A stretch of 64,000 bases of DNA from Lytechinus pictus (lineage: Eukaryota), in NCBI RefSeq assembly GCF_037042905.1, contig NC_087250.1, positions 16,370,001 through 16,434,000 of the forward strand, in the 5' to 3' direction. Both the position numbers and the translations under genes were made by a program. Below are positions 1 through 64,000 of this stretch, piece by piece. The notes under the pieces were generated by a model that saw only the letters and a list, made by a program, of their open reading frames with translations, was not told the origin of the DNA and searched no databases. The stretch's first letter is position 1, and every line of letters begins with the position of its first letter.

Positions 1-57
1 GTATCAGCTACCGACATGAAGTGGTAAAAACGAATGTCTGAGTGTCTTTCAGGCAGT

Positions 58-930
58 TCAGTAACGAGTGTGACCACCTCCTGCAGCAATAACGGCTTCA
101 CAGCGCTGTCTCATGGAGCTGATGAGGCGATTGATGTCTCTGACGTCCAGTGCATCCCATGCAGCCTCCAGAGCCACACCCAGCTGCTGCAGTCCAAGTG
201 GATGGGCTTCGAGCTGCTCGAGACTCCTCCCCATCATGTCCCAGACGTGCTCTATCGGGTTTAAGTCCGGGGACCTCGCTGGCCACTCCATACGCTCAAT
301 CCCCTGGCCCTCAAGGAACTCGGTCACCACCCTAGCTCGGTGGGCACGGGCATTGTCATCCATGAAAATGATGTTTTGTCCCACATTTTCTGCAAATGGC
401 ACCACTATAGGTTCAAGGACCTCATCCCTGTACCTCACTCCTGTCATTGCTCCCCCTGGGACCACGTAGAGACGAGTACGGTTGGCGTAGGTGATGCCTC
501 CCCACACCATGACGCTGCCTCCCCCATAACGGTCATGTTCTGCAATACAGGGGTCTGCAAATCTCTCTCCTGGTCGCCTCCAGACTCTCGAACGTCCATC
601 ATTGTGGTCAAGGGAAAATCTGCTCTCATCTGTGAACAGAACTCTACGCCATTGCTGTCTGGTCCATCTGACATGCTCCCGGGCCCAGTTGAGACGAATT
701 CTTCTGTGAGCAGGGGTGAGTGGGACACACTGAGCTGGCCGTCTGGCATGCATATTGGCTCTGTGAAGTCGGTTACGGATTGTTTGAGTGGAAACAATCA
801 CTCCAGTTGCTGCAGCGAAGTCATTGTTGAGGCGGCGTGCACTGTGAAAGCGGTTGCGGAGGCTGAGATTCGTCAAGTAGCGATCATCTCTAGGGGTTGT
901 CGAAACTGGTCGGCCACTGCGGGGTCTCTC
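58..930 (-). pseudogene. Tc1-family transposase (DD34E), N-terminally truncated
   Basis: Translation shows the GRP motif (RPRSGRP), the second HTH region (VSTQTIRNRL), FTDESRF, FMDDNA, WPARSPDLNPIE (34 residues between D and E) and the C-terminal GGHTRY. The first HTH and start codon are replaced by the inverted arm. Confidence 0.92.
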
Positions 931-933
931 GTG

Positions 934-1605
934 TGTGTCCCACTCACCCCTGCTCACAGAAGAATTCGTCTCAACTGGGCCCGGGAGCATGTCAGATGGA
1001 CCAGACAGCAATGGCGTAGAGTTCTGTTCACAGATGAGAGCAGATTTTCCCTTGACCACAATGATGGACGTTCGAGAGTCTGGAGGCGACCAGGAGAGAG
1101 ATTTGCAGACCCCTGTATTGCAGAACATGACCGTTATGGGGGAGGCAGCGTCATGGTGTGGGGAGGCATCACCTACGCCAACCGTACTCGCCTCTACGTG
1201 GTCCCAGGGGGAGCAATGACAGGAGTGAGGTACAGGGATGAGGTCCTTGAACCTATAGTGGTGCCATTTGCAGAAAATGTGGGACAAAACATCATTTTCA
1301 TGGATGACAATGCCCGTGCCCACCGAGCTAGGGTGGTGACCGAGTTCCTTGAGGGCCAGGGGATTGAGCGTATGGAGTGGCCAGCGAGGTCCCCGGACTT
1401 AAACCCGATAGAGCACGTCTGGGACATGATGGGGAGGAGTCTCGAGCAGCTCGAAGCCCATCCACTTGGACTGCAGCAGCTGGGTGTGGCTCTGGAGGCT
1501 GCATGGGATGCACTGGACGTCAGAGACATCAATCGCCTCATCAGCTCCATGAGACAGCGCTGTGAAGCCGTTATTGCTGCAGGAGGTGGTCACACTCGTT
1601 ACTGA
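934..1605 (+). pseudogene. Inverted duplicate of the Tc1 transposase catalytic (DDE) half
   Basis: CVPLTPAHRR...GGHTRY* is the same protein as on the minus-strand copy. It has no DNA-binding domain and no native start. Confidence 0.9.
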
Positions 1606-2190
1606 ACTGCCTGAAAGACACTCAGACATTCGTTTTTACCACTTCATGTCGGTAGCTGATACCCCTCGGGGCCCACTTTTCAGGATGTGCAGTGATGCGA
1701 GAGACATTGTGCAACAACTGAAACCACCCATGCGTGAAATTGATTACAGCGTGTTTAAGGACATTTAGGACAGTTGTACTGAGGTATTTCCAGAAATAAA
1801 ACACCTTGTATAAAATCTTTATGTACGTTTTAAAAAGTGGTCCTTAACTTTTTTTGAGTAGTGTATAATAAATAATTATGATATATAATGTAAAAAACTA
1901 TCACATAATTAGAATTTCATTTCAATTGGCCATTTTTTTCTGGCTCGCTTTTCTCGCTGGCAACAATATCCCACATTTTCTATATGTGCCACCTCAAAAT
2001 ATTTGGTGTATTATGCAACTGCATTGAAGTAATGTGTTGTGTAAATGATATACCTGGGATTTATTCTATAAGGTTTAAAATGGCTTCATATAAAGAGGTA
2101 ACAAGGGTTCCACCCCCGGACTCCACCCGCATATCACTAGCACACGGATGGAAGGGTTCTACAAATAAGAACAAAAAGAAAAGGATAGTA

Positions 2191-2618
2191 AAATTAAGAA
2201 TTTAATTCCAGCTAATGGAGCCAAATTTGGGCGCCCCAATTTGGGGGCGTCTGCCGGGGGGAGGGTGTCCCACTACTTAAAGTGTCAGTTAAAGGACACA
2301 TTCGAAGAATCAGAAGTATTTTATAATGATTTTATATGGTCATCATTGTAAAGGGGAAGTATTAATAATCAGATACATAACTTCACTTTTCAAAATAGTG
2401 ATCAGAGTTTGCAGAAATCAGCTCTCAAAAATGATTTATTTTCATGCCATATTTCTGCCTTCCACCGGTCCTCTTGCGAGCTCCAGCTGAGTGACGTCAC
2501 ACAATGAGCAGTGAGCAGCTGAGCTGACAGCAGACCTTTGGAGACGATCTTTCCAATCAGCGTTTTCTGCTCTTAGAAATTAAGAATTTCATTCCAGCTA
2601 ATGGAGCCCAATTTGGGC
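2191..2618 (+). repeat. Pair of ~42-bp direct repeats (2191-2232 and 2577-2618)
   Basis: AAATTAAGAATTT(A/C)ATTCCAGCTAATGGAGCC(A/C)AATTTGGGC occurs twice with 2 mismatches. Confidence 0.75.
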
Positions 2619-3828
2619 AATGAACATTTTCACATAAATATATATTTAACCAATGTTGAATGAATAACAATACATGTAGATTAAAGAGTGGATTGTATGA
2701 AATAATACTTGCCTTTTTTTTTTTAAAAGTAACGCTGTGTTGATGGTAACAATAATAATAGTTATAGGAAACACAGTCATGAATGATAATAGGTGGCGTC
2801 ATTTTAACCGTTCAAGCCCAGCATGAAGATCAACCTTTCCTTTAAAACACAGTTTTCAGTGACTTTTCACAAAATTAATGTAAGTTGTACGATGCATTAT
2901 GTTTATCATATTTGAAATTGCTTTCTGATCTCCAAAATATACATCGATATATATCCTAACTCGCTTAAAAAGGAATCAAAGCAAGTGAAAGGACACATGT
3001 GCACAAGTTGCACCTTCGCATCACCCGACCGGGTCGCCAGGCGATGGTGCGCCAGATCTTCCGGGTCGGGGATCGTGACATGACCCGCTGGTTATCGCGG
3101 TGTTTTATGTGGACGTACGTACACGTACACGTCGAGTGAAATCTAAAGTATTCGCATCTGCAGTGAACAATTAAGGGCAGACGACGACGTTCACTCGAAC
3201 GATCAGAGGACTGCTAGTACGTCGTTCACGTTCACTACTCCTAAAACTCTACAAAAATCACTCGACCATGCTGCCGCTGCGCGAAGATTACGTAACTTTC
3301 ACCGAAATTAACGCTACACCGTAATGACGATTTCGCGTTATTTAACTTCAAACGCAAGAGTGTATCATTATTGTTTGGTTATGGCATTCACGCCCAGTAA
3401 ATGAAGGGTGTGTACAAATTCCTGGATGGATGAAATTGGAACACAACCGATCGTTTGCTGAAGCTTCTGGAAGTAGCACCCGACACATCTTACAGGATTC
3501 AATCACAACGGAGGAAACATGGTAAATACAACTTGGCATTTAATACATCATACTAACGCAATTAAAATTTTTAATTTAACTGCATGTAGTATATTCTACA
3601 CCAAACAACAAAACAAAGATCTTGACATTACGACTGGCGCCCAAATATATAGTTTCATCAAGGGGCACGTAACATACTTGGAATGGCAATGTGATAAAAT
3701 GTTCTTTATACAGATATCAACTAATGGGGTATTAAATATAAAAAAAAAATTGGATCGCAAGATTTATATTTTCCCGAAGCGCGACTACCAATATACACCT
3801 TGCATCGTTATGATTCTCCGCAAGATTC

Positions 3829-6800
3829 ATGGGGCTAGCTGTATCAACAAGCCATCAGTTGCACCCAATCCAGCCTCAAGCTCCTCTCCAACGCGAATCC
3901 AGTCTCGCAACCCTCAGAATAGGTACTTTCAACTCAAGGGGGGTACACAGCAACAAAAAGTACATCTCTAATATTCTCAGTAACCTCGATATCCTATGCC
4001 TCCAAGAACACTGGCTAACCCCTATGACCTTAGATCATCTTGAACAGTTTAATAGTGACTTCTCAGTAATTTCCAAAGCCCATCAAGATGATACACCATC
4101 CCTAATACCAGGGAGAGGTAGAGGTAAGGGTGGTGTTGCTATCTTCTCACGTAACTCTGTTGCCAGTGTTGCCGAGATCAAATGTAACTCCCCAAGACTG
4201 CTTACTGCCCACATCCAGCTCAAATCAAGTGAGGAGAATATTACAGTCACAAACTGCTATTTACCCAGCAATACTTCACCAGGTGACATTGCTGAGTATC
4301 AGAACTGTCTCTGTACCATATCTGAAATCTTAACTTCTCATCCCCATCATGTCAACATAGTAGCGGGGGACTTCAATGCTGACATCATTAGCAGATCCAC
4401 AAAGAAACCAACAGTAGCAGTGCTCAAGGACTTCATTGCAGCAGAAAATCTTATATCTCTCAATGTCGAACACTGCACAGCCAGCGACTACACCTTCATG
4501 TCAGATGACAGCTCTAAGTGGTCCAATATAGATGGTTTCCTTATCTCCTCTAATACCTCGTGCCGCTTTCATACTCTCTCCATCCATGATGAACACCCAA
4601 TGAACACATCCGACCATCGACTAGTGACAGCCACCTTTAGTACAAATTCTGTTCATCCTAAAGGCACTAGTGACAGAGATGAGGCCTCAAGTTCCACGCC
4701 GCTGGAGCGTCTAAAGATTGATTGGCCACAAGATCATATTGAGGAAGCCTATACTCTCCCCCTGGATAGTGGATACACTATGTGCAGAACTTTTCCAGAC
4801 TCTGCCGTCATTAACTTCATTAACTTCGGATACAGCCTGGATTGACAAAACATTTGAAACTCTCAGTGAGTACATGATAACAGTATCACAATCACTACCC
4901 CACAAGCTACAGGTGCGTTTACCAACTGGAAAAAAGGAATGGACGGAAGAGGTCGCCCAATCATACAAACAGGCTCATAGGGCATGGATAGCTTGGAAGG
5001 CTGCACACAGACCCATGTACCCAAGACCTGAGTGGATAGCATACATCAGATCTAAGAAGCTTTTTCGCAGGAGCCTAAGGCAGTCCAGGGCTATTCTTCG
5101 TCATCGGACACACAAAGCAATAGAATTTGCCAACTCCAACAGCAACCCCTCTCTGTTCTTTAGGCTGGTTAAGGAAAACCGTAGGAAAGGGAAGTCTATG
5201 CAGAGTACACAATCATTGGACATTGGAGGCATTACATACAATGGCAAAAACATCATTGCAGGTTTCGAGGAGCACTTTAGGAACCTGGGGGCAGTACCTT
5301 TGAAGGATTACAACAACAGCTCTCCAAGGACACGGGATACTCCATTAGATAACTCAAGTACCCTTGTCCAATCAAAGGAAGATGTCTGCCCTATCTTCTT
5401 CACTTCCCGTGACCTCGATACTGCCATCTGCTCTCTGAAGAAGGGCAAAGCAAGTGGGGTTGATAACATTATGCCAGAACATGTCATCCATTCCGGCCCA
5501 ATCTGTCGTAGTCTCCTCCTTCTTCTGTTCAACGCGTGCATGGATTTGACACATATCCCCGAGCCTATGAAGCAAGCCCTTGTGTTACCAATACATAAAG
5601 GCAAGGGTAAGCCAACCAATGACCCATCAAGCTATCGTGGAATCTCCCTCACTCCAACCTTCTCCAAAGTACTTGAACTGCTTCTGAAACCCCATCTGGA
5701 AAGCTCTCTTCGAGACTCGAACATCCCTGATGAACTCCAGTTTGGCTTTCAAAAAGGTAGGTCCTGCATCTTGACCTCAGCATGCCTGCAACTGTCCATC
5801 GAGATCAACAGTAGCTACAAGAACTCTACCTACGTTGCTTTCCTAGATGCACAAAAGGCATTTGATTGTGTGTGGCATGATGGCCTCTTCAAGAAGATAC
5901 GTGACACCACTGTTCATCCTTCAATTGTGGCCCTCCTTGCATAATCTTACAAAGATGCTAATAGCAAGGTTCTTTGGGAAGGAAGAGCATCTAATTCAAT
6001 TCTACTGGAAAAAGGTGTGAGACAGGGTGCCATACTCTCACCATCCCTATACACACTCTTTATCGACAACCTGATAAAGACCCTCAAAGAGAAAGGTCTA
6101 GGATGCAGTTTTCAGGGGAGGTATACAGGTATAATCGTTCTCGCAGATGATGTAGCCCTACTTGCCTCCTCTGCTGTTGAGCTACAAGAGATGCTATCCG
6201 TCACCCATGAGTACACCAAGAGGTGGCAATACTCCATCAACCCCTCTAAAAGTGCTGTTGTTGTCTTCAATGAGAAGTACACCTCTCTTGACAAAAGGCA
6301 ACAATCTTCATGGATGCTGGCTGAGGGTCAGTCCATCAATAAGGTTTTACAACAGCCCCACCTAGGTATCACCAAGTCTTCAATGCGATCTGACCCTACC
6401 ATAGACATCATTGCAAGAGGACTTAGGACCTTTTACTCCCTCCATGGTGTCGGAGCGTATACATCGGGCCTATCTCCACACCTCTGTGCGAAGCTGTGGA
6501 CAGTATTCTGTGTCCCCAGGATGTTATATGGCTCCTCTATCGTCTCCTTAACATCCCACCAGGCTAACCGCATAAACATCGCCCAAAACCAGTTATTTAA
6601 GAAGATTTTGGGAATCCCTCAGAGTGCAGCGAATGAATCAGTGTTTCTTCTCACGGGCATTACCCCCCTCATGTCACAAGTAGAACTGGATAGCCTCCTC
6701 ATCATAGGTCAGCTAACATCATTATCTGAAGACCGCTTTGAGAAGAGGGCATTTGTACATGCTTCTATCCGCGGTGTACCCCTCGTGAAATCCTGGAACC

Positions 6801-7396
6801 TCCTTCTCTTCAAGTACAACCTACCAACCCTTCTCTGCCTAATTGAACACCCGATCCCATATTACAAGTGGAAAGCCATATGTAGGAAGTCCATCTATTC
6901 AAAAGTGCTGCAGGACACTACCAATGCCATTGCATCTAAGTCATCGCTGTCCTTTTGGAAAGATATTGACAGTCTCCCACCATCTTCTCTGCTATTTCCA
7001 GAAGGATTAGCCCCTCATCTCCGTAAGGCACAGATTATCAGAGCTCAGCTCCTCACCCAAACATACCCGACCCAGAAGCGTCTCTCAAAAATTGGCAAAT
7101 CCCAAACTGCCTCCTGCCTGCTATGCAAAGATGGTGATGAAGACACCCTTCACTTTATCTCCTCTTGTAGCCATCTACATTCTCAGCGAGTCGCCTTTAT
7201 GGCAAATGCCAACAAGATGCTGCCTGATTTGGGGATGAGTGCCAGTCTCCACATGGATGACCCTCTAGCATTTGCCCTGCAAATTCTCCTCCCAAACCAA
7301 GACCTCTCTGCAAACACTGTAAAATCTTTTACGACACTTGCCCTCAATTTCTTGCTGAAAATCCATATGTTTAGATCTTCTACACTTGAATCCTAG
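3829..7396 (+). pseudogene. LINE ORF2 (EN-RT) broken by one frameshift (~4763-4775) and one in-frame TAA (5942-5944)
   Basis: ORFs 3829-4845, 4718-5944 and 6017-7396 join into one ORF. The sequence after the stop reads SYKDANSKVLWEGRASNSILLEKGVRQG in frame. Confidence 0.88.
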
Positions 7397-7528
7397 TCCT
7401 CTCTGCTGAATACGTCTACCTTCTCTGACTGACCTCTCTTACAATACATACTAAGCTACATATACCATTTTGTGCAGGATCTCTCTGCTGATCTCCGAAG
7501 CTAACGGAGGAAGAAGAAGAAGAAGAAG
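3829..7528 (+). mobile_element. Non-LTR retrotransposon (APE endonuclease + RT + C-terminal CCHC), RTEX-like; 5' boundary not resolved
   Basis: APE motifs LCLQEHWL, GGVAI, CYLP, AGDFNAD, SDH; RT motifs YRGISLT, QFGFQ, FLDAQKAFD, GVRQGAILSP, LADD; C-terminal CLLC...HFISSC; short 3' UTR ending in (GAA)n at ~7510-7528. The clade call is inference. Confidence 0.9.
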
Positions 7529-8334
7529 TATAGCCAGAAAAGAGAGTAAAAGATAGAAAACGTTTTCAGAATATAAATTTGAGATCGTGGCGTATAATAA
7601 GAACATGTTTGAGGTAAGAACGTTTTCAGAATACCATCCTGGACTTATGTGGTGTGTATATAAGCGTTGATCGCATTTCACTATTTAAAAGCGTGTGAAC
7701 ATTATTTTCTTTTTTTGACAAAGTGTGATGGCACCTGGCACATGTGGTCTGGGCTGTAAACCAGGGTTGTCAATTTTTTTGATTTTTAAAAAAAAATAAA
7801 AAAAATCGGATTTTTATGATTTAAATCGGATTTTTATGATTTAAATCAGATTTTTTTTATTTTTTCCAACGAAAAATAATGGTCACACTTAACAAGTTTT
7901 AAACTATATTTAAACTGTTTTACACCAATAATAGTGGTCAAGTAGTCTTTTGAACATTGTGTATTGTACTATTTGACACAATAATCCACTTATATACAGG
8001 TAATTTTTTTTTTAATTCTTTTTTTGGAGTGCTTCTCTAAATGATAACACTTTAAAGCATTGTTTGCTCTGTTTCATTTCTATATTCCCATAGACATGTT
8101 AGCATACACGTGAGAACATGCAACTCAGATTTTTTAAACTGAACACAATGTTAACCAATGCCTTTAAGCCATGCATTGTAAAGCTTTATCATATTAAGAC
8201 TTCCCTGATAGCAGACACGGTCGTAATGACGTCATTAACTGATCGTAAAGTGGTAATACTCGTCATGTCGTCGTATTTATGACGTTCTTACGACGTCATT
8301 TTGACGACTTAGAATGGCAACTTTCTTTTGCATT

Positions 8335-8750
8335 TTTATTTGACCAGATTATGACGTGATTACGACGTCATTTACTGACCAATTTACGACAAGTAACTTT
8401 GCTTTCTTATATGACCAGATTATGACGTGATTCTGACGTCATTTACTGACCAACTTTACGACAAGTAAATTTGCTTTCTTATATGACCAGATTATGACGT
8501 GATTACGACGTCATTTATTGACCAATCTGCGACAAATAAATTTGCATTTTTATATGACCACATTATGACGTGATTATGACATCATTTATTTACCAAACAA
8601 CGAAAGAAGCGTTTTCATACGACCATATTATGACGTGATTATGACATCAATTATTTACCAAACAACGACAAAGAAATTTGCGTTTTCATATGACCACATT
8701 ATGACGTGATTATGACATCAATTATTTACCAATCAACGACGAGGAAATTT
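8335..8750 (+). repeat. ~60-bp tandem subterminal repeats (TGACCAGATTATGACGTGATTACGACGTCATTTA core), about 6-7 copies
   Basis: Directly visible repeated units, mirrored by reverse-complement units at 15490-16060. Confidence 0.85.
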
Positions 8751-9525
8751 ACAAGTTTAATTTCAAAGCCACATACTATTTTGCAATTTTTCAACCTTGC
8801 CATGTTAGCAAGGCTATTTCTACTTAGATAAGGAAAAGTTAAGCTAAAAAAAAATAGTACAGAATTTTTTTCTTTTTTAGGTAAAGTATATCATTCTTCA
8901 AAGAAAAAAAGCTTCAAAAGCAGTGGCAAAAATAATCATTTCTTAACTAGTTGCCAACCAAACCAAACAAGAGGAAGCTTTATATGTCAAAGAAGTTTTT
9001 AGCTATTATAAAACTTTTTTTTCGTAATTGGTGTTATGCCCCCGGTGTCATGCAAACCCCCTAACTAGTTAGCTCACCCCCCCCCCCTATAAAAAATTAA
9101 TGATTTAATTCGCCGGGCGTCGGGCCTGCGCATGCGCGCTGCACTGCATGCAACTGGCAAGTCGCAATTATTTGAAAAAGGTATGCATGCGCCCGTTTTT
9201 CGCCGTTATTATGTTGTGTTATGTTGCAGCCTAATTTTGAATCGAGAATTATGTGCGACGAAGATGGCCGTTAATAATAGTTCTACTACTTTAAGAACAC
9301 GGGTCAGATTTGGACAACGACTTCGAAGGCATTCGCAGTAGACCAATCAGTAAGTTAGATAACCATTTTCTAAGATTTTCTTTTCGGAGCGCGGCTTGCA
9401 GCCACGTACCGTAGCTAGCTTGCCTGTTTGGCTTTAGATCTTGTGCACTGACACTGCCCGGCCGGGGTGGCTGCCCCGAGCGCCGGCATGCTGTATAGAC
9501 TATAGGCCCAACCAAGCCTGCACAC

Positions 9526-9850
9526 TAAAAGGTAAATGCCAGTTGTGGTAACGATATCAAAATGAGTTCGTACAGAATCCAATGAAATGACCACCAAAGT
9601 GTCTGTCTATAATGTGCCAAAGGATTCTGGAAGAAATAGTGTAATTGCTGAGAAATCAGCAAAAAAAGCACAGGATTCGGTTCAAGCGTCGGGCCGACAT
9701 TCAGAGCAATAATAGTTTAATACACTGTCCCACGTGCTCTTATATGTGTTGGTGATCTTCAGTGTGAACATTTTTCAGCGTAGATTTGAATATTTCACAA
9801 AGTTCAGTTTATGTAACTGTACCAGATCTACATGTAGATCCTCGATGATA
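9526..9850 (+). mobile_element. Truncated MITE-like repeat; related copies at 13660-13950 and 14120-14790
   Basis: Shared blocks AAAATGAGTTCG(T/A)ACAGAATCCAA, AATTGCTGAGAAAT, TAATACACTGTCCCAC and GTACCAGAT. Confidence 0.6.
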
Positions 9851-9859
9851 TATGGTGAG

Positions 9860-10476
9860 ACTACCACATATCGACCACCTCTTTTGAAACCGACCACCTT
9901 GCGCGCGTTAAAATTATTGCGTATTACAAACGATACGCGCGGGAGAGTAGGCGCAGTGTCCATAGAAACGGTAAGAATCGATCTTACGAGAAAAAAAGAA
10001 GCAACAAAAAGTAAAAATTTAGTAGAATTAATCAAAATTGTATTGACCAGACCCAATTCCCGCTGAAAAACCAAGAAATCCGATAGGAAACGGCTTTAGA
10101 ACAAATATCCGTCGTCAATCGTCGAATCATGTGCCGGAGCTCGCAGTGGAAGTAGTGAGACGATCATTTAGCATATGTTGACATCATAGAACTGATTTGG
10201 AAGAGTAAAAATATTTCGCCACCGCGACAAGAATCGGCCGTAAACTTAGTGTATCGCGGGTGGTCGGTTTCAAAAGACGGGTGCAAATGAGCAAATGTAA
10301 AATCGTCGTATTCGTTGTTCGTCGATATATACGCGGATTGAATCGGAGTCGCCGAGCGAAACATGGGAATCTGATCTGCTCAATTTTCTGCACAAATGGG
10401 ACTAAAACTGGGTAAAATTGATGAATATTTTCGCAGATACGATGCTGAGAAGATTAGGTGGTCGATAAGGGGTAGT
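9860..10476. mobile_element. Small inverted-repeat element (MITE-like)
   Basis: ACTACCACATATCGACCACCT (9860) pairs imperfectly with AGGTGGTCGATAAGGGGTAGT (~10456-10476); CTTTTGAAACCGACCACC (9881) pairs with GGTGGTCGGTTTCAAAAG (10259). No TSD identified. Confidence 0.5.
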
Positions 10477-10529
10477 TCCAACCATACTGACAATTTAATC
10501 TCCTGGGGTATTTTGATTCTTGTCATTCC

Positions 10530-11266
10530 CCGGGGGGGGGGGGGGGCATTATTGCCCCCCCTCCCTTATATAAGATCTCAGGCTCAGCCGCGGATTGCCC
10601 GATCACAACAAAAATTTGCATGATGGTAGATAATGACGTAATCTACGTAGTTGCATTGGTAAATTTCACTGAATTCATATATTTTTATTTTATATTGAAT
10701 TAATTATGCTACTTTATTCATGAAATCATACTTTTGGCTCTGAATAAAGCTCCTAGAATGCTATTTTTTAGGTGAAAATATTCTTTATAGGCAGCATTCC
10801 TAACAATTGTGAATGAAAAAAATTCTGGTACCAAGACCGATTTCCAATGTATTTTATTGTTTTGTTTATTTCTTATGTATTTCTTTGTTTTTTTACTTTT
10901 TTGTTTTTTATTGTATTTTCGATGGAAATTGTTCCAGACTTAATTATAATCATAAACAAGGCAAAATTAATTAAGTTTAATCAGTAAAAGTAGAAATAAT
11001 GATAAATTCATGAATTTTGGCTAAATACACAATTTGCAATGAATTTGTACATGAAATCATGTTTATGAGCAATTTTGGGTCTGATTTCCCCTTTATAATG
11101 TCGTAACCGCGTACCCGGGCCTCACAAATTTGGTCTCAAAATTTGCGCGAGACTTGAAAGTAAAAAGTCAGTGAGCGGCGCGATCAAAAATTTTGTGCGA
11201 CAGCGTAGTGATGAAATTTGTTGAGGGGGGGTCAATTTGACCCCCCCCCAGTTTAATAAGGGTTAA
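10530..11266. mobile_element. Partial TTAA-ended (piggyBac-like) non-autonomous element
   Basis: Right end GGGGGGGTCAATTTGACCCCCCCCC...AGGGTTAA; a similar G-run/C-run hairpin at 10532-10561. The left TTAACCCT end was not found. Confidence 0.45.
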
Positions 11267-11360
11267 GGCCGTTACATGAAATGCCCTATATTCATTATTT
11301 TTCTACCAAAAGCACCATTTTGAGTAAGATTTTTAATGAATAGATCTGTTTGACATTTCA

Positions 11361-11547
11361 GGAGAAAGAGAGGGAGACACAAAACCACCTGTCCCGGTGT
11401 CACACATGAGGAGGAGATGAAGTCGGTGAATATGACCTGGCCTGGGGGAGTTTCCAGAAGAAGGCCCAGAATCGCCGGATGCCAGGAGTGGAGATCCTTC
11501 GTTGCTGCCCTACATGCTAGGAGGCATCGGGCAGTAGGTAAGTAAGA
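11361..11547 (+). mobile_element. 3' fragment of an RTE-clade LINE
   Basis: Degenerate translation resembling RGRxKTT...EEEMKSVNMTW...QKKAQNR..EWRSFVAALHARRH, then a GTAGGTAAGTAAG tail, as in RTE/BovB-type C-termini. Confidence 0.7.
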
Positions 11548-12649
11548 AGGCTATTTCAGATGTAAAGCTTATTTTTTCTTTGGGATCATTGGGAATCTCT
11601 ATTATCAGAATCACACAGATTTGGGTGTGTACAAACTCGGGGCACCTTATAATCTGTCAGTGGTCCTGACTGTACTTCGAGGACTCTGATATTTTTATCA
11701 TTTTTTCATTGTATTTTCATTCACGGAGCCTAGACAAGTCTCAGTTGCCTGTAGAACTTTGTACACTAAGATGGATTTCCCTAGAGAATCCACCTTTCCC
11801 ACAATAATTTTGGGGCAAACATTTAATTTGTCCAATTTGTAAGCTTTTGTACTCTAAATGCATACAAAGGCTTTAAAAATGTTAATCGTAGGAAGGTGAA
11901 AATTTTGAAGGATCCCTTTCTTACAATTCCCTCGCTAATAACGCAATGACATGAACTTTAACTCGAGTGACGTACGTATGCAAGAAATACAGAATTGGTG
12001 CACATACATAGCTGATTGATTGTGCTAGTACTGGTACTAGATTCCAGGCTGACGTAGTGGATCGGTTTGGACGTTCTAATTTCAATGACAAGTTTAGATG
12101 GTAAATTGGCGCTAATAATATTTTGCATTGGTCAATCTCGCGATGCCAGAAAACTAATTCCAACTCAAAATTTGTCGGATTTTTTTGCAAAATATATATT
12201 TAATTGATCCTTGACCTGAATTTAAGCCAAATCAGGCATAGGGAATGGCTGTATTTTGGCCTCGGAGTTTGAATTCTCAGTCCTGGTTACCCCATAACCA
12301 TTTAAAACACATGAATTAAAATCGTAATTATAAAAAAGTAATATGTTTTATGTGTCAAATAAATTGATTCTAAAATTTCCTTCCTTATACAGAGATGGTT
12401 AAAGGTCTTGAGGGCATCATGCCCCCCCCCGACTTGACTTTACATGTTAATATTTGAAGTATAAATTATGTAACAAACCCACATCGTTTTTTAATCATTT
12501 GAAATAAATTGGAAATTAATATTGAAACCATCTAGTTTTTAATGAAGATTAATAAATCGTTTATGTAGAAAAGGTTTTTATGTTTCTCCTCTTCTGTTAT
12601 TTTTGCAGATGCTGTAATTTGAAACGGAAGGTGTCCTGCCAATAAATTT

Positions 12650-13314
12650 TCATCCCACCTGAACTGCCTTGCCTGCCTGCACCCAGTCATCTGTTCCTGA
12701 GCATTTTCTATTTTTCATTATCGTTCGTTTCGGCCTGTATGAAGTGAATTTCACATTGATTGGTGGAGCTGCTAAGTTGGCATTACAGGGCCACGCCGGG
12801 GTATGATCCTTGGGGTTGAACATCATGACTGCTAGTTGGTCGGTGAAGGTGATGGGATCGATCGATGTCACATGGAGTAAGATCGATACCAATCTGCTTT
12901 GCTACATTTCGAACAATCTCATACGGATACGGATATTATTGCGACAGGAGTACTGCTCGATGTGGTCAAGCCTATTTGACAAAGCATTATGGTGTTAGTC
13001 ATGTTATCAGAAACCGATTTTTCGAAATCACGGAGTTGCTTCAATTTGGTATCGATAGATATTTCAAGAACGTGTAGACTAGTGAGCTTTTCATCAAGAA
13101 TTCCACGCAATTTATTTTCGCGCTTATCCATGTCATCATTGAGTTTTTGGCTCTCGCGTTCCATTGCCACGGCCACCGCTCTTTGAACGACTGTATCAAT
13201 ATGATCTCGGTATGCTGGGCTTTGTTTAGATCCAGTTAATGATGAAGCAGAGGATTGTGTACATGCGTTAGCCGAGTGCAAGTGGCCTCTTGATCTGGTG
13301 GATATCTTAGACAT
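12650..13314 (-). pseudogene. LINE ORF1 remnant (coiled-coil + RRM type, L1/CR1/L2-like)
   Basis: A coiled-coil ORF (12919-13314), then after a frameshift LDHIEQYSCRNNIRI (cf. LEQYSRRNNIRI), and PPINVKFTSYRPKRTIMKNRK. Confidence 0.75.
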
Positions 13315-13659
13315 GTTGTTAGAGATTACGTAATGATATAATTGAAAAGTGGGATGGGCTGTGCATCTGCCAACTCACCAGTCAACCAATTAGAGACGGC
13401 CTTCCAAAGTGACACAGCACGAAAATATCAATATGGGACTGGTCTAGTCAACACATAGATCCTGAAAAAAACCATGGAGACCGCAGACGCAAAATGACTT
13501 CCATACATAAAGATATGATGCACAATTTCCAGTGGGTTCAAAACACTGAACACATGCTATGCTGATACACAGACTATCATAAGAACTTTATCAAGCATAG
13601 GAAATCTGGTATGAAATCTCTGAGCTCACATAAAAAGCCTACGTAGCTACATGTAGGGA

Positions 13660-14942
13660 AGAAAATGCACAATTGCTGAGAAATGAGCAAAATAAGCATG
13701 TAATTCTATCAAATGTCAGGTATTTTTCGAATCGATTATAATACACTGTCCCACAAACGCTTTTCTGTGTTTATAGCGATCATGAGAATTATCGATTTAA
13801 GTTTAAAAATTCATGATTTTACAGAGATACAAGTTTACATTAATGTACCAGATGTAGATTATGTACAATATATTGACAATTAACTTTGATTTTATAGATT
13901 TCCTCAAGAAATAATTGTTTGCTGTAACTACTGTCTTTTCCTTCTAAGTGATAGTGTAATACAACAGTTCCACAAACTAATTTCATCAGACTTATTAATG
14001 TATGATTCTTTCACCCAAATGCAAGCTTCCATAAATCCTGAAAACTTTGCAACTCAGGTATTTTTTTTTTACATACAGTATATTTTTTCCTACATTACAT
14101 AGTTGCCTTAAGTTAATAACCCACCTCTAGTAGTAACTATCTTAAAATGAGTTCGAACAGAATCCAACACAATTACCAGCAAAGTGTATGTATATTTAAA
14201 AGATGTGTGCCAAATAGCTCGGGAAGAAAATGTGTAATTATTGAGAAATGAGCAAAATAAGCATGTAATTCTATCAAATGTCAGGTATTTTTCAAATCAA
14301 TCATAATACACTGTCCTGTCCCACATATGCTTTTCTGTGTTAGTGATCATCAGAATTATTGATTTTAAGTTTAAAATTCATTGTTTTACAAAGATACAAG
14401 TTTACATTAATTTACCAGGGCCCCGTCTTACAAAGAGTTATGATTGATCCGATCAATCGCAACTATGGACGGTCAGCAACGTTAACATGTATTAAGCATG
14501 TTTTTTAAAAATATTTTCTAGCTATGATGTATGTTCATGCCTTCATTGTTTTCTCAAAAATTTGCTGCGCTTCTCTTTGCATACAAAGGACATTGTGCGA
14601 ATATTTCTTAGAAAAAAATTATGACAATGATGGATTTCCATAGAGTTATGATTGATCGGATCAATCGTAACTCTTTGTAAGACGGGGCCCAGATCTAGAT
14701 TATGTACAATATTTTGACAATTAACCTTAATTTAAAAGACTTTCTGAAGAAATAATTGTTTGCTGCAACTACTGTCTTTTACCCCTAAGTGATAGTGTAA
14801 TACAACCCAAACTTTTCATAAGAATTAATGTACATGTATGATTCTTTTACCCAAATGCGAGCTTCCATAAATCCTGAAATTATTCCAACTCAGGTATTAT
14901 TTTTTTTACATACAGTATATTTTTACCTACATTACATAGTTG
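13660..14942 (+). repeat. Diverged tandem duplication of an ~450-560-bp unit (13660-14105 vs 14225-14942)
   Basis: Collinear shared blocks from GAGAAATGAGCAAAATAAGCATGTAATTCTATCAAATGTCAGG through TACATTACATAGTTG. Only the second copy carries a MITE. Confidence 0.8.
14419..14689. mobile_element. PIF/Harbinger-type MITE, 271 bp
   Basis: ~50-bp TIRs GGCCCCGTCTTACAAAGAGTTA.../...TAACTCTTTGTAAGACGGGGCC and a 3-bp TSD CAG. The empty site (TACCAGAT) is visible in the paralogous copy near 13845. Confidence 0.88.
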
Positions 14943-17900
14943 TCTAAAGTTGAAGGTATATTTATTTACAATTTCAACGAAAAAGCTTTATTCTTGGAGA
15001 TCATTATGCCTCTGTTATGTATTAATTTGTATTTATACATGTACAATTGTATGTATTGGTATAACAAACGTTGTAATTTCATTCCTTTGACCCTAATACT
15101 GCATTTTCATAGAAAAGTGTTTTTTTTTTCAATCTATTTAGAGTTTTCAACTTTTTGTTTTCCTTTTTTTTGCTGGTAATATCATGTTATGCAACTTTTA
15201 TTTATTAATAGAATATTTGCCACGATTTCGTAATTGAAATGCGTACATGTATTTGATTTCGTTTTCCATTTTTGTATATATTCTTTTTCGGGGGGGGGGG
15301 GGTCATGTTCCTGAGACTGAGACAAGTTATGCAAGGCCCTGGCATGGAGGATCATTATATTGTTACTGGGAATGCTGGACATTGTCAGACCACCTCAGTA
15401 TTCACCAAATATAGATAATCCTCAATGACAAGGTCTTTGAAGTGATGTGTGTATGTACATTGCATGTAGAATTTAATGTTTAGGTCATTATCACGTCAGA
15501 ATACGTTAAGATATCATAGTTGACTCCAAAAGACGTCATATTCATTTCAATATGCGATGTCAATATGACGTCTTTTACTAGTCAGCAATATGTTGCAAAG
15601 TCGTCAATCAGACGTCGTAGTTGACTTATTAAGACGTCATAATTACATCAATATGACGTCTGAAACTGGTCAGGAATACGTTGCAAAGTTGTCATTAAGA
15701 CGTCGTGGATGACTTTTAAAGACGTCATAATTACATCAATATGACGTCTAAAACCGGTCAGGAACACGTTGCATGGATGTCATTAAGACGTCGTAGTTGA
15801 CTCTCGAAGACGTCATAATCACGTCAATACACGACGTCAATCTGACCCCTGATACTGGTCAGGAAAACGTTGTAAAAACGTTGCAAAGACGTCATTAAGA
15901 CGTCAAAGTCACTTTTGGAGACGTCATAATGACGTCAATATACGACGTCATAATGACGTTATTCGCGGGTGCAAGATCCCGTCTTTAAGACGTCGTGTTG
16001 TGACGTCAATATGACGTGAGACTCGTCGTAAAAATGACGTAAATATAACGTCATTTTTACCAGTTTCTGCTATCAGGGTTGTTTCCACAGAAATACGGTT
16101 TGCAACTCTATAGAGCTACATCTGGTATAAAAAGCATTCGCAAGTCACAACTGTACGTTAACATCTAATTTGAATGTGATATTTAACCAGATTTGCAATA
16201 GGCACTTCCTGATATGCTTGTAACAAAAAAAACATTCATTAAAGTGTAACCTCAGTTCCAAATAAAACTTCAATAAATTTCGTTGCAAGATGCAGGATAA
16301 GCACCACTGTCCACCACATCATTGATGTGCTGTTTTTTCAAACTATTACATGAACAAGCAAGCACAGCAGTTGTATTGCTGCATACAGTAACACTTGCCC
16401 AGCAACTTTCCAATTTTTTTATTCTTACTTATTAAGTATACATGTGTACTTTGAAATTGTGTAATTGAATGTATGGGTATTGATAAGAAAATACACAAGC
16501 ATGCAAATATACATGTACATGTAATTCTTATCAAATGTACACATATATGCCTTCAACTTAAGTAATTGAAAGAATGGGTATTAATAGTAACAAGAAGGAG
16601 GAACATACAAGTAGTTCAGCTGTTTTGTAAAAGTATCCAAGTTGTGGACTTTGAGCACCTTTGTAGATTTTATATATTATTTTATTGAAGATTTAACAGT
16701 TTGGTGTACATACAGAGAGTTATCTATCATTACTTCGTTAGAAACTTGTTGTTTTCATCAGTTTTGCTTGTTTTACAATTTGAAAATAAAACAGAGGTGT
16801 TAAATCAGACTCCATGAGGGTGTATCATTCTTTTAAAGTATCTCTAAAGCATGTGGAACAGAAATGAAAATTATTACATTGAAAGTATCTGTTAAGAAGA
16901 AGAGAAAATAGAGAAAACTAATTTTTTTCATAAAAGTTGATTTAAATCAGTGATTTTTTTGAAAAAAATCAAGTGATTTAAATCGCGATTTAAATCATGA
17001 TTTAAATCGACATGATTTAAATCAAACAACCCTGCTGTAAACCGTTTTGTACTTCAATTTTAAAAGCGAAAATGATAAAGGAACGGGAGAAAGGCAGATA
17101 AAGAGGGGGGGGCAGAGAGGGGGATATCAATCATCTCGGCAAGTTCATCAAAGCGATCGCCTCTCGGCACAAAAGCCTCATCTTCAAAGACGTCCCGGTC
17201 GCGCTGCCGGTCAGGTGCAAACAGATGTTCCTAGTGTTCAGGATGCGTTCCCAGCCTTACCCACTCATCCTAACTCCCAACCCCCACTGCTGTGCTGCAT
17301 ATGAATGGATATCCAAGGCCCACACCACCTCAAGCATCCAGACCCCCTCCAACCCCCAAACCCACTCAACTTGCTAAACCTAATCCTCAATATAGATCTT
17401 CGCAGTTCTACGCTCAGGATAGTGTACAACCCCCGCGTCATACTACCCGCCCCACACTAGTTTTCAGGCCCCCCAGCGGTACAACATTCCATATCCCAAC
17501 TCTTCACAACGCAGTCATACTCCAATGAATCCGTACCTGGATCCTTAATTATCTCACCAATAAGCGTCGTTCCTACGCTTCGGTAGCTCGACCCCAACCT
17601 TCTTTCTATTCCAGCAAGACCAGGCTGAAGCCAGCGCACAAACCCAGCGCACAGAGCTATCGCGATACAAAACGCCCAGCACCGTGTGCGTAGTCTATTA
17701 GTCGCAGACCCTAAATACGGCTTAAATTCAAACGTCTCGAATATTGTCATAATGCGCACGGAAATGGTATTTAGTTAAAAGGCATAGTTACCCAAACTTA
17801 CCGTGATTGAAAATATGGAATTTCCGTTATGCATTATTCCACATTAAGATTGCTTCAAATATTAGTATATGACTGATTTGTATAACATTTGATTATAATC

Positions 17901-18619
17901 ATAAAGAATTGAATGGAGTATGACATGGCATGCAGATCAGCTGAAAATAATACAGATCAAGAAGAAGCAAACAAAGTTGGTAAAACAATATCGGACAAGC
18001 ATAACAGAGTTATGATATTTTAAAGATCCGCATTTCGACGAGTCCTATATGCATTTCTTCTTTAACATTCAATAGAGAAAAGTAATCTCTTCTGTATATT
18101 CCCACTTTTTTAATCATAAGAATTCATGATTATTCAAAGTTCCTCCTCCTAGAATTAAAAATATTGCATCAAAAATATTTAAAGCATTTGTTCATTAATG
18201 GACATTATTTTGATAATTTCATGTAAGAACATTTTATATAAGCAAGACGAAAGTTGGAACACGATCAAAATCATGATCACTTCAAATGGATAGTCATGAC
18301 TGCGTGCATTTTATTTTCACAAAATACTGCTGACTTCAATATTCATTATCAGATTTTGATGATTGCTTCCGTATTCTCCTTTGTAAATTTAACTCTTATT
18401 GATAACTATATTATTTCCAGCGCAGAGGATGAATCCATTTTATGTTTTCTAAGTTTCCTATGTGTATCAATATATTTTTGAACATTCCCTTAAAAATGCA
18501 TCAATTAATGATTTTATGTGAAGGATCAGTCCCTCTCACATGGGCCTTAAACAAGGGGGGGGGGGGGGGCAGACCCATATTACATTCTCAATAAAAATTA
18601 CATACTGAACGACCTTGAT

Positions 18620-21600
18620 CCATGCACCACGACCTTTCGGGGCACCGTAGACCCCGTCCCCCTTTTCTGTGCACCACTGTTCACCCCTAGATCGATGGAG
18701 TGATAAATAAAGATTAATTTGGTTAATTTTCAAGACATGAAATGGTTATTTCGATTAGCAGCGAATTTATTTCCAAACCAAAGTATAATTGTTGGAATAC
18801 ACATAGCACGCGCTATGTTTTGGTCGACGCACCCCCCCCCCACCTTTCGGGGCATCGGATAACCCTTCTCCCCTTTCTGTGCACCAATGTTCACCCCTAA
18901 ATCGATGGAGTGATTAATAAAGATCAATTTGGTTGATTTTCAAGACATAAAATTGTGATTTCGATTAGCGGCGAATTTATTACCAGCCCCCGGCCACCAA
19001 AGTGGAATAGTTAAAATACACTTACATAATATATAGCACGCCATAACAGCTCGCGCGATATTTTCGGCTATGCACCCCAACCATTCGGGGCACCGTAGAC
19101 CCCGTCCCCCTTTTCTGTGCACCAATGTTTACGCCTAGATCGATGGAGTGATTAATGAAGATTAATTTCGTTGATTTTCAAGACATAAAAAAATGGTGAT
19201 TTCGATTAGCGGCGAATTTATTACCAGCCCCCGGCCACCAAAGTAGAATAGGTGGAATACACTTACATAATATATAGCACGCCATAACAGCTTGCGCGAT
19301 ATTTTTGGCAATGCACCCCAACCTTTCGGGGCACCGTAGACCCCGTCCCCCTTTTTTTTGCACCAATGTTTACCCCTAGATCGATGAAGTGATTACAGAA
19401 GATCAATTTGGTTGATTTTCAAGACATAAAATGGTGATTTCGATTAGCGGCGAATATATTACCAGCCCCCGGCCACCAAAGTGGAATAGTTGGAATACAC
19501 TTACATAATATATAGCACGCCATAACAGCTTGCACGATATTTTCGGCAATGCACCCCAACCTTTCAGGGCACCGTAGACCCCGTCCCCCTTTTTGTGCAC
19601 CAATGTTGACCTCTAGATCGATGGAGTGATTACAGAAGATCAATTTGGTTGATTTTCAAGACATAAAATGGTGATTTCGATTAACGGCGAATATATTACC
19701 AGCCCCCGGCAGCCAAAGTGGAATAGTTGGAATACACTTACATAACATGTAGCACGCCATAACAGCTTGCGCGATGTTTTCGGCAACGCACCCCAACCTT
19801 TCGGGGCACCGTAGACCCCGTCCCCCTTTTCTGTGCACCAATGTTCACGCCTCGATCGATGGAGTGATTATTGAAGATCAATTTGGTTGATTTTCATGAC
19901 ATAAAATGGTGATTTCGATTAGCGGCGAATATATTACAAGACCAAAGTGGAATTTTGGAATACTTATAGCACGCGCTATGTTTTGGTCGACGCACCCCCC
20001 ACCATTCGGGTCATCGGAGACCCCGTCCCCCTTTTCTGTGCACCAATGTTTACGCCTAGATCGATGGAGTGATTAATGAAGATTAATTTCGTTGATTTTC
20101 AAGACATATTAAAATGGTGATTTCGATTAGCGGCGAATTTATTACCAGCCCCCGGCCACCAAAGTGAAATAGTTGGAATACACTTACATAATATATAGCA
20201 CGCCATAACAGCTTACGCGATATTTTCGGCAATGCACCCCAACCTTTCGGGGCACCGTAGACCCCGTCCCCCTTTTTTGTGCACCAATGTTGACCTCTAG
20301 ATCGATGGAGTGATTACAGAAAATCAATTTGGTTAATTTTCAAGACATAAAATGGTGATTTCGATTAGCGGCGAATATATTACCAGCCCCCGGCCACCAA
20401 AGTGAAATAGTTGGAATACACTTACATAATATATAGCACGCCATAACAGCTTGCGCGATATTTTTGGCTATGCACCCCGACCTTTCGGGGCACCGTAGAC
20501 CCCGTCCCCCTTTTCTGTGCACCAATGTTTACGCCTAGATCGATGGAGTGATTAATGAAGATTAATTTCGTTGATTTTCAAGACATATTAAAATGGTGAT
20601 TTCGATTAGCGGCGAATTTATTACCAGCCCCCGGCCACCAAAGTGGAATAGTTGGAATACACTTACATAATATATAGCACGCCTTAAAAGCTTGCGCGAT
20701 ATTTTTGGCAATGCACCCCAACATTTCGGGGCACCGTAGACCCCGTCCCCCTTTTTTGTGCACAAATGTTCACCCCTAGTTCGATGAAGTGATTACAGAA
20801 AATCAATTTGGTTGATTTTCAAGACATAAAATGGTGATTTCGATTAGCGGCGAATATATTACCAGACCCCGGCCACCATAGTGGAATAGTTGGAATACAC
20901 TTACATAATATATAGCACGCCATAACAGCTTGCGCGATATTTTCGGCAATGCACCCCAACCTAGCTTTCGGGGCACCGTAGACCCCGTCCCCCTTTTTGT
21001 GCACCATTGTTGACCTCTAGATCGATGGAGTGATTACAGAAAATCAATTTGGTTAATTTTCAAGACATAAAATGGTAATTTCGATTAGCGGCGAATATAT
21101 TACCAGTCCCCGGCTACCAAAGTGGAATAGTTGGAATACACTTACATAATATGTAGCACGCCATAACAGCTTGCGCGATATTTTCGGCAACGCACCCCAA
21201 CCTTTCGGGGCACCGTAGACCCCGTCCCCCTTTTTGTGCACCAATGTTTACCCCTAGATCGATGGAGTGATTACAGAAGATCAATTTGGTTGATTTTCAA
21301 GACATAAGATGGTGATTTCGATTAGCGGCGAATATATTACAAAACAAAGTGGAATTGTTGGAATACTTATAGCACGCGCTATGTTTTGGTCGACGCACCC
21401 CCCCCCCCACCATTCGGGTCATCGGAGACCCCGTCCCCCTTTTCTGTGCACCAATGTTCACCCCTAGATCGATGGAATGGTTAATAAAGATCAATTTGGC
21501 TGATTTTCAAGACATAAAACGGTGATTTCGATTAGCGGCGAATTTATTACCAGCCCCCGGTCACCAAAGTGGAATAGTTGGAATACACGTATATAATATA

Positions 21601-24600
21601 TAGCACGCCATAACAGCTCGCGCGATCATTTTGGCTATGCACCCCGACCTTTCGGGGCACCGTAGACCCCGTCCCCCTTTTCTGTGCACCAATGTTCACG
21701 CCTCGATCGATGGAGTGATTAATGAAGATCAATTTGGTTGATTTTCAAGACATAAAATGGTGATTTCGATTAGCGGCGAATTTATTACCAGCCCCCGGCC
21801 ACCAAAGTGGAATAGTTGGAATACACGTATATAATATTTAGCACTCGATAACAGCTCGCGCGATATTTTTTAGCGACCTTTCGGGGCACCGTAGACCCCG
21901 TCCCCCTTTTCTGTGCACCAATGTTTACGCCTAGATCGATGGAGTGATTAATGAAGATTAATTTCGTTGATTTTCAAGACATATTAAAATGGTGATTTCG
22001 ATTAGCGGCGAATTTATTACCAGCCCCCGGCCACCAAAGTGGAATAGTTGGAATACACTTACATAATATATAGCACGCCTTAACAGCTAGCGCGATATTT
22101 TTGGCAATGCACCCCAACCTTTTGGGGCACCGTAGACCCCGTCCCCCTTTTTTGTGCACAAATGTTCACCCCTAGATCGATGAAGTGATTACAGAAGATC
22201 AATTTGGTTGATTTTCAAGACATAAAATGGTGATTTCGATTAGCGGCGAATATATTACCAGCACCCGGCCACCATAGTGGAATAGTTGGAATACACTTAC
22301 ATAATATATAGCACGCCATAACAGCTTGCGCGATATTTTCGGCAATGTACCCCAACCTTTCGGGGCACCGTAGACCCCTATCCCCTTTTTGTGCACCAAT
22401 GTTCACCCCTAGATCGATGGAGTGATTACAGAAAATCAATTGGGTTAATTTTCAAGACATAAAATGGTAATTTCGATTAGCGGCGAATATATTACCAGCC
22501 CCCGGCCACCAAAGTGGAATAGTTGGAATACACTTACATAATATGTAGCACGCCATGACAGCTTGCGCGATATTTTCGGCAACGCACCCCAACCTTTCGG
22601 GGCACCGTAGACCCCGTCCCCCTTTTTGTGCACCAACTTTTACCCCTAGATCGATGGAGTGATTACAGAAGATCAATTTGGTTGATTTTCAAGACATAAG
22701 ATGGTGATTTCGATTAGCGGCGAATATATTACAAAACAAAGTGGAATTGTTGGAATACTTATAGCACGCGCTATGTTTTGGTCGACGCACCCCCCCACCA
22801 TTCGAGTCATCGGAGACCCCGTCCCCCTTTTCTGTGCACCAATGTTCACCCCTAGATCGATGGAATGATTAATAAAGATCAATTTGGCTGATTTTCAAGA
22901 CATAAAACGGTGATTTCGATTAGCGGCGAATTTATTACCAGCCCCGGCCACCAAAGTGGAATAGTTGGAATACACGTATATAATATAAAGCACGCCATAA
23001 CAGCTCGCGCGATAATTTCGGCTATGCACCCCGACCTTTCGGGGCACCGTAGACCCCGTCCCTCTTTTCTGTGCACCAATGTTTACGCCTAGATCGATGG
23101 AGTGATTACTGAAGATTAATTTTGTTGATTTTCAAGACATAAAAAAATGGTGATTTCGATTAGCGGCGAATTTATTACCAGCCCCCGGCCACCAAAGTAG
23201 AATAGTTGGAATACACTTACATAATATATAGCACGCCATAACAGCTTGCGCGATATTTTTGGCAATGCACCCCAACCTTTCGGGGCACCGTAGACCCCGT
23301 CCCCCTTTTTTGTGCACCAATGTTCACCCCTAGATCGATGTAGTGATTACAGAAGATCAATTTGGTTGATTTTCAAGACATAAAATGGTGATTTCGATTA
23401 GCGGCGAATTTATTACCAGCCCCCGGCCACCAAAGTAGAATAGTTGGAATACACGTATATAATATAAAGCACGCCATAACAGCTCGCGCGATATTTTCGG
23501 CAATGCACCCCAACCTAGCTTTCGGGGCACCGTAGACCCCGTCCCCCTTTTTGTGCACCAATGTTGACCTCTAGATCGATGGAGTGATTACAGAAAATCA
23601 ATTTGGTTAATTTTCAAGACATAAAATGGTAATTTCGATTAGCGGCGAATATATTACCAGTCCCCGGCTACCAAAGTGGAATAGTTGGAATACACTTACA
23701 TAATATGTAGCACGCCATAACAGCTTGCGCGATATTTTCGGCAACGCACCCCAACCTAGCTTTCGGGGCACCGTAGACCCCGTCCCCCTTTTTGTGCACC
23801 AATGTTGACCTCTAGATCGATGGAGTGATTACAGAAAATCAATTTGGTTAATTTTCAAGACATAAAATGGTGATTTCGATTAGCGGCGAATATATTACAA
23901 AACAAAGTGGAATTGTTGGAATACTTATAGCACGCGCTATGTTTTGGTCGACGCACCCCCCCCCCCCACCATTCGGGTCATCGGAGACCCCGTCCCCCTT
24001 TTCTGTGCACCAATGTTCACCCCTAGATCGATGGAATGGTTAATAAAGATCAATTTGGCTGATTTTCAAGACATAAAACGGTGATTTCGATTAGCGGCGA
24101 ATTTATTACCAGCCCCCGGTCACCAAAGTGGAATAGTTGGAATACACGTATATAATATATAGCACGCCATAACAGCTCGCGCGATCATTTTGGCTATGCA
24201 CCCCGACCTTTCGGGGCACCGTAGACCCCGTCCCCCTTTTCTGTGCACCAATGTTCACCCCTCGATCGATGGAGTGATTAATGAAGATCAATTTTGTTGA
24301 TTTTCAAGACATAAAATGGTGATTTCGATTAGCGGCGAATTTATTACCAGCCCCCGGCCACCAAAGTGGAATAGTTGGAATACACGTATATAATATTTAG
24401 CACTCGATAACAGCTCGCGCGATATTTTTTAGCGACCTTTCGGGGCACCGTAGACCCCGTCCCCCTTTTCTGTGCACCAATGTTTACGCCTAGATCGATG
24501 GAGTGATTAATGAAGATTAATTTCGTTGATTTTCAAGACATATTAAAATGGTGATTTCGATTAGCGGCGAATTTATTACCAGCCCCCGGCCACCAAAGTG

Positions 24601-27600
24601 GAATAGTTGGAATACACTTACATAATATATAGCACGCCTTAACAGCTAGCGCGATATTTTTGGCAATGCACCCCAACCTTTTGGGGCACCGTAGACCCCG
24701 TCCCCCTTTTTTGTGCACAAATGTTCACCCCTAGATCGATGAAGTGATTACAGAAGATCAATTTGGTTGATTTTCAAGACATAAAATGGTGATTTCGATT
24801 AGCGGCGAATATATTACCAGCACCCGGCCACCATAGTGGAATAGTTGGAATACACTTACATAATATATAGCACGCCATAACAGCTTGCGCGATATTTTCG
24901 GCAATGTACCCCAACCTTTCGGGGCACCGTAGACCCCTATCCCCTTTTTGTGCACCAATGTTCACCCCTAGATCGATGGAGTGATTACAGAAAATCAATT
25001 GGGTTAATTTTCAAGACATAAAATGGTAATTTCGATTAGCGGCGAATATATTACCAGCCCCCGGCCACCAAAGTGGAATAGTTGGAATACACTTACATAA
25101 TATGTAGCACGCCATGACAGCTTGCGCGATATTTTCGGCAACGCACCCCAACCTTTCGGGGCACCGTAGACCCCGTCCCCCTTTTTGTGCACCAACTTTT
25201 ACCCCTAGATCGATGGAGTGATTACAGAAGATCAATTTGGTTGATTTTCAAGACATAAGATGGTGATTTCGATTAGCGGCGAATATATTACAAAACAAAG
25301 TGGAATTGTTGGAATACTTATAGTACGCGCTATGTTTTGGTCGACGCACCCCCCCACCATTCGAGTCATCGGAGACCCCGTCCCCCTTTTCTGTGCACCA
25401 ATGTTCACCCCTAGATCGATGGAATGATTAATAAAGATCAATTTGGCTGATTTTCAAGACATAAAACGGTGATTTCGATTAGCGGCGAATTTATTACCAG
25501 CCCCGGCCACCAAAGTGGAATAGTTGGAATACACGTATATAATATAAAGCACGCCATAACAGCTCGCGCGATAATTTCGGCTATGCACCCCGACCTTTCG
25601 GGGCACCGTAGACCCCGTCCCTCTTTTCTGTGCACCAATGTTTACGCCTAGATCGATGGAGTGATTACTGAAGATTAATTTTGTTGATTTTCAAGACATA
25701 AAAAAATGGTGATTTCGATTAGCGGCGAATTTATTACCAGCCCCCGGCCACCAAAGTAGAATAGTTGGAATACACTTACATAATATATAGCACGCCATAA
25801 CAGCTTGCGCGATATTTTTGGCAATGCACCCCAACCTTTCGGGGCACCGTAGACCCCGTCCCCCTTTTTTGTGCACCAATGTTCACCCCTAGATCGATGA
25901 AGTGATTACAGAAGATCAATTTGGTTGATTTTCAAGACATAAAATGGTGATTTCGATTAGCGGCGAATTTATTACCAGCCCCCGGCCACCAAAGTAGAAT
26001 AGTTGGAATACACGTATATAATATAAAGCACGCCATAACAGCTCGCGCGATATTTTCGGCTATGCACCCCGACCTTTCGGGGCACCGTAGACCCCGTCCC
26101 TTTTTTCTGTGCACCAATGTTTACGCCTAGATCGATGGAGTGATTACAGAAAATCAATTTGGTTAATTTTCAAGACATAAAATGGTAATTTCGATTAGCG
26201 GCGAATATATTACCAGCCCCCGGCCACCAAAGTGGAATAGTTGGAATACACTTACATAATATGTAGCACGCCATAACAGCTTGCGCGATATTTTCGGCAA
26301 CGCACCCCAACCTTTCGGGGCACCGTAGACCCCGTCCCCCTTTTTGTGCACCAACTTTTACCCCTAGATCGATGAAGTGATTACAGAAGATCAATTTGGT
26401 TGATTTTCAAGACATAAGATGGTGATTTCGATTAGCGGCGAATATATTACAAAACAAAGTGGAATTGTTGGAATAATTATAGCACGCGCTATGTTTTGGT
26501 CGACGCACCCCCCACCATTCGAGTCATCGGAGACCCCGTCCCCCTTTTCTGTGCACCAATGTTCACCCCTAGATCGATGGAATGATTAATAAAGATCAAT
26601 TTGGCTGATTTTCAAGACATAAAACGGTGATTTCGATTAGCGGCGAATTTATTACCAGCCCCGGCCACCAAAGTAGAATAGTTGGAATACACGTATATAA
26701 TATATAGCACGCCATAACAGCTCGCGCGATAACTTCGGCTATGCACCCCGACCTTTTGGGGCACCGTAGACCCCGTCCCCCTTTTCTGTGCACCAATGTT
26801 CACGCCTCGATCGATGGAGTGATTAATGAACATCAATTTGGTTGATTTTCAAGACATTAAATGGTGATTTCGATTAGCGGCGAATATATTACAAAACAAA
26901 GTGGAATTGTTGGAATACTTATAGCACGCGCTATGTTTTGGTCGACGCACCCCCCCCCCCACCATTCGGGTCATCGGAGACCCCGTCCTCCTTTTCTGTG
27001 CACCAATGTTCACCCCTAGATCGATGGAATGGTTAATAAATATCAATTTGGCTGATTTTCAAGACATAAAACGGTGATTTCGATTAGCGGCGAATTTATT
27101 ACCAGCCCCCGGTCACCAAAGTGGAATAGTTGGAATACACGTATATAATATATAGCACGCCATAACAGCTCGCGCGATCATTTCGGCTATGCACCCCGAC
27201 CTTTCGGGGCACCGTATCCCCCGTCCCCTTTTTCTGTGCACCAATGTTCACGCCTCGATCGATGGGGTGATTAATGAAGATCGATTTGGTTGATTTTCAA
27301 GACATAAAATGTTGATTTCGATTAGCGGCGAATTTATTACCAGCCCCTGGCCACCAAAGTGGAATAGTTGGAATACACGTATATAATATTTAGCACGCGA
27401 TAACAGCTCGCGCGATATTTTTGGCTATCCACCCCGACCTTTCGGGGCACCGTAGACCCCGTCCCCCTTTTCTGTGCACCAATGTTTACGCCTAGGTCGA
27501 TGGAGTGATTAATGAAGATTAATTTCGTTGATTTTCAAGACATATTAAAATGGTGATTTCGATTAGCGGCGAATTTATTACCAGCCCCCGGCCACCAAAG

Positions 27601-30600
27601 TGGAATAGTTGGAATACACTTACATAATATATAGCACGCCTTAGCAGCTAGCGCGATATTTTTGGCAATGCACCCCAACCTTTTGGGGCACCGTAGACCC
27701 CGTCCCCCTTTTTTGTGCACAAATGTTCACCCCTAGATCGATGAAGTGATTACAGAAGATCAATTTGGTTGATTTTCAAGACATAAAATGGTGATTTCGA
27801 TTAGCGGCGAATATATTACCAGCACCCGGCCACCATAGTTGAATAGTTGGAATACACTTACATAATAAATAGCACGCCATAACAGCTTGCGCGATATTTT
27901 CGGCAATGCACCCCAACCTTTCGGGGCACCGTAGACCCCTATCCCCTTTTTGTGCACCAATGTTCACCCCTAGATCGATGGAGTGATTACAGAAAATCAA
28001 TTGGGTTAATTTTCAAGACATAAAATGGTAATTTCGATTAGCGGCGAATATATTACCAGCCCCCGGCCACCAAAGTGGAATAGTTGGAATACACTTACAT
28101 AATATGTAGCACGCCATGACAGCTTGCGCGATATTTTCGGCAACGCACCCCAACCTTTCGGGGCACCGTAGACCCCGTCCCCCTTTTTGTGCACCAACTT
28201 TTACCCCTAGATCGATGGAGTGATTACAGAAGATCAATTTGGTTGATTTTCAAGACATAAGATGGTGATTTCGATTAGCGGCGAATATATTACAAAACAA
28301 AGTGGAATTGTTGGAATACTTATAGCACGCGCTATGTTTTGGTCGACGCACCCCCCCACCATTCGAGTCATCGAAGACCCCGTCCCCCTTTTCTGTGCAC
28401 CAATGTTCACCCCTAGATCGATGGAATGATTAATAAAGATCAATTTGGCTGATTTTCAAGACATAAAACGGTGATTTCGATTAGCGGCGAATTTATTACC
28501 AGCCCCGGCCACCAAAGTGGAATAGTTGGAATACACGTATATAATATAAAGCACGCCACAACAGCTCGCGCGATAATTTCGGCTATGCACCCCGACCTTT
28601 CGGGGCACCGTAGACCCCGTCCCTCTTTTCTGTGCACCAATGTTTACGCCTAGATCGATGGAGTGATTACTGAAGATTAATTTTATTGATTTTCAAGACA
28701 TAAAAAAATGGTGATTTCGATTAGCGGCGAATTTATTACCAGCCCCCGGCCACCAAAGTAGAATAGTTGGAATACACTTACATAATATATAGCACGCCAT
28801 AACAGCTTGCGCGATATTTTTGGCAATGCACCCCAACCTTTCGGGGCACCGTAGACCTCGTCCCCCTTTTTTGTGCACCAATGTTCACCCCTAGATCGAT
28901 GAAGTGATTACAGAAGATCAATTTGGTTGATTTTCAAGACATAAAATGGTGATTTCGATTAGCGGCGAATATATTACCAGCCCCCGGCCACCAAAGTGGA
29001 ATAGTTGGAATACACTTACATAATATATAGCACGCCATGACAGCTTGCGCGATAATTTCGGCAATGCACCCCAACCTTTCGGGGCATCGTAGACCCCGTC
29101 CCCCCTTTTTGTGCACCAATGTTTACCCCTAGATCGATGTAGTGATTATTGAAGATCAATTTGGTTGATTTTCAAGACATAAAATGGTGATTTCGATTAG
29201 CGGCGAATATATTACAAAACCAAAGTGGAATTGTTGGAATACTTATAGCACGCGCTATGTTTTGGTCGACGCACCCCCCACCATTCGGGTCATCGGAGAC
29301 CCCGTCCCCCTTTTCTGTGCGCCAATGTTCACGCCTCGATCGATGGAGTGATTAATGAACATCAATTTGGTTGATTTTCAAGACATAAAATGGTGATTTC
29401 GATTAGTGGCGAATTTATTACCAGCCCACGGCCACCAAAGTAGAATAGTTGGAATACACGTATATAATATATAGCACGCCATAACAGCTCGCGCGATCAT
29501 TTCGGCTATGCACCCCGACCTTTCGGGGCACCGTAGACCCCGTCCCCCTTTTCTGTGCACCAATGTTCACCCCTCGATCGATGGAGTGATAAATGAACAT
29601 CAATTTGGTTGATTTTCAAGACATAAAATGGTGATTTCGATTAGTGGCGAATTTATTACCAGCCCACGGCCACCAAAGTAGAATAGTTGGAATACACTTA
29701 CATAATATATAGCACGCCATAACAGCTCGCGCGATATTTTTGGCAATGCACCCCAACCTTTCGGGGCACCGTAGAACCCGTCCCCTTTTTTTGTGCGCCA
29801 ATGTTCACCCCTAGATCGATGATGTGATTACAGAAGATCAATTTGGTTGATTTTCAAGACATAAAATGGTGATTTCGATTAGCGGCGAATTTATTACCAG
29901 CCCCCGGCCACCAAAGTGGAATAGTTGGAATACACGTATATAATATAAAGCACGCCATAACAGCTCGCGCGATATTTTCGGCTATGCACCCCGACCTTTC
30001 GGGGCACCGTAGACCCCGTCCCTCTTTTCTGTGCACCAATGTTTACGCCTAGATCGATGGAGTGATTACTGAAGATTAATTTTGTTGATTTTCAAGACAT
30101 AAAAAAATGGTGATTTCGATTAGCGGCGAATTTATTACCAGCCCCCGGCCACCAAAGTAGAATAGTTGGAATACACTTACATAATATATAGCACGCCATA
30201 ACAGCTTGCGCGATATTTTTGGCAATGCACCCCAACCTTTCGGGGCACCGTAGACCCCGTCCCCCTTTTTTGTGCACCAATGTTCACCCCTAGATCGATG
30301 AAGTGATTACAGAAGATCAATTTGGTTGATTTTCAAGACATAAAATGGTGATTTCGATTAGCGGCGAATATATTACCAGCCCCCGGCCACCAAAGTGGAA
30401 TAGTTGGAATACACTTACATAATATATAGCACGCCATGACAGCTTGCGCGATAAGTTCGGCAATGCACCCCAACCTTTCGGGGCACCGTAGACCCCGTCC
30501 CCCTTTTTGTGCACCAATGTTCACCCTTAGATCGATGGAGTGATTACAGAAGATCAATTTGGTTGATTTTCAAGACATAAAATGGTGATTTCGATTAGCG

Positions 30601-33600
30601 GCGAATATATTACCAGCCCCCGGCCACCAAAGTGGAATAGTTGGAATACACTTACATAATATGTAGCAGGCCATAACAGCATGCGCGATGTTTTCGGCAA
30701 CGCACCCCAACCTTTCGGGGCATCGTAGACCCCGTCCCCCCTTTTTGTGCACCAATGTTTACCCCTAGATCGATGTAGTGATTATTGAAGATCAATTTGG
30801 TTGATTTTCAAGACATAAAATGGTGATTTCGATTAGCGGCAAATATATTACAAAACCAAAGTGGAATTGTTGGAATACTTATAGCACGCGCTATGTTTTG
30901 GTCGACGCACCCCCCACCATTCGGGTCATCGGAGACCCCGTCCCCCTTTTCTGTGCGCCAATGTTCACGCCTCGATCGATGGAGTGATTAATGAACATCA
31001 ATTTGGTTGATTTTCAAGACATAAAATGGTGATTTCGATTAGCGGCGAATTTATTACCAGCCCCCGGCCACCAAAGTAGAATAGTTGGAATACACTTACA
31101 TAATATATAGCACGCCATAACAGCTTGCGCGATATTTTTGGCAATGCACCCCGACGTTTCGGGGCACCGTAGACCCCGTCCCTCTTTTTTGTGCACCAAT
31201 GTTCAGCCCTAGATCAATGGAGTGATTACAGAAGATCAATTTGGTTGATTTTCAAGACATAAAAAAATGGTGATTTCGATTAGCGGCGAATTTATTACCA
31301 GCCCCCGGCCACCAAAGTGGAATAGTTGGAATACACTTACATAATATATAGCACGCCATAACAGTTCGCGCGATCATTTCGGCTATGCACCCCGACCTTT
31401 CGGGGCACCGTAGACCCCGTCCCCCTTTTATGTGCACCAATGTTTACGCCTCGATCGATGGAGTGATTAATGAAGATCAATTTGGTTGATTTTCAAGACA
31501 TAAAATGGTGATTTCGATTAGCGGCGAATTTATTACCAGCCCCCGGCCACCAAAGTGGAATAGTTGGAATACACGTATATAATATTTAGCACGCCATAAC
31601 AGCTCGCGCGATATTTTTGGCTATGCGCCCCGACCTTTCGGGGCACCGTAGACCCCGTCCCCCTTTTTGTGCACCAATGTTTACGCCTAGATCGATGGAG
31701 TGATTAATGAAGATTAATTTCGTTGATTTTCAAGACATATTAGAATGGTGATTTCGATTAGCGGCGAATTTATTACCAGCCCCCGGCCACCAAAGTGGAA
31801 TAGTTGGAATACACTTACATAATATATAGCACGCCTTAACAGCTTGCGCGATATTTTTGGCAATGCACCCCAACCTTTCGGGGCACCTTAGACCCCGTCT
31901 CCCTTTTTTGTGCACAAATGTTCACCCCTAGATCGATGAAGTGATTACAGAAGATCAATTTGGTTGATTTTAAAGACATAAAATGGTGATTTCGATTAGC
32001 GGCGAATATATTACCAGCCCCCGGCCACCATAGTGGAATAGTTGGAATACACTTACATAATATATAGCACGCCATAACAGCTTCCGCAATATTTTCGGCA
32101 ATGCACCCCAACCTTTCGGGGCACCGTAGACCCCGTCCCCCTATTTGTGCACCAATGTTCACCCCTAGATCGATGGAGTGATAACAGAAAATCAATTTGG
32201 TTAATTTTCAAGACATAAAATGGTGATTTCGATTAGCGGCGAATATATTACCAGCCCCCGGCCACCAAAGTGGAATAGTTGGAATACACTTACATAATAT
32301 GTAGCACGCCATAACAGCTTGCGCGATATTTTCGGCAACGCACCCCAACCTTTCGGGGCACCGTAGACCCCGTCCCCCTTTTTGTGCACCAATGTTTACC
32401 CCTAGATCGATGGAGTGATTACAGAAGATCAATTTGGTTGATTTTCAAGACATAAGATGGTGATTTCGATTAGCGGCGAATTTATTACCAGCCCCCGGCC
32501 ACCAAAGTGGAATAATTGGAATACACTTACATAATATATAGCACGCCGTAACAGCTTGCGCGATATTTTTGGCAATGCACCCCAACCTTTCGGGGCACCG
32601 TAGACCCCGTCCCCCTTTTTTGCGCACCAATGTTCACCTCTAGATCGATGAAGTGATTACAGAAGATCAATTTGGTTGATTTTCAAGACATAAAATGGTG
32701 ATTTCGATTAGCGGCGAATATATTACCAGCCCCCGGCCACCAAAGTGGAATAGTTGGAATACACTTACATAATATATAGCACGCCATAACAGCATGCGCG
32801 ATATTTTCGGCAATGCACCCCAACCTTTCGGGGCACCGTAGACCCCGTCCCCTTTTTTGTGCACCAATGTTCACCCCTAGATCGATGAAGTGATTACAGA
32901 AGATCAATTTGGTTGATTTTCAAGACATAAAATGGTAATTTCGATTAGCGGCGAATATATTACCAGCCCCCGGCCACCAAAGTGGAATAGTTGGAATACA
33001 CTTACATAATATGTAGCACGCCATAACAGTTTGCGCGATATTTTCGGCAACGCACCCCAACCTTTCGGGGCACCGTAGACCCCGTCCCCCTTTTTGTGCA
33101 CCAATGTTTACCCCTAGATCGATGGAGTGATTACAGAATATCAATTTGGTTGATTTTCAAGATATAAGATGGTGATTTCGATTAGCGGCGAATATATTAC
33201 AAAACAAAGTGGAATTGTCGGAATACTTATAGCACGCGCTATGTTTTGGTCGACGCACCCCCCACAATTCGGGTCATCAGAGACCCCGTCCCCCTTTTCT
33301 GTGCACCAATGTTCACCCCTAGATCGATGGAATGATTAATAAAGATCAATTTGGCTGATTTTCAAGACATAAAACGGTGATTTCGATTAGCGGCGAATTT
33401 ATTACCAGCCCCCAGCCACCAAAGTGGAATAATTGGAATACACGTATATAATATATAGCACGCCATAACAGCTCGCGCGATATTTTCGGCTATGCACCCC
33501 GAACTTTCGGGGCACCGTAGACCCCGTCCCCCTTTTTGTGCACCAATGTTTACGCCTAGATCGATGGAGTGATTAATAAAGATAAATTTGGTTGATTTTC

Positions 33601-36600
33601 AAGACATAAAATGGTGATTTCGATTAGCGGCGAATTTATTACCAGCCCCCGGCCACCAAAGTAGAATAGTTGGAATACACGTATATAATATATAGCACGC
33701 CATAACAGCTCGCGCGATCATTTCGGCTATGCACCCCGACCTTTCGGGGCACCGTAGACCCCGTCCCCCTTTTCTGTGCACCAATGTTCACCCCTCGATC
33801 GATGGAGTGATAAATGAACATCAATTTGGTTGATTTTCAAGACATAAAATGGTGATTTCGATTAGTGGCGAATTTATTACCAGCCCACGGCCACCAAAGT
33901 AGAATAGTTGGAATACACTTACATAATATATAGCACGCCATAACAGCTCGCGCGATATTTTTGGCAATGCACCCCAACCTTTCGGGGCACCGTAGACCCC
34001 GTCCCTCTTTTCTGTGCACCAATGTTTACGCCTAGATCGATGGAGTGATTACTGAAGATTAATTTTGTTGATTTTCAAGACATAAAAAAATGGTGATTTC
34101 GATTAGCGGCGAATTTATTACCAGCCCCCGGCCACCAAAGTAGAATAGTTGGAATACACTTACATAATATATAGCACGCCATAACAGCTTGCGCGATATT
34201 TTTGGCAATGCACCCCAACCTTTCGGGGCACCGTAGACCCCGTCCCCCTTTTTTGTGCACCAATGTTCACCCCTAGATCGATGAAGTGATTACAGAAGAT
34301 CAATTTGGTTGATTTTCAAGACATAAAATGGTGATTTCGATTAGCGGCGAATATATTACCAGCCCCCGGCCACCAAAGTGGAATAGTTGGAATACACTTA
34401 CATAATATATAGCACGCCATGACAGCTTGCGCGATAATTTCGGCAATGCACCCCAACCTTTCGGGGCACCGTAGACCCCGTCCCCCTTTTTGTGCACCAA
34501 TGTTCACCCTTAGATCGATGGAGTGATTACAGAAGATCAATTTGGTTGATTTTCAAGACATAAAATGGTGATTTCGATTAGCGGCGAATATATTACCAGC
34601 CCCCGGCCACCAAAGTGGAATAGTTGGAATACACTTACATAATATGTAGCAGGCCATAACAGCATGCGCGATGTTTTCGGCAACGCACCCCAACCTTTCG
34701 GGGCATCGTAGACCCCGTCCCCCCTTTTTGTGCACCAATGTTTACCCCTAGATCGATGTAGTGATTATTGAAGATCAATTTGGTTGATTTTCAAGACATA
34801 AAATGGTGATTTCGATTAGCGGCAAATATATTACAAAACCAAAGTGGAATTGTTGGAATACTTATAGCACGCGCTATGTTTTGGTCGACGCACCCCCCAC
34901 CATTCGGGTCATCGGAGACCCCGTCCCCCTTTTCTGTGCGCCAATGTTCACGCCTCGATCGATGGAGTGATTAATGAACATCAATTTGGTTGATTTTCAA
35001 GACATAAAATGGTGATTTCGATTAGCGGCGAATTTATTACCAGCCCCCGGCCACCAAAGTAGAATAGTTGGAATACACTTACATAATATATAGCACGCCA
35101 TAACAGCTTGCGCAATATTTTTGGCAATGCACCCCGACGTTTCGGGGCACCGTAGACCCCGTCCCTCTTTTTTGTGCACCAATGTTCAGCCCTAGATCAA
35201 TGGAGTGATTACAGAAGATCAATTTGGTTGATTTTCAAGACATAAAAAAATGGTGATTTCGATTAGCGGCGAATTTATTACCAGCCCCCGGCCACCAAAG
35301 TGGAATAGTTGGAATACACTTACATAATATATAGCACGCCATAACAGTTCGCGCGATCATTTCGGCTATGCACCCCGACCTTTCGGGGCACCGTAGACCC
35401 CGTCCCCCTTTTATGTGCACCAATGTTCACGCCTCGATCGATGGAGTGATTAATGAAGATCAATTTGGTTGATTTTCAAGACATAAAATGGTGATTTCGA
35501 TTAGCGGCGAATTTATTACCAGCCCCCAGCCACCAAAGTGGAATAATTGGAATACACGTATATAATATATAGCACGCCATAACAGCTCGCGCGATATTTT
35601 CGGCTATGCACCCCGAACTTTCGGGGCACCGTAGACCCCGTCCCCCTTTTTGTGCACCAATGTTTACGCCTAGATCGATGGAGTGATTAATAAAGATAAA
35701 TTTGGTTGATTTTCAAGACATAAAATGGTGATTTCGATTAGCGGCGAATTTATTACCAGCCCCCGGCCACCAAAGTAGAATAGTTGGAATACACGTATAT
35801 AATATATAGCACGCCATAACAGCTCGCGCGATCATTTCGGCTATGCACCCCGACCTTTCGGGGCACCGTAGACCCCGTCCCCCTTTTCTGTGCACCAATG
35901 TTCACCCCTCGATCGATGGAGTGATAAATGAACATCAATTTGGTTGATTTTCAAGACATAAAATGGTGATTTCGATTAGTGGCGAATTTATTACCAGCCC
36001 ACGGCCACCAAAGTAGAATAGTTGGAATACACTTACATAATATATAGCACGCCATAACAGCTCGCGCGATATTTTTGGCAATGCACCCCAACCTTTCGGG
36101 GCACCGTAGACCCCGTCCCTCTTTTCTGTGCACCAATGTTTACGCCTAGATCGATGGAGTGATTACTGAAGATTAATTTTGTTGATTTTCAAGACATAAA
36201 AAAATGGTGATTTCGATTAGCGGCGAATTTATTACCAGCCCCCGGCCACCAAAGTAGAATAGTTGGAATACACTTACATAATATATAGCACGCCATAACA
36301 GCTTGCGCGATATTTTTGGCAATGCACCCCAACCTTTCGGGGCACCGTAGACCCCGTCCCCCTTTTTTGTGCACCAATGTTCACCCCTAGATCGATGAAG
36401 TGATTACAGAAGATCAATTTGGTTGATTTTCAAGACATAAAATGGTGATTTCGATTAGCGGCGAATATATTACCAGCCCCCGGCCACCAAAGTGGAATAG
36501 TTGGAATACACTTACATAATATATAGCACGCCATGACAGCTTGCGCGATAATTTCGGCAATGCACCCCAACCTTTCGGGGCACCGTAGACCCCGTCCCCC

Positions 36601-39600
36601 TTTTTGTGCACCAATGTTCACCCTTAGATCGATGGAGTGATTACAGAAGATCAATTTGGTTGATTTTCAAGACATAAAATGGTGATTTCGATTAGCGGCG
36701 AATATATTACCAGCCCCCGGCCACCAAAGTGGAATAGTTGGAATACACTTACATAATATGTAGCAGGCCATAACAGCATGCGCGATGTTTTCGGCAACGC
36801 ACCCCAACCTTTCGGGTCATCGTAGACCCCGTCCCCCCTTTTTGTGCACCAATGTTTACCCCTAGATCGATGTAGTGATTATTGAAGATCAATTTGGTTG
36901 ATTTTCAAGACATAAAATGGTGATTTCGATTAGCGGCAAATATATTACAAAACCAAAGTGGAATTGTTGGAATACTTATAGCACGCGCTATGTTTTGGTC
37001 GACGCACCCCCCACCATTCGGGTCATCGGAGACCCCGTCCCCCTTTTCTGTGCGCCAATGTTCACGCCTCGATCGATGGAGTGATTAATGAACATCAATT
37101 TGGTTGATTTTCAAGACATAAAATGGTGATTTCGATTAGCGGCGAATTTATTACCAGCCCCCGGCCACCAAAGTAGAATAGTTGGAATACACTTACATAA
37201 TATATAGCACGCCATAACAGCTTGCGCAATATTTTTGGCAATGCACCCCGACGTTTCGGGGCACCGTAGACCCCGTCCCTCTTTTTTGTGCACCAATGTT
37301 CAGCCCTAGATCAATGGAGTGATTACAGAAGATCAATTTGGTTGATTTTCAAGACATAAAAAAATGGTGATTTCGATTAGCGGCGAATTTATTACCAGCC
37401 CCCGGCCACCAAAGTGGAATAGTTGGAATACACTTACATAATATATAGCACGCCATAACAGTTCGCGCGATCATTTCGGCTATGCACCCCGACCTTTCGG
37501 GGCACCGTAGACCCCGTCCCCCTTTTATGTGCACCAATGTTCACGCCTCGATCGATGGAGTGATTAATGAAGATCAATTTGGTTGATTTTCAAGACATAA
37601 AATGGTGATTTCGATTAGCGGCGAATTTATTACCAGCCCCCGGCCACCAAAGTGGAATAGTTGGAATACACGTATATAATATTTAGCACGCCATAACAGC
37701 TCGCGCGATATTTTTGGCTATGCGCCCCGACCTTTCGGGGCACCGTAGACCCCGTCCCCCTTTTTGTGCACCAATGTTTACGCCTAGATCGATGGAGTGA
37801 TTAATGAAGATTAATTTCGTTGATTTTCAAGACATATTAGAATGGTGATTTCGATTAGCGGCGAATTTATTACCAGCCCCCGGCCACCAAAGTGGAATAG
37901 TTGGAATACACTTACATAATATATAGCACGCCTTAACAGCTTGCGCGATATTTTTGGCAATGCACCCCAACCTTTCGGGGCACCTTAGACCCCGTCCCCC
38001 TTTTTTGTGCACAAATGTTCACCCCTAGATCGATGAAGTGATTACAGAAGATCAATTTGGTTGATTTTAAAGACATAAAATGGTGATTTCGATTAGCGGC
38101 GAATATATTACCAGCCCCCGGCCACCATAGTGGAATAGTTGGAATACACTTACATAATATATAGCACGCCATAACAGCTTCCGCAATATTTTCGGCAATG
38201 CACCCCAACCTTTCGGGGCACCGTAGACCCCGTCCCCCTTTTTGTGCACCAATGTTCACCCCTAGATCGATGGAGTGATAACAGAAAATCAATTTGGTTA
38301 ATTTTCAAGACATAAAATGGTGATTTCGATTAGCGGCGAATATATTACCAGCCCCCGGCCACCAAAGTGTAATAGTTGGAATACACTTACATAATATGTA
38401 GCACGCCATAACAGCTTGCGCGATATTTTCGGCAACGCACCCCAACCTTTCGGGGCACCGTAGACCCCGTCCCCCTTTTTGTGCACCAATGTTTACCCCT
38501 AGATCGATGGAGTGATTACAGAAGATCAATTTGGTTGATTTTCAAGACATAAGATGGTGATTTCGATTAGCAGCGAATTTATTACCAGCCCCCGGCCACC
38601 AAAGTGGAATAATTGGAATACACTTACATAATATATAGCACGCCGTAACAGCTTGCGCGATATTTTTGGCAATGCACCCCAACCTTTCGGGGCACCGTAG
38701 ACCACGTCCCCCTTTTTTTCGCACCAATGTTCACCTCTAGATCGATGAAGTGATTACAGAAGATCAATTTGGTTGATTTTCAAGACATAAAATGGTGATT
38801 TCGATTAGCGGCGAATATATTACCAGCCCCCGGCCACCAAAGTGGAATAGTTGGAATACACTTACATAATATATAGCACGCCATAACAGCATGCGCGATA
38901 TTTTCGGCAATGCACCCCAACCTTTCGGGGCACCGTAGACCCCGTCCCCTTTTTTGTGCACCAATGTTCACCCCTAGATCGATGAAGTGATTACAGAAGA
39001 TCAATTTGGTTGATTTTCAAGACATAAAATGGTAATTTCGATTAGCGGCGAATATATTACCAGCCCCCGGCCACCAAAGTGGAATAGTTGGAATACACTT
39101 ACATAATATGTAGCACGCCATAACAGTTTGCGCGATATTTTCGGCAACGCACCCCAACCTTTCGGGGCACCGTAGACCCCGTCCCCCTTTTTGTGCACCA
39201 ATGTTTACCCCTAGATCGATGGAGTGATTACAGAATATCAATTTGGTTGATTTTCAAGATATAAGATGGTGATTTCGATTAGCGGCGAATATATTACAAA
39301 ACAAAGTGGAATTGTCGGAATACTTATAGCACGCGCTATGTTTTGGTCGACGCACCCCCCACAATTCGGGTCATCAGAGACCCCGTCCCCCTTTTCTGTG
39401 CACCAATGTTCACCCCTAGATCGATGGAATGATTAATAAAGATCAATTTGGCTGATTTTCAAGACATAAAACGGTGATTTCGATTAGCGGCGAATTTATT
39501 ACCAGCCCCCAGCCACCAAAGTGGAATAATTGGAATACACGTATATAATATATAGCACGCCATAACAGCTCGCGCGATATTTTCGGCTATGCACCCCGAA

Positions 39601-40928
39601 CTTCGGGGCACCGTAGACCCCGTCCCCCTTTTTGTGCACCAATGTTTACGCCTAGATCGATGGAGTGATTAATAAAGATAAATTTGGTTGATTTTCAAGA
39701 CATAAAATGGTGATTTCGATTAGCGGCGAATTTATTACCAGCCCCCGGCCACCAAAGTAGAATAGTTGGAATACACTTACATAATATATAGCACGCCAAT
39801 AACAGCTTGCGCGATATTTTTGGCAATACACTTCAACCTATCGGAGCACCGTAGACCCCGTCCCCCTTTTTTGTGCACCAATGTTCACCCTTAGATCCAT
39901 GGAGTGATTACGGAAGATCAATTTGGTTGATTTTCAAGACATAAAATGGTGATTTCGATTAACGGCGAATATATTACCAAACCAAAGTGGAATTGTTGTA
40001 ATACACACAGCACGCGCGATATTTTCGGCAATGCACCCCAACCTTTCGGGGCACCGTAGACCCCGTCCCCCATTTTGTGCACCAATGTTTACCCCTAGAT
40101 CGATGAAGTGATTACAGAAGATCAATTTGGTTGATTTTCAAGACATAAAACGGTGATTTCGATTAGCGGCGAATTTATTACCAGCCCCCGGCCACCAAAG
40201 TGGAATAGTTGGAATACACGTGTATAATATATAGCACGCCATAACAGCTCGCGCGATATTTTCGGCTATGCACCCCGAACTTTCGGGGCACCGCAGACCC
40301 CGTCCCTCTTTTCTGTGCACCAATGTTCACGCCTAGATCGATGGAGTGATTAATGAAGATCAATTTGGTTGATTTTCAAGACATAAAATGGTGATTTCGA
40401 TTAGCTGCGAATTTATTACCAGCCCCCGGCCACCAAAGTGGAATAGTTGGAATACACGTATATAATATATAGCACGCCATAACAGCTCGCGCGCATATTT
40501 TCGGCTATGCACCCCGAACTTTCGGGGCACCGTAGACCCCGTCCCCCTTTTCTGTGCACCAATGTTCACGCCTAGATCGATGGAGTGATTAATGAAGATC
40601 AATTTGGTTGATTTTCAAGACATAAAATGGTGATTTCGATTAGCGGCGAATTTATTACCAGCCCCCGGCCACCAAAGTAGAATAGTTGGAATACACTTAC
40701 ATAATATATAGCACGCCATAACAGCTTGCGCGATATTTTTGGCAATACACCCCAACCTTTCGGGGCACATTAGACCCCGTCCCCCTTTTTTTTGTGCACC
40801 AATGTTCACCCCTAGATCGATGGAGTGACTACAGAAGATCAATTTGGTTGATTTTCAAGACATAAAATGGTGATTTTGATTAACGGCGAATATATTACCA
40901 AACCAAAGTGGAATTGTTGTAATACACA
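18620..40928. repeat. Satellite DNA array, ~22.3 kb, ~237-241-bp monomers plus ~206-bp short variants, roughly 95 units
   Basis: Recurrent TTTTCAAGACATAAAATGGTGATTTCGATTAGCGGCGAA...CCTTTCGGGGCACCGTAGACCCCGTCCCC...TAGATCGATGGAGTGATT; ORF-track spacing of 237/238/241 and 206 bp. Unit count estimated from length. Confidence 0.98.
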
Positions 40929-41053
40929 TTCTTTTTCTTTTTTTCTTCTTTTTTATTTTTTTTTTATTTTTTTTTTCTTTTTCTCTATTTTTTTTTCTCT
41001 TTTTTTTCTTTTTATTCATTTTTTCTTTTTCTTTTCTTTTTCCTTTCTTTTTT
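40929..41053 (+). repeat. T/C-rich low-complexity tract abutting the end of the satellite
   Basis: Almost pure T with interspersed C and A. Confidence 0.9.
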
Positions 41054-41517
41054 ATGCGTTATGTTTCTTGCAGTGCGTGTGATTTTCTTCTGCTACAGGA
41101 GATGCAACAGAGAAAACAAAAGTAAACTAGATTTGTGGCCTGATAAAACTTCAGGTTTCAGGACACCGAAAACTAAAGTATGGGATGACAGTGCAAAAAA
41201 CAAACAAAAACAAAACAAAATCAAAACTTAAAAACAAAACCAAAACAAACCAACAAACAAACAAACGAAACTTCTCTCCTTATCCTATTCTCCTTTCTGT
41301 CCCCCTGACAAAACACTAAATTAAAGAAATCGGATAATTAGCAAAGAGTACGAAAGGGGGAAAAATACTGATCGTATATGTATGTAAAAACCGATCGACT
41401 GCACACCGATTGAGATCAATGCAAACCAAACGAGAGAGTAAAAAAGAAAAAAAAAAAAAAAGGGGGGGGGGGGGGGTTCCACGACGATCACTGAGCTCCG
41501 TGTTACTTGCTGCCCTC

Positions 41518-41668
41518 GGGGGGGGGGGCGGGGCGTTTTATCAACATTTTTGTCAGACAAGTTGTCAGATCTGACATCTTTCCCTGTTTCTGATTGGCTG
41601 AGAAGCACTGAAACTATGGTAACTGTCGGATAAAACGTCTGACATGTCCTTTCATGAAATGCTCCCCT
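41518..41668. mobile_element. Short MITE-like element (Harbinger-like ends)
   Basis: GGGGCGGGCGTTTTATCAA... and ...TTCATGAAATGCTCCCC form imperfect TIRs; internal palindrome TGTCAGATCTGACA. Confidence 0.5.
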
Positions 41669-41859
41669 GATGTCGATGTAGTGAGATGACATATGATAAA
41701 AAATATAGGATCATAGGAAGTAAGTAAAAATCGACCATGTATCTGCATCTTCTGCTTTGTGTCTCCCTTTCATGAATTTAACACTTGTAGAAAAAATTAT
41801 AATAATAAATTAATAACTAGATTTTAATTCGTCATGCGGACGAATTAGGTGGTCTGTCG

Positions 41860-42292
41860 TATAGATAGATAAAGAGGAAAAAAAAATATTTAAACAGACA
41901 TTAGATTGAAAAATAGATAGACGAACAGATTTACATAATCAAACAGATACATATAAGAAAGATAATTATATATATAGATGGAAGGAGTGATGGATGGATA
42001 GATAACTTATAGGTGGTTATATTAATAAAACATAGACATATAAATAGATAGAGAGACAGACATATAGATAGATAGATAAATAGATAGATAGATATATAGT
42101 TAGATAGAGAGATGATAGGTGGCTATAAACATAGATAAATATATACAGAAAGAGAGACAGGCATATAGATAGCTAGATAGATAGAGACAGGCAGATAGAT
42201 GGATAGATAGATAGACATATCTAAACAGATAGATACATATATATTAGACACAGAGAGAGAGAGAGATAGATAGACAGATAGATATACAATGT

Positions 42293-42347
<55 letters not shown>

Positions 42348-42543
42348 CAGTATATATGTAGGTATACATATATATAGATAGAGAGACAGACATATAGAGA
42401 GATATAGAGACAGAGAGACAGAAATATTGATAGATAGAGAGACAGACATATATATATATAGATAGATAGATAGATAGATAGACATATATATAGATACAGA
42501 GACAGACATATAGATAGGTAGAGAGACAGACAGACAGATAGAC

Positions 42544-42594
<51 letters not shown>

Positions 42595-42832
42595 GACAGG
42601 CAGATAGATGGATAGATAGATATACATATCTAAACAGATAGATACATATACATTAGACAGAGAGAGAGAGAGAGAGATAGACAGATAGATAGATATACAA
42701 TGTAGGTAGATAGACAGACAGACATATGGATAAATAGAGAGAGGGGGACACATTCAAACAGATAGATATATATTAGACAGAGAGATAGATATGTCATGTA
42801 GGTAAATAGACAGACAGATAGATATACAATGT

Positions 42833-42898
<66 letters not shown>

Positions 42899-43091
42899 TA
42901 TATATGTAGGTATACATATATATAGATAGAGAGACAGACATATAGAGAGATATAGAGACAGAGAGACAGAAATATTGATAGATAGAGAGACAGACATATA
43001 TATATATAGATAGATAGATAGATAGATAGACATATATATAGATACAGAGACAGACATATAGATAGGTAGAGAGACAGACAGACAGATAGAC

Positions 43092-43142
<51 letters not shown>

Positions 43143-43382
43143 GACAGGCAGATAGATGGATAGATAGATATACATATCTAAACAGATAGATACATATACA
43201 TTAGACAGAGAGAGAGAGAGAGAGATAGATAGACAGATAGATAGATATACAATGTAGGTAGATAGACAGACAGACATATGGATAAATAGAGAGAGGGGGA
43301 CACATTCAAACAGATAGATATATATTAGACAGAGAGATAGATATGTCATGTAGGTAGATAGACAGACAGATAGATAGATATA
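41860..43382 (+). repeat. Compound (GATA)n/(GACA)n/(TA)n/(GA)n microsatellite containing an ~540-560-bp tandem duplication
   Basis: GATAGATATACAATGTAGG(TA)n...CAGAAATATTGATAG...GGGGGACACATTCAAAC occurs twice (~42265-42805 and ~42806-43360), differing mainly in microsatellite lengths. Confidence 0.92.
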
Positions 43383-43485
43383 ATATCAAAAAAGTAATTA
43401 TAATCTGTTTTATTTTGCAAAATTTTAGCTATTATTTATTAGAATTCTTATAATTGATCATGGGCAAGATAGCTTAAAAAAAATC

Positions 43486-43567
43486 GTGTTCACCCGCGGA
43501 CTCGAACCCCTGCCCGCATAATGGAATGAGAAGCAAGTCTGACGCCTAACCGATTGAGCTAGAATAT
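43486..43567 (-). ncRNA. tRNA-like (Pol III A/B-box) sequence, SINE-head or pseudo-tRNA
   Basis: Minus strand: TAGCTCAATCGG (A box) ... GGTTCGAGTCC (B box), degenerate acceptor stem, followed by a T-run (43476-43483). No canonical anticodon arm. Confidence 0.65.
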
Positions 43568-46500
43568 TTCCCATAGGCTTTACACGTAAGCAAAACACGA
43601 GAATCTCAAATCCAATCTTGCAAGTGAAATACAGGCATGATCCCGGCATCTGATCGGAAAATGAAGGAACACTTCCGAAAGCTTAGAATCTCAGCTACAA
43701 CATTTTAAAAGCTCAGGGATAACTGACAAGAAAAAATGGAGATATGACTCACGAAATAAAGGAATGTAGTATCTAGTTTTGAGAAAAAGTCATGTCCCAT
43801 AGAGATTACACGCAAAATGAGTTAGTCCGGGTTATAATTGAGCAAGGTGCCACTTGGAGAAGGAGAAATTTTCATATAGTGCTTCTAGACCAGTGTTTTA
43901 CGCTGAATATGAATATATGAGGTAAACAGGCTGTATACTGATAATTAACCCGTGAGGACGCTTTTTTCAAAATGGCCGCCATCTTTTTATAAAATTTGAA
44001 TATTCGTACATAGATTTTTACATAAGCATCCAATTGCCATGGAATTAGTGTCATATGAAAGCCAATGAAATTTCCTACAATTTGGAACTATTTATAGGGG
44101 GAGATTTTGAGTAGAAAACTTCATTTTTTTGTATTTTTTCCAAAAAATTGGAAATTCTGTAAATACATGATTTTACATAATTCTAAGAAAAATGAATTAA
44201 TTACCTTGAAAAGTTTTTTAATATATTATTATTACATGGATGAAATTTCAACTCTGTATCATTTTTAAAGCAAATTTATAAGGTATCAAACTTGAATTAT
44301 TCAATATCAGAAATGTTGCTTTTTGTATGCATTTCCATAGACTAATACGTATAACATGTATAATACATGTATGTATAATGTATAGTTAAAACATGGAGCT
44401 ATTAAAAGAGCTGTTAATAGCTCTATGGTAAAACTTAAATGTAATTATGTCCGCTAGTTAATCACTTGCAGAGTTAAGAGTAGGCTTTTCTCTATCAGCT
44501 ACATAGAAGAAAATGTTGGCACATCGATGCTTAACATTTTCATGGGGGTGGGGGTTTCGAAGTCCCCCCCCCCCCCTGGCTATATCATGTTGTTGTATTT
44601 ATTTGAAAATCACTATTTTCTGAAGCACCCATTGAGGCAAAAGGCAATTCTGTTATACAGTACAGACACTTTAATTACTTTAAAACCACTTGGAGAGGAA
44701 AAGAGTAGGCTTTGTTCTATTTGTTCTACCAGCTACATCAAAAGAAGTATCACATCGAAGCCTACCCCTCTCGGGGGGGGGGGGGGGGTATGGAGGTCAC
44801 CCCTTCCCCTTTTGCTTATTGCTAATTCATTTGGAAATTCACAATTTTGGACCCAACATTGAGGCAAAAAAGCGTTTGTGCATTATAGTACACCCCATTT
44901 TATTGATTTGAAAGAGTATAGTTCGTTCTACCAGCTACATAAATAAGCGCACGCACATCGAACCCTAGCCCTCTCAGGTGCTGTCAAAGTCACCCCCACC
45001 CTCCTCTATATCATGTATATTGCCTATTTATTGAAAATTACACCATTTTAAATCACCAATTGAGGCAAAAGGGTATTTCTACTATATAGTACAGCCAATT
45101 TTATTTTCTTGCAATGACTTGGATAGGAAAGAGTAGACTTTGCTCCATCAGCTATATATTAACAAGTGCTGGCAAGTAAAAGCCTACCCCCTCCGGGATG
45201 CAGTTGAAATCACCCCATCCCTTTCGCATTATTGCATATTTATTGAAAAATTCACCATTTTGAAGCCCCCATTTAGGCAAAAAGGCTTTTCTGATATATA
45301 GTTCTTCCACTTTTACTGCCTTGAAACCACTTAGGGAGGAAAGAATAGGTTTTGCGTTATCAACCAATTATAAAGAAGTGCAGGCAAATAAAAACCTACC
45401 CCCTCCGGGAAGCTGTTGAAATCACCCCATCCCTTTTGATGGGGTTTTTAAACCCCCATTGAGGCAAAAAGTCATTTCTGATTACAACTCTGCCTTTTTA
45501 CTACCTTGGAACCACTTGGAGAGGAAACAATCATGGCAATAGGCTTTGCTCTATCAGCTACATACAAAGATGTGCTGGCAAATAAAAGCCTACTCCCTTC
45601 AGGGGAGTGTCGAAATTACCCACCCCCCTTGAAATTCACCATTTTGGAGCCCCCATTGAGGCAAAAGGGTATTTCTGATATATAGTTCTGCATTTTTTCA
45701 CCCTTGAAACCACTTGGAGGGAAAAGAATAAATTCTTTGCTTTAACAGCTACATATAAAGCATATCCCCATCAGAGGACTGTTGAAATCACCCCACCCTC
45801 TTTTCATTATTGCTTATTTATTGAAAATTCACCATTTTGGTGCCCCCATTGAGACAAAAAGGTGGTTTTGATATATAGTTCTGCCACTATTACCACCTTG
45901 AAAGAGTAGGCTTTCCTCTATCAGCTAGAAGCTAGATAAAGCAGTGGCTGTACTATATACCAGAAACACCTTTTTGCCTCAATGGGGGCTCGAAAATGGC
46001 GAGTTTTTCAATGAATTGGCAAAAATCGTAAAAAAGGTGGGGTTACAGCTATAGTCCCTGAAGTGGGTCAGGCGTCGATATGGCAGCAATTCATTATATA
46101 TAGCTGAAAGAGGAGAACCTACTCTTTGCTCTCCAAATGGTTTCAAGAAAATGAAATCGGTTTTTTTTATACAGCAGAGGTGTATATTGTCTCAATGGTG
46201 GCTCAAAATTGTGAATTTTCAAATAATTAGGCAATAATGCAAAAGGGGTGGAATGGTTTGACTGCCGCCCAGATGGGTAAGCTTCAATGTGCCAACACTT
46301 CTTTATAGGTAGCTGATAGAGCAAAGCATATTCTGTCCGCCTACTATTTCAAGGCAGTAAAAGTGGCAGAACTATATACATGTATCAGAGATTCTTTTAT
46401 ACCTCAATGGGGCTCAAAAATGGTTAATTTTCCAATAAATAGGCAATAATGCAAAGGGGAGAGGGGGTGATTTTGACAGCCCCCAGAAGGCGGTAGGCTT

Positions 46501-47233
46501 TTATTTGCAAACACATCTCTATAGCTGATAGAGCAAAGCCTATTCCTTCCTCTCTTAGCGGTTTCAAGGCAATAAAAGTGGCAGAACTATATATCTGAGA
46601 GGAATTTTGCTTCAATGGGGGCTCCACAATAGTGAATTTTCAACAGGTAGCCAAATACCGAAAATTAGTGAGGTAACTTTTACAGCCTGAAGGAGATAGG
46701 CTTCGATTTGCCAACACTTCTTTATATGGAGCTAATAGAGCTAAGCCTACTCTGTCCTCTCTAAGTCATTGCAAGTAATAGAATTTGCTGTAATCTATAG
46801 TAGAAACGCCCTTTTGCTTTAATAGGTGATCCAAAATTGTGAATGTCCAATAGATAGTCAAATACCGAAAATTGGTAAGGTAAATTCTACAGCCCGCTGA
46901 ACATTCTGAAGGGGATAGGCATTGATTTGCCAACACTTCTTTATAGCTGATAGAGCAAAGTCTATACTCTTTCTTCTCTAAGTCATTGCAAGAAAATAGA
47001 ATTTGCTGTACTCTATAGTAAAAACGCCCTTTTGCTTTAATAGGTGATTCAAAATTGTGAATGTCCAATAGATAGTCAAATACCGAAAATTGGTAAGGTA
47101 AATTCTACAGCCCGCTGAACATTCTGAAGGGGATAGGCATTGATTTGCCAACACTTCTTTATAGCTGATAGAGCAAAGTCTATACTCTTTCTTCTCTAAG
47201 TCATTGCAAGAAATTAAAATTGGCTGTACTATA

Positions 47234-48223
47234 CAGTGCGTATCAAAAAAAAGTTTACACTTTGAAAAAGCCCTGGGAATTAAAAAATATACAGCATGTG
47301 GGTAATTTTTTCACATATGATTATGGGTTTGGGTCTCATCTATCCAATGAAAGTAAAAGTTTTGACAGAATGTTACACTTGAGTGAGCACTGTCCATTTT
47401 TGTAAAGCTCGCAGAAATCTGTTTGCGCAGAAATGCTTGTTTTCACGCTGTGTCAAGGGGAAAGGGTGAAATCAAACTTACCCTGCGAAGCATTTTTCAT
47501 AAATTTCCTGGAGCACTTTTAGCCAATTGAAATAAAACGGATACATTCAAGCATTTTGTAACAATTTTGCCGCCCAAATTTGAAATTTCAACACTTAGTA
47601 AGCACAACATTTACCCTTTTTGTGTCAGCTGGATCTGAGTACATAACTGAATCTGAACAAAAGTTTATATCAGACATTTCCAGCATTTTTCACTTTCAAG
47701 TTTGTATCATTTAAAGTTGGTTTACATTTCATTTTCATTTAATACTTGTTTCTCCACAATTTTCCCAAGCTTGGAAATGATTAACAAAATGAAAATCAAG
47801 CCCAAGCCATTTCACGTAAATCACAGCTCAGTGTAAAGCAAATATCGTCACGATGGACTCGGTGTGTGGGGGAGTGGGATGGGGCGCAATGCACTCTTCG
47901 AAGTGTTTTGGGCGAGGAAACAAGTTTAAAAAGGTAAAAGATATCTTCATATCAATTTTACTTGCTAAGTTCCAAGAGTTCTTCATGATTAAGGTCTACT
48001 TTTATTCGCATAACTATTTCAAAGTTCTGCGCAAATCATTTTTTACCAACTTTTCAAAAGTAAGTGGTGCTCACTCAAGCGGAAATATTTTTCGACAGTT
48101 ATATCGTCATTTGCTTGAATGGATCTGTACCAATGCTAAAATGTGGAAAAATCGTCAGGATATTACAAATATATAATTTTACAGGATTTTTTCTAAGTGT
48201 AAACTTTTTTTTGATACGCACTG
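47234..48223 (+). mobile_element. Tc1/mariner-type MITE family A, copy 1 (990 bp)
   Basis: TIR CAGTGCGTATCAAAAAAAAGTTTACACTT and its reverse complement; TA TSD. Confidence 0.92.
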
Positions 48224-48357
48224 TATAGTAGAAACGCGCTTTTGCCTCAATGGGTGATCCAAAATTGTGAAAAATCCAATAAAATATGCATATACATGAT
48301 ATAGAGGGGGGGGGGGTTGACTTAGACAGGCGCTGAGAGGGATAGGGTTTATATATA

Positions 48358-49176
48358 CAGTGCGTCCCAGAAAAAACGAAACCGAGATTTATCGATGATT
48401 TATCATAACTTAATCACAAATACAATCGACAAATGACCTACCATTTTAAAGCTTAGAATCTCCTCTTTCATCTGGTATTACTTAGATTATTTTTTATGCA
48501 CGCATGAGTGAGCAAAAACAATTTGAAAAGGGGATACCAAAAAGTCACTTGGCGGGCCGTATCTGGGTTTTCAAAAGAAAACCAGATTTTTAAAAAGTCC
48601 AATATCTGCTCCTTAATTTGATACCTCAATTACAGAAAATGGTCAAGAAATAACAAAGTTCTGGTTATTTGAAATAAGGCTTGAATTTCAATAATTTCAT
48701 AAAATGAAGAGGTTTTACAGGCAAGCGTCCAAACTCACTCGACACTCCGTTTTGTTGACGATCAACCATGCATTAAGTCTTTTGTTACCGTGCGATAGCT
48801 TCTGTGGGAAACCGTTGAAAACACGTTTATTTAATGAAATTATGGAAAAACAAGCATTGTTTCGGGGGATCATAACTTTTTTACTTCTTGACCATTTTCT
48901 GTGATTAAGGTATCAAATAAAAGAGCAGATATTGAACGTTTTAGTCATGTGATTTTCTTTTTGAAATTCAGATACCCCCCGCCAAATGAGATTTTGACAT
49001 CCTTTCTTCGAATTGTTTTTGCTCACTCATGCGTGAATGAGGAATAATCTAAGTAATACCAGATGAAAGAGGATATTCTAAGCTTTACATTGGTAGGTCA
49101 ATTGTCTATTTTATTTATGATTAAATTATGATAAATCATCGCTAAATCTCGGTTTCGTTTTTTCTGGGACGCACTG
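48358..49176 (+). mobile_element. Tc1/mariner-type MITE family B, copy 1 (819 bp)
   Basis: Long TIRs starting CAGTGCGTCCCAGAAAAAAACGAAACCGAGATTTA; TA TSD in a TA run. Confidence 0.92.
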
Positions 49177-51265
49177 TATATATAGCTGATAAACTCTACT
49201 CTATTCTACTCTTTCCTCTCTAAGTGGTTTCAAATCAATAAAATGGGATGTACAACAAAGCACAAACGCTTTTTGGTCTAAATGTTGGGTCCAAAATTGT
49301 TAATTTTCAAATAAATTGGCAATATTAAGCAAAAGTTCTCCCCCCCCCCGAGAGGGGTAGGCTTCGATGTGCTACTTCTTTAGATAGCCTATTCTTTCCT
49401 CTCCAAGTGGTTTCAAAGCAATCAAAGTGGCTGTACTGTATAGCAGAAATGCCTGTTTTGCTTCAAATAGGCAATTTACAACAACATGATATAGCAAAGT
49501 GCAAGGGGGGGGGGGTGACTTCGACACCCCCACCCCCATGAGAGGGTCAGGCCTTGATGTGCCAACATTTTTTTTTTATGTAGCTGATAAAGAAAAGCCT
49601 ACTCTTAACTCTCCAAGTGGTTAAAAAGCGGAGATAATTGCATTTAATTTTAACTACCGGTAAACATTATACATACATGCATTATACATGTTATACGTAT
49701 TAGTCTATGGAAATGCATACAAAAAGCGACATTTCTGATACTGATGAATTAAAGTTTGATACCTTATAAATTTGTTTTAAAAAATGATACAGAGTTGAAA
49801 TTTCATCCACATGATAATAATATATTATTAAAGTTTTCAGGAATATTTCAAGGTAATTGATTCATTTTTCTTAGAATTATATGAAATCATGAATTTGCAA
49901 AATTTTCTATTTTTGGGAAAAAAATACAAAAAATGCAGTTTTCTACTTAAAATCTCGGCTAAATGACCTACTTATCCCCTATGAATATTACCAAATTGTA
50001 GGAAATTTCATTGGCTTTTATATGATAGTAATTTTATGGCAATTGGATGCTTATGTAAAAAAATATGTACGAATATTCAAATTTTATGAAAATTTGGCGG
50101 CCATTTTGAAAAAAGCGCCCTCACGGGTTAATTTTCAGGATACAGCCTGTTTACCTCATATATTCATATTCAGCGTAAAAAACTGGTCTAGAAGCACTAT
50201 ATGAAAATTTCTCCTTCTCCAAGTGGCACCTTGCTCAATTATAACCCGGACTAAGTAAAAATGACACGCCTTTATTATTTGCAATTTTTGAGGATGATCC
50301 GTTTATTAAAATGAATAATAAAGGCAATAATTCAGAAAAAGTAAGACCTAAGCTACAACATATCCAAAATTGGGTGAAAATCGACCAATATTCACAAATT
50401 TGAGCCAAATTTGCATAATTATAATGACGTCATAATACGCAAAATTGATATTTTGACTTCCGACGCCATTTTGATGACGTCATGATATAATTGAGGGTCA
50501 AATGAGACATGAAATTATATCTCTAATTCATACTCTATCAAAATATTAAAAAAATTGGGGGTACCCTTGCGTTCTGAAGAGCTACAGCGGATTTTCTATA
50601 GGCATGTTTTTGCCCATATATGGCCTATAGTGAGCGCTCGCGCGCACACGTGCTGCAAACTTAAACGGGTGTTGATTTCCTTATTATTGGTCGTAGAAGG
50701 TTGATTAAGGTACCAAATTGCTCAAAATTATATTATCAATGCAATGATATATATATATATATAAAAACGGTGTTTCTTAGTTGCGTTAAGGCGTTACGCA
50801 AATTTTTGCAATGCTTAAAATGACCTAAAACGTACTTTACTTCGGTCAAAAGGTAATTTTAAGCATTTTAAAATATTGACGTGCGCGTACGCGCGCGTCG
50901 TGAACTTCAGGTGACCTTTGATGACAAGACCTGATGATTCTTGACATGAAATTTATGTCATGTAAATTTGATTGATTTTTAATAATTGATAATGGAGATA
51001 TGATTGATAATGTGATTTTACAAAATGGCGTCTAGATGACGTCATCATAACTTGATGACCTTGAAAAGCTTATTTTGGCATTTCCATGACAGACCCTATA
51101 GATGACTTGAAATTCAATTAAATAGACACAGTCAAATTCGAGTTATCTTGGCGACAAATATATAGCCATTAAAAATAAATAATAAAAATAAAGAAAATTC
51201 TGACGAAATTAAGAGGTGATCTGTCATAGACAGACCACCTAAAAAATAAGGGGGCGACGAAAAAT

Positions 51266-54200
51266 TCAGACTTTATATAGTCGTTTCGTTCTGAGAACGA
51301 AACGGACCAGTACAGATTCGGTTTCTAACTTAGTACTCTTTGAGAGATCCATTATTTTTTTTTTTTTGGGGGGGGGGTTGATAGATTTGTTTCTGTAAGT
51401 AGCATGGCTCTCTCTATTATATATTTGGGACATTCGATTAAAAAAATGCTCAACTGTTTCTAATTTGTTAGGCCTACATGTATCACAAAGTCCCGTTGGG
51501 TGTCTTTTTAAATCGTAGTTCAATCCTATTACACCAAAACAGAGTCTGTGGATAATGGTTTCGTGGAATCTGATTAGGGAACAAAAAAGAGTAAAAAAAG
51601 AGTAGGCGTTGGGATTCATTCCATCTTTTTTTGCCAATCTAGAGTGTATCTTTTGAAAATGAGATGTTTTATTTCTGTTAGAGATAATTTGTTGTTGACT
51701 TCAATTTTTTTCTGCAATGCATTTTTTTGCTTTCGGGTCCGCCATCTCGTTTCCACTAATACCGCAGTGGCGGGGGATCCATTCAAGGTTTATGTCCATG
51801 CCTAAATATGTTAAACTTGTTGGTAGGGTAAGAATTTCTGAGACAAAGGGTATTCCTTTTTGTTCTGAAAAAGCTACTAGTAAGCTTAATGAGTCACTGA
51901 ATATTACTACTCCTACACATACATCAAGAGTTTCTAACCAGTTGAGGGCTAAGATGATTGCTGCTAGTTCAGCTCTATAAAGTGCGTTTAAAAAAAGTTT
52001 ATACTTAGAATTATATATTTGTAATATCCTGACGATTTTTCCACATTTTAGCATTGGTACAGATCCATTTAAGCAAAATAATGACGATATAACTGTCGAA
52101 AAAATATTTCCGCTTGAGTGAGCACCACTTACTTTTGAAGAGTTGGTGAAAATGATTTGCGCAGAACTTTGAAATAGTTATGCGAATAAAAGTAAACTTT
52201 AATCATGAAGAACGCGTGAAAATTAGTTAGTAAAATTGATTTGAAGATATCTTTTATCTTTTTAAACTTGTTTCCTTGCCCAAACACTTCGAAGAGTGCA
52301 TTGCGCCCCACCCCACTCTCCCACACACCGAGTCCATCGTGACGATATTTACTTTACACTGAGCTGTGATTTACATGAAATGGCTTAGGCTTGATTTTCA
52401 TTTTGTTAATCATTGCCAAGCTTGGGAAAAGTGTGGAGAAACAAGTATTAAATGAAAAATGAAATATAAACCAACTTTGAATGATAAAAACTTAGTGAAA
52501 AATAATGGAAAATGTCTGATATAAACTTTTGTTCAGATTCAGTTATGTCCTCAGATCCAGCTGGCACAAAAAGGGTAAAGGTTGTGCTTACTAAGTGTTG
52601 AAATTTCAAATTTGGGCGGCAAAATTGTTACAAAATGCTTGAATGTATCCGTTTTATGTCAATTGGCTAAAAGTGCTAGGGAAATTTATGAGAAATGCTT
52701 CGCGGGGTAAGTTTAATTTCGCCCTTTCCCCTTGACACAGTGTGAACAGATTTCTGCGAGCTTTACAAAAATGGACAGTGCTCACTCAAGTGTAACATTC
52801 TGTCAAAATTTTTACTTTCATTGGATAGATGAGACCCAAACCCATAATTATATATGAAAAAATTACCCACATGCTGTATATTTGTTAATTCCCATGGCTT
52901 TTTCAAAGTATAAACTTTTTTTGATACGCACTGTATAATGAAGTATAATCAGTGAGGCGTTTAGACTAGGAGAAATGGAAGGCTGGGACCTAAAAGGAGG
53001 CAGCACAGGCTCCAGTGACGGGTTCTTTTGATCCATCTGCGTAAATATGGAGTTGATTTGACCATTTTGAGTTAATAAGAACAAGGCTCTTTTGTTTTTT
53101 ATATAAAGGGTGGTCATGTTTATTCAATTCCTTGGTCAGTTCTACTGAAACCCTCGGGTGTTGAAAAAGCCATGGAGGAAAAGCATATATATATGATTCT
53201 ACAGAGTAGTTTATTTTTTCTGCTCTGATTCCAAAAGGTTTGGTATTTTTTTGAGTTTTGGATAAATCGAATTGCCAGCACGGTTTTATATTAAGCAAAG
53301 TTGGATGGTCTTCATGTGTTTCAATATTTGTTCTGAACTTATCTGTGAGTGCTTTTCTTCTCAGGTCGAGTGGCATTTCCCCGAGTTTAGCCTGTAGGGC
53401 TTCTAGCGAAGTAAGAGGGAGCCCTCCAACACAAATCCTTAATGCTTGATATTGAATTGCATCTAATTTTGCTTTCATTGTTTGGGATGCACTATTATAT
53501 GCCTCGCACCCATAATCCATTAGCGATCTTATTATTGCCCTATAAACAATGAGGAGAGATTTGGAGGAGTTTCCAAATGAAGTTCCAGTAAGGCTTCTGA
53601 GAATGTTAAGTTTCTTTTTACACCTTGTCACTATATCCTCGATATGGGCATGCCATGTAAGTCGGTGATCAAAAGTGACACCTAAAAACTTTTTAACACA
53701 GTTGAAAGTTAGACGATTGTCTCCAAGTTTTATCTCAGGGCAATTATTTTCGTGGGCCTTTGTAAATAAAACCAGAGCGGTTTAATCAGAGGAAAGACGG
53801 AAACCCCATTTATTAAACCATTCGTGTAATTTATTAAGATATTCTTGAATTTTTTTGAGGTTACATCTAATTGATTACCGGACATCTGGACTGCTATATC
53901 ATCTGCATAAATGGATGTGGTGACTGGATTGATGATAGGGATGTACCTCATCATGATATTATATAGTATGGGGCTAAATGTACTTCATGGTGGAAGTCCG
54001 TTTTGCATTACATCTATTTTTGATTCACTCTTTCCAATCGTAACTTGGAATGTTCTATTTGAAAGGTAATTGTAGATAAAAGTAAGCATTTTACCCTTTT
54101 TACCACACTGCAAAAGTTTGTAAATTAAACCTTTCATCCATAATCTATCGTAGGCCTTTTCTACGTCTAAAAATAGAGCCAAAGTATGTTCTCCATTGTA

Positions 54201-54385
54201 AATAGCTTTTTGAATAGTGTTTTCGAAATCAACAATACTATCAGTGGTGTTGTGGTTTTTTCGGAAGCCGCTGATTATGGGAGGCAAAATATTATGTTTT
54301 TCAATGTACGTCTCCCTTTAACCATACGTTCAAATATTTTGGAAAACATGAAGAAAGAGCTATAGGTCTATATAAAGAGACAAGT
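51266..54385 (-). mobile_element. Decayed I-group (I/Nimb/Loa-like) LINE: RT + RNase H + CCHC, 5' truncated
   Basis: YRPIAL, SGFRKNHNTTD, FLDVEKAYDRLW, YADD, YRAIIRSLMDYG; RNase H IYADGSK, AELAAI, IFSDS, WIPRHCGISGNEMAD; CDTC...ETVEH. Several frameshifts. Confidence 0.9.
51980..52933 (-). mobile_element. MITE family A, copy 2 (opposite orientation), inserted in the LINE RNase H domain
   Basis: Reverse-complement similarity to 47234-48223; TA on both sides; left terminal C appears as A. Confidence 0.9.
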
Positions 54386-54387
54386 TT

Positions 54388-55380
54388 TAGTCCGGGATCG
54401 AAGAGACATAACCTTGCTTTTTCATATATACAATATTTTTTGATGGTTTCTTGTCAATTCGAGGGTGCTGATTACGAATCTGGATGATGCCACTCGTAAC
54501 CTTGAGCATTTTCCGCAAGTTGACAAAATCCAATATGGCCGCCAAAATATGCAAATTACCCATGAAAATCGTAAAATTGTCCTCACATTGGCTGTGAAAT
54601 GCATGAAACTGTGTGGCAGGAGTGAAATACAATCTTAAAAAATATTTTTTGACAAAATATTTATTTTTCTGATATTCAAAATGTCCGCCATAGGCCCTTG
54701 TACACTCTATTATGTACAATATGAATGGGAAAAACTGATTTTCACAAAAATCAGCAATAAACTGTAAATATCGCGATGTATGAACGAAGTAATATATGCA
54801 AATCATCATTACTAACGAGATATATCATTCATTATGTCATATAAGGGAACATTGCTTTATTTTGATATCTAAAATAGCCGCCACTGGCCCAAACAGTATT
54901 GCGTACAATGGCAATGGGGGCCAAAAAATTCACAAGAGTGATCACTAAAATGCTTATTACGAAAATTAAACGAGTGGAATACTGACTAAAAACATAATTT
55001 TTAACTAAATATATTAATAATATGCCATGTATGTGATGAATGTTGTATTTTCAAAATTCAAAATGACTGCCAAAGGCCCTAAAAGTATTATGCACAATGA
55101 GAAAGAGGAGCAAAGAAATCACAAGAGTGAGCACTAAAATGCATATAATTATATGTGATAAATTAATTGGATACTGTCTAAAATCGTATTTTCTTACGAA
55201 ACATAACATTCATGTTTCAAGTTTGTGTTAAATACTGTATTTTGACTTTCAAAATGGCCGCCATCGACATTAACTGTATTATGTACAATGCAAAGTAGAA
55301 AACCAATATTCACAGTAGTGAGCACCATAAATCCACGTAATAATGATCTATGAGTAAAATATTGTCTGAAAAGCATAATT
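54388..55380 (+). mobile_element. Academ-like left end with ~180-bp subterminal repeats
   Basis: Starts TAGTCCGGG, the same 9 bp as the 43823 element, and truncates the LINE. Repeated units like AAAATGGCCGCC...TATTATGTACAAT...CACAAGAGTGAGCACTAAAA. Confidence 0.55.
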
Positions 55381-55979
55381 TATATTAATTTTTATTTGCA
55401 ATAGTTTCTAGATGATGAAGGAAAATATTTACACTGTAAGTTTCAAATAGCTTTGGTCTTCGGGTATAAATCTAGCGAATTAATCGAACGTACATTTTAT
55501 GTGTCGCACATGCGTTCTCAGAGTAGGGTATATGAGTCCAAAATTTAAGTTAAGACTGTCTGGGTTAATCAAAAGTATGGGAAAGCAAGACCACTGTACC
55601 AGATGCAGTATGCTCGACAAAGAATATCAGATGCAACAGAGGAATATATCAAGAAAGTTACAGTCATCATCCTCTTCGATGGGACAATAATTGTCCATTA
55701 CTGAAAGTGTAAGAAACATTTCTCTCCTTGAGGAAATTATATTGCGAGACAAGATGGAAGTGCCATCAGCAGAGTCATTTCTATCTGATTTGGACATGCC
55801 AAGAATTATTGGATGTATATGGAAGGAAGAAGCATATCAGAACTTCATGCTACTGTTCTGTGGCCGAGTATGGATCGCGTCGAGCCAACCTGATATCACT
55901 ATCACAAGTGCTTCACATACGTGGGTGACAAAGTCAGATGCGCATAGTCCTGCAATATCTATCAAGTCACGATCGATAT

Positions 55980-57335
55980 TGATGCTGCAAGATCCCGGCC
56001 AAAATACCTGCAATTAGAACTAACAGGTCAAATCAACTTCTGCACGAGCAATCAAGTCATGGATCCTGGAGCTGCAGGATTGATCCTGGTCAAAACAGCT
56101 GGAAACAGAAAGGACGGGTCCAAATCAACATCTGCACGATCGAGTCATGATAGATCATTCATATAGTTGCATGATCTCCAGGCTAACATGCCTAGAAACG
56201 GAACTGACATGTCCAAATCTACTCTAACAAGATCTTTCACGTTATGATAGATCCTAGAGCTACATTATTAATCCAGGTCAAAACACTTGGAATAGAACCT
56301 GACAGGTTCAAATCAACCTCTGCAGAAGTCACAATGGATCATGCATGTAGCTGCAGGATCCAGACCAACACGCCTGGAAACGGAACTGAATGGTCTAAAT
56401 CGAATCTAACAGATCTTTCAAGCGATGCTAAGTCCCTGAGCTGCAGGATTGATTTAGGTCAAAACATCTAGAAAAATAACGGACAGGTCCATATCAACTT
56501 CTGCAAGCTTTCAAGTCATGATAGCTCCCTGAGCTGCAGGATCCAGGCCAGCACGCCTGAAAACAGAACTGGTTGGTCCAAATCAAATGTTGCAAAATCT
56601 TTCGCTCGATGACACATCAAGGAGCTGCAGAATTGTTCCAGGTCAAAACACCTGGAAAAAGAATGGACAGGTCCAAATCAACTTCAGCAGGATCAAGTCA
56701 TTCCAGGCCAGCATGCCGGTATATAGAAATGGAACTGACGGGTCCAAATCCACACTAGCAAGCTCTGTCACGTCATAATAGACCGTGGAGCTGCATGGTT
56801 GTTCCAGGTCAAAACACCTGGAATCAGAACTAACATCTGCAGGATCGAGTCATGATAGATCATTCATATAGTTGCAGGATCTCCTACCTAGAAACGGAAC
56901 TGACAGGACCAAATCAACTCTAGCAAGATCTTTCACGTCATGATAGATCCCAGAGCTATATTATTAATCTAGGTCAAAACACTTGGAATAGGAACTGACA
57001 GGTCCAAATCAACTTCTGCAGAAGTCACAATGGATCATGCATGTAGCTGCAGGATAGAAACCAACACGCCTGGATAGATCGTGGGGTTGCATGGTTGTTC
57101 CAGGTCAAAACACCTGGAATCAGAAACAACATCTGCAGGATCGAGTCATGATAGATCATTCATATAGTTGCAGAATCTCCAAATCAAAATCTGCAGAAGT
57201 CATGATAGATCATGTAGCTGCAGGATCCAGGAAACGGAACTGGATGGTCAATTCTCACATATCTTTCACGTCGTAATAGATCCCGCAGCTGCACAGGATT
57301 GATTTAAGTCAAAACGCCTGGCCAAAATCAACTCC
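55980..57335 (+). repeat. Diverged ~85-90-bp minisatellite, about 15 units
   Basis: Recurrent GAGCTGCAGGAT...CCAGGTCAAAACACCTGGAA..GAACTGACAGGTCCAAATCAAC.TCTGCA...GTCATGATAGATC. Confidence 0.85.
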
Positions 57336-57592
57336 TGCCTGTGGCATTCGGTTTGGGAACGACACTAAGAACTAATTTGATCTTCATTTCAGGCTATGGA
57401 AGGAGTGGGTAAACAAAGGCAAAGTGTGTTGGCTTTCAAGCGAACGACTACTGTTAGCGAGGGATAAAAATAAAATTGTATCCAAAGACTCATTTTAAAA
57501 TTAACTTCTGGCACGATTTTGGTGTTTGAAATAATTCTAAACTTAGTTGACTCAATCAATTCTTGGTGGTCATCTCTTTGTGGTTATCTCTC

Positions 57593-58574
57593 TGTTACAT
57601 ATAAGAACAATTGTACGAGCAATTACATTCATTTATTTAGTTATTTCCTCTTTAAGGATATTTTGGAATGATTAAGAATGTTCCAGAAAGATCTATAGTA
57701 CAGCTGTGTTACACATGACTAATCTTTGAATACTCTTTGTTATCCCTTGAATGTCCCAAGAGAGACAATACAGACTGAATAGAGATTAATTTACAATAGG
57801 TTTGTATTGGTAGTGGAAATAACAATAGGCTTAGCTATTTTGTTGACACTGTTGACATTTCACTGAGGTCATTTAAGAATGTTTTAGAAATGTAGAATTT
57901 TCCAGAAAGAAAGGAAAATGTTTTGTAAAGACAATACTAGAATGTTCCATAATAGTGAATACTATATAGAAACTTCTAGATTAGTGAATGATCTAGAATA
58001 ACTGAAATGTGTATATAAATATAACTGGTGGTTTCTTCAAGGACAGCATCACATCACATCATATTAGATCACTTCATCACATCAGATCAGAACTCAGAGT
58101 TTCGCGCCAGACTTTATGTCAGAGCAGAGTTTATTTCCACCTTGAATATTTATCTTCTGTGGAATTATTTACCCGCCATCAAAGAACTGTTTGCAGTTAT
58201 TTTGAGAGAGGAATTCTCAGTTCTCATCAACATCATCAACCTGATTAAAGAACGCTTTTCAACCCTGAATTTGACCGTTATCGTCAACATCGTCTTCACG
58301 GACATTTCAACTTGTTACAGTGACTCTCATTATTCGTCGTGTTTCAACATCAGTTTCATCATCGCCATCTTTGTAAACAGAGTTTTCGCCAGCCAACTGG
58401 GACACTATTATTTGGATCATACATTTGGAATAACACCAGAACTGACTTCAAGAGATTGTTGTAAGATATTTTGTTTTAATTTTGCATATACTTGTATTTC
58501 CTGTAATAAACAAAAGAGGAAATTATATCTCAATTTCATATTCTTATATTGTTATTTGTTGCAGTATCGTAACA
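57593..58574 (+). mobile_element. Solo LTR (Gypsy-type), 982 bp
   Basis: TGTTAC...GTAACA inverted termini, 4-bp TSD TCTC (57589-57592, 58575-58578), TATA-like GTATATAAAT at 58011 and AATAAA at 58505. Confidence 0.8.
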
Positions 58575-58929
58575 TCTCCAAGAGCAGAGATATTTAGGTT
58601 GTAAGTATCCATGACCTCCTGGGGAGCTCTTGTAACCATTCTTCTACAAGAGTGAGCTCAGGCTAAATGTTGATATTGTGGAATTCTGATTGAAGGGTAG
58701 ATCTTTTACATATGTTTATGTTAATCCATAATACGGTTTCCAAATGGATTAAGATTGAGGATCTTTTAACATGCAATGAGTATTATTATACCATAATATG
58801 GAACCCATAGACACTGTCTTTGGAAATATGAACCTTATTATGAGGTATTCTAATCTGTGCAAGGTTTTATTTTTTAAGCATCCATTAGTAGCTCTATGAT
58901 TTACACATCAATAATCTTACCATATGGCC

Positions 58930-59553
58930 TTTAACCATTGGTTGCCACAGAAGACATATTACTTAGCAACTGGCACTTTGCATGGGCTTGCACTCATGGT
59001 ATAATTGTTCTTGGGTTGTTGTGATTAATGTATTAATGCTTTAATAGAAAAGATGCGATTCATAGAAATTATAATCATAAAAAAGAATTAAGAATTGGTT
59101 ACCGTGGAAAATGTTACTTAGCAACGGTTGATATGGTGCTCATTAGGTCTACCTATGGAAACATTCATTATGTGAGGAATCTATGAGTCAGATTTATTTT
59201 TTGAGCTATTCTGAGTAAATTATAATGATCTGAACTAATATAAAGAATTTGTTGTTACGGAAGAGGGTCACTTAGCAACCGTTGCTATAAATAAATGGAT
59301 AAAAACTGTTGTGATACAAAAGAACATGCTTAAGATTAAAATTTGTATGAAATATCGCTTGTGACAATGTTACTCAAGCCCAATTAAGCTCAGTTACTAA
59401 GGTAAATATGTTACTTGGCAACCGTTGCTATGTTTGGTAAACTCACGTTGGCACCCCCTGCTAAAAATGTTCAGAATAACTTACTCTACCTTTGTGCCGA
59501 GTTTCATGCTTGTACCATTTTCTGAACATTTTTTTCACCAATCACCTAGACTA
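58930..59553 (-). mobile_element. Academ-like end with TTACTTAGCAAC subterminal repeats
   Basis: Ends ...CAATCACCTAGACTA (TAGTCTAGG on the minus strand); four (G)TTACTTAGCAAC(C/G)GTTG-like motifs at ~58958, 59114, 59268 and 59410. Confidence 0.5.
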
Positions 59554-59554
59554 A

Positions 59555-59816
59555 AATAAAGAGAAGGGGGGAAGAAAAGGAAGGTTGAGAGAGAAAGGAA
59601 TGAAAAAAGAGAAGAAAATGGTAAATGGAGAGAAAACAATAAAGAGGGGAATTAGAAAGAAGAGAAAGGAAAGGGAGCGAGGATAGAGGAGAGGAGAAAG
59701 CAAAGAAGGGGAATGCGAGAAAAAAAGAGAGGGAGGGAGAAGTATAGGGGAGAAAAGAGAAAAAAGCGGAAAGGGTGGAGGATGAGAAAAGGAAAGGAGA
59801 GAGAGGGGAAAAGAAA
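59555..59816 (+). repeat. GA-rich (polypurine) low-complexity tract
   Basis: Almost exclusively A and G for ~260 bp. Confidence 0.9.
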
Positions 59817-61000
59817 GTTCAAAGTTTAGTATTCTTTGAACTGGATGGTATCTAACTTTAAAAAATATTTATGTTAGGGCGGAGCGCGAGCTGAAAACTT
59901 TGATACTCCACCCTAAAACTTCTTCATATTCTAATCACTTTCTGTAAACATGAACTGGATCATGGTTATTAACCTAGCATGTTCCTGGGAGCGGGTGAGG
60001 AGGGGGGGGGGGTGAATCCCCCAATTTTTTTCTTGGAGTTGCTGAGTGTATTATTCTCCATAGGAAGCGCATCAAGGTGTTCTGGAGGATGTGTAAAAAA
60101 TAGCAAAATGCATCCAAAATGAACTTCATTTTTTTATTATTTTTTTTCTTTTCGAAATACTCGGGAGTATAGTATGCTTGTATATTAATTCTCTCTTTTT
60201 TTTAATTTTTATCTCACTTAACTCATGTGAATCTGGTATTTATCATTATGGGCAGTTCTTGCATCCAGATATGCACACTATGCATATCTACAATTTTGCA
60301 TTGATCTTAGGCCCTACATTGAATCCATTGTTGAACTACATATAGGCAGGTAGGATGTGTGTAAATCCATGGGGCACTAGACATATAGTAGTAACATTAA
60401 AATGTGTCATTACATATGTATATTTCATGCATTTCTTTGTTATAAAGTGAGTGTACAGATGTTGAAGAAAAGCCAGGAAGGTAAATTAAAAAGGAACCTT
60501 CATGTGCCATATAATAAAGGTGGCACAGCCTAATCACAACTAGCAGGCATAAGATATTCATTCGACCCAACACATTGCCCATTTTTTTAATTTGATATTT
60601 GCTGATTGACAATAATCAATGAATATGACTGACAATCTAACACTGATTCTAGGGAGGGTACCTACTGAACTTACTTTTTCCAAATTGGAAAGATATATCA
60701 CCACTATGGAACTATATTTTTATTGGCGGAAGAATCAGGGCTATTTTACTCTCTCAAGTGATGAATTTGATCCCGTCAGGTGTAGTCTTAATAAATAATG
60801 ATTTATTTTTATAATGAGCCGGTCGAGGTACACTTTTCTGGTCAGATATCAGACATTTATCCTATCCACTGGTAGTAAACATTCAACCCTCGAATCTTCT
60901 CCTTATTTTTTATGAATTCTTTTTAAGTGCCACTTTAACACACGAATCTATGTGGAATTAATTAGGCCTGTAGCCCATACATTCTTTCTTTTTCTCTTAG

Positions 61001-61149
61001 GAAAGTGTCTCTAACCCCTTTGACGATAGTGATTTAGTCGACAGGATTGGACCTTTGTCTGAGAGATCGGATGAGTACAAGACATGGTTACTCAGTATCT
61101 TGCGCAGCAATAATTGTCGACGTGTACTTGACGTAGCATGCGGAACGGG
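61001..61149 (+). CDS. GNMT: Internal coding exon of a glycine N-methyltransferase-like SAM-dependent methyltransferase
   Basis: Acceptor TTCTTTCTTTTTCTCTTAG and donor GG|GTGAGT. Translates [50 protein letters not shown], matching GNMT R..EYK.WLL.LLR...[11 protein letters not shown] (SAM motif I). May be a paralogue rather than the orthologue. Confidence 0.85.
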
Positions 61150-61499
61150 GTGAGTGTCTCATATAACTTTCAAGTATTCGAAACAGATATTAGTGGGTGT
61201 TTCACAGAGAAGTGATTTCGAGTAATGCGTGTCTGCTGACGCGAAAAGTAACCCGCAATCTTATTGATAGTACTTGGCGTGCGTCCACTTTGCATGATTT
61301 GTCCACTGCGGTGGTGCCTTTTTGGGACATGCAACTGGACAATTTAAACAAGTAAAGCTCTATAGTATAAGATTATGGGGATATTCTGGCATAGGAACTC
61401 ATAAATTAAACACTTAGTTATCTATGGGCCTCTATTACTTTTAATAGATTTTCAACAAACTTTCTCCAGTATTTTTTTCTCATTTTTTATGATTTGATT

Positions 61500-61900
61500 A
61501 AAACCAACTTATTACTAATTACTATTCAGAAGGACTGTAATAGACGGCTACCGCATGGTGTTTATTCTATCATCAAGTCCCTTGGACTCAATCGTCGGAG
61601 GGCAACTCGTATCGGAACCAGAGGGGGTCAGCAGACAAAGGCGCGATCTCAACTTAGAGTAACATGTCCATCACCTCTCCAGACATCTCATTATGACCAT
61701 GATACACAACAGTCACTTGCTCTTTCTGCAACATAAGCAGGCATTGCAGAACACCATATTCCTGTTGTCGAATTTATGCCGAGACATAACCAGCCTATCG
61801 AACACTCAGGATGCCATAGCAGAGGTATCAGCAATCTTGTAGAGATACCGCGATCACACGTCAATTCTGCTGGTCAGGAGTCACTCACGCGGCGCCATGA
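61500..61900 (+). mobile_element. Probable 5' fragment of an L2/CR1-group LINE in the GNMT-like intron
   Basis: LLLITIQ...IIKSLGLNRRRATRIGTRGG resembles the basic LG..RR.TRRG.RGG leader that precedes the endonuclease in such elements. No EN or RT follows. Confidence 0.45.
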
Positions 61901-61925
61901 AAGAAAATGTTGAAAAAGGTGTATA

Positions 61926-62749
61926 CAGTGCGTCCCAGAAAAAACGAAACCGAGATTTAGCGATGATTTATCATAACTTAATCATAAACAAAATAGACAA
62001 AAGACCTACCAATGTAAAGCTTAGAATCACCTCTTTCATCTGGTATTACTTAGATTATTCCTCATTCACGCATGAGTGAGCAAAAACAATTCGAAGAAAG
62101 GATGCCAAAAACTCATTTGGCGGGGAGTATCTGAATTTCAAAAAGAAAATCACATGACAAAAAAGTTCAATATCTGCTCTTTTCTTTTATACCGTAATCA
62201 CAGAAAATGGTCAAGAAGTAAAAAAGTTATGATCCCTCGAAACAATGCTTGTTTTTCCATAATTTCATTAAATAAACGTGTTTTCACCGGTTTCCCACAG
62301 AAGCTATCGCACGGTAACAAAAGACTTAATGCATGGTTGATCGTCAACAAAACGGAGTGTGGAGTGAGTTTGGACGCTTGCCTGTAAAACCTCTTCATTT
62401 TATGAAATTATTGAAATTCAAGCCTTATTTCAAATAACCAGAATTTTATTATTTCTTGACCATTTTCTGCAATTGAGGTATCAAATTAAAGAGCAGATAT
62501 TGAACTTTTTAGAAATATGGTTTTCATTTGAAAACCCAGATACGGCCCGCCAAGTGACTTTTTGGTATCCCCTTTTCAAATTGTTCTTGCTCACTCATGC
62601 GTGAATGAGAAATAAACTAAGTAATACCAGATAAAAGAGGAGATTCTAAGCTTTACATTGGTACTGTAGGTCATTTGTCTATTTTATTTATGATTAAGTT
62701 ATGATAAATCATCGCTAAATCTCGGTTTCGTTTTTTCTGGGACGCACTG
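61926..62749 (-). mobile_element. MITE family B, copy 2 (opposite orientation, 824 bp)
   Basis: Same TIRs as 48358-49176; the central spurious ORF MKRFYRQASKLT... appears on opposite strands in the two copies; TA TSD. Confidence 0.92.
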
Positions 62750-62787
62750 TATATATAAATATATGTAAATATATATATAAATATATG

Positions 62788-62863
<76 letters not shown>

Positions 62864-62886
62864 CATACATATACATACATATATAT
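62750..62886 (+). repeat. (TA)n-rich microsatellite
   Basis: Directly visible; starts at the MITE TA target site. Confidence 0.92.
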
Positions 62887-62919
62887 GACTCATGAGATAG
62901 AGACTCATATCTCACCGAA

Positions 62920-63450
62920 AAATTAATGCGAGCGCGAAGCGCGAGCTGAAATTTTTATAGTATACTGACCTGAAAAAAGGAAAAAGGTGCCTGTTTAGGA
63001 CTGTTTGTAGTAACTCATGAGGAGGATGCATATCTCACTACACAGATAATGCGAGTGCCGAAGGCGAGCTAAAATTTCTTTATATTCTGACCAGAAAGGT
63101 TTATATTCTAAGCATTTTGGTACCAATGATTAAGATGAGTATCTAAAAAAAAACAATAGATGCGAACGCGAAGCGCGAGCTTAAAATTTTGATATTTTGA
63201 TCTGAAAAAAATGACAGTTTAATGGACGTTTTTAATAGAGAACAAGATTAATCCAACAAAAGATTATTGCAAATCGAAGCGGGAGTTCTTTTGATTAGAG
63301 CTGAAAACGGGTCATTCTATTCACATATATTTAATCATGAAAAGTATGGGGTTTTGCTACAAAAATGATGCGAGCGCGAAGCGCGAGCTGAAATTTTTTA
63401 TATTCCAATCTGAAAAGCGCACAGTTTGCACGATTTTGAATAAGGAACTA
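62920..63450 (+). repeat. Diverged repeats with ATGCGAGCGCGAAGCGCGAGCTGAAATTTTT core
   Basis: Core at ~62927, 63049, 63161 and 63368; related motif at ~59880. Confidence 0.75.
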
Positions 63451-63571
63451 GTTGTGTAGCTCTACCTCACTTGCTGATTTCTGTGTAACATTACCATCTT
63501 ATTTTATTTTTGCACATGCAAAACTTGTTAGGTCACAAAATTTGAAAATATTCGTGGCTCCCCCGATTATA

Positions 63572-63750
63572 GGCCCTGTTACAACCGATAATGTCGCATC
63601 AACGCATAATGTCGCACCAACGCATAATGTCGCAGTCAACGCATAATGTCGTAGTTTTTCTAACGCATAACGTCACATGTCGCAACGCATAATGTCGCAG
63701 CAAGTTGTCAACGCATAACGTCACATGTCGCAACGCATAATGTCGCAGCG
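63572..63750 (+). repeat. Short tandem AACGCATAATGTCGCA repeats, probable subterminal array of a DNA element whose other end is outside the window
   Basis: About 8 copies following GGCCCTGTTACAACCG. Confidence 0.7.
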
Positions 63751-64000
63751 GTATTTTCTTCAGGACTCAAGTTACAGATAAGATATAAAATATTCTTTTA
63801 CTAAGTATTTTGATACACGAGAAAGAGAATTAAGTGATTTGGAAATCAGGATTACTCTTTGTATGGATATTTATCGGTTTATTGCCATTTCGTGTACTGC
63901 CTTTTTCCCCACTATCGCATGGTCTGATATCATTTCGTCTACCATTAGTTAGTCAACTATCAACAAAATTCAATAACCATTTCGTCTAATTACCATCTGG

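Follow-up and report, generated by a model that had tools for sequence, protein, structure and literature searches.

A young palindromic derivative of a DD34E Tc1 transposon in the genome of Lytechinus pictus

The first 1,863 bp of a stretch of Lytechinus pictus DNA (assembly GCF_037042905.1, contig NC_087250.1, positions 16,370,001 to 16,434,000; the whole analysed stretch of 64,000 nucleotides is called the window here) hold most of a fold-back Tc1 element. This element is probably a real, very recent and non-autonomous derivative of a young DD34E Tc1 family of about 1.5 kb, in which some 374 bp of the 5′ end were replaced by an inverted 3′ part through aborted gap repair and end-joining. 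The rearrangement is of a kind already known among Tc1/mariner elements, a precedent overlooked by the sequence-only reading that preceded this analysis; the present case is a very young example in which parent and junction alike are readable at single-base resolution.

A repeat search reproduced the reverse-complement arms claimed by that reading, at positions 1-730 and 933-1662, each 730 nt long and 202 nt apart. The arms agree at 729 of 730 positions, an identity far beyond chance. Exactly one substitution separates them, as had been noticed, and it is located at 472/1191 instead of about 474 and 1189. It is synonymous, with the Arg codon CGT in the left arm and CGC in the right arm. The portion of the left arm inside the window (1-730, minus strand) represents the 3′ half of the parent element, including transposase codons from about 120 to 342, the stop codon and the first part of the 3′ non-coding region. 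It adjoins 201 bp of single-copy parent coding sequence (731-931, minus strand) for the linker and second helix-turn-helix region, from codon 53 to about codon 119. The description of the spacer as transposase coding sequence continuous with the left arm is confirmed by a minus-strand frame running from 930 to 61, which stays open for 290 residues. However, the spacer of 202 bp is parent sequence only from 731 to 931. Base 932 is a T on the plus strand and belongs to neither parent neighbor, since in the parent 931 is followed by G and 933 preceded by A.

The right arm begins with coding sequence (933-1605, plus strand) for transposase residues 120-342, which comprise the whole DD34E catalytic domain and end at the stop codon. 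By tblastn, 223 of 223 residues are identical to P0002, an intact transposase returned by a protein search. Within this part lies the private synonymous substitution, a C at 1191 (plus strand), where four compared sequencing runs all have T. The coding part is followed by the parent 3′ non-coding and subterminal region (1606-1829, plus strand), which contains AATAAA at 1795 and is covered by parent contigs. A right terminal inverted repeat of about 34 bp (1830-1863, plus strand) comes next, followed in the window sequence by TA at 1864-1865, the target-site duplication expected at a right end. The inner limit of the terminal repeat is deduced from contig breakpoints by a 31-letter overlap logic: the parent contigs of runs X1 and X10 stop at 1859, and a 37-nt contig of run X15 spans 1830-1866. 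No further copies of the same Tc1 family were found within the 64-kb window.

The 290 stop-free residues score above the curated Pfam cut-offs for HTH_Tnp_Tc3_2 (PF01498) and DDE_3 (PF13358). P0002 is 342 residues long, and its last 290 residues are 100% identical to those of the window. A second protein, P0003, matches the window transposase except at 3 of the 290 residues, and a pair of sister proteins reach 88-90% identity. The catalytic triad consists of D153, D244 and E279 in P0002 numbering, with 34 residues between the last two, which corresponds to DD34E; the DD34E/Tc1 label is used here as in PMC7913693. With the triad, the Tc1-type helix-turn-helix and DDE_3 all present, the element is assigned by its sequence features to the Tc1 (DD34E) family of the IS630-Tc1-mariner group. 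The window residues form an exact suffix of P0002, in agreement with the earlier claim that the native 5′ end is absent. This is not an autonomous Tc1, as the 52 lost N-terminal residues include the first DNA-binding helix-turn-helix. HTH_38 scores on residues 3-40 of both P0002 and P0003, but on none of the frames in the window.

Searches of metagenome, viral and prokaryote sequences returned only distant relatives. An exact 22-nt spacer pattern had 0 matches in metagenome contigs, and a P0002 scan of viral contigs found 0 relatives among 8 candidate stretches. The same query matched 13 metagenome loci (28-44% identity) and, weakly, one prokaryote genome, none of which represents this Tc1 family. 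Self-comparison of these 14 distant loci gave no inverted repeat longer than 358 nt. At distant Tc1 loci, imperfect inverted repeats of 107-149 bp flank the transposase match, for instance at L001 (1-143/1306-1448), L008 (2185-2326/4323-4471) and L009 (2482-2587/3868-3971). At another locus, L003 (2499-2659/3259-3422), 164 bp of coding sequence recur in inverted orientation immediately upstream of the element.

The parent arrangement was recovered from contigs of four sequencing runs (X1, X4, X10 and X15, out of 24 listed), which derive from other samples and were aligned to window positions 731-3500. In all four runs a single contig holds the parent order, spacer then arm, together with further 5′ sequence, and in all four it joins 731 to 933 on opposite strands. 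Positions 731-931 show no differences from the parent contig in X1, X4 and X10 and one difference in X15. Over 933-1859 the parent contigs of X1 and X10 differ from the window once, namely at 1191. At this base every one of the four runs carries the letter of the left arm, whose base 472 thus agrees with them at the mirrored place, so that the substitution is private to the right arm. This private substitution and the near-total identity to the parent contigs indicate that the element is very young. The parent contig of X1 is 1,498 nt long, made up of 927 nt, 201 nt and a further 370 nt beyond 931. If it is 4 nt short at each end, as it is at the right one, the parent would measure about 1,506 bp and the derivative would be without about 374 bp of the 5′ end. 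Judged by eye, the letters behind 931 in X1 and X10 encode P0003-type residues just before ERPRSG.

No contig crosses base 932 among the listed pieces of the four runs, a result that speaks neither for nor against the junction, given that contigs drop rare variants and that the runs are from other samples. In each run the depth of the bin 917-1009 is 92/93 of that of the neighboring bins. Among the pieces listed for these runs, none extends from the element into the flank seen here beyond a few bases. The parent is nearly identical over 731-1859 in runs of three differently coded organisms and in an echinoderm-metagenome RNA run, a pattern that hints at recent horizontal spread or at closely related hosts, with sample mixing also possible. 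Host repeats at 2405-2578 and 2793-3147 are well covered in X1 and X4 and barely covered in X10 and X15. Parent-family contigs are also present in an oligo-dT RNA run of another sample (X15), where DNA carry-over is possible.

The same contigs hold signs of a second, similar sequence, which adds depth over 1661-1753 in three of the four runs. In a contig of X10, a block like 1675-1742 (6 differences in 68, about 91% alike) is connected with the terminal 30 nt by a stretch of equal length but dissimilar sequence. In X15, a loose end has a related stretch, in mirrored form, ahead of 1266. The 1675-1742-like sequence and the X15 end at 1266 suggest an imperfectly mirrored left end of about 200 bp together with an internally deleted copy. 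As a lead, the left end of the parent may be an imperfect mirror of its right end over about 200 bp, which would favor a template switch. A sister family could alternatively be the source of the extra depth over 1661-1753 and of the contig signals in X10 and X15.

The right end and its TA are read within the window, and the left end lies upstream of base 1. The geometry of the right side predicts that the left arm extends 201 bp further upstream than base 1 and ends there in another terminal repeat of the right-end type. The full element would then be 2,064 bp long, with arms of 931 bp, a loop of 202 bp and two right ends. Of the earlier claim that the element has two copies of its right end, the two 3′ halves, the loss of the 5′ end and the non-autonomous character stand, and the second right end is a geometric prediction. 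Classical IR/DR ends were considered and rejected, as the internal stretches most similar to the terminal 34 bp agree in 11 of 14 letters and are inverted, not direct. In size the element departs from a strict MITE: 1,863 bp lie inside the window and 2,064 bp are predicted in total, against about 1,506 bp for the parent; the working definition of a MITE in PMC4161770 is under 1,000 bp.

At the junction, base 932 can be taken for a 1-nt insertion; alternatively, the joint may contain a 1-nt microhomology together with one extra TG unit. Exact microhomology amounts to 1-3 bp, and the two joined sites are loosely similar, with about 7 of 10 letters shared by eye. A long shared word is absent, which points to end-joining or a template switch and not to homologous recombination or an overlap mis-join. 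One non-parent base combined with 1-3 bp of microhomology (by eye) is also the type of repair scar, a microhomology or a short insertion, expected of rearranged elements of the Rpmar17, Rpmar49 and Goblin type.

In the preferred model, excision of a parent copy would have left a gap for repair. Synthesis from the left side would have switched, at the terminal repeat common to both ends, to the right end of the template and copied 1,132 bp inward from there. Synthesis from the right side would have copied 931 bp, and the two aborted strands would have been end-joined at 931/933. The product would keep two binding ends without a complete transposase able to recognize them, and would at most hitch-hike on intact copies. 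A model of template switching plus end-joining has been proposed for Goblin (PMC3814204). The single mismatch between the arms fits a later mutation and equally well two different donor copies, and the route of formation cannot be fixed from one copy.

A deletion between two parent copies offers another, rather unlikely, route to the same structure. Two copies close together in opposite orientation, with their 5′ ends facing, could have lost both 5′ ends in an end-joined deletion, the route preferred for Rpmar49 and Rpmar17 in PMC4678618. Two donors would also account for arms that differ at one site. In a family of such uniformity, however, a single mismatch is too little to demonstrate two donors, and the C at 1191 was seen in none of the four compared runs. 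The deletion route moreover needs two events. A fold-back inversion without a second terminal repeat, produced by one-sided repair or by a partial nested insertion, would have left an immobile unit; the position of the left end outside the window leaves room for this reading, but the arm is still mirroring at base 1, which makes it very improbable. Fold-back chimeras have this shape and the arms are almost identical, yet an artefact, whether a chimeric molecule or an assembly mis-join, is the hardest reading to credit, as the junction offers no long shared word on which an assembler could mis-join and because a tandem array of 22 kb elsewhere in this window is resolved by the assembly, a sign that long reads were used. 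Aborted gap repair with end-joining remains the favored origin.

The rearrangement also created two open reading frames across the junction, each beginning with ATG and 356 residues long. On the minus strand (58-1128), 66 residues derived from antisense sequence and the junction are fused to transposase residues 53-342, without the N-terminal helix-turn-helix. On the plus strand (535-1605), antisense-derived residues are fused to the catalytic domain only. Both frames exist because the antisense frame of the parent is nearly free of stops. In register with the transposase, this antisense frame has 1 stop in 290 codons, with a stop-free run of 222 codons at 265-930 (plus strand) that is mirrored in the right arm. 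For comparison, antisense frames contain 11-19 stops in 264-336 codons at four distant Tc1 loci and 17-31 stops in 300-483 codons in the neighboring LINE. A crude model, which overstates CTA/TTA use, gives P = 6e-4 for such openness; with LINE codon rates the estimate is about 0.01. The open antisense frame is a trait of the parent. Its peptide has no match among the 121 proteins compared, and for the first 66 residues of the minus-strand frame, 0 of 1 candidates scored, within candidate lengths of 195-623 only.

Selection for both junction frames was considered and rejected, because a spacer that is a multiple of three leaves a single condition for both strands to be in frame (about 1 in 9 overall), and because the open antisense frame was inherited unchanged from the parent. 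The two frames are probably incidental. The idea that inactive transposase may act by dominant-negative complementation has been described (PMC3878927), and as a side possibility the junction frames, if translated, might yield N-terminally crippled transposases that act as poison subunits.

The closest known counterparts are rearranged Tc1/mariner elements of insects. As in Rpmar17, Rpmar49 and Goblin, an inverted copy of the 3′ part has taken the position of the 5′ part, with the junction inside the element, as judged against the parent order in all four runs. Rpmar49, a mariner of Rhodnius prolixus, has terminal inverted repeats of 221 bp and was amplified to 13 insertions, and Rpmar17 comprises 227 rearranged copies with variable breakpoints, the longest exceeding 1,700 bp (PMC4678618). 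The Lytechinus element shares with both a replaced 5′ part, the long terminal inverted repeats with transposase sequence and the non-autonomous character. Both are DD34D mariners, mostly of 900-950 bp, whereas the present element is a DD34E Tc1 with predicted arms of 931 bp and is longer than its parent. The Lytechinus junction is known at one locus, unlike the amplified Rpmar49, and mobilization in trans is plausible by analogy with this precedent (13 insertions; PMC4678618).

Goblin, which derives from the DD37E element Ozma of Aedes aegypti, is 213 bp long with 54-bp terminal inverted repeats and is present in 15 copies; its junction combines a 6-bp microhomology with a single inserted T (PMC3814204). 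Goblin and the present element agree in that unequal lengths of the right subterminal region meet at the junction, a single base is inserted, and template switching plus end-joining fits. The Lytechinus element differs in its exact microhomology of 1-3 bp and in arms that hold the whole catalytic domain. The rearranged Dromar7, Dromar11, Dromar28 and Dromar36 MITE sublineages of Drosophila likewise have one end that is an inverted copy of the other and unusually long terminal inverted repeats. They differ in that the 3′ part is replaced by the 5′ part, in their size of under 1 kb and in being multi-copy (PMC4161770). This opposite polarity is described for seven Drosophila sublineages (PMC4161770). 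The available portion of PMC5490172 contains nothing on a 5′-by-3′ rearrangement of this kind. By titles and the starts of abstracts, with subscription journals mostly uncovered, literature searches gave no paper on a palindromic Tc1 of a sea urchin or on an animal equivalent of Mu killer.

The remainder of the window holds repeats of other types. A near-complete LINE ORF2 lies at 3814-7393 (plus strand), with endonuclease, reverse transcriptase and a zinc-binding part in three stop-free pieces; it starts 2 kb downstream of the Tc1 derivative and points away from it. The tandem array occupies 22 kb (18837-40900) with a unit of about 238 bp in about 95 copies, a dimer period of 479 bp and longer-range repeats. 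A cluster of AT-rich inverted repeats extends over 43822-52922. An element of 742 bp occurs twice in opposite orientation at 96% identity (48439-49180 and 61922-62663) and is itself palindromic, with 367-bp arms at 84% and a 101-bp loop.

Fold-back copies of transposons can also be considered as sources of silencing RNA, and the sequence-only reading had proposed such a role by analogy with maize Mu killer. The analogy holds for the inverted duplication of transposase sequence. It does not extend to the ends, as both ends of Mu killer are the mudrA-adjacent TIRA (PMC3440606) and here the 5′ end is lost. Mu killer and the maize composite-insertion silencers of Ac/Ds (10.1101/2020.01.07.897926) resemble the predicted Lytechinus structure in being inverted duplications of transposase sequence bounded by two copies of one end, and the arms of Mu killer, at about 1.3 kb, are of similar size (PMC3440606). 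In the Lytechinus element the two ends are 3′ ends, and it is known from DNA sequence alone. In contrast, Mu killer is situated between host genes, is transcribed and has been shown to silence, although the hairpin read-through model for it is disputed within the same source (PMC3440606).

A read-through transcript of the present element would certainly fold, as had been claimed; the promoter to drive it, the transcript and small RNAs were not seen. Folding of a sub-stretch with 300-bp arms gave 299 pairs on the arm diagonal and -738.9 kcal/mol. An RNA hairpin of about 860-930 bp would be made only if a flanking promoter read through the element. By default, the element is a passive by-product and not a selected silencer.

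A functional silencer similar to Mu killer or Ac killer, whose read-through dsRNA would give rise to small RNAs that silence the parent family in trans, is compatible with either repair or deletion as the origin and is unlikely. In its favor, codons 120-342 of the parent mRNA fall within the stem, and the sole canonical poly(A) hexamer in 1-1870 is the one at 1795 on the plus strand, near the far end, so that, by symmetry, a transcript entering from either side could include most of the stem. Read-through fold-back RNA is a described trigger for silencing of Tc1 in Caenorhabditis elegans (reviewed in PMC3878927), and inverted duplications silence Ac/Ds (10.1101/2020.01.07.897926). However, the 5′ region of the parent itself is gone, and downstream of the element only repeats are found (the LINE and the 238-bp array), the nearest LINE pointing away from it. 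The downstream scan covered 109 stop-free stretches of at least 70 aa, leaving aside the array at 18.5-40.5 kb, and would overlook short exons. Six of the 109 stretches were compared with Pfam, which returned LINE domains in 4 and nothing in 2. The parent-family contigs in the X15 RNA run also speak against such a silencer, with DNA carry-over as a possible source of them.

A broader proposal, speculative and with the odds well against it, is that a young animal Tc1 family routinely yields mobile palindromes with two right ends, which are read through from host promoters into perfect hairpins of about 0.9 kb that silence the parent family. If true, Mu killer would have a counterpart in animals, one that the transposon family generates itself and that is mobile as well. 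The worked examples of transposon recognition found in the literature, where coverage of subscription papers was poor, are from maize. A direct test would come from a young family whose many mirrored copies differ in the limits of arm and loop, as hairpin-derived small RNAs should stop at the loop. Should such palindromes be transcribed and diced, they would matter for the question of how a host first recognizes a newly invading DNA transposon.
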